DNA of 64,000 nucleotides from an uncultured Peptococcaceae bacterium. Lineage in GTDB: Bacteria; Bacillota; Dehalobacteriia; UBA4068; UBA4997. Of this stretch, positions 1-64,000 are shown piece by piece. A program made the translations under genes and the position numbers. The notes under the pieces are model-generated. The model ran no database searches. It was not told the DNA's origin and worked only from the letters and a program-made list of their open reading frames with translations. The DNA lies in the NCBI GenBank assembly GCA_947625705.1, contig CANQPG010000004.1:1484-65483 (forward strand), in the 5' to 3' direction. The first letter of the stretch is position 1, and each line of letters starts with the position of its first letter.

Positions 1-12
1 GAGGGTGATGAG

Positions 13-2262
13 ATGAACATATTAGAGAATTTGAATGAGATGCAGCGCCGCGCGGTGGAGACCACCGAGGGGCCCGTGCTGGTGCTGGCCGGCGCGGGCA
101 GCGGCAAAACCAAGGCGTTGGTCACCCGTGCGGCTTATCTGCTGCAGGAAGTAGGCATACGCCCCGGCGAGCTTTTGGCGTTTACGTTTACCAACAAGGC
201 CGCCCAGGAGATGTGCGAGCGCATGGAAAAGCTGACGGGGTTTTCCGTCCGCAACATGTGGGTGGGCACTTTCCACAGCATTTGTCTGCGTATTTTGCGC
301 CGCGAGGCCAAATACCTGCCGTTTGACGCGCAGTTTGTCATCTATGACGACGCCGACCAGCAGACCATGCTGAAGCGCATACTTAAGGAAATGGGGCTGA
401 AAGACAAGGAATTTCACCCCCGCGCCGTAGCCGCCCAGATCAGCAAATGTAAAAACCAGCTGATGACCCCGGAGGATTATTATAACGAGGTGGGCACGGA
501 CTGGGACAGCACCGTGGCCAAAATTTACGCGGCCTATCAGCGGCAGCTTCTGGCCGCGAACGCGCTGGATTTTGACGACCTGATCATGGATACGCTGCGC
601 CTGTTCGAGCAGCACCCGGACGTTTTGGCCAAGTATCAGCAGCGCTTCCGCTACATCATGGTGGACGAATATCAGGACACCAACTATTCGCAGTATTACC
701 TTATCCAACAGCTGGCGGCGGCAAGCCATAACATCTGCGCCGTCGGCGACCCTGACCAGAGCATTTACGGCTGGCGCGGCGCGGATATCGGCAATATTTT
801 GAACTTTGAGAAAGATTACAAGGACTGCTGCCTGATCAAATTGGAGCAGAATTACCGCAGCACCAAGAACATTCTGGACGCGGCCAACAGCGTGATCGAG
901 CATAACGCCCAGCGTAAGCCCAAGGCGCTGTGGACGGACGCGCCGGAGGGCGAGCTGATCGATTATCAGGAGCTGCCCGACGACCGCTCCGAGGGTATGT
1001 TCGTGGTGGAAACCATCGCCATGATGCGGGAGCAGGGCTATGACTACAAGGATTTTGCCGTGGTCTACCGCACCCACCCGCAGGCGCGCGTGCTGGAGGA
1101 CGCCCTCCTGAAATACGGCTTCCCGTATCACGTTTACGGCGGCATGAAGTTCTATGAGCGCAAAGAGATCAAAGACACGCTGGCGTACCTGCGCCTGCTG
1201 GTGAACCCGGACGACAACCTTTCGCTGGCGCGGATCATCAACGAGCCGAAGCGCAGTATCGGCGCGGGCAGCTATCAGAAGCTGGAAGCGGGCGCGACGG
1301 CGCTGGGGCTTCCCGTATACCGGGCGCTGACCCGCCCCGAGGTGCTGGAAACCTTATCGCCCACGGCGCAGAAAAGCGTCAGGAATTTTGTTGACCTGAT
1401 CGAACGGCTGACCAAGCTTTCGCATGAGGTGGATATTCCCGAGCTGTTGGAAAACCTGTGGACGCAGACGGGCTATTATTCCGCGCTGGAGCAGCAAGAC
1501 CCCACCACGGCGGAGAGCCGTCTGGAAAACCTGCGCGAGTTTTCGGCCAGCGCCGTGGAGTTTATGGATACGATGGCGGAGGCGCAGGCCTATGCCGAAA
1601 CCAACCCGGACGAATACGGCGACGCGGCGGATAACGCGCCCACGCTGGAAAACTTCCTCGCCCGGATCGCGCTGATCACCGACACCGACAGCTATGACAG
1701 CGAGGACGGCAGCATTACGCTTCTGACCATGCACGCTGCCAAGGGGTTGGAGTTCCCGGTGGTGTTCATGGTGGGCATGGAGGAAAAAATGTTCCCGCAC
1801 GGCCGCTCGCTGCTGGACGAAAACGAGCTGGAGGAGGAGCGGCGGCTCTGCTATGTGGCGATGACCCGCGCCGAAAAGCGCCTGATCATGACCCGCGCCA
1901 TGCGCCGCAACCTGTTCGGCCAGTATGTGACGCTGCCGCCCAGCCGCTTTGTCGGCGAGATCCCGGCGGAGCTGATGAACGCCCACACGCTGAGCTATCG
2001 CCGGCCGGAGATCAAGCACGAAGCGCCGCCCAAGCCGACCTCGCTGTTCGTCAGCCGCCCCAAGCGCAGCTTTGAACCGCAGCCTGACGCGGCCAAGCAG
2101 CTTATCAACATCGGCGACAAGGTGCAGCACACCAAGTTCGGCCAGGGCGTGGTGGTGAAAATCGAGGGCAAGGGCGAGGACGCCGCGCTCTCCATCGCGT
2201 TCCCCGGGCAGGGCATTAAGGTGCTGATCCAGAAATACGCGCCGCTCAAATTAGTCAAATAA
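13..2262 (+). CDS. pcrA: ATP-dependent DNA helicase PcrA (UvrD family)
   Basis: 749-aa ORF with Walker A GAGSGKT and the UvrD/PcrA motifs DEYQDTN, LEQNYRST and VAMTRA. A GAGGGTG RBS lies just upstream of the ATG at 13. Confidence 0.93.
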   Translation: MNILENLNEMQRRAVETTEGPVLVLAGAGSGKTKALVTRAAYLLQEVGIRPGELLAFTFTNKAAQEMCERMEKLTGFSVRNMWVGTFHSICLRILRREAKYLPFDAQFVIYDDADQQTMLKRILKEMGLKDKEFHPRAVAAQISKCKNQLMTPEDYYNEVGTDWDSTVAKIYAAYQRQLLAANALDFDDLIMDTLRLFEQHPDVLAKYQQRFRYIMVDEYQDTNYSQYYLIQQLAAASHNICAVGDPDQSIYGWRGADIGNILNFEKDYKDCCLIKLEQNYRSTKNILDAANSVIEHNAQRKPKALWTDAPEGELIDYQELPDDRSEGMFVVETIAMMREQGYDYKDFAVVYRTHPQARVLEDALLKYGFPYHVYGGMKFYERKEIKDTLAYLRLLVNPDDNLSLARIINEPKRSIGAGSYQKLEAGATALGLPVYRALTRPEVLETLSPTAQKSVRNFVDLIERLTKLSHEVDIPELLENLWTQTGYYSALEQQDPTTAESRLENLREFSASAVEFMDTMAEAQAYAETNPDEYGDAADNAPTLENFLARIALITDTDSYDSEDGSITLLTMHAAKGLEFPVVFMVGMEEKMFPHGRSLLDENELEEERRLCYVAMTRAEKRLIMTRAMRRNLFGQYVTLPPSRFVGEIPAELMNAHTLSYRRPEIKHEAPPKPTSLFVSRPKRSFEPQPDAAKQLINIGDKVQHTKFGQGVVVKIEGKGEDAALSIAFPGQGIKVLIQKYAPLKLVK

Positions 2263-2267
2263 ACAGC

Positions 2268-2305
2268 AAAAGACCGACGAGCTTATTGCCCGCCGGTCTT
2301 TTTTT
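2268..2305. terminator. Bidirectional hairpin terminator between convergent pcrA and the small ORF
   Basis: AAAAGACCG...CGGTCTTTTTTT: a stem flanked by an A-run and a T-run, directly after the pcrA stop (2260-2262). Confidence 0.6.
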
Positions 2306-2313
2306 GTCTGCCG

Positions 2314-2655
2314 TCAGTCGCCGATACCCGCTTTGGGCACGGCCAGACTGAAATGCACGTAAACGTCGTCCCGTCCGGAAACGGGCAGCCAGCCGCGGAT
2401 AGAAGTGCCGTCCGGGTTATCGGCCATGCCCTTGCCCTCGGCGAGCGCCCGCATGGCCAGGCAGCCCCGGTGGTTGGTGGCAGAGGGGAGCGTTGCGCAG
2501 CAAACGCCGGGCGCGTAACCCTTAGCAATAGCCGTTTGGTTGGCGGCGATGATGATATGGTCGCGGCCGATCAGGCGCGCCATACCGGGAAAGGCGTCCC
2601 ACATCAAATGAAACGCGGCAATTTCCTCCGGCGAGACGGTGATTTGGTTCGGCAT
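2314..2655 (-). CDS. Hypothetical small Cys-containing protein (113 aa), family not recognised
   Basis: The ORF has a GAGGAGG RBS 9 nt upstream of the ATG (MPNQITV...). Codon usage is like its neighbours. I found no motif I can assign. Confidence 0.55.
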   Translation of the reverse strand: MPNQITVSPEEIAAFHLMWDAFPGMARLIGRDHIIIAANQTAIAKGYAPGVCCATLPSATNHRGCLAMRALAEGKGMADNPDGTSIRGWLPVSGRDDVYVHFSLAVPKAGIGD

Positions 2656-2671
2656 GATAACAGACCTCCTC

Positions 2672-2703
2672 ATATAAACAAAAGCCCCCGCGCTGCGGAG
2701 GCT
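2672..2703 (-). terminator. Intrinsic terminator after tRNA-Val
   Basis: On the minus-strand RNA, GCCUCCGC-AGC-GCGGGGGC is followed by UUUUGUUUAU. It begins 7 nt after the tRNA-Val CCA end. Confidence 0.65.
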
Positions 2704-2709
2704 TTTTTA

Positions 2710-2786
2710 TGGTGGAGATAACAGGATTCGAACCTGTGACCTCTCGCATGTGAGGCGAGCGCTCTAACCAACTGAGCTATACCTCC
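2710..2786 (-). tRNA. tRNA-Val (anticodon CAC)
   Basis: The reverse complement GGAGGTATAGCTCAGTTGGTTAGAGCGCTCGCCTCACATGCGAGAGGTCACAGGTTCGAATCCTGTTATCTCCACCA folds as a cloverleaf. The anticodon loop is CTCACAT, the T-loop is GGTTCGAATCC, and CCA is encoded. Confidence 0.9.
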
Positions 2787-2793
2787 AAAAAAA

Positions 2794-2882
2794 TGGCGGA
2801 GCGGGTGGGATTCGAACCCACGAGCCCTTGCGGACTACCTGATTTCGAGTCAGGCCCGTTATGACCACTTCGATACCGCTCC
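2794..2882 (-). tRNA. tRNA-Ser (anticodon CGA), long variable arm
   Basis: 89 nt. The acceptor stem is GGAGCGG/CCGCTCC, the anticodon loop is CTCGAAA, the long variable arm is TAGTCCGCAAGGGCTC, the T-loop is GGTTCGAATCC, and the 3' end is GCCA. Confidence 0.88.
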
Positions 2883-2917
2883 CCAACCAAACAGCGAGCG
2901 CAAGTGCCGCTTAAAAA

Positions 2918-2946
2918 ATAATAGCACATCGGGGCGCGTAATGCAA
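2918..2946 (-). promoter_or_regulatory. Putative sigma-A promoter of the tRNA-Ser/tRNA-Val unit
   Basis: On the minus strand: TTGCAT, 17 nt, TATTAT. It lies about 30 nt upstream of the tRNA-Ser 5' end. Confidence 0.5.
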
Positions 2947-2964
2947 GCGATTTTGCAAATTTTA

Positions 2965-3486
2965 TCAAATAATTTGGCAGGAAAGCCACGCCGCCGCAAT
3001 GCCGATAGCCGCGCCCACCAGCACATCGCCGGGGTAATGCTGCCCCAGATAAATGCGGGATATGCCCACCAGCATGCAGACGGCGGCGATAATGTTCTCA
3101 TAGGCAGGCTGCATGATGGCAATGACCCCGCCCAGAGCCGTGATGGTGGCGGTGTGGGCGCTGGGGAAAGAGGGATCGTATTGCATCAGCTTGCTGTAAA
3201 TGTTGACGTTGGGCAGCTGGATATGCGGCCGCATACGCCTGGTCAGAAATTTCATGCTCTGCGCGGCCAGCTGGGCAAAAAACACCGCGCCCAGCACGTT
3301 GGTGCCGGGTATGGAGGGCAAAAACAGCATCAGAAAAAGGCAGATACCAACCACCGACACGAACCCGGCCAGGTGCGTGAACAGCGGCATGATGATATCC
3401 AAAAAGCGGCATTTAATGCTCTGATTGAAGAAGTTGAAGAAAAACGTGTCCACGCGCGCCAGCATTTGCAGAAATGACTCGATCAA
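2965..3486 (-). CDS. PAP2-family membrane phosphatase (BcrC/undecaprenyl-diphosphatase-like)
   Basis: Carries the three acid-phosphatase motifs: KFLTRRMRP, PSAH and SRIYLGQHYPGD. The protein is hydrophobic. It uses a TTG start with an AAAGGAGAA RBS that overlaps the stop of the upstream gene. Confidence 0.85.
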   Translation of the reverse strand: MIESFLQMLARVDTFFFNFFNQSIKCRFLDIIMPLFTHLAGFVSVVGICLFLMLFLPSIPGTNVLGAVFFAQLAAQSMKFLTRRMRPHIQLPNVNIYSKLMQYDPSFPSAHTATITALGGVIAIMQPAYENIIAAVCMLVGISRIYLGQHYPGDVLVGAAIGIAAAWLSCQII

Positions 3487-3499
3487 TGCCTGTTCTCCT

Positions 3500-4660
3500 T
3501 TATTCAGCCGGTTTATACGTTACCTTGACCAGGCAGTTCCCCACCTGCAAGGCATACGTGCCGGGGTCGTCAAACTCCACCTCGGTGTAAAAATACGTGC
3601 CGTCGCCCTTGGCGGCATACGTCTGCTTATCGCTGTACATCTGGGCGCTGCCGTCGGCCAGCCGGTAGACGATAACATTCTCCGTCAGGCGCTGGCTGCG
3701 GCCGCGCACCGCCAGCTTCGGCGCGGTGACGGTGGAAGCGGCGGGAAGCTCGGTGAAATACGCGCGGGAGGGAATGACCTCCGCCGTCAGATAAACGTAG
3801 GTGGTATCGGGCTGCTGATAGGCTCCGATACCGATATAGCCCGCCGAAGCGTCCAGCAAAGCAGAGCGCGTATCATCGTCGGTCAGCCATTTGGTCACGG
3901 CCTGATACACCGTTTCGGTGCGGTAATCGATTTTGGCGATAATTTCGGTAGGCTGGGGCAGCTTCAGCGCCTTGGCACGGCTGCTCAAAGTGCCGGCCGT
4001 CGGCGAATTGCTGCTGAAATAGCCGTCCTCCGCCATATCCTTGCTGTGGGCGTCGGCCATCGTGCCCAACTCGGCGGCGGTGGAGAAAGCGTCCAAATGC
4101 TTTTGCAGACGCACGCTGTTCAGCTGCTGCAATGCCTGATTGGCAATGGTCGCGGCGTCCGGTACGGTCTCCGGCGTCATGGCCGGGTCGGGCGCAGGCG
4201 CAGGCGTGGGAGTGTCCGTGGCCGGCTGACCGGAGGCTTGCGCGGCAGCGATACTGACGGTGTTATTTTCCGGCTGCCAGTTCACCGCGCAGTCAAACGC
4301 CTCGCCGATAAAGCGCAGCGGCACCAGCGTGCGGCTCTCCACCACCTGCGGCTCCACGTCCAGCGGGCGTTTTTCGCCGTTCAGCCAGGCGGCTGGCGTA
4401 TCCAGCAGCAAAACTATCTTATCATTGCCGCGATAGATATCAATGCGCCCGGAGGCGTCATAATTCACCGTGGCGGCAAGCGCCTCGGCGCAGGCTCTGA
4501 GCGGCAGCATGGTGCGGTTATTGATGACCAGCGGCGCCACGTCGGAAGAGAGCGCACTGCCGTTCACCGTGATCTGCATATCGGCGGCCAAGGCGGGCGA
4601 AGCCGAAAGCCCGGCAGCCAAAAGAAAAGCGGCCAGGCCGCGCATAAGCGTTTTTTTCAT
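3500..4660 (-). CDS. Secreted protein: copper-amine-oxidase-N-like (stalk) domain plus CAP/SCP (YkwD-like) domain
   Basis: Sec signal MKKTLMRGLAAFLLAAGLSASPALA. The N-terminal region reads NGSAL..APLVINNRTMLPLR. The CAP-like motif AHSKDMAEDGYFSSNSPTAG is present. Confidence 0.75.
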   Translation of the reverse strand: MKKTLMRGLAAFLLAAGLSASPALAADMQITVNGSALSSDVAPLVINNRTMLPLRACAEALAATVNYDASGRIDIYRGNDKIVLLLDTPAAWLNGEKRPLDVEPQVVESRTLVPLRFIGEAFDCAVNWQPENNTVSIAAAQASGQPATDTPTPAPAPDPAMTPETVPDAATIANQALQQLNSVRLQKHLDAFSTAAELGTMADAHSKDMAEDGYFSSNSPTAGTLSSRAKALKLPQPTEIIAKIDYRTETVYQAVTKWLTDDDTRSALLDASAGYIGIGAYQQPDTTYVYLTAEVIPSRAYFTELPAASTVTAPKLAVRGRSQRLTENVIVYRLADGSAQMYSDKQTYAAKGDGTYFYTEVEFDDPGTYALQVGNCLVKVTYKPAE

Positions 4661-4930
4661 AATATTATGACCTCGTTTAGTTTATTATAAAATATGCGAT
4701 TTTATCAGCAGTATAATTTCTACAAAATTAGCCCAAATCCTCTTTTGGCGGGGAGACTGCCTGTTATTTTTTGCCGCCGGCCGGCGGCGCATAAGCGGCG
4801 GCTTTCCCGCGAAAAATAGCGGTATACGGCAGAAAAGGCCACATATCGAGGCCGGCGCCGGTCTAAAAAAATTTGCTGCCGCGCCGCTGCCGTTTTATGA
4901 TATATTTTGTGGATTTTGGAGGCCAGGTAT

Positions 4931-5269
4931 ATGGATACGAACAAGGAAAACGATTTGATGAAGAAGCTGGAGCAGTCCGTGCCGGGCGGCGATGCCGGTT
5001 ATCTGCCGGACGGCAGGCCGCTTCAGCCGGGGCTTCCCAGCCAAACGGTGAACCCGCCCACGGCCAGCGGCGGCAACGGCAGCTCGCAGGCGAGGAAGCC
5101 CGCGATAAACAACGACGCGCCGCGGGCGGCATATACGGCGGGCATGGCTGCATACGGCAGCCAGCCGGGCGATATTGCAAACGTCACCCCGGAGCTGGTG
5201 AACCGCATTGAGATGTATGGTGCGGAAGCGGTATATAACGCCGGGGACGAAAATCAGGGCAACCGCTGA
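4931..5269 (+). CDS. Hypothetical low-complexity protein (112 aa)
   Basis: GGAGG RBS 8 nt upstream of the ATG (MDTNKEND...). The sequence is Pro/Gly/Ala-rich. I do not recognise a domain. Confidence 0.4.
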   Translation: MDTNKENDLMKKLEQSVPGGDAGYLPDGRPLQPGLPSQTVNPPTASGGNGSSQARKPAINNDAPRAAYTAGMAAYGSQPGDIANVTPELVNRIEMYGAEAVYNAGDENQGNR

Positions 5270-5292
5270 ACCGGAAACAAAACTCTAACGAA

Positions 5293-5330
5293 AAAGGCTC
5301 CCCCTTGCCGCACGGCAGGCGGGAGCCTTT
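5293..5330. terminator. Bidirectional terminator between convergent genes
   Basis: AAAGGCTCCCCCTTGCCGCACGGCAGGCGGGAGCCTTT: a GC-rich stem flanked by A and T runs. Confidence 0.6.
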
Positions 5331-5364
5331 AATATTCGGTTTATATTTCGGTGGTAAATTATGT

Positions 5365-6279
5365 TCACAGCTTTTGCAGATCGTAGGGCGTGGTCTGGTA
5401 GACGTAATAGTTCAGCCAGTTGGTGAACAGCAGCTGGCCGTGCGCCCGCCAGCGGTTGACGGGCTTCTGCGCCGGGTCGTCGCCGGGGAAGTAATTGAAC
5501 GGCACCTTAACGTCCATACCTTTGCCGAGATCGCGGAAGTATTCGTCGCGCAGGGTGTAAAGGTCGTATTCCGAATGGCCGCTGACGAAAAACTGCTTGT
5601 TGTCATGGTCGCTGACGATGTGGATACCGGCCTGCGGCGAGACGGACAAAATGCGCAGCTGCGGCACCTTGGCGATGGCCTCCGGGTCGGATTCGGTGTG
5701 GCGGGAATGGGGCGCAAAATATTCCTCGTCGAAGCCGCGGAACAGGCGCGCCTTGGGGTTCAGCATATAGTGGCTGTACACACCGGAAAGCTTGCCGGGC
5801 AGCTGGCGCTTCGGCACGCCGTAGTGATAATAAAGCCCGGCCTGCGACGCCCAGCAGATGTGCATGGTGCTGTGGGCGTGGGTTTTTGTCCACTCCATGA
5901 TACGGCAAAGCTCCGCCCAGTATTCCACCTCCTCAAACGCCATGTTCTCCACCGGCGCGCCGGTGATGATCACGCCGTCGAAGTTTTCGTCCAGAATATC
6001 GTCCACCGTGCGGTAAAAGGCGGAAAGGTGTTCCTCCGACGTATTCTTGGCGGCATAGCTTTTGGTGTGGATCAGCTGTACTTCAATTTGCAGCGGCGTG
6101 TTGGCCAGGCAGCGCAAAATCTGCGTTTCGGTGGCAATTTTGGTGGGCATCAGGTTCACCAGGGCAATTTTCAGCGGGCGGATATCCTGCGTGAGAGCCC
6201 GGGTCTCCGTCATCACGAAGATATGCTCGCTCTCCAGAATGGGGCGGGCGGGCAGATCGTTGGGTATCTTAATTGGCAT
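5365..6279 (-). CDS. metA: Homoserine O-acyltransferase MetA
   Basis: 304 aa, [11 protein letters not shown]... with [27 protein letters not shown] (active-site Cys region) and PHSRHTE. GGAGG RBS. Only the C-terminal third of the 906-aa track ORF is real. Confidence 0.92.
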
Positions 6280-6319
6280 AGGGCATGCCTCCTTAAAAAA
6301 ACTAAAAATATAATTTCTT

Positions 6320-6348
6320 ATCATAATATAAATGACGCAGTTTGTCAA
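6320..6348 (-). promoter_or_regulatory. Putative sigma-A promoter of metA
   Basis: On the minus strand: TTGACA, 17 nt, TATGAT. The leader is only about 35 nt, so there is no room for an S-box. Confidence 0.5.
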
Positions 6349-6358
6349 ACAAAATGGC

Positions 6359-6387
6359 TTGCAATTAAAAAATTTCTCTGTTATGAT
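6359..6387 (+). promoter_or_regulatory. Putative sigma-A promoter of the ABC exporter operon
   Basis: TTGCAA, 17 nt, TATGAT, about 35 nt upstream of the ATG at 6424. Confidence 0.5.
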
Positions 6388-6423
6388 AGCCGATAAAGAA
6401 TGATGTTGGGAGAGTGATAGCAG

Positions 6424-8172
6424 ATGTCGAAAAAGCTGCTGGCCTGTATGCGGGGCTATAAGCTGGCGGCAGTGGCCACACCGCTCTGCATTGTGGGCGA
6501 GGTGGCGCTGGATATTTTTATCCCGCTGGTTATGGCCGCCATTATCAATGTGGGGCTGGCCGAAAGAGACGTACCGTATATCTGCAAAATGGGCGCGCTG
6601 ATGCTGGTGATGGCGCTCTGTTCGCTGCTGTTCGGGTCGCTGGCCGGGCGGTTTGCGGCGGTGGCCGGCATGGGCTTTGCCAAAAATATCCGCCGCGCCA
6701 TGTTCGCGCATATTCAGGAATTCTCGTTCCGCTGCCTGGATAAATTCAGCACCGCCTCGCTGATCACCAGGCTGACGACGGACGTTACCAACACGCAGAT
6801 GGCCGTGATGATGGGGCTTAGAATGTTGTTCCGCGCGCCGCTGATGCTGATCTTCGGCGCGGCGATGGCGCTTTATATCAACAAACGGCTGGCGATGGTG
6901 CTGCTGGTGGCGCTGCCCATTCTGGCGGTGGCGATATTCATCATTTTCAGCCAGGCATTCCCGCGCTTTCAGCTGATGATGGACAAATATGACGCGCTGA
7001 ACGTCCGCACGCAGGAGAATTTGAGCGCGATCCGCGTCGTCAAGGCGTTCGTACGCGAGGGGCATGAGACGAAAATTTTTGCCGACAGCGTGGACGATTT
7101 GCAGGCGGCCTCTTTCCGCGCCGAAAGCCTGATCATCACCGCCATGCCCGTCATGCAGCTGGTAATGTACGGCTGCATGCTGGCGGTATCGTGGTTCGGC
7201 GGGCGTCAGATCATTGCCGGGGGTATGCTGGTGGGCGATCTGATGAGCTTCATCAGCTATATTTCGCAAATATTGATGGCCGTCATGATGATCGCGATGA
7301 TCTCCGTCAATCTGATACTCTCCCGCGCGTCGATCCGCCGTATCAGCGAAGTGCTGGACGAAGAGCCGGACTTGGCGGAACCCGCCGATCCCACAAAACC
7401 GGCGGCCAAGGCTGACATTCGGTTTGAGAACGTCAGCTTTGCTTACAGCGCAGGCGGCGCGGCAGCGGAAAACGTCCTCTCGGATATCAACCTGACGATC
7501 AACGCGGGCGAAACGGTGGGCATTATCGGCGGCACGGGCAGCGGCAAAAGCACGCTGGTACAGCTGATCCCCCGGCTTTATGACGCCACGGCCGGGCGTG
7601 TGCTGGTGGGCGGCGTGGACGTGCGGGAACAAAACCTCTCTGAGCTGCGCGCCAAAGTGGGCATGGTGCTGCAAAAAAATCTGCTTTTCTCTGGTACGAT
7701 CGCCGAAAACCTGCGCTGGGGCAACCCGGACGCCACGCAGGCAGAAATTGAGACGGCCTGCAAGCAGGCGGCGGCGCACGATTTCATTATGAGCTTCCCC
7801 GACGGCTACGATACCGTGCTGGGGCAGGGCGGCGTTAACCTTTCCGGTGGGCAGAAGCAGCGTCTGACCATTGCCCGCGCGCTTTTGAAGCGCCCGCAGA
7901 TCATTATTCTGGACGACAGCACCAGCGCGGTGGATACCGCGACGGACAGCGCCATTCGCCGCGCGCTTAAGGAAACGCTTGCCGGGACGACCGCGATTAT
8001 CGTGGCGCAGCGCATAACGTCTGTTATGGACGCGGACAAAATTGTCGTGCTGGACGACGGCAAGATATCCGCCGTCGGCACGCATAAGGAATTGCTGGCC
8101 GCAAACCAGATCTATCAGGAGGTCTATTATTCGCAGCAGAAAGGGGGCGAGGACGATGCCGCGCAGGAATAA
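6424..8172 (+). CDS. ABC exporter permease/ATPase half-transporter with a degenerate catalytic site
   Basis: Six-TM N-terminal domain. Walker [10 protein letters not shown], signature LSGGQKQR, and Walker [13 protein letters not shown], with Asp in place of the catalytic Glu. Confidence 0.9.
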
Positions 8173-10018
8173 AGGCTTTGCCCGCCCAAGCGATATGCGG
8201 GGTACGCTCAGCAGGCTGCTGAAATACCTGGCGCCGCAGAAGCTGCGCCTGCTGCTGGTGGCGCCGGCGATCTTGTTATCCTCCGCCGCCGCCGTGGCCG
8301 GGAGTTATTTTCTGAAGCCGCTGTTCAATGATTACGTGGTGCCGTTTATCGGGCAGGCAAACCCCGATTTATCAGGCTTTATCCGGCTGATCGCGCTGAT
8401 GGCCGGCATATATCTCGCCGGCGCGGCGGCCACCTACGCTTATAACCGCCTGATGGTGGTGGTGGCTACCCAAACGCTGGCGACGATCCGCAAGGATATG
8501 TTCGCGCATATGCAGAAGCTGCCGCTGGCGTTCTTTGACAAGCACCCGCACGGCGAGCTGATGAGCCGCTACACCAGCGACACCGACGCGCTGCATGACG
8601 CGCTTTCGATGGCGCTGCCCTCGCTGCTTTCCTGCTCGGTGACCATTATCGGCGTGTTTGGCGCCATGCTGATTTTAAGCCCGCCGCTGACGCTGCTGAT
8701 CCTGCTGATGCTGGGCGTAATGTTCCTCTCCGTGAAGCTGATCGGCAAAAAAAGCTCGCATTATTTCCAGCAGCAGCAGCAGGCGATCGGCCGCGTGAAC
8801 GGTTATATTGAGGAAATGATCGAGGGGCAGAAAGTGGTGCGCGTGTTCGGGCATGAAGGGGCGACCGAGCAGGAATTTGCCGCGCTGAACGACGCTCTCT
8901 GCCACGCCTCCACCAACGCCCACACGTTTGCCAATATCCTGATGCCGGTGATCGGCAATCTTTCCTATGTTAATTACGCGCTGACGGCGGTTTTGGGCGC
9001 GGTGCTGGGCGTGGGCGGGCTGATCGACCTGGGCACGCTGGCTTCGTTTTTGCAGTTCACCCGTCAGTTCTCCCAGCCGATCGCGCAGATATCGCAGCAG
9101 TTCAACAACGTGCTGCTGGCGCTGGCCGGGGCGGAGCGTATCTTTGCCATTTTGGACGAAGAACCGGAAAGCGACGCGGGCGATGTAACGCTCGTCCGGG
9201 CGGAAAAGGGCGCGGACAGCGCCTGGCAGGAAGCGCCGCAGGGGAGCCACTGGCTGTGGAAAAAGGGCGGAGCCTACACCGAGGTTCGGGGTGACGTGCG
9301 GCTGCAAAACGTGGTGTTTGGCTATGTACCGGAAAAGACGGTGCTGCACGGCGTCAGCTTCTATGCCAAGCCCGGCCAGAAAATCGCGCTGGTGGGCAGC
9401 ACGGGCGCGGGCAAAACCACGATAACCAACCTGATCAACCGCTTCTATGACATTGACGAGGGGCAGATTTTATACGACGGCATTGACGTTAAGGACATCA
9501 AAAAGCCCGATCTGCGGCGCTCAATGGCGTTCGTTTTGCAGGACAGCCACCTGTTCAGCGGCACGATCCGCGAGAATATCCGCTATGGCCGCCCGGACGC
9601 CTCTGACGCCGAGGTGGAAGCGGCGGCCAGGCTCGCCAACGCCGATGTGTTTATCCGCCACCTGGCGCACGGCTATGAAACGTTTATCTCAGGCGACGGC
9701 GGCAACCTATCGCAGGGGCAGCGCCAGCTTTTGACGATCGCCCGGGCGGCGCTGGCCGATACCCCCGTGCTGGTGATGGACGAGGCCACCAGCTCCGTCG
9801 ATACGCGGACGGAGCGGCTGATCGAAAAGGGTATGGATCGGCTGATGGAAAACCGCACCGTTTTTGTGATCGCGCACCGGCTTTCCACCGTCAGAAACGC
9901 CAACGCCATTTTGGTGCTGGAGGGCGGCCAAGTGGTGGAGCGCGGCGACCACGACGAGCTGCTGGCGCAGCGGGGACGTTACTATCAGCTTTATAACGGC
10001 CTGTTTGAGCTGGAATAA
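8156..10018 (+). CDS. ABC exporter permease/ATPase half-transporter, consensus-site partner
   Basis: The start MPRRNKG overlaps the upstream stop by 17 nt. Walker [10 protein letters not shown], signature LSQGQRQL, and Walker [13 protein letters not shown]. Confidence 0.9.
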
Positions 10019-10034
10019 AAAACGCCAAAAAATA

Positions 10035-10065
10035 AAAGCGGCAGGCTTAAACAGCTTGCCGCTTT
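10035..10065. terminator. Bidirectional terminator
   Basis: AAAGCGGCAGGC-TTAAAC-AGCTTGCCGCTTT lies between the convergent ABC gene and the small membrane ORF. Confidence 0.6.
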
Positions 10066-10087
10066 GCGGTTTATGACGCGCCGGGGC

Positions 10088-10300
10088 TTACATCATATGC
10101 CCGGTGATATAAAAGAGCAGGCAGAAAGCCAAAATCAGGCAGACCGCGCCCAAAAACTTGCCGACGGTGTTGTTCTTATTATACTCTTCCTTAAACGGGT
10201 GCAGGAACAGGTCTTTGACGGCGCTCCAAATGCTCTCCTTTTTTTTGACGCTGGGGTTGGCGGCCTGCCGCGCGCGCTTTTCCCGGTTTTTTCTGCTCAT
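10088..10300 (-). CDS. Hypothetical small membrane protein (70 aa)
   Basis: MSRKNREKRARQ... has a basic N-terminus and one C-terminal TM segment (FLGAVCLILAFCLLFYI). GGAAGGAAG RBS. Confidence 0.45.
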   Translation of the reverse strand: MSRKNREKRARQAANPSVKKKESIWSAVKDLFLHPFKEEYNKNNTVGKFLGAVCLILAFCLLFYITGHMM

Positions 10301-10503
10301 GTAATATCTTCCTTCCGTTGCGGTCATTTTTGCCGATATATTCAGCGTCTTATATCATAACACATTCCGCCGGCAAAATCCAGCCCGTTTTGCCGCCCGC
10401 CGCAAAGATTGAAATTTGACGAAATATATGTTACAATAGCTTGAAGTGTTAGTTTTCCGATTAAAAAGTGTATGTTTGTGTTAACCAGAGAGGAAGTTTT
10501 GCG

Positions 10504-12114
10504 ATGATCAGCAGGCTTAGCCACGCAGTCCGCCGCTTGATTTTGGCGGCGCTGCTTGCGGCGGCGCTGTTTTTGGCTCTGAGCGGCACGGCTTGGGCAG
10601 ATGATGCCGTCACCCGTACAGGCGGCCAGATGTATACCGTTATCAACACCGTACAGCTGGAGAACCGCAGCGCCCGCCCCATTTACAATATCCGTCTGGA
10701 GGTGCCGCTGGCCGAGACGGCAAGCGTCGTCTGGCAGGATTTTCTGGGCGAGGAGTTATCGCCCCAGCCGGCGGAGATCACCACCAACGCCGCGGGCACG
10801 CGGGTGGCTGTTTATAACCTGAGCCGGCTTAATGTGGGCGAGACGGTGCAGCTGATCCAGCGGGTGGCCGTGCGGAATTACTGCGTCAGCTTTGACACGC
10901 AGACCATGACGGACGAGCCGCTGCCCGAGAGCCTTTCGGCGTATCTTGACCCGACGGAGAATATCAATTCCGATATGGAGGATATCCGGCAATTTGCCCG
11001 GCTGGCCGCCGCGTCCTCCAACAACGCTTATCTGAAAGCGCGGCTGCTGTTTGCGTCAGTCAACCAATACATGACGTATGATAACTCTGCCCGAGGCAGC
11101 CATTCCGCAACACAGGCTTTTCAAACCCGCCGCGGCAACTGCGAGGATTATGCCAACCTGTACGCCGCCTGTCTGCGCTCGCAGGGGATCCCGGCGCGCG
11201 TGTGCAGCGGCTATCTATACAGCCGCGAAGCGCAGACGAACAACAGCTATTTAAGCCCCGCCGGGCATATCGACGCGGATCAAATTCGCCACAGCTGGGT
11301 GGCATTTTACATCAGCGGCATGGGCTGGCTGGTGGCCGACCCCACGTTCTCTTACACCGACGGGGAGGCCGGCGACACGATAGTAGACTGGGATCGCTTT
11401 GCCAAGATAACCCCCGCCAACCGTCTGGTTTACACCGGCGGCCAGCTGCCGGATAACAGCAGTATCAGCTATACATATCAGGGCGCGGCGCCTTACGTTA
11501 CCTACCATTCGGAGCTGGCGCTGTATTCGCTGATTTTGCCGTTTCGGGATCTGGTCGACCATTGGGCGCAGGAAAGCGTGCTGGGGCTTTATTACAACAC
11601 GCCCCAGCTGGTGACGGGTATTTCCGATAACTATTTCGGCGTTAACGAGAACCTGACCCGGGCAGAGCTGGCAACTATGCTGAACCGGGCGCTGGACAAC
11701 GCCGCCCCCCTGGGCAGAGCCGGTATGCGCGAGGTCAGCTTCAATGACCTGCCCGAGACGCATTGGGCGTATAACGAGGTGGCCAAGGCCGTCGCCCGCG
11801 GCATACTCACCGGTTATCCGGACGGCACCGTGCGCCCCGACGCCGAAATTACCCGCGCCGAAGCGGCAGCCATGCTGAGCCGTGTTATCGGCGGCGAGAC
11901 GCCGGGAACCCCCGCGCCCTACGCTGATGTTACGGCAGCAGGCTATGGCTGGGCGTCGGCTGCGATCGCCCGTCTATCCGAGCTGCAAATCATGAACGGC
12001 GTGGCGGCGGGCACTTTTGAGCCGGGCCGAACCATGACGCGCGGCGAGGGCGCGGCCATCATCTACCGCTGGCTGCAAAGCGACGTTTACCGCAGCACAT
12101 ATCTCAACTATTAA
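10504..12114 (+). CDS. Secreted transglutaminase-like cysteine protease-fold protein with three C-terminal SLH domains
   Basis: Has a signal peptide. The transglutaminase core is RRGNCEDYANLYAACLRSQGIPARV plus HSWVAFY..WLVADPT. Three SLH repeats are present (FRDLVDHWA.., FNDLPETHWA.., YADVTAAGYGWA..). Confidence 0.85.
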   Translation: MISRLSHAVRRLILAALLAAALFLALSGTAWADDAVTRTGGQMYTVINTVQLENRSARPIYNIRLEVPLAETASVVWQDFLGEELSPQPAEITTNAAGTRVAVYNLSRLNVGETVQLIQRVAVRNYCVSFDTQTMTDEPLPESLSAYLDPTENINSDMEDIRQFARLAAASSNNAYLKARLLFASVNQYMTYDNSARGSHSATQAFQTRRGNCEDYANLYAACLRSQGIPARVCSGYLYSREAQTNNSYLSPAGHIDADQIRHSWVAFYISGMGWLVADPTFSYTDGEAGDTIVDWDRFAKITPANRLVYTGGQLPDNSSISYTYQGAAPYVTYHSELALYSLILPFRDLVDHWAQESVLGLYYNTPQLVTGISDNYFGVNENLTRAELATMLNRALDNAAPLGRAGMREVSFNDLPETHWAYNEVAKAVARGILTGYPDGTVRPDAEITRAEAAAMLSRVIGGETPGTPAPYADVTAAGYGWASAAIARLSELQIMNGVAAGTFEPGRTMTRGEGAAIIYRWLQSDVYRSTYLNY

Positions 12115-12142
12115 TAAAAGCAAGCGTAAAGGAGAAATTGCC

Positions 12143-13309
12143 ATGAAAAACTTTACTTTTCAAAGCCCCACCAAATTTGTTTTCGGGCGCGATACGCACC
12201 GCAAGGCGGGCGCGCTCGCGGCGGCATTGGGCGCCAAAAAGGTGATGGTGCTGTACGGCGGCGGCTCGGCGGTGCAGAACGGCACGCTCGCGGCGGTTTT
12301 GCAGTCGCTGGACGAAGCGGGGCTGGATTATGTTTCGGCGGGCGGCGTACAGCCCAACCCCGTCAGCTCTTTCGTTTACAGTGCGATTGAGGGCGCGCGT
12401 GAGGAGGGCGTGGATTTTCTGCTGGCGGTGGGCGGCGGCTCAGTCATCGACACGGCCAAGGCAGTGGCGCTGGGCGTGCCGTATCCGGGCGATTTTCTCG
12501 ATTTTTACCGCGGCAAACCGGTTAAGGAAGCTCTGCCCGTCGGCGTGGTGCTGACCATTCCGGCGGCGGGCAGCGAGGGTTCGCCCAACACCGTGATCAC
12601 CGACGAGGAACACCACATCAAAAAAGGCGCGGCGGGCGAATGTCTGCGCCCGAAATTCTCGATACTGAACCCGGAGCTTACGTTCACATTGAGCAAGTAT
12701 CAAAGCGCCTGCGGTATCTCCGACATGATGGCGCATATTTTTGAACGTTACTTCACCAAAACACCGGAAAACGCCGTGACCGACCGCCTGTGCGAGGGGC
12801 TGCTGCTGGCCATTAAGGACGTGGCCATGCGCGTGATTATCGACAGCGAGGATTATGAAGCGCAGGCCGCGCTGATGTGGGCGGGCATGCTGGCGCACAA
12901 CAACCTCTGCGGCGTCGGGCGCGACCAGGACTGGGGCAGCCACGCGCTGGCGCACCAGATGTCGGCGCTTTATGACGCGGCGCACGGGGCGGCACTGGCC
13001 GTCATCTTCCCGGCCTGGATGAAATACGTTTACACTGAAGACGTCGCTTTGTTTGCCCGCATGGCGCACAACGTATGGGGCGTTCCCGAAAGCGCCGATA
13101 AGGCGCAGATGGCGCTGGCGGGTATTGCCAAATATGAGGACTTTCTGCGCGGACTTGGTATGCCCACCAAGCTGGCGCAGCTGGATATCCCGGAGGAGGG
13201 CATACCCGAGATGGTGGAGCTGGCGTTTGCGCTGGGCGACCAGACTATCGGCAGCTTTAAGCCAATGACCCCCGCCGATGTGGAGGCCGTCTACCGGCTG
13301 GCGCTCTGA
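12143..13309 (+). CDS. Iron-containing (group III) alcohol dehydrogenase, YqhD/BdhA-like
   Basis: 388 aa with GGGSVIDTAKA and the His cluster SHALAHQMSALYDAAHG. AAAGGAG RBS. Confidence 0.88.
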   Translation: MKNFTFQSPTKFVFGRDTHRKAGALAAALGAKKVMVLYGGGSAVQNGTLAAVLQSLDEAGLDYVSAGGVQPNPVSSFVYSAIEGAREEGVDFLLAVGGGSVIDTAKAVALGVPYPGDFLDFYRGKPVKEALPVGVVLTIPAAGSEGSPNTVITDEEHHIKKGAAGECLRPKFSILNPELTFTLSKYQSACGISDMMAHIFERYFTKTPENAVTDRLCEGLLLAIKDVAMRVIIDSEDYEAQAALMWAGMLAHNNLCGVGRDQDWGSHALAHQMSALYDAAHGAALAVIFPAWMKYVYTEDVALFARMAHNVWGVPESADKAQMALAGIAKYEDFLRGLGMPTKLAQLDIPEEGIPEMVELAFALGDQTIGSFKPMTPADVEAVYRLAL

Positions 13310-15504
13310 TGCTGGCCGGGGTCGTCATCAACAAAAAAACGGCGGCCTTAAACCGCCTGTTTTACTATGCCGTGCCGCCGGGCTGGGAGCTTTTGCCCGG
13401 GCAGATCGTGCGGGTGGAATTCGGCAAACAGAAGCTGGAAGCCGTGGTGGTGGAGCTGGCGGCGGACGGCGCGTATCCGGCGGAAAAATTGAAGCCGCTG
13501 CTTGACATTGTCAATGCGAAGCCGCTGTTCGGCGAAGATCTGCTGCGGCTTTCCGAATTTGCCGCCGATTATTATCTTTGCAGCCGCGCCAGCGTTTTGC
13601 AGGCCATGCTGCCCAGCGGCATGATGCTGACCGGCAAAATGCCGCGCGCCCAAATCAGCCGCCGGGTGCGGCTGAATGACCCGAAAATCATTCCGCACGG
13701 CATGAAGCAGCGCCGGGTGGCGGCCATTCTGCGCGAACAGGGCGAAATGCCGCTTCAGGAGCTGCTGCGGGAGGCGGAAGCCAACATATCAGCTGTGCGC
13801 GCCCTGGCCAAGCAGGGCATAGTCACGATAATCGAAGAAGAGATCTGGGAGGGCGCGGAGCTTGCCCCGCTTCCGGAAACGCGGGAATTATCGCCCCGGC
13901 AGCAGCAAGTTCTGGCCGAGATACGGCAGAATTTTCAAACGGAAAATAAGCCCGTGCTGCTGCACGGCGCGACCGGCAGCGGCAAAACGGAAATATACCT
14001 GCGGCTGGCCGAAGACCAACGCGCCCAAGGCCAGCAGACCATCATATTAGTACCGGAGATCGCGCTGACCCCGCAGACGGTGCGCGTCTTCCGCGAACGT
14101 TTGGGCGGCGGTGTGGCGGTGCTTCATTCCGGGCTTTCGGCGGCGGAGAGGCGGGCGGCCTGGCTGGGGATCGCCTCCGGTCATTATGACCTGATCATCG
14201 GGGCGCGCTCGGCCATTTTTGCCCCCGCGCCCAATTTGGGGCTGATCGTGATCGACGAGGAGCACGAGGCCACCTATAAGCAGGACAATGCACCGCGTTT
14301 CCACACCCGCACGCTGGCCGAGGAGCGCTGCCGCCTGACTGGGGCGGGGCTGGTGCTGGGCAGCGCCACCCCCGACGTCACCAGCTATTATAAAGCGCAG
14401 CAGGGCGAATACCGGCTCTGCGAGCTGCCGGAGCGCATTTTCGGCCGCCCGGCGGCCAAGGTGCGTCTGGTGGATATGAGCCGGGAGTTCCGCGAGGGCA
14501 ACAACAGCGTGTTCAGCCGCCTGCTGCAAAAAAAGCTGACGGAAAACTGGCAGGCGGGGCGGCAAAGCCTGCTGTTCCTGAACCGCCGGGGCTATGAGTC
14601 TTTCGTCTCCTGCCGCAGCTGCGGCTATGTGGTCGAGTGCCCGCACTGCTCGGTGGCGATGTCTTATCACGCGGGCGAAAACGTGCTGAAATGCCATTAC
14701 TGCGGCCAGACGCTGCGCCCGCCCAAGGTCTGCCCGTCCTGCGGTTCGTCTGCTATCCGCTATTTCGGCGCCGGCACACAGAAGATCGTCGAGGCGGCGG
14801 CAGAGCTGCTGCCCGAAGCGCGTATCGCCCGGCTGGATCGGGATTCCACCGCCGAGCGGGGCAGTTACGAGCGCGTCTATCGCGCCATGCTGGCCGGGGA
14901 TATTGATATCCTCGTCGGCACGCAGATGATCGCCAAGGGGCTGGATTTTCCCAATCTGACGCTGGTGGGCGTGGTGGCGGCGGACTTAACGCTGAACCTG
15001 CCCGATCTCCGAAGCGGTGAGCGCGCCTTTCAGCTGACCACGCAGGTGGCGGGGCGCGCCGGGCGGCACCAGGCGGGCGAGGTCATCGTGCAGACGTATC
15101 AGCCGCAGTCGGAGATATTAAAGGCGGCGGCGGGCGAGGATTATCAGGCGTTTTACCGCCGGGAAATATTGCAGCGGCAGCTGGCGGAATACCCACCGTT
15201 CGCCGCGCTTATCCGCATTGTGATCAGCGCGGGAACTTTGCCGGCGGCGCTGGATATCGGCCAAAAGCTGGCATATTTGCTCCAGCAGGCGGTGGAGGAT
15301 ATGCAGGCCGGGGATAAAATGCGTTATTTCGGCCCCAAACCCTGCCCCCGCGCCAAGATCAAAGACCGCTTTCGTCTACAGATCATGCTGAAAGGCAGGG
15401 ATTTAGACCTGCTGCGCGAGGCGGCCAGACGCGCCACGGCTGATTTTCGCCTGCCGCACGACGCGAACCTGGCGGTGGACGTGGAGCCGCTGAATATAAT
15501 CTGA
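13309..15504 (+). CDS. priA: Primosomal protein N' (replication restart helicase PriA)
   Basis: Walker A GATGSGKTE, DEEH box VIDEEHE, and a Cys-rich zinc region CRSCGYVVECPHC...CHYCG...CPSCGS. The ATG shares 1 nt with the adh stop. Confidence 0.93.
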   Translation: MLAGVVINKKTAALNRLFYYAVPPGWELLPGQIVRVEFGKQKLEAVVVELAADGAYPAEKLKPLLDIVNAKPLFGEDLLRLSEFAADYYLCSRASVLQAMLPSGMMLTGKMPRAQISRRVRLNDPKIIPHGMKQRRVAAILREQGEMPLQELLREAEANISAVRALAKQGIVTIIEEEIWEGAELAPLPETRELSPRQQQVLAEIRQNFQTENKPVLLHGATGSGKTEIYLRLAEDQRAQGQQTIILVPEIALTPQTVRVFRERLGGGVAVLHSGLSAAERRAAWLGIASGHYDLIIGARSAIFAPAPNLGLIVIDEEHEATYKQDNAPRFHTRTLAEERCRLTGAGLVLGSATPDVTSYYKAQQGEYRLCELPERIFGRPAAKVRLVDMSREFREGNNSVFSRLLQKKLTENWQAGRQSLLFLNRRGYESFVSCRSCGYVVECPHCSVAMSYHAGENVLKCHYCGQTLRPPKVCPSCGSSAIRYFGAGTQKIVEAAAELLPEARIARLDRDSTAERGSYERVYRAMLAGDIDILVGTQMIAKGLDFPNLTLVGVVAADLTLNLPDLRSGERAFQLTTQVAGRAGRHQAGEVIVQTYQPQSEILKAAAGEDYQAFYRREILQRQLAEYPPFAALIRIVISAGTLPAALDIGQKLAYLLQQAVEDMQAGDKMRYFGPKPCPRAKIKDRFRLQIMLKGRDLDLLREAARRATADFRLPHDANLAVDVEPLNII

Positions 15505-15618
15505 AAAAAATTACGAAACGGCTGGTTTTATCCGCCGTTTTGTGCTATTATATAAGGTAATTATTTTGTCGAACATATTTTGCACATTATATGAAGCATA
15601 ATAATGGGAGTGATAAGC

Positions 15619-17286
15619 ATGGAACAGAAAAGCAAGATCATGAAAGAGGGCTATATGCGCTCGCCGCAGCGCTCGCTGCTGTACGCGCTGGGACTGACCC
15701 CGGAGGAGATCGACCGCCCGCTGGTGGGTATCGTCAATTCGTTCAACGAGGTGGTGCCGGGGCATATGCACCTGCGCGGCATTTGCGACGCGGTGAAAGC
15801 GGGCGTACGGCTGGCGGGGGGAACGCCGCTGGAGTTTCCCGCCATCGCCGTCTGCGACGGCATTGCGATGGGTCACGTGGGCATGAAATACTCGCTGGCC
15901 AGCCGTGAGCTGATCGCCGACTCTGCCGAGACGATGGCGCTGGCTCATGCTTTTGACGCGCTGGTGTTCATTCCCAACTGTGATAAGATCGTGCCCGGTA
16001 TGCTGATGGCGGCGGCGCGGCTGGATCTGCCCTGCATTTTCGTCAGCGGCGGCCCCATGCTGGCCGGGAAGCTCGCCGGCAAGGTGCTTGATCTGAACTC
16101 TAACTTCGAGGCCAGCGGCGCTTTTGCCGCCGGGAAGATCGACGCGGCGGAGCTGATGGCCATTGAGCAGAATGCCTGCCCCACCTGCGGCAGCTGCTCC
16201 GGTATGTTCACCGCCAATTCGATGAACTGCCTGACCGAGGTTTTGGGCATGGGTCTGGCCGGGAACGGCACGGTGGCCGCGGTGGATTCCGGGCGGCTGC
16301 GTCTGGCGAAGCAGGCCGGTATGCAGGTGATGAAGCTGTTGGAAGCAGATATCCGCCCGCATGACATCATGACGGCGGCGGCGTTCAAAAACGCGCTCAC
16401 TGCCGACATGGCGATGGGCTGCTCCACCAACACGGTGCTGCACCTGCCCGCCATTGCGCATGAAGCGGGCGTGGAGCTGAATTTGGATATGGTAAACGAG
16501 CTGAGCGAGGTGACGCCCCACCTCTGCAAGCTGGCGCCGGCGGGCGAACACCATATTGAAGATTTGCAGGCGGCGGGCGGCATGACGGCGCTGATGGCGG
16601 AATTGGCCGAGCTGGGGCTGCTGGATACCACCGTGATGACGGTGACCGGAAAGACGATGGCCGAGAATATCAAGGGCGCGAAAGTGCTGGACGCTAACGT
16701 TATCCGCAGCAAAGAAAACGCCTACAGCCAAAAGGGCGGCCTGAAAATTCTGCGCGGCAATTTAGCCCCGGACGGCGCGGTGGTAAAACGCGCGGCAGTC
16801 GCCCCGGAGATGATGACCCATACCGGCCCGGCGCGCGTTTTCGACGGCGAGGAAGAAGCGGTGGAGGCCATCACCGGCGGCAAAATCAAGGCGGGCGACG
16901 TGGTGGTTATCCGCTATGAAGGCCCCAAGGGCGGCCCCGGTATGCGTGAAATGCTGACGCCGACCTCGGCCATTCAGGGCATGGGACTGGGCGAAAGCGT
17001 AGCTCTCATCACCGATGGGCGTTTCTCCGGAGCGACCCGCGGCGCCGCTATCGGCCACGTATCACCGGAAGCCGCCGAGGGCGGTCTGATCGGCCTGGTG
17101 GAAGAGGGCGACGAAATCGAAATCGACATCAATGCGGGCAGGCTGAACCTGAACGTGGCGGAGGACGTGCTGCAAAAGCGCCGCGCCGCCTGGCAGCAGC
17201 CCGAGCCGAAGATCAAAAAAGGCTATCTGGCCAAATACGCGCAGCGCGTGACTTCCGCCTCCACCGGCGCGGTCACCGTGCGTTAA
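15619..17286 (+). CDS. ilvD: Dihydroxy-acid dehydratase
   Basis: Motifs [24 protein letters not shown] and [24 protein letters not shown] upstream of the ATG at 15619. An alternative ATG lies at 15604. Confidence 0.93.
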
Positions 17287-17303
17287 AAACGGCGGAGGAC
17301 GAC

Positions 17304-17804
17304 ATGAAACATATATTGAACGTGCTGGTGCAGGATCGTTCCGGTGTGCTGGTGCGCGTGGCCGGGCTGTTCAGCCGCCGGGGCTACAACATCAACAGCC
17401 TGACGGTGGGCAGCACCGAAAACCCCGGCGTTTCCTCCATGACCATTGTGGTGGAGGGCGACGACCGCATTATCGAGCAGGTGACCAAGCAGCTCCACAA
17501 AATCGTCGAGGTGCTGAAGATCAGCGACGTGACCCATGAGGAATACGTGGGGCGCGAGCTTTTAATGCTGCGTGTGGTGGCCAACAAGGAAGACCGGCTG
17601 GAAATTATGAATTTATGCGACATTTTCCGCATTAAAATCGTCGATATCCAGCGCAAAAGCTTCATCATTGAAGCCACCGGCACCAAAAGCAAGCTTTCAG
17701 CCATTGAGGACGCGTTCCGCCCCTTTGGTATTCAGGAAATCAAGCGCACCGGCCTGATCGCCATGGTGCGCGGCGAAAATAAAGCCGCCAAGCGCGAGCA
17801 ATAG
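17304..17804 (+). CDS. ilvN: Acetolactate synthase small (regulatory, ACT-domain) subunit
   Basis: 166 aa with HILNVLVQDRSGVLVRVAGLFSRRGYNINSLTVG, the typical ACT fold of IlvN/IlvH. GGAGGA RBS. Confidence 0.9.
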   Translation: MKHILNVLVQDRSGVLVRVAGLFSRRGYNINSLTVGSTENPGVSSMTIVVEGDDRIIEQVTKQLHKIVEVLKISDVTHEEYVGRELLMLRVVANKEDRLEIMNLCDIFRIKIVDIQRKSFIIEATGTKSKLSAIEDAFRPFGIQEIKRTGLIAMVRGENKAAKREQ

Positions 17805-17822
17805 GAGAGGAGTGTTGGCAAT

Positions 17823-19496
17823 ATGAATGGTGCGGAAGCGATTATCGCCTGCCTGGAGCAGGAGGGCTGCGACACAGTGTTCAGCTATCCGGGCGGCGCG
17901 GTGCTGGGGCTTTTCCAGGCGCTGCGTAATTCCACCAAAATCAAAAACGTGCTGACGCGCACCGAGCAGGGCGCGACCCACGCGGCCAGCGGCTATGCCC
18001 GGGTGAGCGGCAAGCCCGGCGTGTGCATTGCCACCTCCGGCCCGGGGGCGACGAACCTGGTGACGGGACTGGCCACCGCGTATATGGACTCTTTCCCGGT
18101 GATCGCGATAACCGGCCAGGTATCCAGCACGATGATCGGCACCGACGCGTTTCAGGAGATCGATATCACCGGCATTACGCGCCCCATTGTCAAGCACAGT
18201 TATCTGGTGACCAACGTAAACGAGCTGCCCGAGATCGTGAAAGAGGCGTTTTATATCGCCAGTACCGGGCGTCCCGGGCCGGTGCTGATCGACCTGCCGA
18301 AAAACGTGGGCGACCAGGAGTGTACCGCGAAAATCCCCGGCGAGATCAACCTGCCGGGCTATAAGCCCAAGTTTAAGGGGCACGCGCTGAAGATCAAAAA
18401 CGCCTGCCAGGTACTGATGAACGCCAAAAAGCCGCTGATCTACGCCGGCGGCGGCGTGGTGAGCGCGGGCGCCGAGGATCTGCTGCACGAGGTGGCGCAC
18501 CGCCTGGACGCGCCGGTGACCGTGACGCTGATGGGTAAATCCGCTTATCCGTTCCGCGACGGGCATTATATCGGTATGCTTGGTATCCACGGCGCGCCGG
18601 CGGCCAACCTGGCCGTCACCGAATGTGACGTTCTTTTGGCGATCGGCGCGCGCTTCGACGACCGCGTGACCGCCAACGTTGATAAATTTGCCCACGCGGC
18701 GACCATTATCCACGTGGACGTTGACCCGGCGGAGATCGGCAAAAACGTGCCGAGCGACGTGCCCATCGTGGGCGACGCGGCCAGCGTTCTGCACGATATG
18801 CTGGATTATCTGGAGCAGCAGGAGCATGAAGCTTGGCGCGCCCGCATTGAAAGCTGGCGGCCGCTGACCAGCGGCGCTTATGCCGCGCCGGCGCCAGGTT
18901 CGCTCCGCTTCCGTGACGTTATCCGCGAGCTTTTCAAGCAGACGCACGGCAAGGCCATCATGACGACGGACGTCGGCCAGCACCAGATGGTGGCGGCGCA
19001 GTTTTATCATGCCGGCAGAAAGCGCGGTTTTGTCAGCTCCGGCGGCTTGGGCACGATGGGTTATGGCCTGCCCGCCGCGGTGGGGGCGCAGCTGGCCGAG
19101 CCAAACGAGCTTGTCCTCTGCATAACGGGCGACGGCAGCCTGCAAATGACAATGAACGAGCTGGCCACTGCCAAGGCCAATCATCTTCCTATTAAGGTGA
19201 TACTTTCCAACAACAGCAACCTGGGCATGGTGCGCCAGCTGCAAAAATATTATAATGAAGAAAATTACTTCGGCATTGATCTGGAGGGGAACCCCGATTT
19301 CAGCAAGATCGCCGAGGCGTACGATATGTCGTATTACCGCATCGAAAAGCCGGAGGATATCGCGCCGAAGCTTGCCGCGGCGCTTGCCGACGGCAGGCTG
19401 GCGATGGTGGAGTGCGTGATCCCCAAGGAGGAAATGGTCTACCCGATGGTATTGAACGGCAGCGGGCTGGACGAAATGGTGACCGACGTCAAGTAA
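17823..19496 (+). CDS. ilvB: Acetolactate synthase large (catalytic, ThDP) subunit
   Basis: 557 aa. The ThDP motif is [16 protein letters not shown]...[12 protein letters not shown], with an N-terminal TPP_enzyme_N-like region. Confidence 0.93.
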
Positions 19497-19528
19497 GCGG
19501 CCAATAAATAAAAATTTGCCGCAGGGGC

Positions 19529-19557
19529 TTGCAGAAAATTTATTTTTATGTTAATAT
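19529..19557 (+). promoter_or_regulatory. Putative promoter of tRNA-Thr
   Basis: TTGCAG, 17 nt, TAATAT, about 30 nt upstream of the tRNA 5' end. Confidence 0.45.
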
Positions 19558-19589
19558 AATACAGTCGGTTTCAGCAATGGAACCGTCTT

Positions 19590-19665
19590 GCTGGCATAGC
19601 TCAGTTGGTAGAGCAGCTGATTCGTAATCAGCAGGTCGTGTGTTCAAGTCACATTGCCAGCTCCA
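19590..19665 (+). tRNA. tRNA-Thr (anticodon CGT)
   Basis: GCTGGCATAGCTCAGTTGGTAGAGCAGCTGATTCGTAATCAGCAGGTCGTGTGTTCAAGTCACATTGCCAGCTCCA. The acceptor stem is 7 bp, the anticodon loop is TTCGTAA, and CCA is encoded. Confidence 0.9.
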
Positions 19666-19671
19666 ATAAAG

Positions 19672-19699
19672 CCGCGCTTCTTAACCGAGGCGCGGTTTT
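19672..19699 (+). terminator. Intrinsic terminator after tRNA-Thr
   Basis: A 9-bp stem CCGCGCTTC/GAGGCGCGG with a 6-nt loop, followed by TTTTC. Confidence 0.6.
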
Positions 19700-19733
19700 C
19701 TTATATCCGCCAACAGTTATTTTACCAAAGCAG

Positions 19734-19762
19734 TTGACATTTTGCGCCAAAACAGGTATGCT
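19734..19762 (+). promoter_or_regulatory. Sigma-A promoter of the riboswitch-led B12 operon
   Basis: TTGACA, 17 nt, TATGCT. Confidence 0.55.
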
Positions 19763-19794
19763 TTAAGCGTGATTGAATTTCATATCTGCTCCGA

Positions 19795-20045
19795 CTTTTG
19801 TGGCACATACGCGACCCGGCGGTTTTGATACCGTTGGACACGTATTCTTGTTCCCGCTGAACAAGGGAATCGGGTGAAAATCCCGAACAGGTTTCGGCTG
19901 CTTGGCGGCTGATTCACTAGCTGTGAGTGTGGAGCGCCCTTACTTAAAGCGAAAGCTGACCACTGGCGGCTGTAATGGCTTGACCGGGAAGGTTGTATCG
20001 GCGCGTGGGCACCTGCCTGAACACACAAGTCAGAAGACCTACGAA
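19795..20045 (+). promoter_or_regulatory. Cobalamin (B12) riboswitch aptamer; boundaries approximate
   Basis: Hallmark strings: GGGAATCGGGTGAAAATCCC (19865-19884), GACCACTGG (19958-19966), GGGAAGG (19986-19992) and the B12-box-like AGTCAGAAGACCT (20028-20040). I could not run a covariance model. Confidence 0.8.
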
Positions 20046-20090
20046 AGGGCTTTGATACATATCAAAACTTCTATGCAGGGAACACAAGAG

Positions 20091-20114
20091 CGGTGCGGCA
20101 AGCGCCGTTTTTTT
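20091..20114 (+). terminator. Riboswitch expression-platform terminator
   Basis: CGGTGC-GGCAA-GCGCCG hairpin followed by TTTTTTT. It lies about 50 nt upstream of the ATG at 20168. Confidence 0.65.
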
Positions 20115-20167
20115 ATTGCAGAAAAAAACGGCGGCAACGAGGGTATCAAACAGGGAGGTAACAAAAC

Positions 20168-21847
20168 ATGAAAAGGAATTTCCAGTTGGTATGCAGTCTG
20201 CTGCTGGTATGTACGCTGTTGTTCGGCCTGTGCAGCACGGCTTTGGCGGCCAGCACCGACGAGCTGCAAAAGGCCATGGACGACACGGCCAAGTACACCT
20301 ACGAGACGGTGAAAAGCCCGCAGGTCGGCTCGATCGGCGGCGAATGGGCAGTGATCGGTCTGGCACGCAGCGGATACAGCGTGCCGGAGCAATACTATCA
20401 GGACTATATCAAGACGGTGGAAAAATATGTAACTGACTGCAAGGGCGTGCTGCATGATAAGAAATACACCGAATACAGCCGCGTTATCGTGGCGCTGGCC
20501 GCCCTCGGCCAGGACGCGCGCGATGTGGCGGGTTATGATCTGACACTGCCGCTGGGCGATTACGAGAAGACCATCTGGCAGGGGTTGAACGGCCCCATCT
20601 GGGCGCTGATTGCACTGGACACCCGCGATTATCCCATGCCGCAGAACAAAGACGCCACAACGCAGGCCACCCGCCAGATGTATGTTGACCGCATTTTGGC
20701 CTGCCAGCTGACCGACGGCGGCTGGAGCCTGACCGGCGGCACCTCGGCGGCTACCAAGGATACCACGTCCGACCCGGATATCACCGGCATGGCATTGCAG
20801 GCGCTGGCCAATTATCAGGATCAGCCCAAGGTCAAAGAAGCCATCAACAAGGCGCTGGACTGCATGAGCAAGCAGCAGAGCGAGGACGGCGGCTTTGCCA
20901 GCTGGGGCGAGAAGAATTCCGAAAGCTGCGTGCAGATGGCAGTGGCGCTGGCGACGCTGGGGATTTCGCAGGACGACGCGCGTTTTGTCAAAAACGGCCA
21001 CAGCATTTTGGACGCACTGCTGACCTTCTATACGCCGGGCAAGGGCTTTATCCATGTTGAAGACGGCGGCGGCAACAGCCTGATGTCCACCGAACAGGGC
21101 TTGTATGCGCTGGCGGCGGTAAACCGTGCCAACGCCAAGCAGAACGCGCTCTATGACATGAGCGACGCCAAGGTCATCAAGGCGGCGGAACAGACCGATA
21201 AAACGGATAAGCCCGCCGGCAATGACGCCATCAATACCAAACCGATCACCAAGCCGGGCGCCACTTTCCCGGATATTACCGATAGCCCCAACAAGGCGGC
21301 CATCGAAGCGTTGGCCGCGCGGGAAATTATCAACGGGGACACGGCGGCAGACGGCAGTATGGCTTTCCGCCCGAACGACAATATTACGCGGGCAGAATTT
21401 GCGGCTATCGTGGTGCGGGCGCTGGGGCTTGAAACCGCTGCCAGCGGCGTGTTTACTGATGTTCCGGCGGGCGCCTGGTATGCGGCCTACGTTGATACCG
21501 CCAATAAGTATGGTATCGTTAACGGCACAACGGCGACCACCTTTGAGCCGAACAGCAAAATTACCCGTCAGGAGGCGGCGGCGATGGCGGCGCGCGCGGC
21601 GGGGCTTTGCGGTATGGAGAACAAGCTGGATACGGCGGCGATCAGAGATATTCTGGCGGGCTTCGGCGATTATGTGAAGCTGGCGGATTATGCCAAAGCG
21701 CCGATGGCTTTTTGCCTGACCAACAGCCTGCTGGATAAGGTCATCGACGATATGGATATTCAGCTTTTGCCTGCCGCCAACATTACGCGGGCGGAGATGG
21801 CTCAAATAATTTATAACCTGCTGGCGGTCACAAAACTACTGTATTGA
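20168..21847 (+). CDS. Secreted alpha/alpha-toroid (prenyltransferase/terpene-cyclase-like repeat) protein with C-terminal SLH domains; candidate surface corrinoid-binding alpha-domain protein
   Basis: Signal peptide ...CSTALA. Repeated motifs CQLTDGGWSL, QQSEDGGFASWG and HVEDGGGNS. SLH repeats are FPDITDSPNKAAIEALA.. and FTDVPAGAWYAAYVD... It is the first gene after the B12 riboswitch. Confidence 0.8.
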   Translation: MKRNFQLVCSLLLVCTLLFGLCSTALAASTDELQKAMDDTAKYTYETVKSPQVGSIGGEWAVIGLARSGYSVPEQYYQDYIKTVEKYVTDCKGVLHDKKYTEYSRVIVALAALGQDARDVAGYDLTLPLGDYEKTIWQGLNGPIWALIALDTRDYPMPQNKDATTQATRQMYVDRILACQLTDGGWSLTGGTSAATKDTTSDPDITGMALQALANYQDQPKVKEAINKALDCMSKQQSEDGGFASWGEKNSESCVQMAVALATLGISQDDARFVKNGHSILDALLTFYTPGKGFIHVEDGGGNSLMSTEQGLYALAAVNRANAKQNALYDMSDAKVIKAAEQTDKTDKPAGNDAINTKPITKPGATFPDITDSPNKAAIEALAAREIINGDTAADGSMAFRPNDNITRAEFAAIVVRALGLETAASGVFTDVPAGAWYAAYVDTANKYGIVNGTTATTFEPNSKITRQEAAAMAARAAGLCGMENKLDTAAIRDILAGFGDYVKLADYAKAPMAFCLTNSLLDKVIDDMDIQLLPAANITRAEMAQIIYNLLAVTKLLY

Positions 21848-21856
21848 GGAAATATT

Positions 21857-22759
21857 ATGTGGCAAAAGCATAAAACGAAAATAATCGCCATATGCGCGGT
21901 GCTGATCGTGCTGGCTGGAGCTTTCTGGTATGGCGGCAGCGCGCCGGGGCTGCAGGGCTGGACGGCGGCGGACAACACCAAAACCGATAACCCCGTGACC
22001 GCGCCCGACCCCGCCCAAGCTACCCAGACGGCGGAGCAGAACGGCAAGACGCAGCAGGCGGAGCAGGGCGAGCCCCAGGAACAGGATAAGCCTGACGACG
22101 CCACTGCCAAGCCCGAGCAGCCCGCGGCAAAGCCGCAAGATAATTTGACGCCGGCGGAAAAAGTTGCCGCGGCGGCGGAAATTGCCGGGGCTGCCGGCCA
22201 GGCGGCGCCGGGCAGCGAGAGCTACTCCAAGGAGCAGGGTATGCAGATCGACCCGGCCACCGGCAAAGACCAATATAACACCGACCCCGTACCGGAGGGC
22301 AAACCCCTGCCGGTGGAGCCAGAAAACGCCGTCATCACCGACGAGGCGTATACCTGCACCATGTCTATCTCCTGCGCCAGCATTTTAGAGCATATGGACT
22401 GGCTGGCCGACGGCAAGGCCGAGCTGGTACCGGAGGACGGCGTGATCCTTGCGCCGACGGAAGTGACTTTTTACGGCGGCGAAAGCGTGTTCAACGTATT
22501 GCAGCGCGTCTGCAAGCAGAACAAGATACATATGGAATTTATGAACACGCCGATGTATAACTCCGCCTACATCGAGGGTATCCACAACCTCTATGAGTTT
22601 GACTGCGGCGAGCTTTCCGGTTGGATGTACAGCGTGAACGACTGGTTCCCCAACTACGGCTGCTCGCGCTATCAGCTCTCTGACGGCGACGTTATCTGCT
22701 GGGAATATACCTGTGACCTCGGCGTGGACGTGAACGGCTTCTACTCCACCGGGGCATAA
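21857..22759 (+). CDS. Membrane-tethered DUF4430 domain protein (transcobalamin beta-domain-like)
   Basis: N-terminal TM segment (IIAICAVLIVLAGAFWY), then a spacer of about 110 aa rich in P/Q/A/E. The C-terminal domain contains GESVFNVLQ...SGWMYSVNDWFPNYGCSRYQLSDGDVICWEYT. Confidence 0.78.
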   Translation: MWQKHKTKIIAICAVLIVLAGAFWYGGSAPGLQGWTAADNTKTDNPVTAPDPAQATQTAEQNGKTQQAEQGEPQEQDKPDDATAKPEQPAAKPQDNLTPAEKVAAAAEIAGAAGQAAPGSESYSKEQGMQIDPATGKDQYNTDPVPEGKPLPVEPENAVITDEAYTCTMSISCASILEHMDWLADGKAELVPEDGVILAPTEVTFYGGESVFNVLQRVCKQNKIHMEFMNTPMYNSAYIEGIHNLYEFDCGELSGWMYSVNDWFPNYGCSRYQLSDGDVICWEYTCDLGVDVNGFYSTGA

Positions 22760-22773
22760 AAGGGGCGAGGCTT

Positions 22774-23685
22774 ATGGCAAACCGCGATACGTTTTCCGGC
22801 CTGCACCCGCTGGTAAACTTTCTCTATTTTGGGCTGGTGCTGTTGTTCGGTATGTGCTTCATGCACCCGGCCTGCCTGATAATCTCGCTGGCCTCCGCCG
22901 TGGCGTATAATATCTATCTGAACGGGCGGCGGGCGGTGCGCTTTCAGCTGATGTTCGTGCTGCCCATGCTGCTGCTGGCGGCGGTTCTGAACCCGGCTTT
23001 CAACCATCAGGGCGCAACGATATTGACTTATCTGCCCAGCGGTAACCCGCTGACGCTGGAAAGTATCTTATACGGTCTGGCGGCGGCGGTCATGCTCTGC
23101 GCAGTGGTGACGTGGTTTGGCTGCTATAACGCGGTGATGACGTCGGACAAGTTTGTCTACCTGTTTGGCCGGGTGATACCGGCGCTGTCGCTGGTGTTAT
23201 CCATGACGCTCAGGTTCGTGCCCAAATTCACGGCGCAGCTTAAAGTGGTGACGGAAGCGCAGCAATGTATCGGCCGCAGCACCAGCGACGGCACGCTTTT
23301 GCAGCGGCTGAAAAACGCCGTCACCATCACGTCGATCATGCTGACCTGGGCGCTGGAAAACGCCATCGAAACGGCGGACAGCATGAAAAGCCGCGGCTAT
23401 GGTCTCCCCGGGCGCACGGCCTTTTCCATCTATCGCTTTGACGACCGCGACCGGGCGGCGCTTCTGTGGCTGGGTTTCTGCGGCTTTTTCATCTGCTGCG
23501 GCTGGCTGGCGGGCGGCGTCAGCTTCCGCTATTATCCCACGGTAGTCTGCGCCCCGGCCACGCCGCTGAATATCTGCTTTTTCGCGGTGTATCTGGCGCT
23601 GTGCCTGACGCCGCTGCTGCTGAATATCAAGGAAGATCTGGTGTGGACGAAGCTGCGCCGGGAGGGGAGTGAAGCCAATGTCTGA
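22774..23685 (+). CDS. ecfT: ECF transporter transmembrane (T) component, CbiQ/EcfT family
   Basis: 303-aa polytopic protein with the C-terminal coupling-helix region ALENAIETADSMKSRGYG. Confidence 0.82.
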   Translation: MANRDTFSGLHPLVNFLYFGLVLLFGMCFMHPACLIISLASAVAYNIYLNGRRAVRFQLMFVLPMLLLAAVLNPAFNHQGATILTYLPSGNPLTLESILYGLAAAVMLCAVVTWFGCYNAVMTSDKFVYLFGRVIPALSLVLSMTLRFVPKFTAQLKVVTEAQQCIGRSTSDGTLLQRLKNAVTITSIMLTWALENAIETADSMKSRGYGLPGRTAFSIYRFDDRDRAALLWLGFCGFFICCGWLAGGVSFRYYPTVVCAPATPLNICFFAVYLALCLTPLLLNIKEDLVWTKLRREGSEANV

Positions 23686-24220
23686 ACACGCATATACGGT
23701 GGAGAATTTGCAGGCCGGCGTTCCCGTGGCGGAATATATCGCCGAGTGTGTGGACGTGCCGAAATTCCTCGCCTATTGCAAGGAGTGCCGCTGCTATAAC
23801 CACCGCTGGCCGTGCCCGCCGTTTGATTTTGAGCCGCTGGCGCTTTGGCAGAAGTATGAAACGCTTCAGCTCTATACACGGGTTTTAACACCCGCGCCCG
23901 GCGCGGATATGAACGACATGATGCAGGGCATGAAGCGGGAAAAAGACCGCCTGCTTGCGGAGCTGCTGCGGCTGGAGAACGAGACGCCGGGGTCGCTGGC
24001 GCTTTCCGCCGGTTCCTGCTATATCTGCGGCGACAACTGCACCCGCCCGCAGGGCGAACCATGCCGCTTCCCGGCAAAAACGCGTCATTCGATCGAATCG
24101 CTGGGCGGCGACGTCAGCAAAACGCTGGAAAAATACCTGCATAAGCCAATGCTTTGGATAAAAAACGGCGAAATGCCCGCTTATCTGACGCTGACCGGCG
24201 GCCTGCTGCTGCCAAAATAA
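23678..24220 (+). CDS. Cys-rich predicted metal-binding protein (DUF2284-like)
   Basis: 180 aa with CKECRCYNHRWPCPPF and CYICGDNCTRPQGEPCRF. The start overlaps the ecfT stop by 8 nt. The family assignment is from memory. Confidence 0.6.
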   Translation: MSEHAYTVENLQAGVPVAEYIAECVDVPKFLAYCKECRCYNHRWPCPPFDFEPLALWQKYETLQLYTRVLTPAPGADMNDMMQGMKREKDRLLAELLRLENETPGSLALSAGSCYICGDNCTRPQGEPCRFPAKTRHSIESLGGDVSKTLEKYLHKPMLWIKNGEMPAYLTLTGGLLLPK

Positions 24221-24241
24221 TTTTAGAAGAAGAGCAGAACA

Positions 24242-26887
24242 ATGCCACTGTTTGAAATACGCAATTTCGCCTTTACTTATCCCGAACAACTGACCCCCGC
24301 GCTGCAAAACGTGAACCTCACGGTGCAGGCGGGGGAATTTCTGGTGCTGTGCGGCCCCTCCGGCTGCGGCAAAAGCACGCTGCTGCGGCAGCTGAAAACC
24401 GTGCTGGCGCCGCACGGCGTAAAAGGCGGCGATATCTTATTCGAGGGTCAGCCGCTTTCTGAGGTTGACCGCCGGGTGCAAAGCCAACGCATTGGCTTTG
24501 TGCTGCAAAGCCCGGAAAATCAGATCGTGACCGACAAGGTGTGGCATGAGCTGGCGTTCGGGCTGGAAAGCCTCGGTTATGACACGCCCACCATTCGCCG
24601 CCGCGTGGCTGAGACGGCGTCGTTCTTCGGTATCCAGAACTGGTTTTACAAGAACGTCACCGAGCTTTCCGGTGGGCAGAAGCAGCTGCTGAATTTGGCG
24701 TCGGTGATGGCATTGCAGCCAAGCGTGCTGATATTGGACGAGCCGACCAGCCAGCTTGACCCCATTGCCGCAACGGATTTCCTCGCGACCCTGGCCAAGA
24801 TCAACCGGGAGCTGGGTATCACTGTGATACTGACAGAACACCGGCTGGAGGAGGCGTTTCCGCTGGCCAACCGGGTGGCGGTGATGGACAAGGGCAGTAT
24901 CATCTGCACCGGCACGCCCCAGGAAGTGGGGCTGGCGCTGAAAGCAAGCGGCCACGGCATGTTTCTGGCTATGCCGACGGCCATGCGCGTTTGGGCGGCA
25001 ACCCCCGACGCCGGCACGGTCTGCCCGATCACCGTGCGGGAGGGGCATGACTGGCTGGACGCCTATGCCGCGAGCCATACATTGCAGCCGCTGCCGCCTG
25101 CGCCGCGTTACACTTATCCCGACGAAAAAATGATCGAACTGAACGACGTTTGGTTCAAATATGATAAAGACCTGCCGGACGTGGTGAAAGGGCTTTCGCT
25201 TTCAGTCGCAAAGGGCGAATTCCTGGCGCTGCTGGGCGGCAACGGCACCGGCAAAACCACCAGCCTGAAGCTGGCCGCGGGGCTGAATAAGCCGTATCGC
25301 GGCGAGGTGAAGCTAAACGGCACGGTGGGCATGCTGCCGCAGAACCCGCAGACGCTGTTTGTCAAGAAAACCGTGCGCGAGGACTTGTTTGAAATTTTCC
25401 GCGGCACGGGTATCCCCAGGGCGAAGCAGGAGGAAAAAGCGGCGCGGCTGGTCAAGCTCTGCCGGCTGGAGGAGCTGCTCGACCGGCACCCATACGACCT
25501 CTCCGGCGGCGAGCAGCAGCGGGCGGCGCTGGCCAAGGTGCTGCTGCAGGAGCCGCAGATATTGCTGCTGGACGAGCCGACCAAGGGGCTGGACGCGGAA
25601 TTTCACGTCTGCTTTGCCGAGATTTTGCGGGCATTGCTGGCCAGCGGCGTAACCATTTTAATGGTCAGCCACGACATCGAGTTCTGCGCCCGCTACGCGC
25701 ACCGCTGCGCGCTTTTCTTCGACGGCAACATCGTGAACGCCGCCGCCCCGCGCGAGTTTTTCTCCGGTAACAACTTTTACACCACCTCCGCCAACCGCAT
25801 GGCGCGCCACCTGCTGCCGCAGGCCACCACGCCGAACGACGTGATCGCCGCCTGCGGGGGTGAAATGCCGCCGGTGGAGGGCTTGCCAAAGGATTTTGAA
25901 CCGCTGCCGCCGCCGGAGGAGCACAGCGCTGACTGGCAGCCGCCGAAGCTGCCCTTATGGCGGCGTCTGGTGGCTTGGGCAACGGGGCTGGCCGCCGTGG
26001 TCATGTTCCTGAAGATCATGGGCGTGACGGATCTGACACAGCTGGTGGGCGAGGGCGGCGCGACGGCTCTCGCCGAAAATTATATGGCGTTTTACCTGGT
26101 TTTCATCGCCGATCTGCTGGTGTTCGCGCTGGCTATCGGCCGCCGCGGCACGCCGCCGGTGCAGGTGCAGACGCCGCGGGAAAAGCGCCGGCTGACCCGA
26201 CGCACGCTGGTGGCGACGGTGCTGATTTTGCTGCTGATACCGCTGACGCTGTTTGTCGGCGAGGTGTATCTGGCTAACCGCAAATATTATTTCATCTCGC
26301 TGCTGATTTTGCTGGAATGTATGCTGCCGTTCTTCCTGATTTTTGAGGGGAAAAAGCCGCAGGCGCGCGAGCTGGTGATCATCGCGGTGCTTTGCGCCAT
26401 CGCGGTGGCCGGGCGGGCGGCGTTCTTTATGCTGCCGGAATTTAAGCCGGTGGTGGCAATGACGATCATCGCGGGCATTGCATTCGGCGGCGAAACGGGC
26501 TTTCTGGTTGGCGCGATGACCATGCTGGCCTCTAACGTCCTGTTCTCGCAGGGCACCTGGACGCCCTGGCAGATGTTTGCCATGGGTATCATCGGCTTCC
26601 TCGCGGGGATATTGTTCCGCAAGGGGTGGCTGCGGCGCACGCGCGGCAGTATGTGCGTGTTCGGCGCGGTGGTCTCCATCGTCATCTACGGCGGCATTAT
26701 GAACCCGGCCAGCGCGCTGGTTTGGAGCCATGAGCTGAACTGGCACATGCTGCTGACGTATTACGTGACGGGCTTCCCGCTGGACTGCGTGCGGGCGGCG
26801 GGCACCTGGTTCTTCCTCTGGTTCGGCGGCGAGGCGATGCTGGAAAAACTTGACCGGATCAAAACGAAATACGGCCTGGTGGAATAA
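24242..26887 (+). CDS. ECF transporter fusion: duplicated ATPase (EcfA-EcfA') plus C-terminal multi-TM S-component-like domain
   Basis: Two ABC cassettes: [28 protein letters not shown] and [28 protein letters not shown]. They are followed by about 300 hydrophobic residues (about 10 predicted TM) ending in an S-component-like region ([30 protein letters not shown]). Confidence 0.82.
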
Positions 26888-26891
26888 CCGG

Positions 26892-26939
26892 GCATAAGAA
26901 AACGGCGGCCTCCGCGTAGGGGGTCGCCGTTACTTATGC
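26892..26939. terminator. Bidirectional terminator between convergent genes
   Basis: A long imperfect inverted repeat: GCATAAGAAAACGGCGGCC...GGTCGCCGTTACTTATGC. Confidence 0.6.
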
Positions 26940-26943
26940 TTTG

Positions 26944-27756
26944 TTACTTCTTGACGACAGGAACGAGGATATAGCTTTTATCCTCAAAATAACATTCAAA
27001 ATCCTGCTTGGTCTCGTCAAACTGCCAGTCGCTCGCGTCAAACCAGGCGCCGAAGATGTACTGCCAGGTTTTTTTGACGTTTGCCGCGGTTTCCTTGGGA
27101 GTGGCGCCCGCAGGGGCAGTGAACACGGCGTATTCCGCGGCGGGGAAAGTCAAAAGCTTCATGCCGTCGGGAATAAAATCGGTTGTCTTAACGCTGGGGC
27201 CGAAGCAATAGTAAAGCTCGCCGGGGTCGGCAGGGTCATGCTGCCACGTGCCGATCTCGGCATAGCCGGGGTAGGTCAGCTTCTGGTAATCCTCCGACGA
27301 CACGCCGGAGAAATCCTTGCCCAGCCAGTATGCGCCGTTTTGCAGCACGTCGAAATCGCCCTCCGGTGCGGGGAAAACGTAACCGACCGCATTAAATTCG
27401 TCGATCTTTTTGATGATAGGTTTCATAATCTTGCTACCTCCCGTTTTAATGTAAGCGGTGGGGCTTTGTCCAAACTGTTTACGGAAGGCGCGGTTGAAGC
27501 CGGAGGGTGTATCGAACCCCCAGTTCAGCGCCGCGTCGGTCACGCTCGCGCCCTGCTTCAGGTCGCCGCAGGCTCTTTCCAGCCGCAGCCGCCGCCAGTA
27601 GGCCGCCGGCGTGAGACCTGATATGCTCTTGAACGCCCGGCAAAAGTGATACAGCGAATAGCCCATGTTGTCGGCCAGCTGCTGCACCGGCAGGTTTTCG
27701 TCCAGGTGCTGCCGCATATATGCCAGACAGCGCGCCATATCCAGTTGGTAGCTCAT
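26944..27756 (-). CDS. AraC-family transcriptional regulator with GyrI-like effector-binding domain
   Basis: N-terminal double HTH (VQQLADNMGYSLYHFCRAFK..., GFDTPSGFNRAFRKQFGQSP). The C-terminal region of about 150 aa is GyrI-like. Confidence 0.85.
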   Translation of the reverse strand: MSYQLDMARCLAYMRQHLDENLPVQQLADNMGYSLYHFCRAFKSISGLTPAAYWRRLRLERACGDLKQGASVTDAALNWGFDTPSGFNRAFRKQFGQSPTAYIKTGGSKIMKPIIKKIDEFNAVGYVFPAPEGDFDVLQNGAYWLGKDFSGVSSEDYQKLTYPGYAEIGTWQHDPADPGELYYCFGPSVKTTDFIPDGMKLLTFPAAEYAVFTAPAGATPKETAANVKKTWQYIFGAWFDASDWQFDETKQDFECYFEDKSYILVPVVKK

Positions 27757-27825
27757 GCCCTCACCGCCTTATGCTTACATTATAGCGGGATAATTCAGCT
27801 GCGGCTTTTCCGTTCTTGCGCATTT

Positions 27826-28806
27826 TCAGCAGGCCAGCCCCAGCGCCCGGCGCTGCTGCCGCACCAGCGCAAGCTTCGCTGCCGCGTTCGGCGCGGCCAG
27901 CTCATGCACCAAATATTGGGGGGATATCTCTGCCAGAACGTCGGCAAATGCGCCGGTTTGGCAGGCCTCATGCCGGTCGATCTGCAATATGTGATAATAC
28001 GCCTGATTGAACTGCTGATAAACGTCTCCCGCAGGGAGCGGCAGGGGGTTCTGCAGAAAGCCGCGCACAAAAGCACCGGATAAGGAACGGTGCAGGTGAA
28101 CGCCCCTGATATAGCGGCAAAGCTCGCCGTGCTCCTTTAAGCGGCGGCGAATATAGCGGGCGGCGTCGGCCTCGTCTTGAAGCGTTAAGTCCGTGCACAT
28201 CAAATGGCCGAAATCGAGCAGCAAGCCCTTTTTGGGGTAATGCACATTAGCGAGCAGGCGCTCCGTCAGCTTATAATCGGTGAAGCGCAGCCCCGGCCAC
28301 GGCAGGTTTTCCATCAGAAAATCAAACTGATAATCCTCGCCGTCCAGCATGGCGTTGATAAATTCCGCTGCGGCTTCAATGATCTCCGCGTCGGTGTGCC
28401 GCCACTTGTATGTGTATGTCTCGGCAAACGAAACGTCGGAAACGTGAAAGACGACGTATTGCGCCCCGGCCTTTTCCGCCCGCCGCAGATCGGCCTTAAA
28501 CTGCGCCAGCAGACCCTCATTATCTGCCGCCTGATAAAACTCCTGCCAGACGGCGGGCGAGCCGAATTTCTCAGCGAGCGCCTTTTCGTCCCGCCGCCAG
28601 AAATCCAGCCAGTCGGTATAAAACATCAAATGATAGCCCGGCGTAATGCCCTCGGGAAAGCCCGCAAGTCTCCCGGTGCCGCCGTATATTATCTCCAGCC
28701 CGGCGCAGCCGCTCTCGTTAAGCCAGGCGGCAAGCCCCGTGGCGCTGCCGCCGAACCAGCTTTGCCACGTCTGCTGCTCATAAGCCAGATTGATCAGCTC
28801 CTGCAT
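27826..28806 (-). CDS. Xylose-isomerase-like TIM-barrel protein (sugar phosphate isomerase/epimerase family), substrate unknown
   Basis: 326 aa starting MQELINL with a GGAGAA RBS. Motifs typical of the AP_endonuc_2 fold: YVVFHVSD, FLMENLP, DFGHL. Confidence 0.6.
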   Translation of the reverse strand: MQELINLAYEQQTWQSWFGGSATGLAAWLNESGCAGLEIIYGGTGRLAGFPEGITPGYHLMFYTDWLDFWRRDEKALAEKFGSPAVWQEFYQAADNEGLLAQFKADLRRAEKAGAQYVVFHVSDVSFAETYTYKWRHTDAEIIEAAAEFINAMLDGEDYQFDFLMENLPWPGLRFTDYKLTERLLANVHYPKKGLLLDFGHLMCTDLTLQDEADAARYIRRRLKEHGELCRYIRGVHLHRSLSGAFVRGFLQNPLPLPAGDVYQQFNQAYYHILQIDRHEACQTGAFADVLAEISPQYLVHELAAPNAAAKLALVRQQRRALGLAC

Positions 28807-29003
28807 AGCAATTCTCCGTTTCGTCAAAATCTTTTTACCTATTGTAACACATATTGGCGGCAAATTCATCAGCTATCCGCAATTTACTGTATCTTGTGGC
28901 GAAAATGGGGTAAATTTTGAGATTTTCCGCATATCTGGCAGGGATAAGCGGGCGGGCGGCGAATTTATTTAATTTGGAATTTTGTCGCAAAGGAGGCGGC
29001 GGC

Positions 29004-29513
29004 TTGCGGATATTGGGCATCGACCCCGGCACCGGCATCACCGGCTGGGGCGTTATCGACAAGAATTACAATCAGCTGACGGTGGTCGATTACGGCTGTA
29101 TCCGCACCCCCGCCCATCAGCTGAACCAAAAGCGGCTCTGCGAAATTTACGACGGTATGCAGCTGCTGCTCAGCGAATATCAGCCGGACGAAATGGCCAT
29201 TGAGGAGCTGTTCTATAACCGCAACGTCACCACCGTTATCAGCGTGGGGCAGGCGCGGGGCGTGCTGGTGCTGGCCGCCGCCCAAAGGGGCGTGCCGGTT
29301 TATGAATACACGCCGCTGCAGATCAAGCAGGCGGTGACGGGCTATGGCCGGGCGGATAAAAAACAGGTGCAGTATATGATCCAAAACCTGCTTAATCTCT
29401 CCGCCATTCCCCGGCCGGACGACGCGGCCGACGCGCTGGCCGTGGCCGTCTGCCACAGCAACTGGCAGCAGGCCAACCACTGGCAGAAAAACACCGAAGA
29501 AAACCTGGTTTAA
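29004..29513 (+). CDS. ruvC: Holliday junction resolvase RuvC
   Basis: TTG start 7 nt after an AAGGAGG RBS. Motifs (L)RILGIDPGTGITGWGVI, EELFYNRN and DDAADALAVAVCH, which contain the catalytic acidic residues. Confidence 0.9.
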   Translation: MRILGIDPGTGITGWGVIDKNYNQLTVVDYGCIRTPAHQLNQKRLCEIYDGMQLLLSEYQPDEMAIEELFYNRNVTTVISVGQARGVLVLAAAQRGVPVYEYTPLQIKQAVTGYGRADKKQVQYMIQNLLNLSAIPRPDDAADALAVAVCHSNWQQANHWQKNTEENLV

Positions 29514-29538
29514 TATATGTGATATACTTGGAGGATTT

Positions 29539-30165
29539 ATGATTGCCTACATTCAAGGCGAGGTGCTGGAGGCGGCGGAAGACGGTCTGGTGCTGCTTGC
29601 CGGCGGTATCGGTTACCGCGTGTACGCGCCGATGAGCCTGTTTGCCGCGCCGCCCGCCCCGGGCGAAATGCTCTCGCTTTACACCTATTTGCAGATAAGC
29701 ACCCAAACCCAGGGCGAAGCGCTGGCATTGTTCGGCTTCCCCGATAAAAAAGAACTGGCGCTGTTCAAGCTGCTGATCGGCGTAAGCTCGATCGGGGCGA
29801 AAACGGCGCTGGCCGCGCTGAACAGCCTGGGCTACGGCGGCATTGTCGGCGCGGTGCAGACGGGCAACGCCCAAACGCTCACCGCGATCCCCGGCGTGGG
29901 CAAAAAATCAGCCGAGCGTATCCTGCTGGAGCTGAAAGATAGAATTATGAAGCTGGAACCCGCTTATCTTGCCCCGGATATGCCGCCCGCCCCGGGTGAT
30001 CTGGCCGGCAATCTCCGCCGCACGGCGGCGCTGGCGCTGGCACAGCTGGGTTATCCGCAGGCGGCGGCGCAGAAATTTGTGGACGAGGCGGCGCAGAGCC
30101 TGCCCGAGGACGCGGCGCTGGAGGATATGATCACGGCGGCATTAAAGCTGGCCGCGCGCGGTTAA
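29539..30165 (+). CDS. ruvA: Holliday junction branch migration complex subunit RuvA
   Basis: MIAYIQGEV..., with the helix-hairpin-helix sequence [16 protein letters not shown]. Confidence 0.9.
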
Positions 30166-30178
30166 GGAGGGAAAGAGC

Positions 30179-31279
30179 TTGGAAAAGGAAATCGGCAGAA
30201 ACGTGTTTTCCAACCGGGATAGCCAGCCGGAAAGCCGCGATGATTTTGAAGCGCGGCGCGTCATCTCCGCCCATTCCAACATCGAGGACGCGGCGGCAGA
30301 GCCCAGCTTCCGCCCGCAGAGCTTCACTGATTACATCGGCCAGCAGCGGGTAAAAGAGAATATGGAAGTCTTCATCAAGGCGGCCAAGGCGCGCGGCGAG
30401 GCGCTGGATCACATTCTGCTTTACGGCCCGCCCGGCCTCGTCAAAACCACGCTGGCCGGTATCATCGCCAACGAGCTGGGGGTATCCCTGAAGGTGACCT
30501 CCGGACCCGCCATCGAACACGCGGGCGATCTGGCTTCAATTCTGACCAGCCTCGCGCCGAACGACGTGCTGTTTATCGACGAGATACACCGCCTGAACCG
30601 TGCGGTGGAGGAGGTTCTCTACCCCGCGATGGAGGATTTCCACATCGACATTATGATGGGCAAAGGCCCCGGCGCGCAGACCATACACCTGCCGCTGGCG
30701 CCGTTTACGCTGGTGGGGGCAACGACGCGCGTCGGCATGCTGACCGCGCCGCTCCGTGACCGCTTCGGCGTTATCAGCCGTCTGGAATATTACACACCGG
30801 AAGAGCTTTTTCAGATATTAAAGCGCAGCGCCCTGCTGCTGAACATCGAGATAACCGACGAGGGCGCGGCGGAAATTGCCGGGCGTTCGCGCGGCACGCC
30901 GCGTATCGCCAACCGGCTGCTGCGGCGGGTGCGCGATTTTGCCTGCGTGAAAGGGAACGGCGTTATCGACGGCGAGATGGCAAAATACGCGCTGGAGCTG
31001 TTGGATATCGACCAAAAGGGGCTGGATAAAACCGACCAAAAGGTTTTGCTCACCCTGATCGAAACGTTCGGCGGCGGCCCCGTGGGGCTGGACACCATCG
31101 CGGCCACCATCAGCGAGTCGGTGGATACGATTTATGACGTCTGCGAGCCGTATCTTTTGCAGCTGGGCTTTTTGAACCGCACGCCGCGCGGCCGCACGGC
31201 CACGGCGGAAGCATACCGGTATCTCGGCATTGAGCCGCCGCAGGGCAAATCGTTTGAGGGCAATTTGTTCAACGCATGA
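30179..31279 (+). CDS. ruvB: Holliday junction branch migration ATPase RuvB (atypical P-loop GPPGLVKT)
   Basis: TTG start after an AAGGAGGG RBS. AAA+ motifs are [10 protein letters not shown] and GATTR. Walker A reads GPPGLVKT rather than GPPGLGKT. Confidence 0.9.
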
Positions 31280-31297
31280 TTTAATAGAGGTGATAAT

Positions 31298-31912
31298 ATG
31301 AAGCTGCTGCTGCATTGCTGCTGCGCGCCGTGCAGCGTTATGCCGCTTCGCCTGCTGCGGGCGGACGGCATTGAGCCTGCCGCTTTCTTCTATAACCCCA
31401 ATATCCACCCGTACCGGGAGTATAAAAAACGCCGCAACACTTTCCGCGAATATATGGAGAGCCAGCACGTTTCTTTCGCCATGCTGGACGATTATAATAT
31501 GGAAGCGTTTTTGGCTGGCGTGGCCGACCACCCCGAGGCGCGCTGCGGTTTTTGCTATCAGATACGGCTGCGCGAGGCTGCCAAATTCGCGGCGGAACAC
31601 GGCTTTGACACGCTTTCCACCAGTCTGCTCGTCAGCCCTTACCAGAAGCATGAGCTGATCAAAATTGCGGGCGAAAAGGCGGCGGCGGAATTTGGGCTGG
31701 ACTTTTACTACCGCGATTTTCGGCCTTATTTTCAGGAGGGGCAGGAGATCGCGCGGGCGGCGGGCTTGTATTTGCAGGGCTACTGCGGCTGCGTTTACAG
31801 CGAGAAAGACCGCTATTTTAAGCCCAAGGCACAACCCCTGATACTGGACAACAAATGGCAGAAGCGCGAGAACCAGCGCGCCAAAACTAACCATGCAGCA
31901 AAGGCGGAATAA
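31298..31912 (+). CDS. queH: Epoxyqueuosine reductase QueH (DUF208)
   Basis: LLLHCCCAPCS, ARCGFCY and GYCGCVYSE Cys motifs. It lies in a queA-tgt neighbourhood. Confidence 0.85.
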   Translation: MKLLLHCCCAPCSVMPLRLLRADGIEPAAFFYNPNIHPYREYKKRRNTFREYMESQHVSFAMLDDYNMEAFLAGVADHPEARCGFCYQIRLREAAKFAAEHGFDTLSTSLLVSPYQKHELIKIAGEKAAAEFGLDFYYRDFRPYFQEGQEIARAAGLYLQGYCGCVYSEKDRYFKPKAQPLILDNKWQKRENQRAKTNHAAKAE

Positions 31913-31913
31913 T

Positions 31914-33344
31914 ATGCTGGCACTTTTCACCCGGAACAAAACGGCATTTGGGCGGGCGGCGCGGCTCATCTTGGCGGCGCTGGCTTTGCTGTGCCTTTGC
32001 CCCGGCATGGCGCAGGCGGCCACCATTCGCGTCTGCCTGCAAACGGCGGCGACGGACAGCGAGTTTGCCGTGCGGGACGGTTTTTATGAGGTGCGGGGCG
32101 GCAACCTTGCAGCGGAGACGCTCTGCGAGGCGGAAGCGGGCGACATTATCCGCGTGACCAAGGGCGGCTCCGGCTTCACTGTGTATCTGAACGGGCAGAA
32201 GCAGGGCAGTTCCGCCGCCAATGTGTCGCTGCTGGCCGAGGACGACGAGGACTGTGCCGTTAAATTCGGCGGCAAGGTCTACCGCGGCAGCTTTTCCGTG
32301 CTGACCAACGGCTATGTGCTGAACGTGCTGGATCTGGAATACTATCTTTACGGCGTGGTGGGCGAGGAGATCGGCTATAACGCGCCGGAGGAAGCGCTGA
32401 AAACGCAGGCCATCGTCGCGCGCTCATACGCGGCCTATTATATGGGCGGCACGTATTATGACGTGCTGGCCACCAACGCCAGCCAGGTCTACGGCGGACT
32501 TTCCGTTGAGGAAGCGCATGACAGCAAAGCCGTGCGCCGCGCGGTGGACGATACGGCGGGGCAAGTGCTTTATTATGACGGCGATCTGGTGGAGGCCGTG
32601 TTTTCCAGCAGCGCCGGCGGCTATACCGAGAATAACGAAAACGTCTGGGACGGCAATGCCATACCGTATCTGCGCGGCGTTGAATCGCCCTACGACGAGG
32701 ATTACAGCAACTATACCTGGCAGGTGACGTATACCCCCGCCCAGCTGAAAAGCCTGGCCGAGACGTATATGCAGCGGATCAAGCAGAGCGGCAGCTTCGG
32801 CAGTTTTGTGCGGCTGGAGGTCTCATATCAGGCGGCGGACGGCAATGATACCGTTTCCGGACGCGCCACCCGCGCCACGCTGATCGGCACCCAGGGCAGC
32901 GTCACCGCCAAAAATGACGCGGTGCGCACCATGCTGGGCTTAAAAAGCACGCTGTTTAAAGTGACGGCGGGAGCTTCGGCAGAAATTGCCGACCCGATCG
33001 ATGAGGTTTACGTCCTCGCCGCCAACGGCGACTTGGAAAAGCGCCCGGTGGAGAAAATCTACGCCATCGGCGCGGGCGACGTGATAGAGCAGCTGGGCGA
33101 CCTGACCGAGGCTTATATGCGCAGCGCCGCCGGGCTTATCTCGTTTGCCAGCGGGGCGGCAGGCAGCTTAGCCGACGCGGGCGAGGGCGTGACCATTAAC
33201 GGCGGCGGCTGGGGCCACGGCGTAGGCTTAAGCCAGTTCGGCGCCATCGGCATGGCGGCGGACGGCTACACCGCCGAAGAGATACTGGAACATTATTACG
33301 GCGGCGAGAACCCGCGCAAGCTGAAAATCGACGATTTGGATTAG
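31914..33344 (+). CDS. SpoIID/LytB-domain protein (lytic transglycosylase/amidase enhancer family)
   Basis: Has a signal peptide. SpoIID core: YLYGVVGEEIG...EALKTQAIVARSYA...QVYGG...VFSSSAGGYTENNENVW. An alternative ATG lies at 31893. Confidence 0.85.
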   Translation: MLALFTRNKTAFGRAARLILAALALLCLCPGMAQAATIRVCLQTAATDSEFAVRDGFYEVRGGNLAAETLCEAEAGDIIRVTKGGSGFTVYLNGQKQGSSAANVSLLAEDDEDCAVKFGGKVYRGSFSVLTNGYVLNVLDLEYYLYGVVGEEIGYNAPEEALKTQAIVARSYAAYYMGGTYYDVLATNASQVYGGLSVEEAHDSKAVRRAVDDTAGQVLYYDGDLVEAVFSSSAGGYTENNENVWDGNAIPYLRGVESPYDEDYSNYTWQVTYTPAQLKSLAETYMQRIKQSGSFGSFVRLEVSYQAADGNDTVSGRATRATLIGTQGSVTAKNDAVRTMLGLKSTLFKVTAGASAEIADPIDEVYVLAANGDLEKRPVEKIYAIGAGDVIEQLGDLTEAYMRSAAGLISFASGAAGSLADAGEGVTINGGGWGHGVGLSQFGAIGMAADGYTAEEILEHYYGGENPRKLKIDDLD

Positions 33345-33355
33345 AGGTTATTATA

Positions 33356-34378
33356 ATGAAACTGGAAGAATTTGTTTATGACCTGCCGGAGCGCCTGATC
33401 GCACAGACCCCGGTGGAGCCGCGCGACGCGTCGCGCCTTTTGGTGCTGCACCGCGCGGACGGCAGCCTGGAGCATAAGCATTTTTATGACGTGATCGATT
33501 ATCTTGACCCCAAAGACGTGCTGGTCATCAACCACACCAAGGTTCTGCCCGCCCGCCTTTGGGCGCACCGTGCTTCCGGCGCGCTGATCGAGGTTCTGCT
33601 GGTGCAGCAGGTCGATCTTAACCACTGGAAAGCGCTGGTACGCCCCGGCCGCAAAGCCCGCCCCGGCGAACACCTGACGTTTGCCGAGGGACTGCTGGAA
33701 GGCACCGTGGAGGAAGTGGTGGAGGAGGGCATGCGCCTGATCCGCTTCGATTATCAGGGCAATTTTATGGAGATACTGGACAAGCTCGGCACCATGCCGC
33801 TGCCGCCCTATATCCATGAGGAGCTGAAAGACCAGAGCCGCTATCAGTGCGTCTACGCCAAAGACCCCGGCTCGGCCGCCGCGCCCACCGCCGGGCTGCA
33901 CTTCACCAACGAGCTGTTGGATAAGATCCGCGCCAAGGGCGTGGCCGTGGCCGAGGTGCTGCTGAACGTCGGCCTTGGCACTTTCCGCCCCGTCAAGGTG
34001 GAAAATATCGAGGAACACCAAATGCACTCGGAGTATTACTCGGTGGACGAGGCGACTGCCAATCTTATCAACGAACGGCGGGCGGCGGGCGGCCGCATTG
34101 TGGCCGTCGGCACCACCAGCACCCGAACGCTGGAGACCGTCTCCACCGAGGACGGCGTCGTCCACGCAGGAAGCGGCTGGACGCAGAAATTCATCTACCC
34201 CGGCTATCATTATAAGGCGGTGGACGCGCTGATCACCAACTTCCACCTGCCGGGCAGCACGCTGATGATGCTGGTTTCGGCCTTTGCCACACGGGAGCAG
34301 ATCATGCAGGCGTATCAAACGGCGGTGGCGGACGAATACCGCTTTTTCAGCTTCGGCGACGCCATGCTGATATTATAA
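33356..34378 (+). CDS. queA: S-adenosylmethionine:tRNA ribosyltransferase-isomerase
   Basis: 340 aa. MKLEEFVYDLPERLIAQTPVEPRDASRLLV... with AAPTAGLHFT and VGTTSTRTLE. Confidence 0.93.
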   Translation: MKLEEFVYDLPERLIAQTPVEPRDASRLLVLHRADGSLEHKHFYDVIDYLDPKDVLVINHTKVLPARLWAHRASGALIEVLLVQQVDLNHWKALVRPGRKARPGEHLTFAEGLLEGTVEEVVEEGMRLIRFDYQGNFMEILDKLGTMPLPPYIHEELKDQSRYQCVYAKDPGSAAAPTAGLHFTNELLDKIRAKGVAVAEVLLNVGLGTFRPVKVENIEEHQMHSEYYSVDEATANLINERRAAGGRIVAVGTTSTRTLETVSTEDGVVHAGSGWTQKFIYPGYHYKAVDALITNFHLPGSTLMMLVSAFATREQIMQAYQTAVADEYRFFSFGDAMLIL

Positions 34379-34386
34379 TGAGGTGA

Positions 34387-35493
<1,107 letters not shown>

Positions 35494-35599
35494 GCAGGAA
35501 TATGCACCTGCCCGGCGAATATAAATAAGGTTATTGTGCCGTGGCTGGCAATATTGCCATATTCGGCGCAAAATATAGAAAAGACGAGGTGTCTGGTTA

Positions 35600-35938
35600 A
35601 TGGGAAGCGAAACAATGTATACCGTCGGCTATATCGTGCTGATGATTGCTTTATTCTATTTTCTGCTGATCAAACCGCAGCAGAAGATGCAGAAGAAGCG
35701 CGCCGACATGCTGAGCAACCTCCGCGTGGACGATAAGGTGGTCACCGTGGGCGGTATTGTCGGCATTGTCACCGAGATCATGGACGACAGCGTGTGGCTG
35801 GAAGTCTCCGAGGACGTGGAGATCGAACTGAAAAAATCCGGCATAGCGGCGCTGGCCAAAGATAACGACGCGGCTCCGGCACGGTTGGAAGCAGCAAAAG
35901 CCGAGGCAGAGGACGAGGAAGACCCCGGCATAAAGTAA
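35600..35938 (+). CDS. yajC: Preprotein translocase subunit YajC
   Basis: A single TM segment followed by LIKPQQKMQKKRADMLSNLRVDDKVVTVGGIVG, with an acidic tail. Confidence 0.85.
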   Translation: MGSETMYTVGYIVLMIALFYFLLIKPQQKMQKKRADMLSNLRVDDKVVTVGGIVGIVTEIMDDSVWLEVSEDVEIELKKSGIAALAKDNDAAPARLEAAKAEAEDEEDPGIK

Positions 35939-36007
35939 AAAATTCCGCCAAAAGCCGCCAGGCTTCGGGCGTTAATATTTTGCTATTTTTAAGGAGGCTT
36001 TTTTCAG

Positions 36008-37252
36008 ATGAAAAAGGGAGGTATTTGGCTCACCCTGTTCATAGTGGTGCTGGCGGCTGCCGTCGTCGGCTCGCTGGGCTATCTCCGGGATAACATCAAC
36101 CTGGGGCTTGATTTGCAGGGCGGCGCCGAAGTAGTTTTGCAGGCTTTGCCCGATGAGGGCGAAACCGTTTCCGCCGAGGACATGGAAGCGCTGAAAGAAA
36201 TCATGCGCAACCGTGTGGATAACATCGGCGTTTCCGAGCCGATCATTCAGCTGGAGGGCGACGACCGCATTATCGTGCAGTTGGCCGGTGTGGACAACCC
36301 CGACGACGCGATCGAGATCCTCGGCAAAACCGCCAAATTGGAATTCGTCGATCCGCACGGCAACGTGATCCTGACCGGCGCTGATCTGGCTGACGCTAAG
36401 GGCGTGCGCAATCAGGGCGCCACCGACCCGCGTGAGGAAAATGTTATCTCGCTGCAATTCAACGAGGCCGGCACCAAGGCATTCGCCGACGCTACCAGCA
36501 AGTTTTTGGGGCAGAACATCTCCATCTATCTGGACGACGAGCTGCTGATCGACGCCACGGTGAGAACCGTGATCTCCAACGGCCAGGCGCAGATCTCCGG
36601 CGGCTACACGCTGGAACAGGCCGTGGCTGAGGCTGCGGTGCTGAAAGGCGGCGCTCTGCCGGTGGACGTTGACATCATGAGCAAGCGCACCGTCGGCCCC
36701 TCGCTCGGCGCGGACTCGCTGCAAAAGAGCATGTATGCCGGTTTGGTCGGCATGGCGTTGCTGCTGCTGTTCATTATCATTTATTACCGCCTGCCCGGCG
36801 TGGTGGCGGCACTGTCGCTGGTCGTTTACACGCTGGTGCTGCTCTGGCTGATGTGCTGGCTGCACATTACGCTGACGCTGCCCGGTATCGCCGGCGTCCT
36901 GTTAAGTATCGGCATGGCGGTTGACGCCAACATTATTATTTACGAAAGGCTGCGTGAGGAGTTGGCCACAGAAAAATCGCTGGCCGCCTCGGTAACCGCG
37001 GCTTTCCGCCGCGCGCTGTGGACGATTTTGGACTCTAACATCACCACGCTTTTGGCCACCGTCGTGCTGTTCCAGTTCGGCACCGGCTCGGTACAGGGCT
37101 TTGCCGTAACGCTGGCCGTTGGTATTGTCGTCAGCATGTTCTCGGCGCTGTTCATCACGCGCTATCTGCTGAAGTGGTGCGCGGCTGTTCCTGCGTTTGC
37201 CGCTCACCCCGCGCTTTTCGGCGCTAAGAAAGGGGGCGCTGTCCGTGGCTAA
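36008..37252 (+). CDS. secD: Protein translocase subunit SecD
   Basis: 414 aa with LGLDLQGG, a periplasmic-type P1 domain, and a C-terminal six-TM region (SIGMAVDANIIIYERL). Confidence 0.92.
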   Translation: MKKGGIWLTLFIVVLAAAVVGSLGYLRDNINLGLDLQGGAEVVLQALPDEGETVSAEDMEALKEIMRNRVDNIGVSEPIIQLEGDDRIIVQLAGVDNPDDAIEILGKTAKLEFVDPHGNVILTGADLADAKGVRNQGATDPREENVISLQFNEAGTKAFADATSKFLGQNISIYLDDELLIDATVRTVISNGQAQISGGYTLEQAVAEAAVLKGGALPVDVDIMSKRTVGPSLGADSLQKSMYAGLVGMALLLLFIIIYYRLPGVVAALSLVVYTLVLLWLMCWLHITLTLPGIAGVLLSIGMAVDANIIIYERLREELATEKSLAASVTAAFRRALWTILDSNITTLLATVVLFQFGTGSVQGFAVTLAVGIVVSMFSALFITRYLLKWCAAVPAFAAHPALFGAKKGGAVRG

Positions 37253-38165
37253 GGCTAACTTTGATTTTCTGGGCAGACGCAAAATTTGGTATGCCATTTC
37301 CCTCGTCATTATCATCGCCGGTTTGGCTTCGCTGATCTTCCGCGGGCTGAACCTGGGCATTGATTTCACCGGCGGCAATATTTTGCAGCTGCAATTTGAG
37401 CAGACCGTGACCGCCGAGGATCTGCGCGCCAAAGTCTCTGAATACGTGGAAGCGACGCCGACCATTCAGGAAAGCGACGCCAACACTTTCCTTATCCGCA
37501 CCGAGGATATGGCGGAGGAGACCAGCAACGCGCTTTTGAGCGATATTGAGACCAACCTTTCGCCGTTTGAAATTCTGCGCAACGAGCGTATCGGCCCGGT
37601 CATCGGCCAGGAGCTGATCGCCAACGCCTGGATGGCGTTGGTGCTGGCGCTGATCTTAATGCTGATCTATATCACCATTCGTTTCCGCTTTAACTTCGCG
37701 GTTTCGGCAATCGTGCCGTTGATGCACGACGCGCTGGTGATGATCGGCCTGTTCTCGATCCTGCAATTCGAGGTGGACAGCACCTTCGTGGCAGCGATCC
37801 TCACCATTCTCGGTTATTCGATCAACAGCACCATCGTTATCTTCGACCGTATCCGTGAAAACCGCGAGCTGCGTCCCCGCCAGAATTTCAACGAGCTGGT
37901 GAACGACAGTATCAACCAGACGCTGGGGCGTTCCATCAACACATCGGTGGCCGTGCTGCTGCTGGTCGTCTGCCTGTTGCTGTTCGGCGGCGACACCACC
38001 CGCGCATTCTCGATGGCGTTGGTTATCGGTATCCTTTCCGGCGCGTATTCTTCCGTGTTCATTGCCGGCTCCATTCTGGCTGACATCACGCGGCTGCGCG
38101 GCGGCGAAAAGGACGCAAAACCTGCCAAAAAAAGCAAGAAAAATGACGCCAAGGTGATTGTTTAA
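37245..38165 (+). CDS. secF: Protein translocase subunit SecF
   Basis: The GTG start overlaps the secD stop by 8 nt. Motifs (V)AKANFDFLGRRKIWYAIS, LGIDFTGG and GYSINSTIVIFDRIREN. Confidence 0.9.
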   Translation: MAKANFDFLGRRKIWYAISLVIIIAGLASLIFRGLNLGIDFTGGNILQLQFEQTVTAEDLRAKVSEYVEATPTIQESDANTFLIRTEDMAEETSNALLSDIETNLSPFEILRNERIGPVIGQELIANAWMALVLALILMLIYITIRFRFNFAVSAIVPLMHDALVMIGLFSILQFEVDSTFVAAILTILGYSINSTIVIFDRIRENRELRPRQNFNELVNDSINQTLGRSINTSVAVLLLVVCLLLFGGDTTRAFSMALVIGILSGAYSSVFIAGSILADITRLRGGEKDAKPAKKSKKNDAKVIV

Positions 38166-38262
38166 ACCGATTGCCGCAATTTGATATTTCTTATCTGCTG
38201 GAGCTTTTGCCGCCAAACCCGGTGAAAGCTCTAGCCGTATTATTAGATAGGAGTTTGAAGTT

Positions 38263-40074
38263 TTGCTTACTGTGAACGAAAAAAAATGGGTGCTGCGCGG
38301 CTGCCGGGTCAGCGCCGAGGAGGTCACGGCCACGGCCAAACGGCTGGGTCTATCCATGTCGGCGGCGCGGCTTTTGGCGGTGCGCGGGCTGGTGGAGCAG
38401 GCGGATATTCAGGATTATTTCACCACCTCACTGGATATGCTGCACGCACCGGAGCTGCTGAAAGATATGGACAAAGCGTGTCATATACTGCTTGCGGCGG
38501 TGCAGAATGGCGAGGAAATTGCCGTGTTCGGCGATTATGACGCCGACGGTATCACCAGCACCAGCATCATGTCGCTGGTGTTGCAGCGGCTTTCTGCCCG
38601 CGCCCGCTATTACATACCCCGCCGGGACAGCGAGGGCTACGGCCTGAACGACCAGGCGGTGCAAAAGCTCGCGGCGGACGGCGTCAAAATTCTGCTGACG
38701 CTGGATAACGGCATTGCCGCCTTTGACCAGGTGCGTCTGGCCAAGGAACTGGGGCTTACCGTCATCATCGCCGACCACCACGAGGTGCCGTTTGACATCA
38801 TGGCCGAGGGCGACGTTTATAAGGTGCCGCCCGCCGACGCGGTCATCGACCCCAAGCAGCGCGACTGCCCGTATCCTTTCAAGTCGATCTGCGCCGGCAT
38901 GATCGCCTATAAAATGGCCGAGCGGCTCTATCAGCTCTCGGGGCGCGATTTTGCCACCGATCAGTTGGAATATCTGGTTTTCGCGGCCATCGCCACCGTC
39001 TGTGATATCATGGATCTGACGGACGAAAACCGTGAGCTGGTGAAATACGCGCTGGCGCATATGGCGGAAACGCCGAATTTGGGGCTGCGGGCGCTCTTGG
39101 AGGTCAATGGGCTGGAGCCGAGCCACCTCACCTCGTCGCACATCGGCTTTACGCTGGGGCCGTGCATCAACGCCAGCGGGCGGCTGGAAAACGCGGCGCT
39201 GGCCGTGGAGCTTTTCCTCGCCGAGGATTACGACCGCGCGCTGGAGCTGGCGCGCCACCTGTGCGAGCTGAACGCCCGCCGCAAGGATCTCTCCGGTGAG
39301 GGCGTGACCAAGATACGCGCCGAAATTGAGGCCAAGGGCTACGCGGATAGCAAGGTCATCGTGGTGCATCAACCGGAGCTGACTGAAAGCGTCGCCGGTA
39401 TCGTGGCCGGGCGCATTAAGGAGATTTACAACCGCCCGACTTTCGTGCTGGCGGGGGATAAAGAGCTGGTGAAAGGCTCCGGCCGCTCGGTGGAGGGCTT
39501 CAACATGTTTAAGGCGCTGGTGGAATGTGCCGATTTGCTGGATATGTTCGGCGGGCATTTTATGGCCACCGGGCTGACCATTCAGCGCGACAGGATCGAG
39601 GAGCTGCGCCGCCGCCTGAATGAAAACTGCCAAATGGCGACCGCCGATATGCTGCCCGTCACCTACATTGATCTGGCGCTGCCGGTGGAGCGGGCGCTGG
39701 CGTCGATGGGGTTTGCGCAGTTTATCGCGGACATGGCGCCGTTCGGCCACGGCAACCCCGCGCCTCTCTTTGGCGACCGGGACTTGGCCGTGCGCCGTAT
39801 CCAACTGCTGGGCAAGGACAGGCAGATAATCCGCTTCTATTTTGCCAACCGGCAGGGGCAGGGGCTTACGAGCGCGATATCTTTCCGCCGTCTGGACGAG
39901 TTCCGCGAGCTGGTATTGGCAACGGGCGGCGAGGAGATGTGGCAGCGGCTCTTAAAAGGCCAGCCGACCAACCTCTCGCTGGATATCGTCTATGCGATCG
40001 AAATCAACGAATTTCAGGGCAGCAAGAGCGTGCAGCTGCAGATCAAAGACCTGCGCCTGCACAACCGCCGCTGA
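38263..40074 (+). CDS. recJ: Single-stranded-DNA-specific exonuclease RecJ
   Basis: DHH motifs GDYDADGITS, TLDNG and IIADHHE, plus a DHHA1 region GGHFMATG. The start is TTG. Confidence 0.92.
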   Translation: MLTVNEKKWVLRGCRVSAEEVTATAKRLGLSMSAARLLAVRGLVEQADIQDYFTTSLDMLHAPELLKDMDKACHILLAAVQNGEEIAVFGDYDADGITSTSIMSLVLQRLSARARYYIPRRDSEGYGLNDQAVQKLAADGVKILLTLDNGIAAFDQVRLAKELGLTVIIADHHEVPFDIMAEGDVYKVPPADAVIDPKQRDCPYPFKSICAGMIAYKMAERLYQLSGRDFATDQLEYLVFAAIATVCDIMDLTDENRELVKYALAHMAETPNLGLRALLEVNGLEPSHLTSSHIGFTLGPCINASGRLENAALAVELFLAEDYDRALELARHLCELNARRKDLSGEGVTKIRAEIEAKGYADSKVIVVHQPELTESVAGIVAGRIKEIYNRPTFVLAGDKELVKGSGRSVEGFNMFKALVECADLLDMFGGHFMATGLTIQRDRIEELRRRLNENCQMATADMLPVTYIDLALPVERALASMGFAQFIADMAPFGHGNPAPLFGDRDLAVRRIQLLGKDRQIIRFYFANRQGQGLTSAISFRRLDEFRELVLATGGEEMWQRLLKGQPTNLSLDIVYAIEINEFQGSKSVQLQIKDLRLHNRR

Positions 40075-40092
40075 TTTTTGAGGAGTTTTAAT

Positions 40093-41415
40093 ATGAAGTT
40101 TTATATCAAGACATTTGGCTGCCAGATGAACGAGCATGATTCCGAGATCATTGCCGGGGTGCTGCAGCAGGCGGGCTATCAGCCCTGCGGCGAGCTTGAC
40201 GCGGCGGATATCATCGTCGTGAACACCTGCTGTATCCGCGAAAGCGCCGAAAACAAAATTTGGGGCTATATCGGCAACCTGAAAAACGCCAAGTACAAAA
40301 AGCCCGGCGTGATCATCGCCGTGCTGGGCTGCATGACCCAGCAGACCACCATCGGCGACGCGCTGAAACGCTACGGCAGCCATATCGACATCGTGCTGGG
40401 GACTTATCAGCAGCACCGCCTGCCGGAATACATCACGCGGGCGCTGGCAGGTTCCGGGCAAATTGTCGATATTTCCGAAGATAACCGCGACTTTCCGGAC
40501 GAGCTGCCCGCCGTGCGCGTGGGCGGCGTCACCGCGCAGGTCAACATCAGCTATGGCTGCAACAACTTCTGTTCTTATTGCATTGTGCCGTATGTGCGCG
40601 GGCGGGAGCGCAGCCGCAGTCTGAACGCTATTTTGGCGGAAATTCGGGAAGCGGCGGCGGCCGGCTGCAAGGAGATCATGCTGCTGGGACAAAACGTCAA
40701 TTCCTACGGCAAGGATCTGCGCAAAGCGGGGCAAACCGACGCACCGGATTTTGCCGCCGTGCTTAAGGCCGCCTGCGCCGTGCCCGGCATTGAGCGGGTG
40801 CGCTATATGAGTTCTCACCCGCGGGATTTTTCGCCTGAGCTGGTGGACGAGATAAGTCTCCTCCCGCAGGTGCGCGCTTATTACCACCTGCCGCTGCAAT
40901 CGGGCTGTAACAAAACGCTTCGGGCGATGAACCGTGGCTATGACACCGCGCGCTACGCCGAGATCATCGACCGTATCCGCGCCAAAACGCCCGCGGCCGC
41001 CGTCACCACAGACATCATCGTGGGGTTCCCCGGCGAGACGGAGGAGGATTTCCGGGCTTCGCTGGATTTCATCGCCCGCTGCCGCTTTGACGCGGCCTAT
41101 ACGTTTATCTATTCGCCGCGCTCCGGTACGCCCGCGGCCAAAATGGCGGAGCAGGTGCCGCTTGCCGTCAAAAAAGCGCGCTTGCAGCGTTTGACCACTC
41201 TGCAAAACCAGATCAGCCTGGCCAAAAATCAGGCGTATATCGGCCAAACGGTGCGGGTGCTGGTGGAGGGGCCGAGCAAGAACAACCCGGAGCTTCTCAC
41301 CGGGCGGACGGAAAGCAACAAAATCGTTATCCTGCGCGGCGGGGCAGAGCTTATCAACCAAATTACGGCGGTTGAGATTACCGGGGCTAAGACCTGGCAC
41401 CTGGAAGCATTATAA
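40093..41415 (+). CDS. miaB: tRNA-2-methylthio-N6-dimethylallyladenosine synthase MiaB
   Basis: MKFYIKTFGCQMNEHDSE (UPF0004 domain), radical-SAM motif CNNFCSYC, and a TRAM C-terminus. GAGGAG RBS. Confidence 0.93.
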   Translation: MKFYIKTFGCQMNEHDSEIIAGVLQQAGYQPCGELDAADIIVVNTCCIRESAENKIWGYIGNLKNAKYKKPGVIIAVLGCMTQQTTIGDALKRYGSHIDIVLGTYQQHRLPEYITRALAGSGQIVDISEDNRDFPDELPAVRVGGVTAQVNISYGCNNFCSYCIVPYVRGRERSRSLNAILAEIREAAAAGCKEIMLLGQNVNSYGKDLRKAGQTDAPDFAAVLKAACAVPGIERVRYMSSHPRDFSPELVDEISLLPQVRAYYHLPLQSGCNKTLRAMNRGYDTARYAEIIDRIRAKTPAAAVTTDIIVGFPGETEEDFRASLDFIARCRFDAAYTFIYSPRSGTPAAKMAEQVPLAVKKARLQRLTTLQNQISLAKNQAYIGQTVRVLVEGPSKNNPELLTGRTESNKIVILRGGAELINQITAVEITGAKTWHLEAL

Positions 41416-41520
41416 TAGTGGCATTATAATAGAAAGATTTATGCGCTGATTTTGCCGGAATTTTCCACCTAAAAGCTGCAATTTTGCCGGCATTTTCAGC
41501 GTAATTTTTAAGCGGGAGGA

Positions 41521-42402
41521 ATGGACATGGCGGAGACCTTGCCTCGTTTCGGCGCGGGCGGCAACAGCGACGGCTTCTATGCCGCGGGCCACAAAAGCTC
41601 GCTTCTCGCCTGCGAATATCTCTACGGCCTCGGGCTTAACGCCTATGAATACGAGTGTACGCACGGCGTCAGGATCAGCAGCGCTTTCTGCGCCTCCATG
41701 CGCAAAAACGCCGAACTGTTCGATTTCGGCCTTTCCATACACGCGCCGTACTACATCAACCTGGCGAGCCTTGACGGCGCTATCCGGGAAAAATCGGTGC
41801 AGCACCTGTTAAAAGCCCTCCGCGCGGCGGATCAAATGGGCGCGGCCAGCGTCGTTTTCCACCCCGGCGCCATCGGCGAGCAGACCAGAGAGCAGGCGAC
41901 GGAGCGGGCGGCCGGGCTGCTGGAGGAGATCGTGCGGCTAGCTGATCAAGAGGGGCTGCTGCAATTTACCCAGCTGCGGCCAGAGACGATGGGAAAATCC
42001 GGCCAGCTCGGCACCTTGGGCGAGGTGCTGCGTCTCTGCGAGGTAGCGGAGAGCGTGCGCCCGGCGGTGGATTTTGCCCATATCCACGCGCTTACCGGCG
42101 GCGGTATCAGAGAGCGGCGCGATTATGAGCGGCTGCTCGGCAAAATTGCCCGCCGCCTGGGCGAAGGCGCCTTGGACAGGCTGCATATTCACTTTTCGCC
42201 GATCGAATACACCAAGGCGGGCGAAAAGCGCCACCGTAACTTATCTGACAAGGAATTCGGCCCCGATTTTGAGCCGCTGGCCGCTATTCTGGCGGAGCAG
42301 GGCTGGCGCCCCACGATCATCTGCGAAAGCGCCGGCGAACAGGATCTGGACGCGGCGGCCTATGCGCAAATGTATCAAGCAGCGCGCCGGGATTTAAGCT
42401 AA
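41521..42402 (+). CDS. Endonuclease IV-like / AP endonuclease family 2 TIM-barrel protein
   Basis: Motifs SIHAPYYINLAS, VVFHPG, RPETMGK, DFAHIHA and IHFSPIEY. The start may instead be the second ATG at 41527. Confidence 0.7.
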   Translation: MDMAETLPRFGAGGNSDGFYAAGHKSSLLACEYLYGLGLNAYEYECTHGVRISSAFCASMRKNAELFDFGLSIHAPYYINLASLDGAIREKSVQHLLKALRAADQMGAASVVFHPGAIGEQTREQATERAAGLLEEIVRLADQEGLLQFTQLRPETMGKSGQLGTLGEVLRLCEVAESVRPAVDFAHIHALTGGGIRERRDYERLLGKIARRLGEGALDRLHIHFSPIEYTKAGEKRHRNLSDKEFGPDFEPLAAILAEQGWRPTIICESAGEQDLDAAAYAQMYQAARRDLS

Positions 42403-42417
42403 TCGTATAATTAGCTA

Positions 42418-42446
42418 TTTACAGCGGGGATTTAATAAGATATAAT
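42418..42446 (+). promoter_or_regulatory. Putative sigma-A promoter of the sdh/frd operon
   Basis: TTTACA, 17 nt, TATAAT. Confidence 0.5.
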
Positions 42447-42495
42447 ATAATTGGTTGTTATTATGAGGTTTTTTGTAGAGAAAGGGGATAATACG

Positions 42496-43104
42496 TTGTC
42501 AAAATTCAGCTTTTTTATCCGAAGATTCCATTCCTTGATCGCGCTGATACCGATCGGTCTGTTCATGTGCTTTCATTTTCTGCTGAACAGTGCCACATTC
42601 CTCGGCAGCGACGCGTACCTGACGATGGTACATTTTATGAAGGGGTTTCCCTTTGTGCAGGTGTTGGAGCTGGTGCTGATCGCCATCCCCATCATCTTCC
42701 ACGGCATTTACGGTATTTACATAGTGTATCTGGCCAAAAACAATGTGCTGCAATACAAATATTACCGTAATCTGGCGTTTTATCTGCAAAGAATAACCTC
42801 GCTGATCGTGCTGGCGTTCATCATCTGGCACGTCTACACGCTGCGTTTTGCCCCGGTTTCCGCTGAGGGCACTTATGCGGCGCTGCTTTCCATGCTGCAA
42901 AACCCGCTGACCTTTGTGCTTTACGTTATCGGCGTGGTGGCCTCGGTATACCACTTCACCAACGGCCTGTTCACGTTCTGCATCACGTGGGGTATCTGCG
43001 TGGGCGACCGCGCGCAGAAAATCTTTGCTATCTGCGCCGTGCTGCTGTTCGTGGTGATGTCGCTGTGGGCAGTGGGTATTCTGCTGTCGCTGGCCGTGGC
43101 CTGA
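42496..43104 (+). CDS. sdhC: Succinate dehydrogenase/fumarate reductase dihaem cytochrome b subunit (B. subtilis type)
   Basis: TTG start after AAAGGGGA. Five TM helices carry conserved His residues (FHFLLN, IFHGIYG, IWHVY, VYHFTNG). Confidence 0.8.
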   Translation: MSKFSFFIRRFHSLIALIPIGLFMCFHFLLNSATFLGSDAYLTMVHFMKGFPFVQVLELVLIAIPIIFHGIYGIYIVYLAKNNVLQYKYYRNLAFYLQRITSLIVLAFIIWHVYTLRFAPVSAEGTYAALLSMLQNPLTFVLYVIGVVASVYHFTNGLFTFCITWGICVGDRAQKIFAICAVLLFVVMSLWAVGILLSLAVA

Positions 43105-43127
43105 TTAGATAAGGGGGTAGCAAGATA

Positions 43128-44861
43128 ATGGAAAAAACCAAAGTGGTAGTCGTGGGCGGCGGTCTGGCCGGCCTGATGTCTACCTTGAAGATAACCGAAA
43201 AGCAAATTCCCGTCGATTTGATCTCGCTGGTGCCGGTGAAGCGCTCGCACTCGGTGTGCGCGCAGGGCGGCGTTAACGCGGCGCTGGACACCAAAGGCCA
43301 GCACGACAGCGTTGACCAGCATTTTTACGATACCATTTACGGCGGCGATTTTCTGGCCAACCAAACGCCCGTTAAAGGCATGGTGGAGACCGCGCCGGGG
43401 CTTATCTATGCGATGGACCGCATGGGCGTGATGTTCACCCGCACCAGCGAGGGTCTGCTGGATCTGCGCCGTTTCGGCGGCGTGAAGAACCACCGCACCG
43501 CTTTCGCCGGGGCGACCACCGGTCAGCAGCTGCTTTATACGCTGGACGAACAGGTGCGCCGGCAGGAAGTTCTCGGCATGGTGAACAAATACGAAAACTG
43601 GGAAATGATCGACCTTTTGATCGACGATAACGGCGTCTGCAAGGGCGTGGTGGCGCAAAATCTGGCGACAATGGAGATCAAGGATTTCGTGGCCGACGCA
43701 GTGGTCATCGCCACCGGCGGCGCGGGCATGATCTACGGCCGCTCCACCAACTCGATCATCAATACCGGCGCGGCGGCGGCAATTCTTTACAAGCACGGCG
43801 TGCCTTATGCCAACGGCGAGTTTGTGCAGATCCACCCCACGGCCATGCCGGGCGATGATAAGCTGCGTCTGATGTCGGAATCGGCGCGCGGCGACGGCGC
43901 CCGTGTCTGGACGTATAAGGACGGCAAGCCGTGGTACTTCCTGGAAGAAAAATACCCGGCTTACGGCAATCTGGTGCCGCGTGATATTGCGGCGCGTGAG
44001 ATCTACGACGTCTGTGTGAACATGGGTCTCGGTGTGGACGGCAAAAACCAGGTGTATCTGGATCTGAGCCATCTGCCCGCCGACTATCTGGATAAGCGCC
44101 TGAAAGGCATTATGGATATTTACCAGACGTTCTACGGCGACGACCCGCGCAAGGTGCCGATGAAGATTTTCCCCGCCGTGCATTATTTCATGGGCGGTAT
44201 CCACGTGGATTGGGAGCACCAGACCAATATCCCCGGCCTGTTTGCGGCGGGCGAGTGCGATTATATGTATCACGGCGCCAACCGCTTGGGCGCCAACTCG
44301 CTGCTTTCCGCCATGTACAGCGGCACGGTGGCCGGCCCCGCGGTGGTCAAATACGTGAGCGGCCTTAAGGCGACCGCCGCCGAAACTATCGGCAATATTG
44401 CGGAGCTGACGGTGAAAAAACAGCAGGCCGAGCATGAAAAGCTGACCAAAATGGAGGGTAAAGAGAACCCCTACAAGCTGCATGACGAGATGAGCGAGAT
44501 CATGTACAAGAACGCCACCATCGTCCGTATCAACAAGAACCTGGAAGAGACCGACGTGAAGTTGCAGGAATTCCAGGAGCGCTGGAACGACATCAACATC
44601 ACCGATTTCGGCGGCTATTCCAACCAGACGGTGATGTACGTGCGCGAGCTGCGCGGCATGATGGATCTGGCGCGGGTCATCGTGGGCGGGGCGCTGCGCC
44701 GCAACGAGAGCCGCGGCTCGCACTATAAGCCGGAGTTCCCCAAGCGCGATGATGAAAACTTCCTGAAGACAACGCTGGCCACCTATAAAAACGGCGACCC
44801 GGAATTCAGTTGGGAAGACGTTGACATTCAGTGGATCAAACCGGTGGAAAGAAAGTATTGA
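43128..44861 (+). CDS. sdhA: Succinate dehydrogenase/fumarate reductase flavoprotein subunit
   Basis: FAD fold VVGGGLAGL, covalent-FAD His region RSHSVCAQGG, and HYFMGG. 577 aa. Confidence 0.93.
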   Translation: MEKTKVVVVGGGLAGLMSTLKITEKQIPVDLISLVPVKRSHSVCAQGGVNAALDTKGQHDSVDQHFYDTIYGGDFLANQTPVKGMVETAPGLIYAMDRMGVMFTRTSEGLLDLRRFGGVKNHRTAFAGATTGQQLLYTLDEQVRRQEVLGMVNKYENWEMIDLLIDDNGVCKGVVAQNLATMEIKDFVADAVVIATGGAGMIYGRSTNSIINTGAAAAILYKHGVPYANGEFVQIHPTAMPGDDKLRLMSESARGDGARVWTYKDGKPWYFLEEKYPAYGNLVPRDIAAREIYDVCVNMGLGVDGKNQVYLDLSHLPADYLDKRLKGIMDIYQTFYGDDPRKVPMKIFPAVHYFMGGIHVDWEHQTNIPGLFAAGECDYMYHGANRLGANSLLSAMYSGTVAGPAVVKYVSGLKATAAETIGNIAELTVKKQQAEHEKLTKMEGKENPYKLHDEMSEIMYKNATIVRINKNLEETDVKLQEFQERWNDINITDFGGYSNQTVMYVRELRGMMDLARVIVGGALRRNESRGSHYKPEFPKRDDENFLKTTLATYKNGDPEFSWEDVDIQWIKPVERKY

Positions 44862-44874
44862 GGAGGGGACAAAC

Positions 44875-45651
44875 ATGGTGGATTTGAAGGACGTTAAATA
44901 TATCAAGCTGAAAATCAAACGCCGCGACGACCCCAACTCGCCGTCTTACTGGCAGGATTTTCAAATCCCGTACCGCCCGAACATGAATATCGTTTCGGTG
45001 CTGATGGAAATTCGCAAAAACCCGGTGACCGCCGACGGACGGAAAGTGAACCCCGTGGTTTGGGAGTGCAACTGTCTGGAGGAGGTATGCGGCGCCTGCT
45101 CGATGTTAATTAACGGCGTGCCGCGTCAGGCCTGCGCCGCGCTGACCGATAAGCTGATCGAAAAATACGGCGACCGGCCGATCCAGCTGGAGCCGCTGAC
45201 CAAATTCCCGGTTATCCGCGACCTGATGGTTGACCGCTCCAAGATGTTTGAGAATTTGAAGCGTGTTCACGCCTGGGTGCAGGTGGACGGCTCGTGGTCG
45301 ATCGGGCGCGGCCCGCGTCTGGCTGAAAAAGACCAGCGTATCGCGTATGAGATCGCTCACTGCATGACCTGCGGCTGCTGCCTGGAGGCCTGCCCGAACT
45401 ATAACCAGAAGTCCGATTTCGTCGGCCCCAACGCCATTGCACAGGTGCGCATGTTCAATCTGCACGCCATTGGCCGTATGCAGGCGGACGAACGGCTGGA
45501 AGCGCTGACCGCCAAGGGCGGTATTCAGGATTGCGGCAACTCGCAGAACTGCAAGCGCGTCTGCCCCAAGCACATCAACCTGACGGCGCACATCGCGGCG
45601 ATGAACCGCCAGGCCAACGCCTACGTGATCAAAAACTTCCTCGACAAATAA
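44875..45651 (+). CDS. sdhB: Succinate dehydrogenase/fumarate reductase iron-sulfur subunit
   Basis: GAGGAGGGG RBS. Cys clusters CNCLEEVCGACSMLING, CMTCGCCLEACP and CGNSQNCKRVCP. Confidence 0.92.
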   Translation: MVDLKDVKYIKLKIKRRDDPNSPSYWQDFQIPYRPNMNIVSVLMEIRKNPVTADGRKVNPVVWECNCLEEVCGACSMLINGVPRQACAALTDKLIEKYGDRPIQLEPLTKFPVIRDLMVDRSKMFENLKRVHAWVQVDGSWSIGRGPRLAEKDQRIAYEIAHCMTCGCCLEACPNYNQKSDFVGPNAIAQVRMFNLHAIGRMQADERLEALTAKGGIQDCGNSQNCKRVCPKHINLTAHIAAMNRQANAYVIKNFLDK

Positions 45652-45665
45652 GCGAACGCCAACCG

Positions 45666-45696
45666 TACCCGGAGTTAACGCTCCGGGTATTTTTTT
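45666..45696 (+). terminator. Intrinsic terminator after sdhB
   Basis: TACCCGGAG-TTAACG-CTCCGGGTA followed by TTTTTTT. Confidence 0.75.
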
Positions 45697-45750
45697 GCGC
45701 CTTTTATCAACGCCCGCCATAATTTTGTTTAATTATTTTGCGAAAAGCTA

Positions 45751-45779
45751 TTGACATAACCGTTCATATCGTATATAGT
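45751..45779 (+). promoter_or_regulatory. Sigma-A promoter of the GntR-GT2-ABC operon
   Basis: TTGACA, 17 nt, TATAGT. Confidence 0.6.
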
Positions 45780-45799
45780 GTATATATGCAATATATACA
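45779..45799. promoter_or_regulatory. Perfect 9-3-9 palindrome, candidate GntR (YtrA-type) operator
   Basis: TGTATATAT-GCA-ATATATACA begins at the last base of the -10 box, so it covers the predicted transcription start. Confidence 0.55.
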
Positions 45800-45819
45800 G
45801 ATTGTTTTGAGGTGTCATT

Positions 45820-46194
45820 TTGGATATCATCATTTCCAACGCGGCTGACCAGCCGATCTATGAGCAGATCTTCAACCAGATGAAGCAGCAGATCATCAGC
45901 GGCAAGCTCTCCGAGGGGGACATGCTGCCGTCGATCCGCGCCCTGGCCAAGGATCTGAAGATCAGCGTCATCACTACCAAGCGCGCCTACGACGAGCTGG
46001 AAAAAGAGGGCTTCATCTACACTGTGGCGGGCAAGGGCTGCTTTGTGGCGGAGAAAAATCTCGAGCTGGTGCGGGAGGGCAACCTGCGCGAATTGGAGGA
46101 GCTGCTGCGCCGGGCGGACGCGCTGGCCGCGGGCTTAAATATCAGCGACAGCGAGCTCATGGAAATGCTGCACCTCTTGCGCGGCGAGAACTAA
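45820..46194 (+). CDS. GntR-family transcriptional regulator, YtrA subfamily (short C-terminal domain)
   Basis: 124 aa. The winged HTH is LPSIRALAKDLKISVITTKRAYDELEKEGFIY. The start is TTG. Confidence 0.88.
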   Translation: MDIIISNAADQPIYEQIFNQMKQQIISGKLSEGDMLPSIRALAKDLKISVITTKRAYDELEKEGFIYTVAGKGCFVAEKNLELVREGNLRELEELLRRADALAAGLNISDSELMEMLHLLRGEN

Positions 46195-46262
46195 AAAATA
46201 GTGTGTGTGGTTTAATTTGGGCAATTTCGGCTCAAAATGTGATGTGACAGGAGTTGTGGACG

Positions 46263-47336
46263 ATGGAAAAAACTAAATATCTGGCCTTGATCCCGGCCTA
46301 TGAGCCGGGCGAGAGCCTGCCGGAGCTGCTGCCCAAGCTTCAGGCGGCGGGCTTTGCATGTATCGTGGTGGACGACGGCAGCGGCCCCGCGTACCGGGAA
46401 GTTTTTGACCGGGCACGGCAATATGCCACGGTGCTCTCATACGATACCAACCGCGGCAAGGGCTATGCGTTGAAGCACGGCCTGGCCTATATCGCGGCCA
46501 GCTTCCAAGATGAATTTGTGATAGTCACCTTGGACAGCGACGGCCAGCACCGCGCACTGGACGCATTGCGCTGCTGCCGCCGGGCGGAGGAACAGCCGGA
46601 CGCACTGGTGCTGGGCAGCCGCGTGCAAAGCGCGGCCTCGCCGCTTAGAAGCCGCTTCGGCAATTATATGACGCAAAAGATGTTCTGGGCAACCACCGGG
46701 CGCGCCGTGCGGGATACGCAGACGGGACTGCGTGCCTTTTCCTCCCGCCTGCTGCCGTGGCTGCTGGCCATCGCCGGCGAGCGTTACGAATATGAAATGA
46801 ACGTGCTGCTGGCCGCCGCCCGCGCCAAAATGCCGATCATCGAGGTGGATATCGCCACCATTTATATCGACGGCAATGCCGGGTCGCACTTCGCGGTGCT
46901 GCGCGACTCCTGGCGCGTCTACAAGGAGCTGCTGAAATTCTCCGGCGTATCGCTGGCCAGCTTCTGCCTGGATTACACGCTGTACGGCCTGTTCGCCTGG
47001 CTGGGCGAGCTGTGGCAGCTGGCTTTTGCGCTGGCCACCGCCAATATTCTGGCGCGGTTTTTAAGCTGTACGTTCAACTTTATTATGAACCGCGTGTTCG
47101 TCTTCCACGACAAGGGCAGTTTTTGGCGGGCGGCGGGGCAGTATTACCTGCTGGCCGGGATCATTTTGATTGGCAACACGCTGCTTTTAAGCCTGCTGGT
47201 GGACGTGCTGATGCTTAACCATTATCTGGCCAAGCTGCTGACGGAAATTTCGTTCTTCGCCACCAGCTGGCTGGTGCAGAAAAAGGTGATTTTCACCAAG
47301 CCCAAACAGCAGGAATATCAAACGAAGCTGGTTTAA
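46263..47336 (+). CDS. Family 2 glycosyltransferase fused to a GtrA-like membrane domain (polyprenyl-phosphate glycosyltransferase type)
   Basis: LIPAYEP, VVDDGS and TLDSDGQH (DxD motif). The C-terminal four-TM GtrA-like region contains NFIMNRVFVF. Confidence 0.82.
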   Translation: MEKTKYLALIPAYEPGESLPELLPKLQAAGFACIVVDDGSGPAYREVFDRARQYATVLSYDTNRGKGYALKHGLAYIAASFQDEFVIVTLDSDGQHRALDALRCCRRAEEQPDALVLGSRVQSAASPLRSRFGNYMTQKMFWATTGRAVRDTQTGLRAFSSRLLPWLLAIAGERYEYEMNVLLAAARAKMPIIEVDIATIYIDGNAGSHFAVLRDSWRVYKELLKFSGVSLASFCLDYTLYGLFAWLGELWQLAFALATANILARFLSCTFNFIMNRVFVFHDKGSFWRAAGQYYLLAGIILIGNTLLLSLLVDVLMLNHYLAKLLTEISFFATSWLVQKKVIFTKPKQQEYQTKLV

Positions 47337-47360
47337 TATAACATTTGCAGAGGGGACAGC

Positions 47361-48230
47361 ATGATGAGCGAAACAAACGCAAATGCCATCAAAGTGGGGC
47401 ATCTGACCAAAAGTTACGGCAATTTCACCCTGCGCGACGTCAATTTGTGCCTGCCGACCGGCAGTATTATGGGTCTGGTGGGGGAAAACGGCGCAGGCAA
47501 GACGACGCTTTTTAAGCTGATAATGAACGTTTTGGAGCGCGACGAGGGCAAAATCTGCGTACTGGGGCATGATAACCTGAGCCCCGAATTCGGCGACCTC
47601 AGAAACGACATCGGCGTGGTGCTGAGCGGGGCGGGGCTACCGGAATATCTATCGCCCAGGCAGGTGAACGGCATACTGCGGCAGACATTCCGCGGGTGGA
47701 ATGAAGCGTATTTCCGTCAGCTGATGGCCGATTTCAAGCTGCCGGAGAACAAAACCATCAAAGAGTTTTCCACCGGTATGAAGATGAAGCTGGCGATCGC
47801 GGCGGCGCTGGCGCACAACCCGCGCCTGCTGCTGCTGGACGAACCGACCAGCGGGCTTGACCCGATGACGCGGGAGGATATTCTGGCGGTGTTCAACGAT
47901 TTCACGCGCAACCCGGCCAACTCGATACTGATTTCCTCGCATATCGTCAGCGACCTGGAGAAGATCTGCGATTACATAGCATTTCTGCACGAGGGGCGGC
48001 TGCTGTTCTGCGAGGAGAAAGACCGCTTGCTGGAGGATTACGCGCTGATCAAAATGCCGGCGGCGGATTTCGCTGTGGTGCCGCCGGGTGCGGTGGTATC
48101 GCTGCGGCGCGAGGCATACGGCGTGGAGGCGCTGGTGAAAAAGCACGACATCAACCCGTCTTTCGTGACGGAGCATACCACATTGGAGGATATTATTCTG
48201 TTTTGGTCGAAAGGGGGCGGCGCACAATGA
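47361..48230 (+). CDS. ABC transporter ATP-binding protein (YtrB-like)
   Basis: Walker A GENGAGKTT, signature FSTGMKMKL, Walker B LLLLDEPTSGLD. Confidence 0.9.
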   Translation: MMSETNANAIKVGHLTKSYGNFTLRDVNLCLPTGSIMGLVGENGAGKTTLFKLIMNVLERDEGKICVLGHDNLSPEFGDLRNDIGVVLSGAGLPEYLSPRQVNGILRQTFRGWNEAYFRQLMADFKLPENKTIKEFSTGMKMKLAIAAALAHNPRLLLLDEPTSGLDPMTREDILAVFNDFTRNPANSILISSHIVSDLEKICDYIAFLHEGRLLFCEEKDRLLEDYALIKMPAADFAVVPPGAVVSLRREAYGVEALVKKHDINPSFVTEHTTLEDIILFWSKGGGAQ

Positions 48231-48859
48231 ACGGAATGAAAGGGCTGCTGTTAAAGGATTTCTATTTTTTGCAGCGGCATATGCGGGTGTATCTGCTGCT
48301 GATGCTGGTTTTTGTGCTGCTGCCGGGGGCAATGCCGCTGATGGCGGTGATCTATTCCGTCATGCTGCCGATCACCGTGCTGGCCTATGACGACAACGCC
48401 AAATGGCCGGAGCTGGCCGCCATGCTGCCGCTTTCCACGCGGACGCTGGTGTTCAGCAAATATCTGCTGGGCTATCTGCTTTCCGCCTGCTTTGTGCTGC
48501 TGGCCGTGCTGGCGCGGGCGGCGTATCAGGTGGGCTGGCCGTTGGTAACAGGTGGGCCGGTGGATAATGATTTCGCCTTTTCCGGTGATTTTGTCAGCTT
48601 CATGCTGCTGATCTGGCTGGGGAGCCTGGCGCTGCTGGCGCTGAACCTGCCGCTGATGTTCCGCCTGGGCGCGGAAAAGGGACGGCTGGCATTCGTACTT
48701 ACGTTGGGCGTACTTTTCGGCATATCCATACCGCTCTCGTCGCTGCCGATACCGACGGGCGCATTGCTGCCGGGGGTGCTGCTGGTGGCGGTGGCGCTGA
48801 ACGCCGCTTCCTACTTAATATCCGTCCGTCTGTATGACAAGCGTCTGCGGGCGGCCTAA
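48227..48859 (+). CDS. ABC-2 type membrane protein partner
   Basis: ATGA start/stop overlap with the ATPase gene. The 210-aa protein has six hydrophobic segments. Confidence 0.75.
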   Translation: MNGMKGLLLKDFYFLQRHMRVYLLLMLVFVLLPGAMPLMAVIYSVMLPITVLAYDDNAKWPELAAMLPLSTRTLVFSKYLLGYLLSACFVLLAVLARAAYQVGWPLVTGGPVDNDFAFSGDFVSFMLLIWLGSLALLALNLPLMFRLGAEKGRLAFVLTLGVLFGISIPLSSLPIPTGALLPGVLLVAVALNAASYLISVRLYDKRLRAA

Positions 48860-48993
48860 AACAAGAAAGGCCACCCCTGTTCCGAATTGCTCTCCATAAG
48901 TAAACTTCTATAATGAAATAATTCTTTTCTTCTATTCCCAAATATGCTATTATATATATAGCATTTCATGATAAGAAAGGTTGGACTACGGTA

Positions 48994-51534
48994 ATGAAGA
49001 AAAGATTTTTAACCACGCTGCTGCTGGCATTGGTGCTGGCAATCAGCGCAGCGCTGCCTGCTTGGGCGGAGCAAACTGGCACTTCCGACAACATTACTTG
49101 GCGCTATGACGAAACAACCAAAACGCTGAATTTTGAGGGTACGGGCATTCTGCCGCAAATTGATCTGCCAGATGAAATTGCCAAAAACACAACGAATGTT
49201 AATATTGGCAACGGCATAACAGAAATGACAAATTTGGCGTTGATATGTTTCAGCAATCTGCAAAACGTGAGGCTTCCCGACACTTTAATCATTATTAACG
49301 ACGGTGCATTTTGTGGTTGTCGCCTCACAAAAGTTACCATTCCGGAGGGCGTGACCACTATTGGCGCCTGTGCCTTTGAAGGCTGCACTAATCTAACGGA
49401 AATTACCCTCCCTAACAGCCTGACCACTATCGGCGAAAATGCTTTTATTTGCTGCACAGGCCTAACAGAAATTACCATTCCCAAAGGTGTAACCGATATT
49501 GGCATGCTTGCGTTTCATGATTGCGATAAATTAACCGCTATCAATGTGGCTGCCGATAATCCCAATTATTCTTCGCTTGACGGCGTTTTGTTCAACAAGA
49601 ATAAAACAACCTTGGTTAAATATCCTGCAGGGAAAGTCGCCACAAGCTATACTATACCTGCCGGCGTAACAAGTATTTATGATTGTGCGTTTGCTGATTG
49701 CGAAAGCTTAACGGAAATTACCATACCAAAAGGTGTAACCAGCATTGGCGTAAGCGCGTTTGCGCGAGATAATTGGCCAAGTGATTATGATAAACAGAAA
49801 CTCAGCCTTCCCGATACCTTAACTTCGATCGGCGATGACGCGTTTAACAATTGGTATTTAGAAAACATAGTTATATTGCCCGACATGAGCACATATGATA
49901 TTCAAAAGTTTTTTGAAAGAAAACTCAATGAGTCTTATTTTGATTATTATGGCGGAATCATAGATGAGAACACTACTTTCTGTATATCTGATGATAATCC
50001 TACCTACTCTGTGCATGACGGCGTTTTCTTTAACAAAGATAAAACTACCTTGCTGGTATATCCTAAAGGCAGAACAGATACAAGCTATACCGTGCCAAAT
50101 GGTGTAACCGATATTGGCAAATCTTCGTTTTTGGGTTGTAAGGTCTTAATGACAATTAATATTCCTGCCAGCGTAACCGCTATTAACCAAGAAGCGTTTT
50201 ATGGGTGCAGCGACTTGATCGATGTGTATTATGCCGGTAATAAAAGTGATTGGCAAGCAATAAATCTGGGTGAATATAATGCACCCTTTACTAATGCCAC
50301 CATTCACTATAACAGCGGCAGCACCAAAGCGGAGCAGGTATTCCAGCGGGATTTTGCCACGGCGGTGGAAAAAAAGCAGGGCGACGCTGCTTTCACCAAA
50401 ACGGCGGTACTGACCACCGGCAACGGCGCTATCACATACAGCAGCAGCAATGAAGCGGTTGCCACCGTGGATAATACCGGCAAGGTTACCATTACAGGCC
50501 TGGGCGATGTAATTATTACCGCCAGCGCAGCAGCAACCGATGATTACAATGAAGCGACTATCAGCTACGCATTGTACATAGCCAAGAATAACACCGGCAG
50601 CACCAAAGCAGAGCAGGCATTTAAGCAGGATTTTGCTACGGCAGTAATCAAAACGCAGGGCGACGCTGCTTTCACCAAAACGGCGGTGTTGACCACTGGC
50701 AACGGCGCTATCACATACAGCAGCAGTGATGAAACAGTTGCCACTGTGGATAATACCGGCAAGGTTACCATCGCAGGCGTTGGCACGGCAACCATTACTG
50801 CCGCGGCGGCGGCAACCGATGATTATAATAAAGCAACGATCAGCTACACATTGACCGTGAATAAAAAGAACAGCGGCGGCAGTTCTTCCGGCGGCGGTTC
50901 CAATTCTAATTCCAGCAGCAGTACGACAAAACCCGCCGCGCAAAATATAGTAACTGCAACCAAGCCGGATAATAAAACGACGGTTTCGGTGGCCAGCTTC
51001 ACTGATACTAAGGATCACTGGGCCAGCACAGCGATTAACTGGGCGGTGAAAAATGGCCTGATGAACGGCACTCCCGGCAACAGATTTGCTCCGAATGAAA
51101 AGACCAGCCGCGGTCAGCTTGTGACCATGCTTTACCGCTTGGAGAAAGAGCCAACTGTGGGCACAGCAGCGTTCAGAGACGTCAACAGCAATGCATATTA
51201 CGGCGCGGCGGTAGCTTGGGCGGCCAGCAACAATGTTGTCACCGGCTATGCAAACGGCACTTTCGGCGCCAACGATAGTCTGACACGCGAACAAATTGCG
51301 CTTATCCTGTTCCGCTATGCCGGCTTAAAGAGTGCAGATGTTACCGCCAAAAGCGATTTGAGCAGTTTCACCGACAGCGCAAAGGTTTCCGGCTGGGCTG
51401 CTCCAGCTATGCAATGGGCGGTGGCAAGCGGCCTGATTGAGGGCAACAACGGCGCGCTCAATCCGCAAGGCAAAGCCACCCGCGCAGAAATTGCCACTAT
51501 CTTAATGCGATATTGCGAGAGTATCGCAAAATAA
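48994..51534 (+). CDS. Cell-surface protein: BspA-type leucine-rich repeats, two Big_2-like repeats, Ser/Gly linker and three SLH domains
   Basis: Has a signal peptide. LRR_5-like units are present (IPEGVTTIGACAFEGCTNLTEITLP...). Two Ig-like repeats of 93 aa each. SSGGGSNSNSSSS linker. SLH repeats (FTDTKDHWA.., FRDVNSNAYY.., FTDSAKVSGWA..). Confidence 0.88.
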   Translation: MKKRFLTTLLLALVLAISAALPAWAEQTGTSDNITWRYDETTKTLNFEGTGILPQIDLPDEIAKNTTNVNIGNGITEMTNLALICFSNLQNVRLPDTLIIINDGAFCGCRLTKVTIPEGVTTIGACAFEGCTNLTEITLPNSLTTIGENAFICCTGLTEITIPKGVTDIGMLAFHDCDKLTAINVAADNPNYSSLDGVLFNKNKTTLVKYPAGKVATSYTIPAGVTSIYDCAFADCESLTEITIPKGVTSIGVSAFARDNWPSDYDKQKLSLPDTLTSIGDDAFNNWYLENIVILPDMSTYDIQKFFERKLNESYFDYYGGIIDENTTFCISDDNPTYSVHDGVFFNKDKTTLLVYPKGRTDTSYTVPNGVTDIGKSSFLGCKVLMTINIPASVTAINQEAFYGCSDLIDVYYAGNKSDWQAINLGEYNAPFTNATIHYNSGSTKAEQVFQRDFATAVEKKQGDAAFTKTAVLTTGNGAITYSSSNEAVATVDNTGKVTITGLGDVIITASAAATDDYNEATISYALYIAKNNTGSTKAEQAFKQDFATAVIKTQGDAAFTKTAVLTTGNGAITYSSSDETVATVDNTGKVTIAGVGTATITAAAAATDDYNKATISYTLTVNKKNSGGSSSGGGSNSNSSSSTTKPAAQNIVTATKPDNKTTVSVASFTDTKDHWASTAINWAVKNGLMNGTPGNRFAPNEKTSRGQLVTMLYRLEKEPTVGTAAFRDVNSNAYYGAAVAWAASNNVVTGYANGTFGANDSLTREQIALILFRYAGLKSADVTAKSDLSSFTDSAKVSGWAAPAMQWAVASGLIEGNNGALNPQGKATRAEIATILMRYCESIAK
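50317..50874 (+). repeat. Tandem 279-bp (93-aa) in-frame duplication inside the surface protein gene
   Basis: Units at 50317-50595 and 50596-50874 both begin GGCAGCACCAAAGC. They share long identical runs such as CAGGGCGACGCTGCTTTCACCAAAACGGCGGT and GGCAACGGCGCTATCACATACAGCAGCAG. Confidence 0.85.
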
Positions 51535-51551
51535 AGCATAGTAAAGCGAAA

Positions 51552-51589
51552 AACGTAACCCACATTAAACATGTGGGTTACGTTTTTTT
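51552..51589. terminator. Hairpin terminator after the surface protein gene
   Basis: AACGTAACCCACAT-TAAAC-ATGTGGGTTACGTT followed by TTTTT, and preceded by an A-run. Confidence 0.75.
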
Positions 51590-51613
51590 ATGGAGCGGGT
51601 GAAGAGAATACCC
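51586..51613 (-). repeat. Orphan copy of the tRNA-Gly 3' end (att-like direct repeat or pseudo-tRNA remnant)
   Basis: TTTTATGGAGCGGGTGAAG is identical to 51752-51770. Similarity then continues imperfectly (AGAATACCC versus GGAATCGAACCC). No cloverleaf can be drawn. Confidence 0.7.
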
Positions 51614-51717
51614 TGCGGGTACCCCTCGCGTTGCCAATCGCGCGGCAGCAAGCCTTGCGCTCTTGGGCGCTCGGCTGTCGCACCCTGCTGGTTCGCTTCC
51701 CATTTGACCGTAACGAT

Positions 51718-51755
51718 AAAAGTAAGACCCACCTTATCAGGTGGGTCTTACTTTT
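51718..51755 (-). terminator. Intrinsic terminator after tRNA-Gly
   Basis: AAAAGTAAGACCCACC-TTATC-AGGTGGGTCTTACTTTT lies directly 3' of the tRNA on the minus strand. Confidence 0.7.
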
Positions 51756-51756
51756 A

Positions 51757-51830
51757 TGGAGCGGGTGAAGGGAATCGAACCCTCGTCGAAAGCTTGGGAA
51801 GCTCTTGTTTTGCCATTAAACTACACCCGC
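51757..51830 (-). tRNA. tRNA-Gly (anticodon CCC)
   Basis: Reverse complement GCGGGTGTAGTTTAATGGCAAAACAAGAGCTTCCCAAGCTTTCGACGAGGGTTCGATTCCCTTCACCCGCTCCA. The anticodon loop is TTCCCAA and CCA is encoded. Confidence 0.9.
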
Positions 51831-51902
51831 AAAACTGAAAGCTATTATAGCATTTTTCGGCTGGTTTGTAAAGAGTTTCAGCGGAATATTTATAGCACCG
51901 TT

Positions 51903-51931
51903 TTGACAAATCCCTCGCCATATGTTACATT
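51903..51931 (+). promoter_or_regulatory. Putative sigma-A promoter of the lipoprotein gene
   Basis: TTGACA, 17 nt, TACATT. Confidence 0.45.
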
Positions 51932-51957
51932 GATAATAAGAAAGGGAGGTGCCGCCA

Positions 51958-52872
51958 ATGTTCAAACGCAAATTATTGCCGCTTCTGCTGCCGGCGCTGC
52001 TGTGCCTTTTGGCGGCCTGCGGGGCGGAAGACGCACCAAAGCAGGAAAACGAGCCAGCGCCTGATAACGCACCCGAAAGCCGCCTGTTAAGCGAGGTGTT
52101 CCGGGGCAATGACACATCAGCCTTGAACGGCGCGGTGCAGCGCCCGGGAACAAGTGTGGAAAACGGCGAGTTCAGGCTGACACTGGAGGAGTATCTTGTC
52201 AGTGATTTTCAGATAATGTTGTCATTCACGCTGGAAGCGCTGACCGACGAAGCCAAGGCGGAGCTTTTCCAAGCGGACGAAAACGATCACTACTATTTTT
52301 GGGATACGCATGAAGCGACATTAACATATCAGGACGGCAGTGAGCTTGAAAACAGAATTACCGGAAGTTCGCGTAATTCTTATGGCGATTATTCCCAATA
52401 TGCCACCGAAACCGCACAGTATTCGACAATGGAACGGTATAATCTGAAAATGGACGGCACCCCGCTGCTGCTTACGGTGGGCGATTTATCGCTGGAAGTG
52501 CCGACGACGCCGAATATCCCCACCACCAGTATCGACGTCGAGCAAGACGATGTTCTGCTGCGGCTGGATTGGAACGCCATCGGAGTGGTGCTCAACTGCA
52601 TTAAGAACACCGACGAAAACGATGTGACCGAAAAAACGCAGAATGAAGTGATCTTCTTCCGCACGGCAGAGGGCGACCTCAAAACATATAACGAATTGTT
52701 TGACATTTGGGGCTGGTCTTCCGTCCACAACTCAAGTCTCGGTAAAACATCGCTCCGGCGCAATGACATCTTCAAGCAGCCGCCGCAGGAGGGCGAGTTT
52801 ACCAGTATCATTATCGGCGGCAAGGAGTTTTCGCTCTCTGACGGCGAATACCTGGGCGATTACACAAAATAA
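51958..52872 (+). CDS. Lipoprotein paralogous to the extracytoplasmic (DUF4179-like) domain of the adjacent anti-sigma factor
   Basis: Lipobox LLAAC|G after MFKRKLLPLLLPALLC. It is collinear with the 53562 protein (GAVQRPGTSVENGEFRLTLEEYL vs GAVQTPQQSVTDGRFTLTVEEYL; IFFRTAEGDL vs IFFRTAGGEI; FSLSDGEYLG vs YSLADGAYLG). Confidence 0.75.
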   Translation: MFKRKLLPLLLPALLCLLAACGAEDAPKQENEPAPDNAPESRLLSEVFRGNDTSALNGAVQRPGTSVENGEFRLTLEEYLVSDFQIMLSFTLEALTDEAKAELFQADENDHYYFWDTHEATLTYQDGSELENRITGSSRNSYGDYSQYATETAQYSTMERYNLKMDGTPLLLTVGDLSLEVPTTPNIPTTSIDVEQDDVLLRLDWNAIGVVLNCIKNTDENDVTEKTQNEVIFFRTAEGDLKTYNELFDIWGWSSVHNSSLGKTSLRRNDIFKQPPQEGEFTSIIIGGKEFSLSDGEYLGDYTK

Positions 52873-52873
52873 C

Positions 52874-52900
52874 CAAAAGGGGCGGCCAAGCGGCTGCCCC
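52874..52900 (+). terminator. Hairpin terminator; first copy of an exact 27-nt repeat
   Basis: CAAAAGGGGCGGCCAAGCGGCTGCCCC. The stem is GGGGCGGCC/GGCTGCCCC. It is identical to 54923-54949. Confidence 0.6.
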
Positions 52901-52917
52901 AAATTTTTTGCGCAAAA

Positions 52918-52946
52918 TGAAACCTTTTGGCCGCCTGCGGTGTATA
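52918..52946 (+). promoter_or_regulatory. ECF-type (SigW-like) promoter candidate upstream of the sigma factor gene
   Basis: TGAAAC, 17 nt, TGTATA. This resembles the TGAAAC-N16-CGTA class of autoregulated ECF promoters. Confidence 0.45.
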
Positions 52947-52987
52947 TAAAGGTGCATATATGCGAAGCAGACGAGGGAGGCGAGAGC

Positions 52988-53569
52988 ATGCTTGATGAAG
53001 CCAAATTGCTGGCTGGGCTTAAAGCCGGGCGCACAGCCTATCTGGCCGAGGCCATCAAACGCTACACGCCTTATATCAACGTGGTGGTTTATAATGCCGC
53101 CAAGGGGCTGATCAGCCGCGAGGACGTGGAGGAAATTGCCGCCGACAGCTTTGTGCAGCTTTGGCGCACCGCCGACAAACTGGACGAAGCCAAGGGCAGC
53201 ATACGCGCCTATCTGGCGGTCATCGCGCGGAATTTAACGCTGAACCGCCTGCGCGGGCGGAAGCCCACGGCGGAGATACCGTTTGATCTGGCGGACGGCC
53301 AGCCCCAGCCGGAGGAACGCCTGCTGGCCAAGGAGGGTGAAACCCGCCTGTACCGGGAAATTCTCACCCTGGGCGAACCGGACGCAGAGATATTCCTGCG
53401 GTTTTACTGCTATGACGAAAAAATCAGGTATATCGCCGCCGTGCTGGCAATGCCCCCGGCGACGGTGAAAACCAAGCTGCGCCGCGCCCGCCTGAAGCTG
53501 GCGGAGCGGCTGAAAAATGATGAGTTATTGTGTGAGCAAAGCTTAAAGGGAGGTATGGCCAATGAGTAA
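52988..53569 (+). CDS. ECF-family RNA polymerase sigma-70 factor
   Basis: 193 aa. Region 2 is EEIAADSFVQLW. The region 4 HTH is IRYIAAVLAMPPATVKTKLRRARLKL. GAGGGAGG RBS. Confidence 0.85.
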   Translation: MLDEAKLLAGLKAGRTAYLAEAIKRYTPYINVVVYNAAKGLISREDVEEIAADSFVQLWRTADKLDEAKGSIRAYLAVIARNLTLNRLRGRKPTAEIPFDLADGQPQPEERLLAKEGETRLYREILTLGEPDAEIFLRFYCYDEKIRYIAAVLAMPPATVKTKLRRARLKLAERLKNDELLCEQSLKGGMANE

Positions 53570-54914
53570 ACGCTGGGACAAATTAAACCGGGAGTTCGGC
53601 CTGACGGCCGCAAACCCCGCGGCGGACAAAAACCGCGTTACCAAGCAGGTTTTCGCCCAAGCGGACATTGCGCCGGCAAACTCCCGCCAAGGGAGAGTGA
53701 TTTTTGTGAGTAAAAAATTCCAAACGGCGCTGATCGCGCTGCTGGTGCTGGCGTTAAGCTCCGGTACGGTGCTGGCGGCTTCACATTTCGGCCTGCTGGA
53801 CGGGTCTTTCAAGGGCGACACATCGTATCTGGAGGGCGCGGTGCAGACGCCGCAGCAAAGCGTGACCGACGGGCGCTTTACGCTGACAGTGGAGGAATAT
53901 CTGGCGGCGGAAAATCAGGTGATGGTACTGTTTGCCGTCAAAGCGGAAACCGCCGACGCTCTGGCCGAGCTGACCGCCACCGATGCGCGGGGCAGCGACA
54001 CATTCTGGGACATAGATACGCTCAGTTTCTATGCACCGGATACCGACAGAATGCTCATTTCAGGCTGGGGCGTAAAGCCTTATCCGGACAAGGACACCAA
54101 GGATACCCTGCATTATATTTTGACAGCTGAAAACATGGATAACCCGGCAAGACTGCCAGTGGTGCTGCGGCTGAACAAAATGGCCGAGCCGAACAGCATA
54201 ACGCTGGATATGACAACCAATATTGTCACCAAAAGCTTTAAACTTAGCGATGATTTAAGCGTCAAGATCAATCCTATCGGACTGACGGTGGAGCAGCATT
54301 TGGCCGAGGCGCAGCCGGAGATTCTGCCGCCGGGAATCTTCTTCCGCACCGCAGGCGGCGAGATTCTGACGAACGCTCAGATTTATGAAATGCGCAGCGG
54401 TTTCAAGAACGAAACAAGGGAAAATGTTATTATTACAACGCAGTTTATTGCCAAGAAGATTATTGACCCGGAGCAGCTCAGCTCTATCATCGTAGACGGC
54501 GCGGAGTATTCGCTGGCCGACGGCGCGTATCTGGGCAAGCCGCAGATCCCCGCCGAGCTTAAACCTTTTATCGTGAACGCCTATCAAGGCGAGCAAGGCG
54601 AGAACAGTTACGGCATGCCGCTTGATGAAATTGCCGCCCATGTCGGCGCAGATTGGCAGTTTGACGCGGCGACCGGCCAAGCCGTGATGACTTATCGCGG
54701 CGCCACGGTGAAATTAACCTCCGGGCAGAAAACGGCGATGATTAACGGCTGGGAGGAAAAGCTGCCAGAATTCCAAGAAACCCCGCGGATCGACGCCAAC
54801 GGTCATTTTATACTTTACTCCTATCAAATTCTGGATCTGTTTGACATTGCATATGAGATCTGTGGCGATTGGCGAGAGCTAACACCCGTTATTGATGTAC
54901 GAATTATTCCCTGA
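53562..54914 (+). CDS. Anti-sigma factor: short cytoplasmic N-terminus, one TM, DUF4179-like sensor region and C-terminal copper-amine-oxidase-N-like domain
   Basis: The start overlaps the sigma gene stop by 8 nt. TM segment ALIALLVLALSSGTVLAA. It has a paralogous relationship to the 51958 protein. The C-terminal sequence is LDEIAAHVGADWQFDAATGQAVMTYRG. Confidence 0.72.
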   Translation: MSKRWDKLNREFGLTAANPAADKNRVTKQVFAQADIAPANSRQGRVIFVSKKFQTALIALLVLALSSGTVLAASHFGLLDGSFKGDTSYLEGAVQTPQQSVTDGRFTLTVEEYLAAENQVMVLFAVKAETADALAELTATDARGSDTFWDIDTLSFYAPDTDRMLISGWGVKPYPDKDTKDTLHYILTAENMDNPARLPVVLRLNKMAEPNSITLDMTTNIVTKSFKLSDDLSVKINPIGLTVEQHLAEAQPEILPPGIFFRTAGGEILTNAQIYEMRSGFKNETRENVIITTQFIAKKIIDPEQLSSIIVDGAEYSLADGAYLGKPQIPAELKPFIVNAYQGEQGENSYGMPLDEIAAHVGADWQFDAATGQAVMTYRGATVKLTSGQKTAMINGWEEKLPEFQETPRIDANGHFILYSYQILDLFDIAYEICGDWRELTPVIDVRIIP

Positions 54915-54920
54915 TAAACA

Positions 54921-54956
54921 CTCAAAAGGGGCGGCCAAGCGGCTGCCCCTTTTGAG
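54921..54956. terminator. Bidirectional terminator containing the second copy of the 27-nt repeat
   Basis: CTCAAAAGGGGCGGCC-AAGC-GGCTGCCCCTTTTGAG lies between the convergent anti-sigma and amt genes. Confidence 0.75.
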
Positions 54957-55001
54957 TTGAGATGAGTATAAGAGAATGAAAGAGATAAACTCGAAAGATT
55001 C

Positions 55002-56711
55002 TTATTTATCGATTTCCGGGTATTGCAGAGCGTCGTAGCCGGTTTTGCCGGTGCGCACCTGGATAACGTCTTTCACGTCGTAAACGAAGATCTTGCCGTC
55101 ACCGTAAGCCCCGGTGTAAAGCACCCGCTTGGCCGCGTCCACAATGGCCGCCACCGGCACCTTCGCCACCACGACTTCCACCTTTACCTTCGGCACCAGC
55201 TTGGTTTCCACCGGTACGCCACGGTAATATTCCGTCGCGCCCTTTTGCAGGCCGCAGCCCATCACGTCAGTCACCGTCATGCCCGTTACGCCGACTTCGG
55301 AGAGGGCGTTTTTCAGCATTTCAAACTTAGTGCGGCGGGTGATGATGACCACCTTGGACATTTCGCCGCTATCGCCGCTCGTCTCCGTCACGATATGCGT
55401 CACCGGCACGGCGGGAACGGGAGCAGGCTCGGTATCCTCATAGATCGTATGCGCCACCGGAATAAAATCGGCATAAGAGCTGGTCAGGCCATGCTCCTTG
55501 ATATCCAAACCGGCAATTTCTTCCTCGGGGCTGACGCGAAGACCGACCGTTTTCTTGATGACCGTGAACACGATCAGCATGGTCAGCACGACCCAAGCGA
55601 TGACCGAAACCACGCCGATGACCTGTGTCAGCAGCGTACCCGCGCCGCCGCCATAAAACAGGCCGCGGGGCAGTACGTCTACGCTGCCGTAATCGTAATA
55701 GGCGAACAGGCCGACCATGATCGTGCCCAGCGCGCCGCAGACACCGTGTACGCCGATCGCACCGACGGGATCATCGATCTTCAGCACCTTGTCGATAAAC
55801 TCAATGCCGAACACCACCGCAAACCCGGCCACCAGGCCGATAACCGCAGCGCCCACCGTGGTCACGGTATCGCAGCCGGCGGTGATCGCCACCAGACCGG
55901 CCAGCGCGCCGTTCAGGGTCATCGAAACATCGGGCTTCTTATAACGCAGCCAGGTTATCAGCATGACCACCGTGGCCGCCACCGCCGTCGCCATGTTGGT
56001 GGTGACAAAAACGCGGGAAGCTACCTCAGCCGAGCCGCCGGAAAGGGCAGTGGTGGAGCCGCCGTTGAAGCCGAACCAGGCAAACCACAGGATAAACACG
56101 CCGAGCGCGCCCAGCGTCAGGCTGTGGCCGGGGATAGCGTGTACCTTGCCGTCGGCAGAATACTTGCCGATACGGGGCCCAAGAATGAAAGCGCCCACCA
56201 GCGCCGCCACGCCGCCGACCATATGTACGGCAGTGGAGCCGGCAAAATCGTGGAAGCCCATTTCAGCCAGCCAGCCACCGCCCCAGATCCAATGACCGGA
56301 TACGGGATAAACAAACGCGGAAATGATCAGCGAATACAGGCAATAGGAAATGAACTTGGTGCGCTCGGCCATAGCACCGGAAACGATGGTGGCCGCCGTG
56401 GCACAGAACACGGTCTGAAAGATCAGCTGCGTCCAGTTGTAGCCCTCGCCGACCATGCCGTCGTTAAAGAATTCAAAGCCGCCGAAGAAGAGACTCGACG
56501 TGCCGAACATGATACCGAAACCAACCAGCCAATAGACGATCGTGCCCAAACAAAAGTCCATCAGGTTCTTCATAATGATGTTGCCGGCGTTTTTGGCGCG
56601 GGTGAAGCCGGTCTCCACCATCGCAAAGCCGGCCTGCATGAAGAACACCAGCGCCGCGGCCAGAAGCGTCCAGCCAATGTCTAAAGACGAAGCCAATTCA
56701 TTGATATCCAT
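55002..56711 (-). CDS. amt: Ammonium transporter (Amt) fused to a C-terminal P-II (GlnK/GlnB) domain
   Basis: Start MDINELA after GGAGGAA. Amt motifs are AGFAMVETG, DFAGSTAVHMVGG and GVHGVCGALG. A linker of about 40 aa follows. The P-II region is KVVIITRRTKFEMLKNAL..GVTGMTVTDVMGCGLQKGATEYYRG..PKVKVEVVV...GDGKIFV. Confidence 0.88.
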   Translation of the reverse strand: MDINELASSLDIGWTLLAAALVFFMQAGFAMVETGFTRAKNAGNIIMKNLMDFCLGTIVYWLVGFGIMFGTSSLFFGGFEFFNDGMVGEGYNWTQLIFQTVFCATAATIVSGAMAERTKFISYCLYSLIISAFVYPVSGHWIWGGGWLAEMGFHDFAGSTAVHMVGGVAALVGAFILGPRIGKYSADGKVHAIPGHSLTLGALGVFILWFAWFGFNGGSTTALSGGSAEVASRVFVTTNMATAVAATVVMLITWLRYKKPDVSMTLNGALAGLVAITAGCDTVTTVGAAVIGLVAGFAVVFGIEFIDKVLKIDDPVGAIGVHGVCGALGTIMVGLFAYYDYGSVDVLPRGLFYGGGAGTLLTQVIGVVSVIAWVVLTMLIVFTVIKKTVGLRVSPEEEIAGLDIKEHGLTSSYADFIPVAHTIYEDTEPAPVPAVPVTHIVTETSGDSGEMSKVVIITRRTKFEMLKNALSEVGVTGMTVTDVMGCGLQKGATEYYRGVPVETKLVPKVKVEVVVAKVPVAAIVDAAKRVLYTGAYGDGKIFVYDVKDVIQVRTGKTGYDALQYPEIDK

Positions 56712-56744
56712 TTGCAATTCCTCCAGTTTTTTCTGCAAACAGTT

Positions 56745-56780
56745 AGGGCGTGTAACTCTCGATCGAGAATCACACGCCCT
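56745..56780 (-). promoter_or_regulatory. 36-bp near-perfect palindrome (long RNA hairpin) in the glnN-amt intergenic region
   Basis: AGGGCGTGTAACTCTCGATCGAGAATCACACGCCCT. As RNA it forms a stem of about 16 bp (with G-U pairs) around a GAUC loop. Only a weak U-tract follows. Confidence 0.5.
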
Positions 56781-56827
56781 TGTGCGCAGATTAAATTTTT
56801 ATGTATAAATTTAATACGTTAAACGGT

Positions 56828-58915
56828 TTAATAGAACAGCAATTCGCTGTAAGTGGGGAACGGCCAGTATTTATCGGCTGTCAGCACCTCCAGAGCGTCC
56901 GCCGCCTGCCGCAGCGCCGCCATCTTCGGCAGCACCGTGTCATGATAATAATGCGCAATGGCTTCGGTGCCGCCCACCGCAGCAGCCTTGGCCACGGTCT
57001 CGTCCAGCTCGTCGATCCGGTCGGAAAGCTCGTCGTTCAGGGCGGAGAGCTTCTTCAGCAGCTTTTCCTCCGCCTTGGCCGAAACACCCAAGTCCTTTTT
57101 CAGCTTCAGCGTCTTGGCCAGCTCCTTGGAGTAGGTGAGCACGGCGGGGGCAATTTCCGTCCGCGCCATATCCAGCATGGTCAGCACCTCGATGTGCAGT
57201 ACCTTGTAATACTCCTCCAGCAAGCTTTCCTGCCGCGCTTCCATTTCTTTCAGGTTATAAATGCCCTGACGTGCGAACATTTCCACGTTCTTCTTATCGG
57301 TGTAATGCGGCAGCGCGTCGGCGGTGGATTTCAAATTCAGCAGCCCGCGCTTTTCGGCCTCGGCCACCCATTCGTCGGAGTAGTTGTTGCCGTTAAAGAC
57401 GATACGTTCATGCGCTTTCAGCTCGTCTTTTAAAAGAGTGTTCAGCGCGCTGTTGAAATCCTTGGCCTTGACTTTTTCCAGCTTATCGGCAAAGCCGCCC
57501 AGCGTATCGGCCACAATAGCGTTCAGAATGATATTGGTGCAGGAAAGCGAGAAACCGGAACCCAACATACGGAACTCGAACTTGTTGCCGGTGAACGCAA
57601 AAGGCGAGGTGCGGTTGCGGTCGGTGCTGTCTTTCGGCAGGTTCGGCAGCACCGAAACACCGGAATCCAGCACGTCATCGGCGAATTTCTTGCAATCCAG
57701 GTCATCTTTCAGCGAGTCGATAACGGCCTGCAATTCGTCACCCAAAAACATCGAAACGATAGCGGGCGGCGCTTCGTTGGCGCCCAAGCGGTGATCGTTG
57801 CCGGCGCTGGCCACGGATATCCGCAGCAGATCCTGATAATCGTCCACAGCCTTGATAACGGCGGTGAGGAACGTCAAAAACTGCATATTCTTGCGCGGGG
57901 TCTTGCCGGGCTCCAACAGATTTTCGCCCAGATCAGTCGCCATCGACCAGTTGTTGTGCTTACCGGAGCCGTTCACGCCGTCGAACGGTTTTTCATGCAG
58001 CAGGCAGGCCAGCCCGTGGCGGGAAGCAACTTTCTTCATCATCTCCATCACCAGCTGGTTGTTATCGGTGGCAATGTTGGTGGAGGTGTAGATCGTCGCC
58101 AGCTCATGCTGGGCAGGGGCGACCTCGTTATGCCGCGTTTTGGCGAGGATACCCAATTTCCAAAGCTCCTCGTCCAGATCCTGCATGTATTCCATCACGC
58201 GGGTGCGGATAGCGCCGAAATAATGATCTTCCAGCTCCTGCCCTTTGGGGGGCATGGCGCCGAACAGGGTGCGTCCGGTGAAGCGGAGGTCTTTGCGCTG
58301 CTTGAACATCTCGCCGTCTACCAGGAAATATTCCTGCTCCGGGCCAACGGTGGTGGTGACGCGCTGGGCTTCGGTGTTGCCGAACAGGCGGAGTATCCGC
58401 AGCGCCTGCTTGTTAATGGCTTCCATCGAACGCAGCAGCGGTATCTTCTTATCCAGAATTTCGCCGCCATAGGAACAAAAGGCGGTGGGGATACACAGCG
58501 TATTGTTCTTAATAAAAGCGTAAGAGGTGGGATCCCAGGCGGTGTAACCGCGCGCCTCGAACGTGGAACGCAGGCCACCGGAGGGGAAAGAAGAAGCGTC
58601 CGGCTCGCCCTGGATCAAGTTTTTACCGGAAAATTCCATGATCACGTTGCCGCCCTCGGTGGGCTCGATGAAGCTGTCGTGCTTTTCGGCGGTAACGCCG
58701 GTCAAAGGCTGGAACCAATGCGTGTAGTGGGTGACGCCTTTCTGGATCGCCCAATCTTTCATGGCCGTGGCCACCGATTCCGCCAGCGAGGGATCCAGCG
58801 GGTTGCCGGATTCGATCGTCTTCTTAAGCGCTTTGTAAACCGCCTTGGGCAGCCGCTCCTTCATCACGTTTTCATTAAAAACGTTGCTGCCGAATACCTC
58901 TGGGACGTTTGTCAT
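56828..58915 (-). CDS. glnN: Type III glutamine synthetase
   Basis: 695 aa starting [34 protein letters not shown] after a GGAGGTG RBS. Contains [10 protein letters not shown] and the long GSIII-specific N- and C-terminal regions. Confidence 0.92.
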
Positions 58916-58956
58916 AACTGCACCTCCAAAAAATCTCTTTCTCTCAAAAGTTTTCC

Positions 58957-58996
58957 ATAAAACAGAAAAGGCGCCGCGGGGTTTGCCCACAGCGCC
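58957..58996 (-). terminator. Leader (5' UTR) intrinsic terminator upstream of glnN, a candidate attenuator
   Basis: On the minus-strand RNA, GGCGCUGUGGG-CAAAC-CCCGCGGCGCC (11 bp) is followed by UUUUCUGUUUU. It lies between the promoter and the RBS. Confidence 0.6.
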
Positions 58997-59014
58997 GTTG
59001 CTGATTACTTTGCT

Positions 59015-59043
59015 ATTATATGCCCGCCGTCGGAGAATGTCAA
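59015..59043 (-). promoter_or_regulatory. Consensus sigma-A promoter of glnN
   Basis: On the minus strand: TTGACA, 17 nt, TATAAT. Confidence 0.65.
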
Positions 59044-59177
59044 CCCCTTTTTTGCAAATTTTCGCAATTTTTTTCGCGGGCGGTGCAAAGCGGCAAAATA
59101 TTGGCAAAATCTTGCATCAGTAAACATTTGTCTTTAACAGAAAAACAAATTTGTACTGTATACAATACAGATTTTTA

Positions 59178-59206
59178 TTGACTGGCGCTTATAATTATTA
59201 TAAAAT
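59178..59206 (+). promoter_or_regulatory. Putative promoter of the split glutamate synthase cluster
   Basis: TTGACT, 17 nt, TAAAAT, within an AT-rich divergent intergenic region. Confidence 0.4.
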
Positions 59207-59293
59207 AAAGCTTATCTTCATTTTTATATTCGACGGCTTAGCCCTGCCGTCGACATATATAATAGATATTTTGAGTTTAAGGGAGTGGACGCT

Positions 59294-60384
59294 ATGCAGA
59301 AAGAGGGGCAGATCAGGATCCCTGCCGGGTGCGCTATCTCGTCGATATTTTCCAGAAGCGGCAAGCGTATCGACGGCAGCCGGATCGTTAAATCCATTGA
59401 AATCATGCATGACCGCAGCAACGGTTTGGGCGGCGGCTTTGCCGGCTACGGTATTTACCCGGAATACAAAAATGCCTATGCCTTTCATGTGTTTTACGAC
59501 ACCGTGGAGGCCAAAAACCAATGCGAGGATTTTCTGGATCGCCATTTTGATATTATCAATCTATCCAAAATACCGATCCGCAAGAACCCCAATATCACCA
59601 ACGAGCCGCTGATCTGGCGCTATTTTGTCAATCCGCTGCCCACCAAGCTGGCCGACAGCCAGCTGGACGAGCAGGAATACGTGGTGCAGTCCGTCGTCCA
59701 CGTCAACGACCAGATGGAGGGCGCCTATATCTTCAGCTGCGGCAAAAACATGGGCGTGTTCAAGGCCTGCGGCTTCCCGGAGGACGTCGGCGATTTTTAC
59801 CGTCTGGAGGAATATGAGGGCTATTCCTGGACGGCGCACGGCCGATACCCCACCAACACGCCCGGCTGGTGGGGCGGCGCGCACCCCTTTGCCCTGCTGG
59901 ATAAACCATCGTGCATAACGGCGAGATTTCCTCCTATGACGCCAACCGCCGTTATATTGAAATGTACGGCTACCGCTGCAATTTAATGACCGATACCGAG
60001 GTCATCACATATATCGTGGATTTTCTGGTGCGCAAGCAGGGGTTGAGCCTGACGGAAATGTCCAACGTCATTGCCGCGCCGTTCTGGTCGACGATCAGCC
60101 GCAAGGAGCCGGCGGAGCGCGAGCGCTTAAGTTACCTCAGAAACGCCTTTGCCAGCCTGTTGATCACCGGGCCGTTTTCCATTCTGCTGGGCTTTGAGGG
60201 CGGGCTGCTCGCCCTGAATGACCGCCTGAAGCTGCGCTCGATGGTGGTGGGCGAAAAGGGCGACATGGTGTATATCGCCAGCGAAGAGGCCGCCATTCGC
60301 GTGATCGAGCCGAATGTGGAGCGTATCTGGTCGCCCCGCGGCGGTGAGCCCGTTATCGTAACGCTGGATCACCTGCATAAATAA
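59294..60384 (+). pseudogene. Class-II (Ntn) glutamine amidotransferase, GltB domain-1-like, with the reading frame broken near 59903-59907
   Basis: Frame A (59294-59986) carries ...HGRYPTNTPGWWGGAHPFALLDK and then continues as sequence I do not recognise. Frame B (from 59905) continues TIVHNGEISSYDANRRY..., the expected next motif. One extra A or C in AAACC would fuse the two frames. Confidence 0.75.
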
Positions 60385-60419
60385 GCAAAGAAAATTTACA
60401 TATAAAGGGAGTATGTGTT

Positions 60420-61925
60420 ATGGCTGTGGATTATTTCTACCCGGAATACGAGATCGTGCGCGACCCCAACCGCTGCATTGCCTGCCGCGTCTGCGAGCGG
60501 CAATGCGCCAACAAAGTCCATTCCTATGACGAAGCAAGCGGCAAAATGGTCTGCGACGACGCCAAATGCGTCAACTGCCACCGCTGCGTCGCACTTTGCC
60601 CCACGCGGGCGCTGAAGATCGTGCCGAGCGGCGACACGTTTAAAAGCAACTCTAACTGGACAGACAATTATATGAAAGAGATTTACCGTCAGGCCAATTC
60701 CGGCGGCGTGCTGCTTTCCTCGATGGGGAACCCGGATAACTTTCCCGTCTATTGGGATAAAATTCTGATCAACGCGTCGCAGGTGACCAATCCCTCGATC
60801 GACCCGCTGCGTGAGCCGATGGAGACCAGAACTTTCCTCGGCAAAAAGCCCACCCATGTGAAGCGCGACAGCAACGGCCGCCTGGTGCCGAACCTGGAGC
60901 CGCAGCTGGAGCTGGCTCTGCCGATCTTGTTCGGCGGCATGTCCTACGGCGCGATCAGCTACAACGCGCATGAGTGCCTGGCGCGGGCGGCAGAGACTAT
61001 CGGTACGTTCTATAACACCGGCGAGGGCGGCCTGCACAAGGATTTCTACAAATACGGCAAAAACACCATCGTGCAGGTGGCTTCCGGCCGTTTCGGCGTC
61101 CACAAGGATTACCTGAACGCGGGCGCGGCCATCGAAATTAAGATCGGCCAGGGCGCGAAGCCCGGTATCGGCGGCCATCTGCCGGGGCTTAAGATCGTCG
61201 GCGACATCTCGCAGACCCGTATGATACCGATGGGCAGCGACGCGATCAGCCCCGCGCCGCACCACGATATTTATTCGATCGAGGATCTGCACCAGCTGGT
61301 CTATTCGCTGAAAGAGGCGACGAATTACGAAAAGCCGGTCATCGTCAAAATTGCCGCCGTGCATAACGTGGCGGCGATTGCCAGCGGCGTGGCCCGAAGC
61401 GGCGCCGATATCATCGCTATCGACGGCTTCCGCGGCGGCACCGGTGCCGCGCCCACCCGTATCCGCGACAACGTGGGAATTCCCATTGAGCTGGCGCTGG
61501 CCGCAGTCGATCAGCGCCTGCGCGAGGAGGGCATACGCGGCAATATCTCCATTATCTGCGGCGGCAGTATCCGCAACAGCGCCGACGTAGTGAAAGCCAT
61601 CGCCCTCGGTGCGGACGCGGTCTATATCGCGACGGCGGCTCTGCTGGCACTGGGCTGCCACCTCTGCCGCAGCTGCCACACCGGCAACTGCAACTGGGGT
61701 ATCGCCACCCAAAAACCGGAGCTGGTCAAGCGCCTGAACACCGACGTGGGCACCGAGCACCTGATCAATATGCTGACGGCCTGGGGACATGAGATAACCG
61801 AGATGATGGGCGGCATGGGTATCAACTCCATTGAAGCGCTGCGCGGCAACCGTCTGATGCTGCGCGGTATCGGACTGACCGACCGGGAGCTTGCCATACT
61901 CGGTATCAAGCACGCCGGCGAGTAA
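60420..61925 (+). CDS. Glutamate synthase FMN-binding core (GltB domain-2-like) with an N-terminal 2x[4Fe-4S] ferredoxin domain
   Basis: CIACRVCERQC and CVNCHRCVALCP, followed by GGMSYGAIS, IKIGQGAKPGIGGHLPG, SPAPHHDIYSIEDL and AIDGFRGGTGAAP. Confidence 0.88.
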   Translation: MAVDYFYPEYEIVRDPNRCIACRVCERQCANKVHSYDEASGKMVCDDAKCVNCHRCVALCPTRALKIVPSGDTFKSNSNWTDNYMKEIYRQANSGGVLLSSMGNPDNFPVYWDKILINASQVTNPSIDPLREPMETRTFLGKKPTHVKRDSNGRLVPNLEPQLELALPILFGGMSYGAISYNAHECLARAAETIGTFYNTGEGGLHKDFYKYGKNTIVQVASGRFGVHKDYLNAGAAIEIKIGQGAKPGIGGHLPGLKIVGDISQTRMIPMGSDAISPAPHHDIYSIEDLHQLVYSLKEATNYEKPVIVKIAAVHNVAAIASGVARSGADIIAIDGFRGGTGAAPTRIRDNVGIPIELALAAVDQRLREEGIRGNISIICGGSIRNSADVVKAIALGADAVYIATAALLALGCHLCRSCHTGNCNWGIATQKPELVKRLNTDVGTEHLINMLTAWGHEITEMMGGMGINSIEALRGNRLMLRGIGLTDRELAILGIKHAGE

Positions 61926-61937
61926 GGAGGGATAGCC

Positions 61938-62366
61938 ATGAAACGAGTTTATGTGCAGGAACAATGGTGTCTGGCCTGCCATTTATGCGAATACGCCTGC
62001 GCCTTTGCCAATTCCGGCCAAAAGGATATGAGCAAAGCCCTGAAAGGCGTCAAAATCAACCCGCGTATCCGTATCGAGGAGCGCGATAACATCAGCTTTG
62101 CGGTGAATTGCCGCCATTGCGAGGAGCCGCTCTGCCAAAAGAGCTGTATCTCCGGAGCGATTTCCGTCAAGGACGGCGTGGTACATATCGACCAGGATAA
62201 GTGCGTCGGCTGCTATACCTGCGTGCTGGCCTGCCCGTATGGCGCGATCATGCCGGCGGACGGCGGCCATGTTATGCAGAAGTGTGAGCTTTGCACGGCA
62301 AACGGCGGCGAGCCGGCCTGCGTGGCGGCCTGCCCCAACCGGGCGATCGTGTTTGAAGAGAGGTGA
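61938..62366 (+). CDS. 4Fe-4S dicluster (polyferredoxin-like) protein
   Basis: 142 aa with CLACHLCEYAC, CRHCEEPLCQKSC, CVGCYTCVLACP and CELC...CVAACP. Confidence 0.85.
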   Translation: MKRVYVQEQWCLACHLCEYACAFANSGQKDMSKALKGVKINPRIRIEERDNISFAVNCRHCEEPLCQKSCISGAISVKDGVVHIDQDKCVGCYTCVLACPYGAIMPADGGHVMQKCELCTANGGEPACVAACPNRAIVFEER

Positions 62367-62371
62367 GGGCG

Positions 62372-63616
62372 ATGAAATACGTTATTATCGGCAACTCAGC
62401 CGGGGCGATAGGCTGTATCGAGGGTATCCGCCGCCACGACAAGGCGGGGCATATCGTGCTTATATCAGCCGAGCCTTATCATACCTATTCCCGCCCGCTG
62501 ATCTCATACCTGCTGCTGGGGGCGACCGACGAGCAGCGCATGAAATACCGCCCGGACGACTTCTATCAGCAAAACGGCGTGGAAACGATACTCGGCGTGG
62601 CCGTCAGCAAGATCGACGCGGCCAAAAAGCAATTAAAGCTCTCTGACGGGCACACCGTTAAATATGACAAGCTGCTGGCCGCCACCGGCAGCACCCCGTT
62701 CGTGCCGCCCACCAAGGGGCTGGAAAAGGCGGCAAACGCGTTCACATTCATGACGCTGGACGACGCGAAAGCGCTGGACGCCGTACTTACGCCCACCTCA
62801 CGCGTGCTGGTGGTGGGCGCGGGGCTGATCGGCCTGAAATGCGTCGAGGGTATTCTCCACAAGGTGCAGAGCGTCACCGTGGTCGATCTGGCCGACCGCG
62901 TGTTGAGCAGTATTCTGAACGAAAAGGGCGCGGCCATCATGCAGCAGTATCTGGCCGCAAAAGGCGTCAACTTCATTATGGGCGACTGTGTGGCCGAGTT
63001 CGGCAAGAACACCGCGCGGCTGCAAAACTCCGGCCAAAAGCTGGAATTTGACGCGCTGGTGATGGCCGTTGGCGTGCGCCCCAACACGCAGCTTTTAGCG
63101 GACGCGGGGGCGGAAACCGACCGCGGCGTTTTGGTTGACGAGCATTGCCAAACTTCGCTTCCCGACGTTTATGCCGCCGGCGACTGCACGCAGGGTTATG
63201 ACATGGCCGCCGGCGAAAAGCGTATTCTGGCGCTGCTGCCCAACGCCTATTTGCAGGGCGAATGTGCCGGGGCGAACATGGCGGGTGCAGAAAAAGAATT
63301 CACCACCGGCCTGGCCATGAACTCGATCGGCTTCTGGGGCAGACACATAATGACGGCGGGCGTCTACGAGGGCAAAGCGCTGGAAGAAACGGACGGCGAT
63401 AACTACAAATGCCTGTTCGTCAAAGATAACCGTCTGGTCGGCTTCATCATTATCGGCGACGTGGCGCGGGCGGGTATTTACACCGCGCTGATCCGGGAAC
63501 AGAAGCCGCTGGACGAGGTGGATTTTGAGCTGATCAAAACGCACCCGCAGCTGATGGCATTCAGCCGCCGCGAGCGCGCGCAAATGCTGGCCGGGGCCAA
63601 GGAGGAAGAAGCATGA
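62372..63616 (+). CDS. FAD/NAD(P)-dependent pyridine nucleotide-disulfide-family oxidoreductase
   Basis: Two Rossmann motifs, VIIGNSAGAIG and VVGAGLIGLK, plus AAGDC. GAGGTGAGGG RBS. Confidence 0.85.
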   Translation: MKYVIIGNSAGAIGCIEGIRRHDKAGHIVLISAEPYHTYSRPLISYLLLGATDEQRMKYRPDDFYQQNGVETILGVAVSKIDAAKKQLKLSDGHTVKYDKLLAATGSTPFVPPTKGLEKAANAFTFMTLDDAKALDAVLTPTSRVLVVGAGLIGLKCVEGILHKVQSVTVVDLADRVLSSILNEKGAAIMQQYLAAKGVNFIMGDCVAEFGKNTARLQNSGQKLEFDALVMAVGVRPNTQLLADAGAETDRGVLVDEHCQTSLPDVYAAGDCTQGYDMAAGEKRILALLPNAYLQGECAGANMAGAEKEFTTGLAMNSIGFWGRHIMTAGVYEGKALEETDGDNYKCLFVKDNRLVGFIIIGDVARAGIYTALIREQKPLDEVDFELIKTHPQLMAFSRRERAQMLAGAKEEEA

Positions 63617-64000
63617 ACATCAACGCCAAAGCAATGCATTTTAAGGATCTGAACGCCAAGATCAGGGAATGTGACGACAGCCAGGTGGTTATCGACAACT
63701 GCCTCGGCCAGCGCTATATCGGCACGGGGCTGAACCACAAGGACATCATCATCAACGGCCTCCCGGGCAACGCGCTCGGCGCCTATCTGGACGGCTCCAA
63801 GATCATCGTGAACGGCAGCACCCAGGAGGCCACCGGCGACACCATGAACGAGGGCGAGATCGTCATCTACGGCAACGCGGGCGACGCGACGGGCTATGCC
63901 ATGCGCGGCGGCAAAATTTTCGTGCGCGGCAATTCCGGTTACCGCACGGGTATCCACATGAAGGAATATCAGGATAAAATTCCCGTCATCGTGATCGGCG
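63613..64000 (+). CDS. GXGXG-motif protein (GltB domain-3-like); 3' end truncated by the window edge
   Basis: Not in the ORF track because no stop is reached. ATGA overlap with the upstream stop. My translation is MNINAKAMHFKDLNAKIRE...GDTMNEGEIVIYGNAGDATGYAMRGGKIFVRGNSGYRTG. Confidence 0.8.
   Translation, partial: MNINAKAMHFKDLNAKIRECDDSQVVIDNCLGQRYIGTGLNHKDIIINGLPGNALGAYLDGSKIIVNGSTQEATGDTMNEGEIVIYGNAGDATGYAMRGGKIFVRGNSGYRTGIHMKEYQDKIPVIVIG

Follow-up and report, generated by a model that had tools for sequence, protein, structure and literature searches.

A riboswitch-controlled operon for predicted surface corrinoid scavenging and ECF import in a Gram-positive anaerobe

Results

Organisation of the locus

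The window, a 64 kb stretch of DNA from an uncultured Peptococcaceae bacterium, contains a five-gene operon that is preceded by a cobalamin riboswitch and encodes two surface proteins (ORF1 and ORF2), a DUF2284 protein and the components of an ECF importer. Because the genes are spaced by only 9, 14, -17 and 21 nt, they are taken to form one transcript; the start of the DUF2284 gene overlaps the end of the EcfT gene by 17 nt. A gene encoding a PF01261 TIM-barrel protein lies further downstream on the opposite strand and is tied to the operon by comparative genomics only. The features are:

19734..19762, + strand: sigma-70-type promoter-like site, TTGACA-17-TATGCT (10 of 12 positions match)
19831..20060, + strand: cobalamin riboswitch aptamer (RF00174, Rfam covariance model)
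20087..20115, + strand: intrinsic-terminator-like hairpin and T7 run (10-bp stem, 5-nt loop)
20168..21847, + strand: ORF1, 559 aa, alpha/alpha-toroid and SLH protein (Pfam, AF2 model, Foldseek)
21857..22759, + strand: ORF2, 300 aa, membrane-anchored DUF4430 protein (Pfam, AF2 model, Foldseek)
22774..23685, + strand: EcfT (CbiQ family), transmembrane coupling component (PF02361, 28.1 bits, cut-off 25)
23669..24220, + strand: DUF2284, Cys-rich, predicted metal-binding cytoplasmic protein (PF10050, E 2.4e-21)
24242..26887, + strand: EcfA-EcfA' ATPases, four extra TM helices and a CbrT-like S component, 881 aa (Pfam, TIGR04520, PDB sequence search)
26901..26931, + strand: strong hairpin of 13 pairs at the operon end (folding)
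27826..28869, - strand: PF01261 TIM-barrel protein (41.3 bits, cut-off 31.1)

The leader contains a cobalamin riboswitch

The aptamer was detected by the Rfam covariance model with 47.3 bits (gathering score 31.5, E 9.8e-9), spans the full length of the model (positions 1-189 of 189) and is the sole cobalamin riboswitch that Rfam found in the 64 kb window. A separate nhmmer profile also detected it (19840-20052, E 1e-22). An earlier note, made from the sequence alone, had claimed a near-consensus promoter, a cobalamin riboswitch leader and a hairpin-T7 terminator, and all three were indeed found; its estimate of about 250 nt for the leader was too short, as ~400 nt separate the -10 box from the start codon at 20168 and the aptamer by itself takes up 230 nt. 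The hairpin (~20087-20111; fold z-score -2.9 versus shuffles) begins 27 nt past the aptamer and runs into the T7 run at 20108-20115, and this arrangement is likely to be the OFF-switch expression platform of the riboswitch, as judged from the sequence. With ample cellular cobalamin the aptamer would be bound and the hairpin and T-run would stop transcription ahead of ORF1, and with scarce cobalamin all five genes would be transcribed together.

ORF1 combines an alpha/alpha-toroid with a wall-anchoring region

ORF1 has a hydrophobic N-terminus ending ALA|AS (Sec signal peptide, residues 1-27), an alpha/alpha-toroid (~28-340) and an SLH wall-anchoring region (~364-559). The latter matched PF00395 in two stretches with 87.1 bits (gathering score 20.8, E 7.6e-25) and resembles the SLH regions of Sap and SbsB (E 2.8e-11 for Sap of B. 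anthracis). Two Q-x-x-DGG-W/F motifs are present, at residues 180 and 236. The signal peptide, the motifs and the SLH repeats had all been read from the sequence before, and each was recovered here.

The earlier note had also likened the toroid to transcobalamin. In animal transcobalamin (TC), intrinsic factor (IF) and haptocorrin (HC), the members of PF01122, an alpha6/alpha6 toroid and a beta-grasp domain sandwich cobalamin between them. The toroid of ORF1 was modelled by AF2 (pLDDT 91, pTM 0.91) and the best PDB fold match of the model in Foldseek was transcobalamin (4zrp_A, E 6.9e-5), in agreement with the claim, but the likeness is not specific: terpene cyclases, prenyltransferase beta subunits and GH88/GH105 hydrolases fit equally well, with drimenyl-diphosphate synthase, MstE and UGL matching as well as transcobalamin does, and Cobalamin_bind (PF01122) matched neither ORF1 nor ORF2, even at E<=10. 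At the sequence level the toroid recalls prenyltransferase and squalene-cyclase repeats (weak matches in Pfam and NCBIfam), but none of PF00432, PF13243 and PF13249 reached its Pfam gathering score (26.3 versus 26.5, 21.1 versus 26.1 and 16.6 versus 26.2 bits). The DxDD acid motif of class II cyclases is absent in ORF1, which has S-D-P-D-I-T-G at ~200-206 (register judged by eye), and the toroid family as a whole keeps no more than D-[IMV]-T-[GA] at this site. The toroid also has many polar and aromatic positions that do not vary within the family, suggesting a ligand site.

ORF2 carries a transcobalamin-beta-like domain

ORF2 consists of a hydrophobic anchor (residues 5-30), a spacer (35-150) of 116 aa, 52% of which are Pro, Gln, Ala or Glu, and a DUF4430 / transcobalamin-like SLBB beta-grasp domain (~164-286). 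This fits the N-terminal TM anchor, the spacer of ~110 aa rich in the same four residues and the DUF4430 domain that had been proposed; PF14478 matched residues 208-285 with 70 bits (gathering score 23.8, E 2.4e-19). The earlier note had suggested a fold comparison with TCN2, CBLIF and TCN1, and the best 17 PDB matches of the AF2 model (pLDDT 82) in Foldseek were all beta domains of TC, IF or HC, with E-values from 2e-6 to 1e-4. A beta-hairpin after the core helix defines the transcobalamin-like SLBB clade (Burroughs et al. 2007, Biol Direct 2:4) and in the model a helix (63-73) is followed by strands 78-83 and 88-94, which form such a hairpin; model and Foldseek matches together place ORF2 in this clade by predicted fold.

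In the fold searches the animal carriers thus supplied the best matches of ORF2 and the first-ranked match of ORF1, with identities of 13-16% in the fold alignments. PDB sequence searches with ORF1 and its family profile returned SLH proteins only, those with ORF2 and its family profile nothing meaningful, and neither found TC, IF or HC, so that the tie to transcobalamin is seen only at the level of the fold. Unlike the animal proteins, which are single soluble chains, the window has the toroid and the beta domain on separate ORFs. A lipoprotein anchor was considered for both proteins and rejected, since no Cys in a suitable lipobox context is present in either of them. Searches of NCBIfam yielded no informative family name for ORF1, ORF2, EcfT, DUF2284 or the TIM-barrel protein.

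The downstream genes encode an ECF importer with a CbrT-like S domain

The earlier note had placed an ECF importer downstream of the pair, and the genes are there: EcfT is followed, after DUF2284, by a fusion of two ATPases (TIGR04520, 338 bits, cut-off 315), four extra TM helices and an S component (residues ~706-878 of 881). The S domain is also recognised by generic ECF S families of Pfam, and its only PDB sequence match is CbrT (6fnp_A, E 8e-7, residues 7-177 of 182). CbrT was reportedly first predicted by Rodionov et al. in 2009. The ECF-CbrT transporter of Lactobacillus delbrueckii takes up cobalamin and cobinamide, for which its S component CbrT is specific, and hemin is not a competitor of transport (Santos et al. 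2018, eLife; PDB 6FNP). CbrT of L. delbrueckii is a solitary S component sharing a general ECF module, whereas the S domain of the window is joined to dedicated ATPases via the four extra TM helices and is accompanied by two surface proteins. The same ATPase-S fusion is present in related loci.

DUF2284 has no sequence relative in the PDB, and just 3 of the 80 related loci encode it. One locus (L037) has a separate cobalamin riboswitch with a PF01261 TIM-barrel gene and then the DUF2284 gene downstream of it. Homologues of the TIM-barrel protein occur in 8 of the 80 loci; seven of them lie within the operon, and the eighth is that of L037, which has its own riboswitch upstream. The protein of the window is 44% identical to the product of a gene located between the EcfT and ATPase genes in L049, and in L010 the homologue adjoins cobT-cobU-cobS-cobC, the operon there including cobT, cobU, cobS and a cobC-like gene. 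The PF01261 protein of the window is a possible CbiR-like cobamide-remodelling enzyme.

The operon is widespread among Firmicutes

The comparative set comprised 80 related loci from many Firmicutes lineages, including Oscillospiraceae, Sedimentibacter, Pelotomaculum, Formimonas, Paenibacillus and Cohnella; the closest relatives are Oscillospiraceae. Gene order was counted only over loci with enough flanking sequence. The DUF4430 gene directly follows the toroid gene in 70 of 75 loci, EcfT is present in 62 of 71 in the order toroid-SLH, DUF4430, EcfT, ATPase-S, and the ATPase-S gene keeps this order in 45 of 53. Moreover, toroid and DUF4430 are part of one polypeptide in 85 of 150 family representatives. 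The operon family is very large: toroid sequences fall into over 5,800 clusters at 50% identity, and over 6,700 close relatives of the DUF4430 domain were counted.

An upstream cobalamin riboswitch on the same strand was detected in 48 of the 80 loci and Rfam confirmed all eight that were tested. A survey of co-occurrence had been proposed in the earlier note, and indeed gene pair, ECF genes and riboswitch occur together across diverse Firmicutes. At least 20 related loci, a quarter of the set, gave no cobalamin riboswitch that reached the Rfam gathering score; for two of them (L077 and L011) the 0.6-1 kb ahead of the toroid gene was searched at E<=1, again with no hit, and no conserved motif is common to the upstream regions of the riboswitch-less loci. 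In most of these loci another SLH-protein gene lies directly upstream of the toroid gene and, therefore, the operon start may lie beyond the sequence covered.

Discussion

We consider it probable that the operon serves surface corrinoid scavenging for ECF import in a Gram-positive anaerobe. ORF1 would be exported, its signal peptide removed, and its SLH region would fix the protein to the wall so that the toroid is displayed. ORF2 would be held in the membrane by its N-terminal helix, a flexible spacer of ~115 residues linking this helix to the transcobalamin-beta-like (DUF4430/SLBB) domain. The toroid and/or the DUF4430 domain would bind free extracellular corrinoid, and the two domains may hold it in a clamp, as happens in transcobalamin. 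The corrinoid would then be handed to the CbrT-like S domain and be imported by the ATPase-S fusion and EcfT at the cost of ATP. Corrinoids are favoured by the kinship of the S domain with CbrT, and the same function has been predicted independently: Burroughs, Balaji, Iyer and Aravind (2007, Biol Direct 2:4) described bacterial transcobalamin-like SLBB surface proteins that often carry an alpha/alpha toroid and share their operons with genes for CbiO-like ATPases and CbiQ-like membrane proteins, as predicted scavengers of B12 or its precursors. These SLBB proteins are today Pfam DUF4430 (PF14478), whose cut-off ORF2 passes and whose fold it shares in the model. Different from that description, the window has toroid and beta-grasp on two chains, one fixed by SLH to the wall and the other by a helix to the membrane, and it has riboswitch control and SLH anchoring, neither of which is mentioned in the 2007 study.

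A split alpha/beta pair beside an ECF transporter is known from L. sakei (lsa1836-1840; Verplaetse et al., bioRxiv 10.1101/864751, 2019). By description, its gene content is that of the window: an S component, fused A-A' ATPases, EcfT, the beta-like Lsa1839 and the alpha-like Lsa1840, the last two tied to transcobalamin domains by HHpred. The S component is separate in L. sakei but fused to the ATPases in the window, and SLH anchor and riboswitch, both present here, are unreported there. The earlier note thus overestimated the novelty of the pair: its function was predicted in 2007, the split was described in 2019, and the window locus is a typical example of a common, computationally predicted Firmicutes arrangement without a new principle. 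The two studies were the only ones in the literature searched that treat these proteins, and the search found neither binding or transport data for any family member nor an experimental demonstration of extracellular corrinoid capture by a Gram-positive bacterium.

That the DUF4430 protein alone binds the corrinoid, the toroid-SLH protein being a scaffold, an adhesin or a binder of another ligand so that no clamp exists, is the strongest alternative, albeit an unlikely one. The generic toroid fold, which lacks a Cobalamin_bind signature, would agree with it, and DUF4430 also occurs without a toroid, for example in the stand-alone crystal structure 3u7z. The isolated beta domain of human TC is reported to bind cobalamin by itself. 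However, the frequent adjacency of the two genes, the fusion of the two domains in more than half of the family representatives and the invariant polar and aromatic toroid residues, which suggest a ligand site, all argue for a part of the toroid in the process.

More improbable still is uptake of heme or another tetrapyrrole. For L. sakei, the authors assigned heme uptake; deletion and complementation of the homologous operon were reported to alter it, and the alpha- and beta-like proteins were docked with heme, purely in silico (bioRxiv 10.1101/864751); the quarter of related loci without a detectable cobalamin riboswitch would also be compatible with a ligand other than B12. The window locus and 48 of its relatives do have this riboswitch, however, the S domain resembles that of a transporter for which hemin does not compete, and the nucleotide-loop genes cobT, cobU and cobS are found within the L010 operon. 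Hardly credible is a third reading, in which the toroid is an extracellular enzyme of the terpene-cyclase/prenyltransferase or glycoside-hydrolase kind, co-transcribed with a B12 importer by coincidence: cyclase, synthase and hydrolase folds do match as well as transcobalamin, weak family matches exist and D-[IMV]-T-[GA] is reminiscent of DxDDTA in class II cyclases, but every one of these family matches is below its curated cut-off, ORF1 has DPDIT instead of DxDD, isoprenoid diphosphates are unlikely to be available as substrates on the outside of the cell, and the toroid is systematically linked or fused to DUF4430 and ECF genes and is under riboswitch control.

Within the corrinoid reading, a fuller scheme is put forward tentatively, as one that is less likely than not: a wall-anchored toroid and a membrane-tethered DUF4430 domain would clamp corrinoids inside the cell wall and deliver them to the ATPase-wired CbrT domain. 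For this scheme we infer both the corrinoid binding itself and the two-chain sandwich from the predicted folds. Beside it, the DUF2284 and TIM-barrel proteins might act together in the cytoplasm as a module, not described before, for processing or remodelling imported cobamide. BtuG and other surface B12-binding lipoproteins of Bacteroides do an analogous job, capturing B12 with high affinity at the surface ahead of the transporter and under riboswitch control. BtuG is a beta-propeller protein that works in the outer membrane with a TonB-dependent transporter; its fold is unrelated to those of ORF1 and ORF2, and the likeness is one of analogy and does not imply homology. If true, the clamp would correspond, in Gram-positive bacteria, to BtuG-BtuB and would be a surviving relative of the ancestor of the animal B12 carriers. 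Many gut Firmicutes need B12 and compete for it; binding by ORF1 or ORF2 would make them the first Gram-positive surface B12 binders, would bear on this competition and would speak for transcobalamin having originated in bacteria. The prediction is readily testable since the domains of both proteins are small and soluble once trimmed, and the operon family occurs in cultivable Flavonifractor, Intestinimonas, Neglectibacter and Paenibacillus.

Structure and control of the operon

The toroid-SLH gene (ORF1) and the DUF4430 gene (ORF2) are followed by genes encoding EcfT, a DUF2284 protein and an ATPase-S fusion, and the five genes are spaced by only 9, 14, -17 and 21 nt. Upstream of the operon are tRNA and ilv genes, a second surface-protein gene was not found there.

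Features of the operon and its surroundings
19590-19662: tRNA gene, just ahead of the promoter
19734-19762: sigma-70-like promoter, TTGACA-17-TATGCT, by sequence match
19831-20060 (+): cobalamin riboswitch (RF00174), Rfam full-length match, 47.3 bits, E 9.8e-9
~20087-20111: 10-bp hairpin, running into seven T's at 20108-20115
20168-21847 (+): ORF1, toroid-SLH protein
21857-22759 (+): ORF2, DUF4430 protein
22774-23685: EcfT
23669-24220: DUF2284 protein
24242-26887: ATPase-S fusion
26901-26931: 13-bp hairpin, closing the operon
27826-28869 (-): PF01261 (xylose-isomerase-like / AP endonuclease 2) TIM-barrel gene, 1 kb downstream of the operon

The earlier note had described a near-consensus promoter and a leader with a cobalamin riboswitch and a hairpin-T7 terminator, and all three were indeed found. 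The riboswitch, the sole RF00174 element detected by the Rfam scan of the 64 kb window, exceeded the gathering score of 31.5 bits. By sequence, the hairpin and T tract behind the aptamer have the customary form of a transcription-terminating OFF switch. Measured to the ORF1 start codon (ATG at 20168), the leader comprises ~400 nt and not ~250 nt, the sole imprecise detail of that note.

The two surface proteins

ORF1 codes for a protein of 559 aa with the elements described before, a cleavable-looking signal peptide (ending ALA|AS), Q-x-x-DGG-W/F motifs, of which there are two, and an SLH region with a strong Pfam score. The scores against the Prenyltrans and squalene-cyclase families were slightly under the Pfam cut-offs. 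An AlphaFold2 model of residues 28-350 was all-helical and confident (pLDDT 91, pTM 0.91), and its top match in the PDB was transcobalamin (4zrp_A, E 6.9e-5, TM 0.53-0.56). According to the model, the domain is an alpha/alpha toroid that superimposes on the transcobalamin alpha domain, as had been expected, but ent-copalyl and drimenyl diphosphate synthases, the MstE cyclase, prenyltransferase beta subunits and GH88/GH105 hydrolases scored in a similar range and, therefore, the fold by itself does not point to transcobalamin. Invariant residues of the toroid family are W33, R40, R78, D104, Q111, N114, Y128, R142, D177, E225, Q229 and H269 (domain numbering).

The product of ORF2 (300 aa) has the proposed hydrophobic anchor at the N-terminus, a spacer of 116 residues (52% Pro/Gln/Ala/Glu) and a DUF4430 domain (E 2.4e-19). 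In the model of residues 149-300 (pLDDT 82), a beta-hairpin immediately follows the core helix. Each of the best 17 PDB fold matches was the beta domain of transcobalamin, intrinsic factor or haptocorrin (E between 2e-6 and 1e-4), which bears out the relation claimed for DUF4430; RUMGNA_00854 of Ruminococcus gnavus, a DUF4430 protein that stands alone, ranked 18th. At the sequence level, neither ORF1 nor ORF2 matched Pfam Cobalamin_bind, a family for which the earlier note had suggested searching both proteins, or the transcobalamin sequences of the PDB. Four cysteines of the 152-residue DUF4430 query (window ~22355-22714), C19, C25, C121 and C138, do not vary among 44 close homologues; two disulfides between them, or a cobalt ligand as in BtuM, are conceivable.

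The ECF importer

An ECF importer had been noted downstream, and its parts were assigned as follows. EcfT belongs to the CbiQ family with a score over the Pfam cut-off, and the fusion of 881 aa comprises two ECF ATPases (TIGR04520, over cut-off), four extra transmembrane helices (residues ~575-704) and a six-helix S domain. The only sequence relative of the S domain in the PDB was CbrT (6FNP, E 8e-7), the S component of ECF-CbrT from Lactobacillus delbrueckii, which imports cobalamin and cobinamide without competition by hemin (Santos et al. 2018, eLife). ATPases and S domain share one reading frame in all related loci checked. A covalent tether between S component and ATPases is hard to square with models of S components leaving the ECF module and being exchanged on it.

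The DUF2284 gene codes for a Cys-rich predicted metal-binding protein and lies within the operon only in the window locus and those most closely related to it (L005, 11551-12096); the copy in L037 (5796-6389) belongs to a separate riboswitch-preceded unit with a TIM-barrel gene. A sequence relative of DUF2284 was not found in the PDB.

Conservation in related loci

More than 5,000 close relatives of the toroid domain were found, along with 5,868 clusters at 50% identity, and relatives of DUF4430 are as numerous. Scanning a single genome for each species yielded 80 loci for comparison, from Oscillospiraceae, Sedimentibacter, Pelotomaculum, Candidatus Formimonas, Paenibacillus, Cohnella, Paratissierella, Anaerovoracaceae, Vallitaleaceae and others. 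Counting only loci with enough sequence downstream, the toroid-SLH gene is followed by a DUF4430 gene in 70 of 75, by EcfT in 62 of 71 and by a CbrT-like S domain in 45 of 53. In 85 of 150 family representatives, toroid and DUF4430 are part of a single chain.

Of the 80 loci, 48 have an upstream, same-strand cobalamin riboswitch, which in 27 of them lies at most 600 nt from the toroid gene and which Rfam corroborated in each of the eight tested. In at least 20 operons of the same gene order, no cobalamin riboswitch reached the Rfam gathering score, showing that riboswitch control is frequent, not universal; in L077 (7300-8050) and L011 (7000-8050), the sequence 5' of the toroid gene gave none even at E<=1. 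Ahead of the toroid gene, L077 has a tRNA gene, like the window, and a small ORF of PF04071 ("cysteine-rich small domain").

In 30 of the 80 loci, a second surface-protein gene, often very large, lies directly 5' of the toroid-SLH gene (for example L047, 642-7817; L049, 1679-7870; L058, 3685-7926; L073, 4371-7841). Its product has SLH and at least one DUF4430 domain, accompanied in 12 loci by one or two toroids, and can exceed 2,000 aa. Where a riboswitch was found in such loci, it precedes this gene. Some database proteins (P0241-P0299) of up to 3,573 aa contain two or three toroids, some of the longest predicted chains possibly being run-on gene calls.

Three or four same-strand cobalamin riboswitches within 17 kb were seen in L016 (887-1077, 2516-2705 and 6817-7008), L020, L022, L024, L037 and L065; some are situated 3' of the ECF operon and suggest clustered B12-regulated units. 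L040 and L043 have a second, oppositely directed riboswitch just upstream of the operon. In L011, a c-di-GMP-I riboswitch and a pemK RNA motif (14115-14200, 14768-14848) follow shortly past the end of the ECF operon and are probably unrelated to it.

Proposed function

Corrinoid scavenging is the best-supported function of the window operon and, to the extent that computation can, the analysis supports the earlier note's reading of the pair as corrinoid capture. Beyond the sequence elements, predicted folds, operon structure and conservation described here, we infer corrinoid binding, a transcobalamin-like clamp of two chains and hand-over to the importer. At low intracellular cobalamin, transcription would go on past the leader, the SLH region would display the toroid at the cell wall and the beta-grasp domain of ORF2 would extend from the membrane via its spacer. 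A corrinoid bound by the toroid, the beta-grasp domain or both would then be delivered to the CbrT-like domain of the dedicated ECF importer.

In the analysis of Burroughs et al. 2007 (Biol Direct 2:4), bacterial transcobalamin-like proteins are frequently joined to an alpha/alpha toroid and have a second paralogue, CbiO-like and CbiQ-like genes as neighbours, in genomes usually without key B12 biosynthetic enzymes; they were predicted to scavenge B12, and animal transcobalamin to be of bacterial origin. In L. sakei, Verplaetse et al. 2019 (bioRxiv 10.1101/864751) described a split pair, beta-like Lsa1839 and alpha-like Lsa1840, beside EcfT, an A-A' fusion and an ECF S component, and proposed it to be an extracellular heterodimer for heme. 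The split pair beside ECF genes is common to L. sakei and the window, but heme uptake, as assigned there, is unlikely at the window locus because the operon has a cobalamin riboswitch, the S domain is CbrT-like and the related operon in L010 includes cobT, cobU, cobS and a cobC-like gene. Equally, the toroid is unlikely to be an enzyme since its family matches are under the cut-offs, no intact class II cyclase acid motif is present, and the protein lies outside the cell, in systematic linkage or fusion with DUF4430.

Given the earlier prediction and the L. sakei pair, the window locus is a typical member of a known, computationally predicted group. In those parts of the two papers that were available, we found neither an SLH wall anchor paired with a membrane-tethered partner, nor the frequency of riboswitch control, nor an ATPase-S fusion via four extra helices. 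Experimental corrinoid binding by a bacterial member was not found in the literature searched, which misses most subscription journals. Although the family is common and the prediction not recent, its proteins are still an easy experimental target.

A TIM-barrel protein associated with the operon

The PF01261 TIM-barrel protein recurs with the operon in 8 of the 80 loci, and the window protein is 44% identical to the copy in L049 (11332-12324). In seven loci, among them those of Flavonifractor, Pseudoflavonifractor and Intestinimonas, the gene separates EcfT from the ATPase gene; L008 has two tandem copies. In L010 (9073-10044) it is directly 5' of the cob genes, and in L037 a cobalamin riboswitch of its own (4077-4220) precedes the TIM-barrel gene (4760-5812), which is followed by the DUF2284 gene. 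CbiR, a cobamide-remodelling phosphodiesterase of Akkermansia that needs anoxic, reducing and metal-dependent conditions, is of the same superfamily, and its genes are usually beside cobamide genes, at times beside transporter genes. The TIM-barrel protein fits a candidate CbiR-like cobamide-remodelling enzyme, a role we regard as a lead, with DUF2284 perhaps as its partner.
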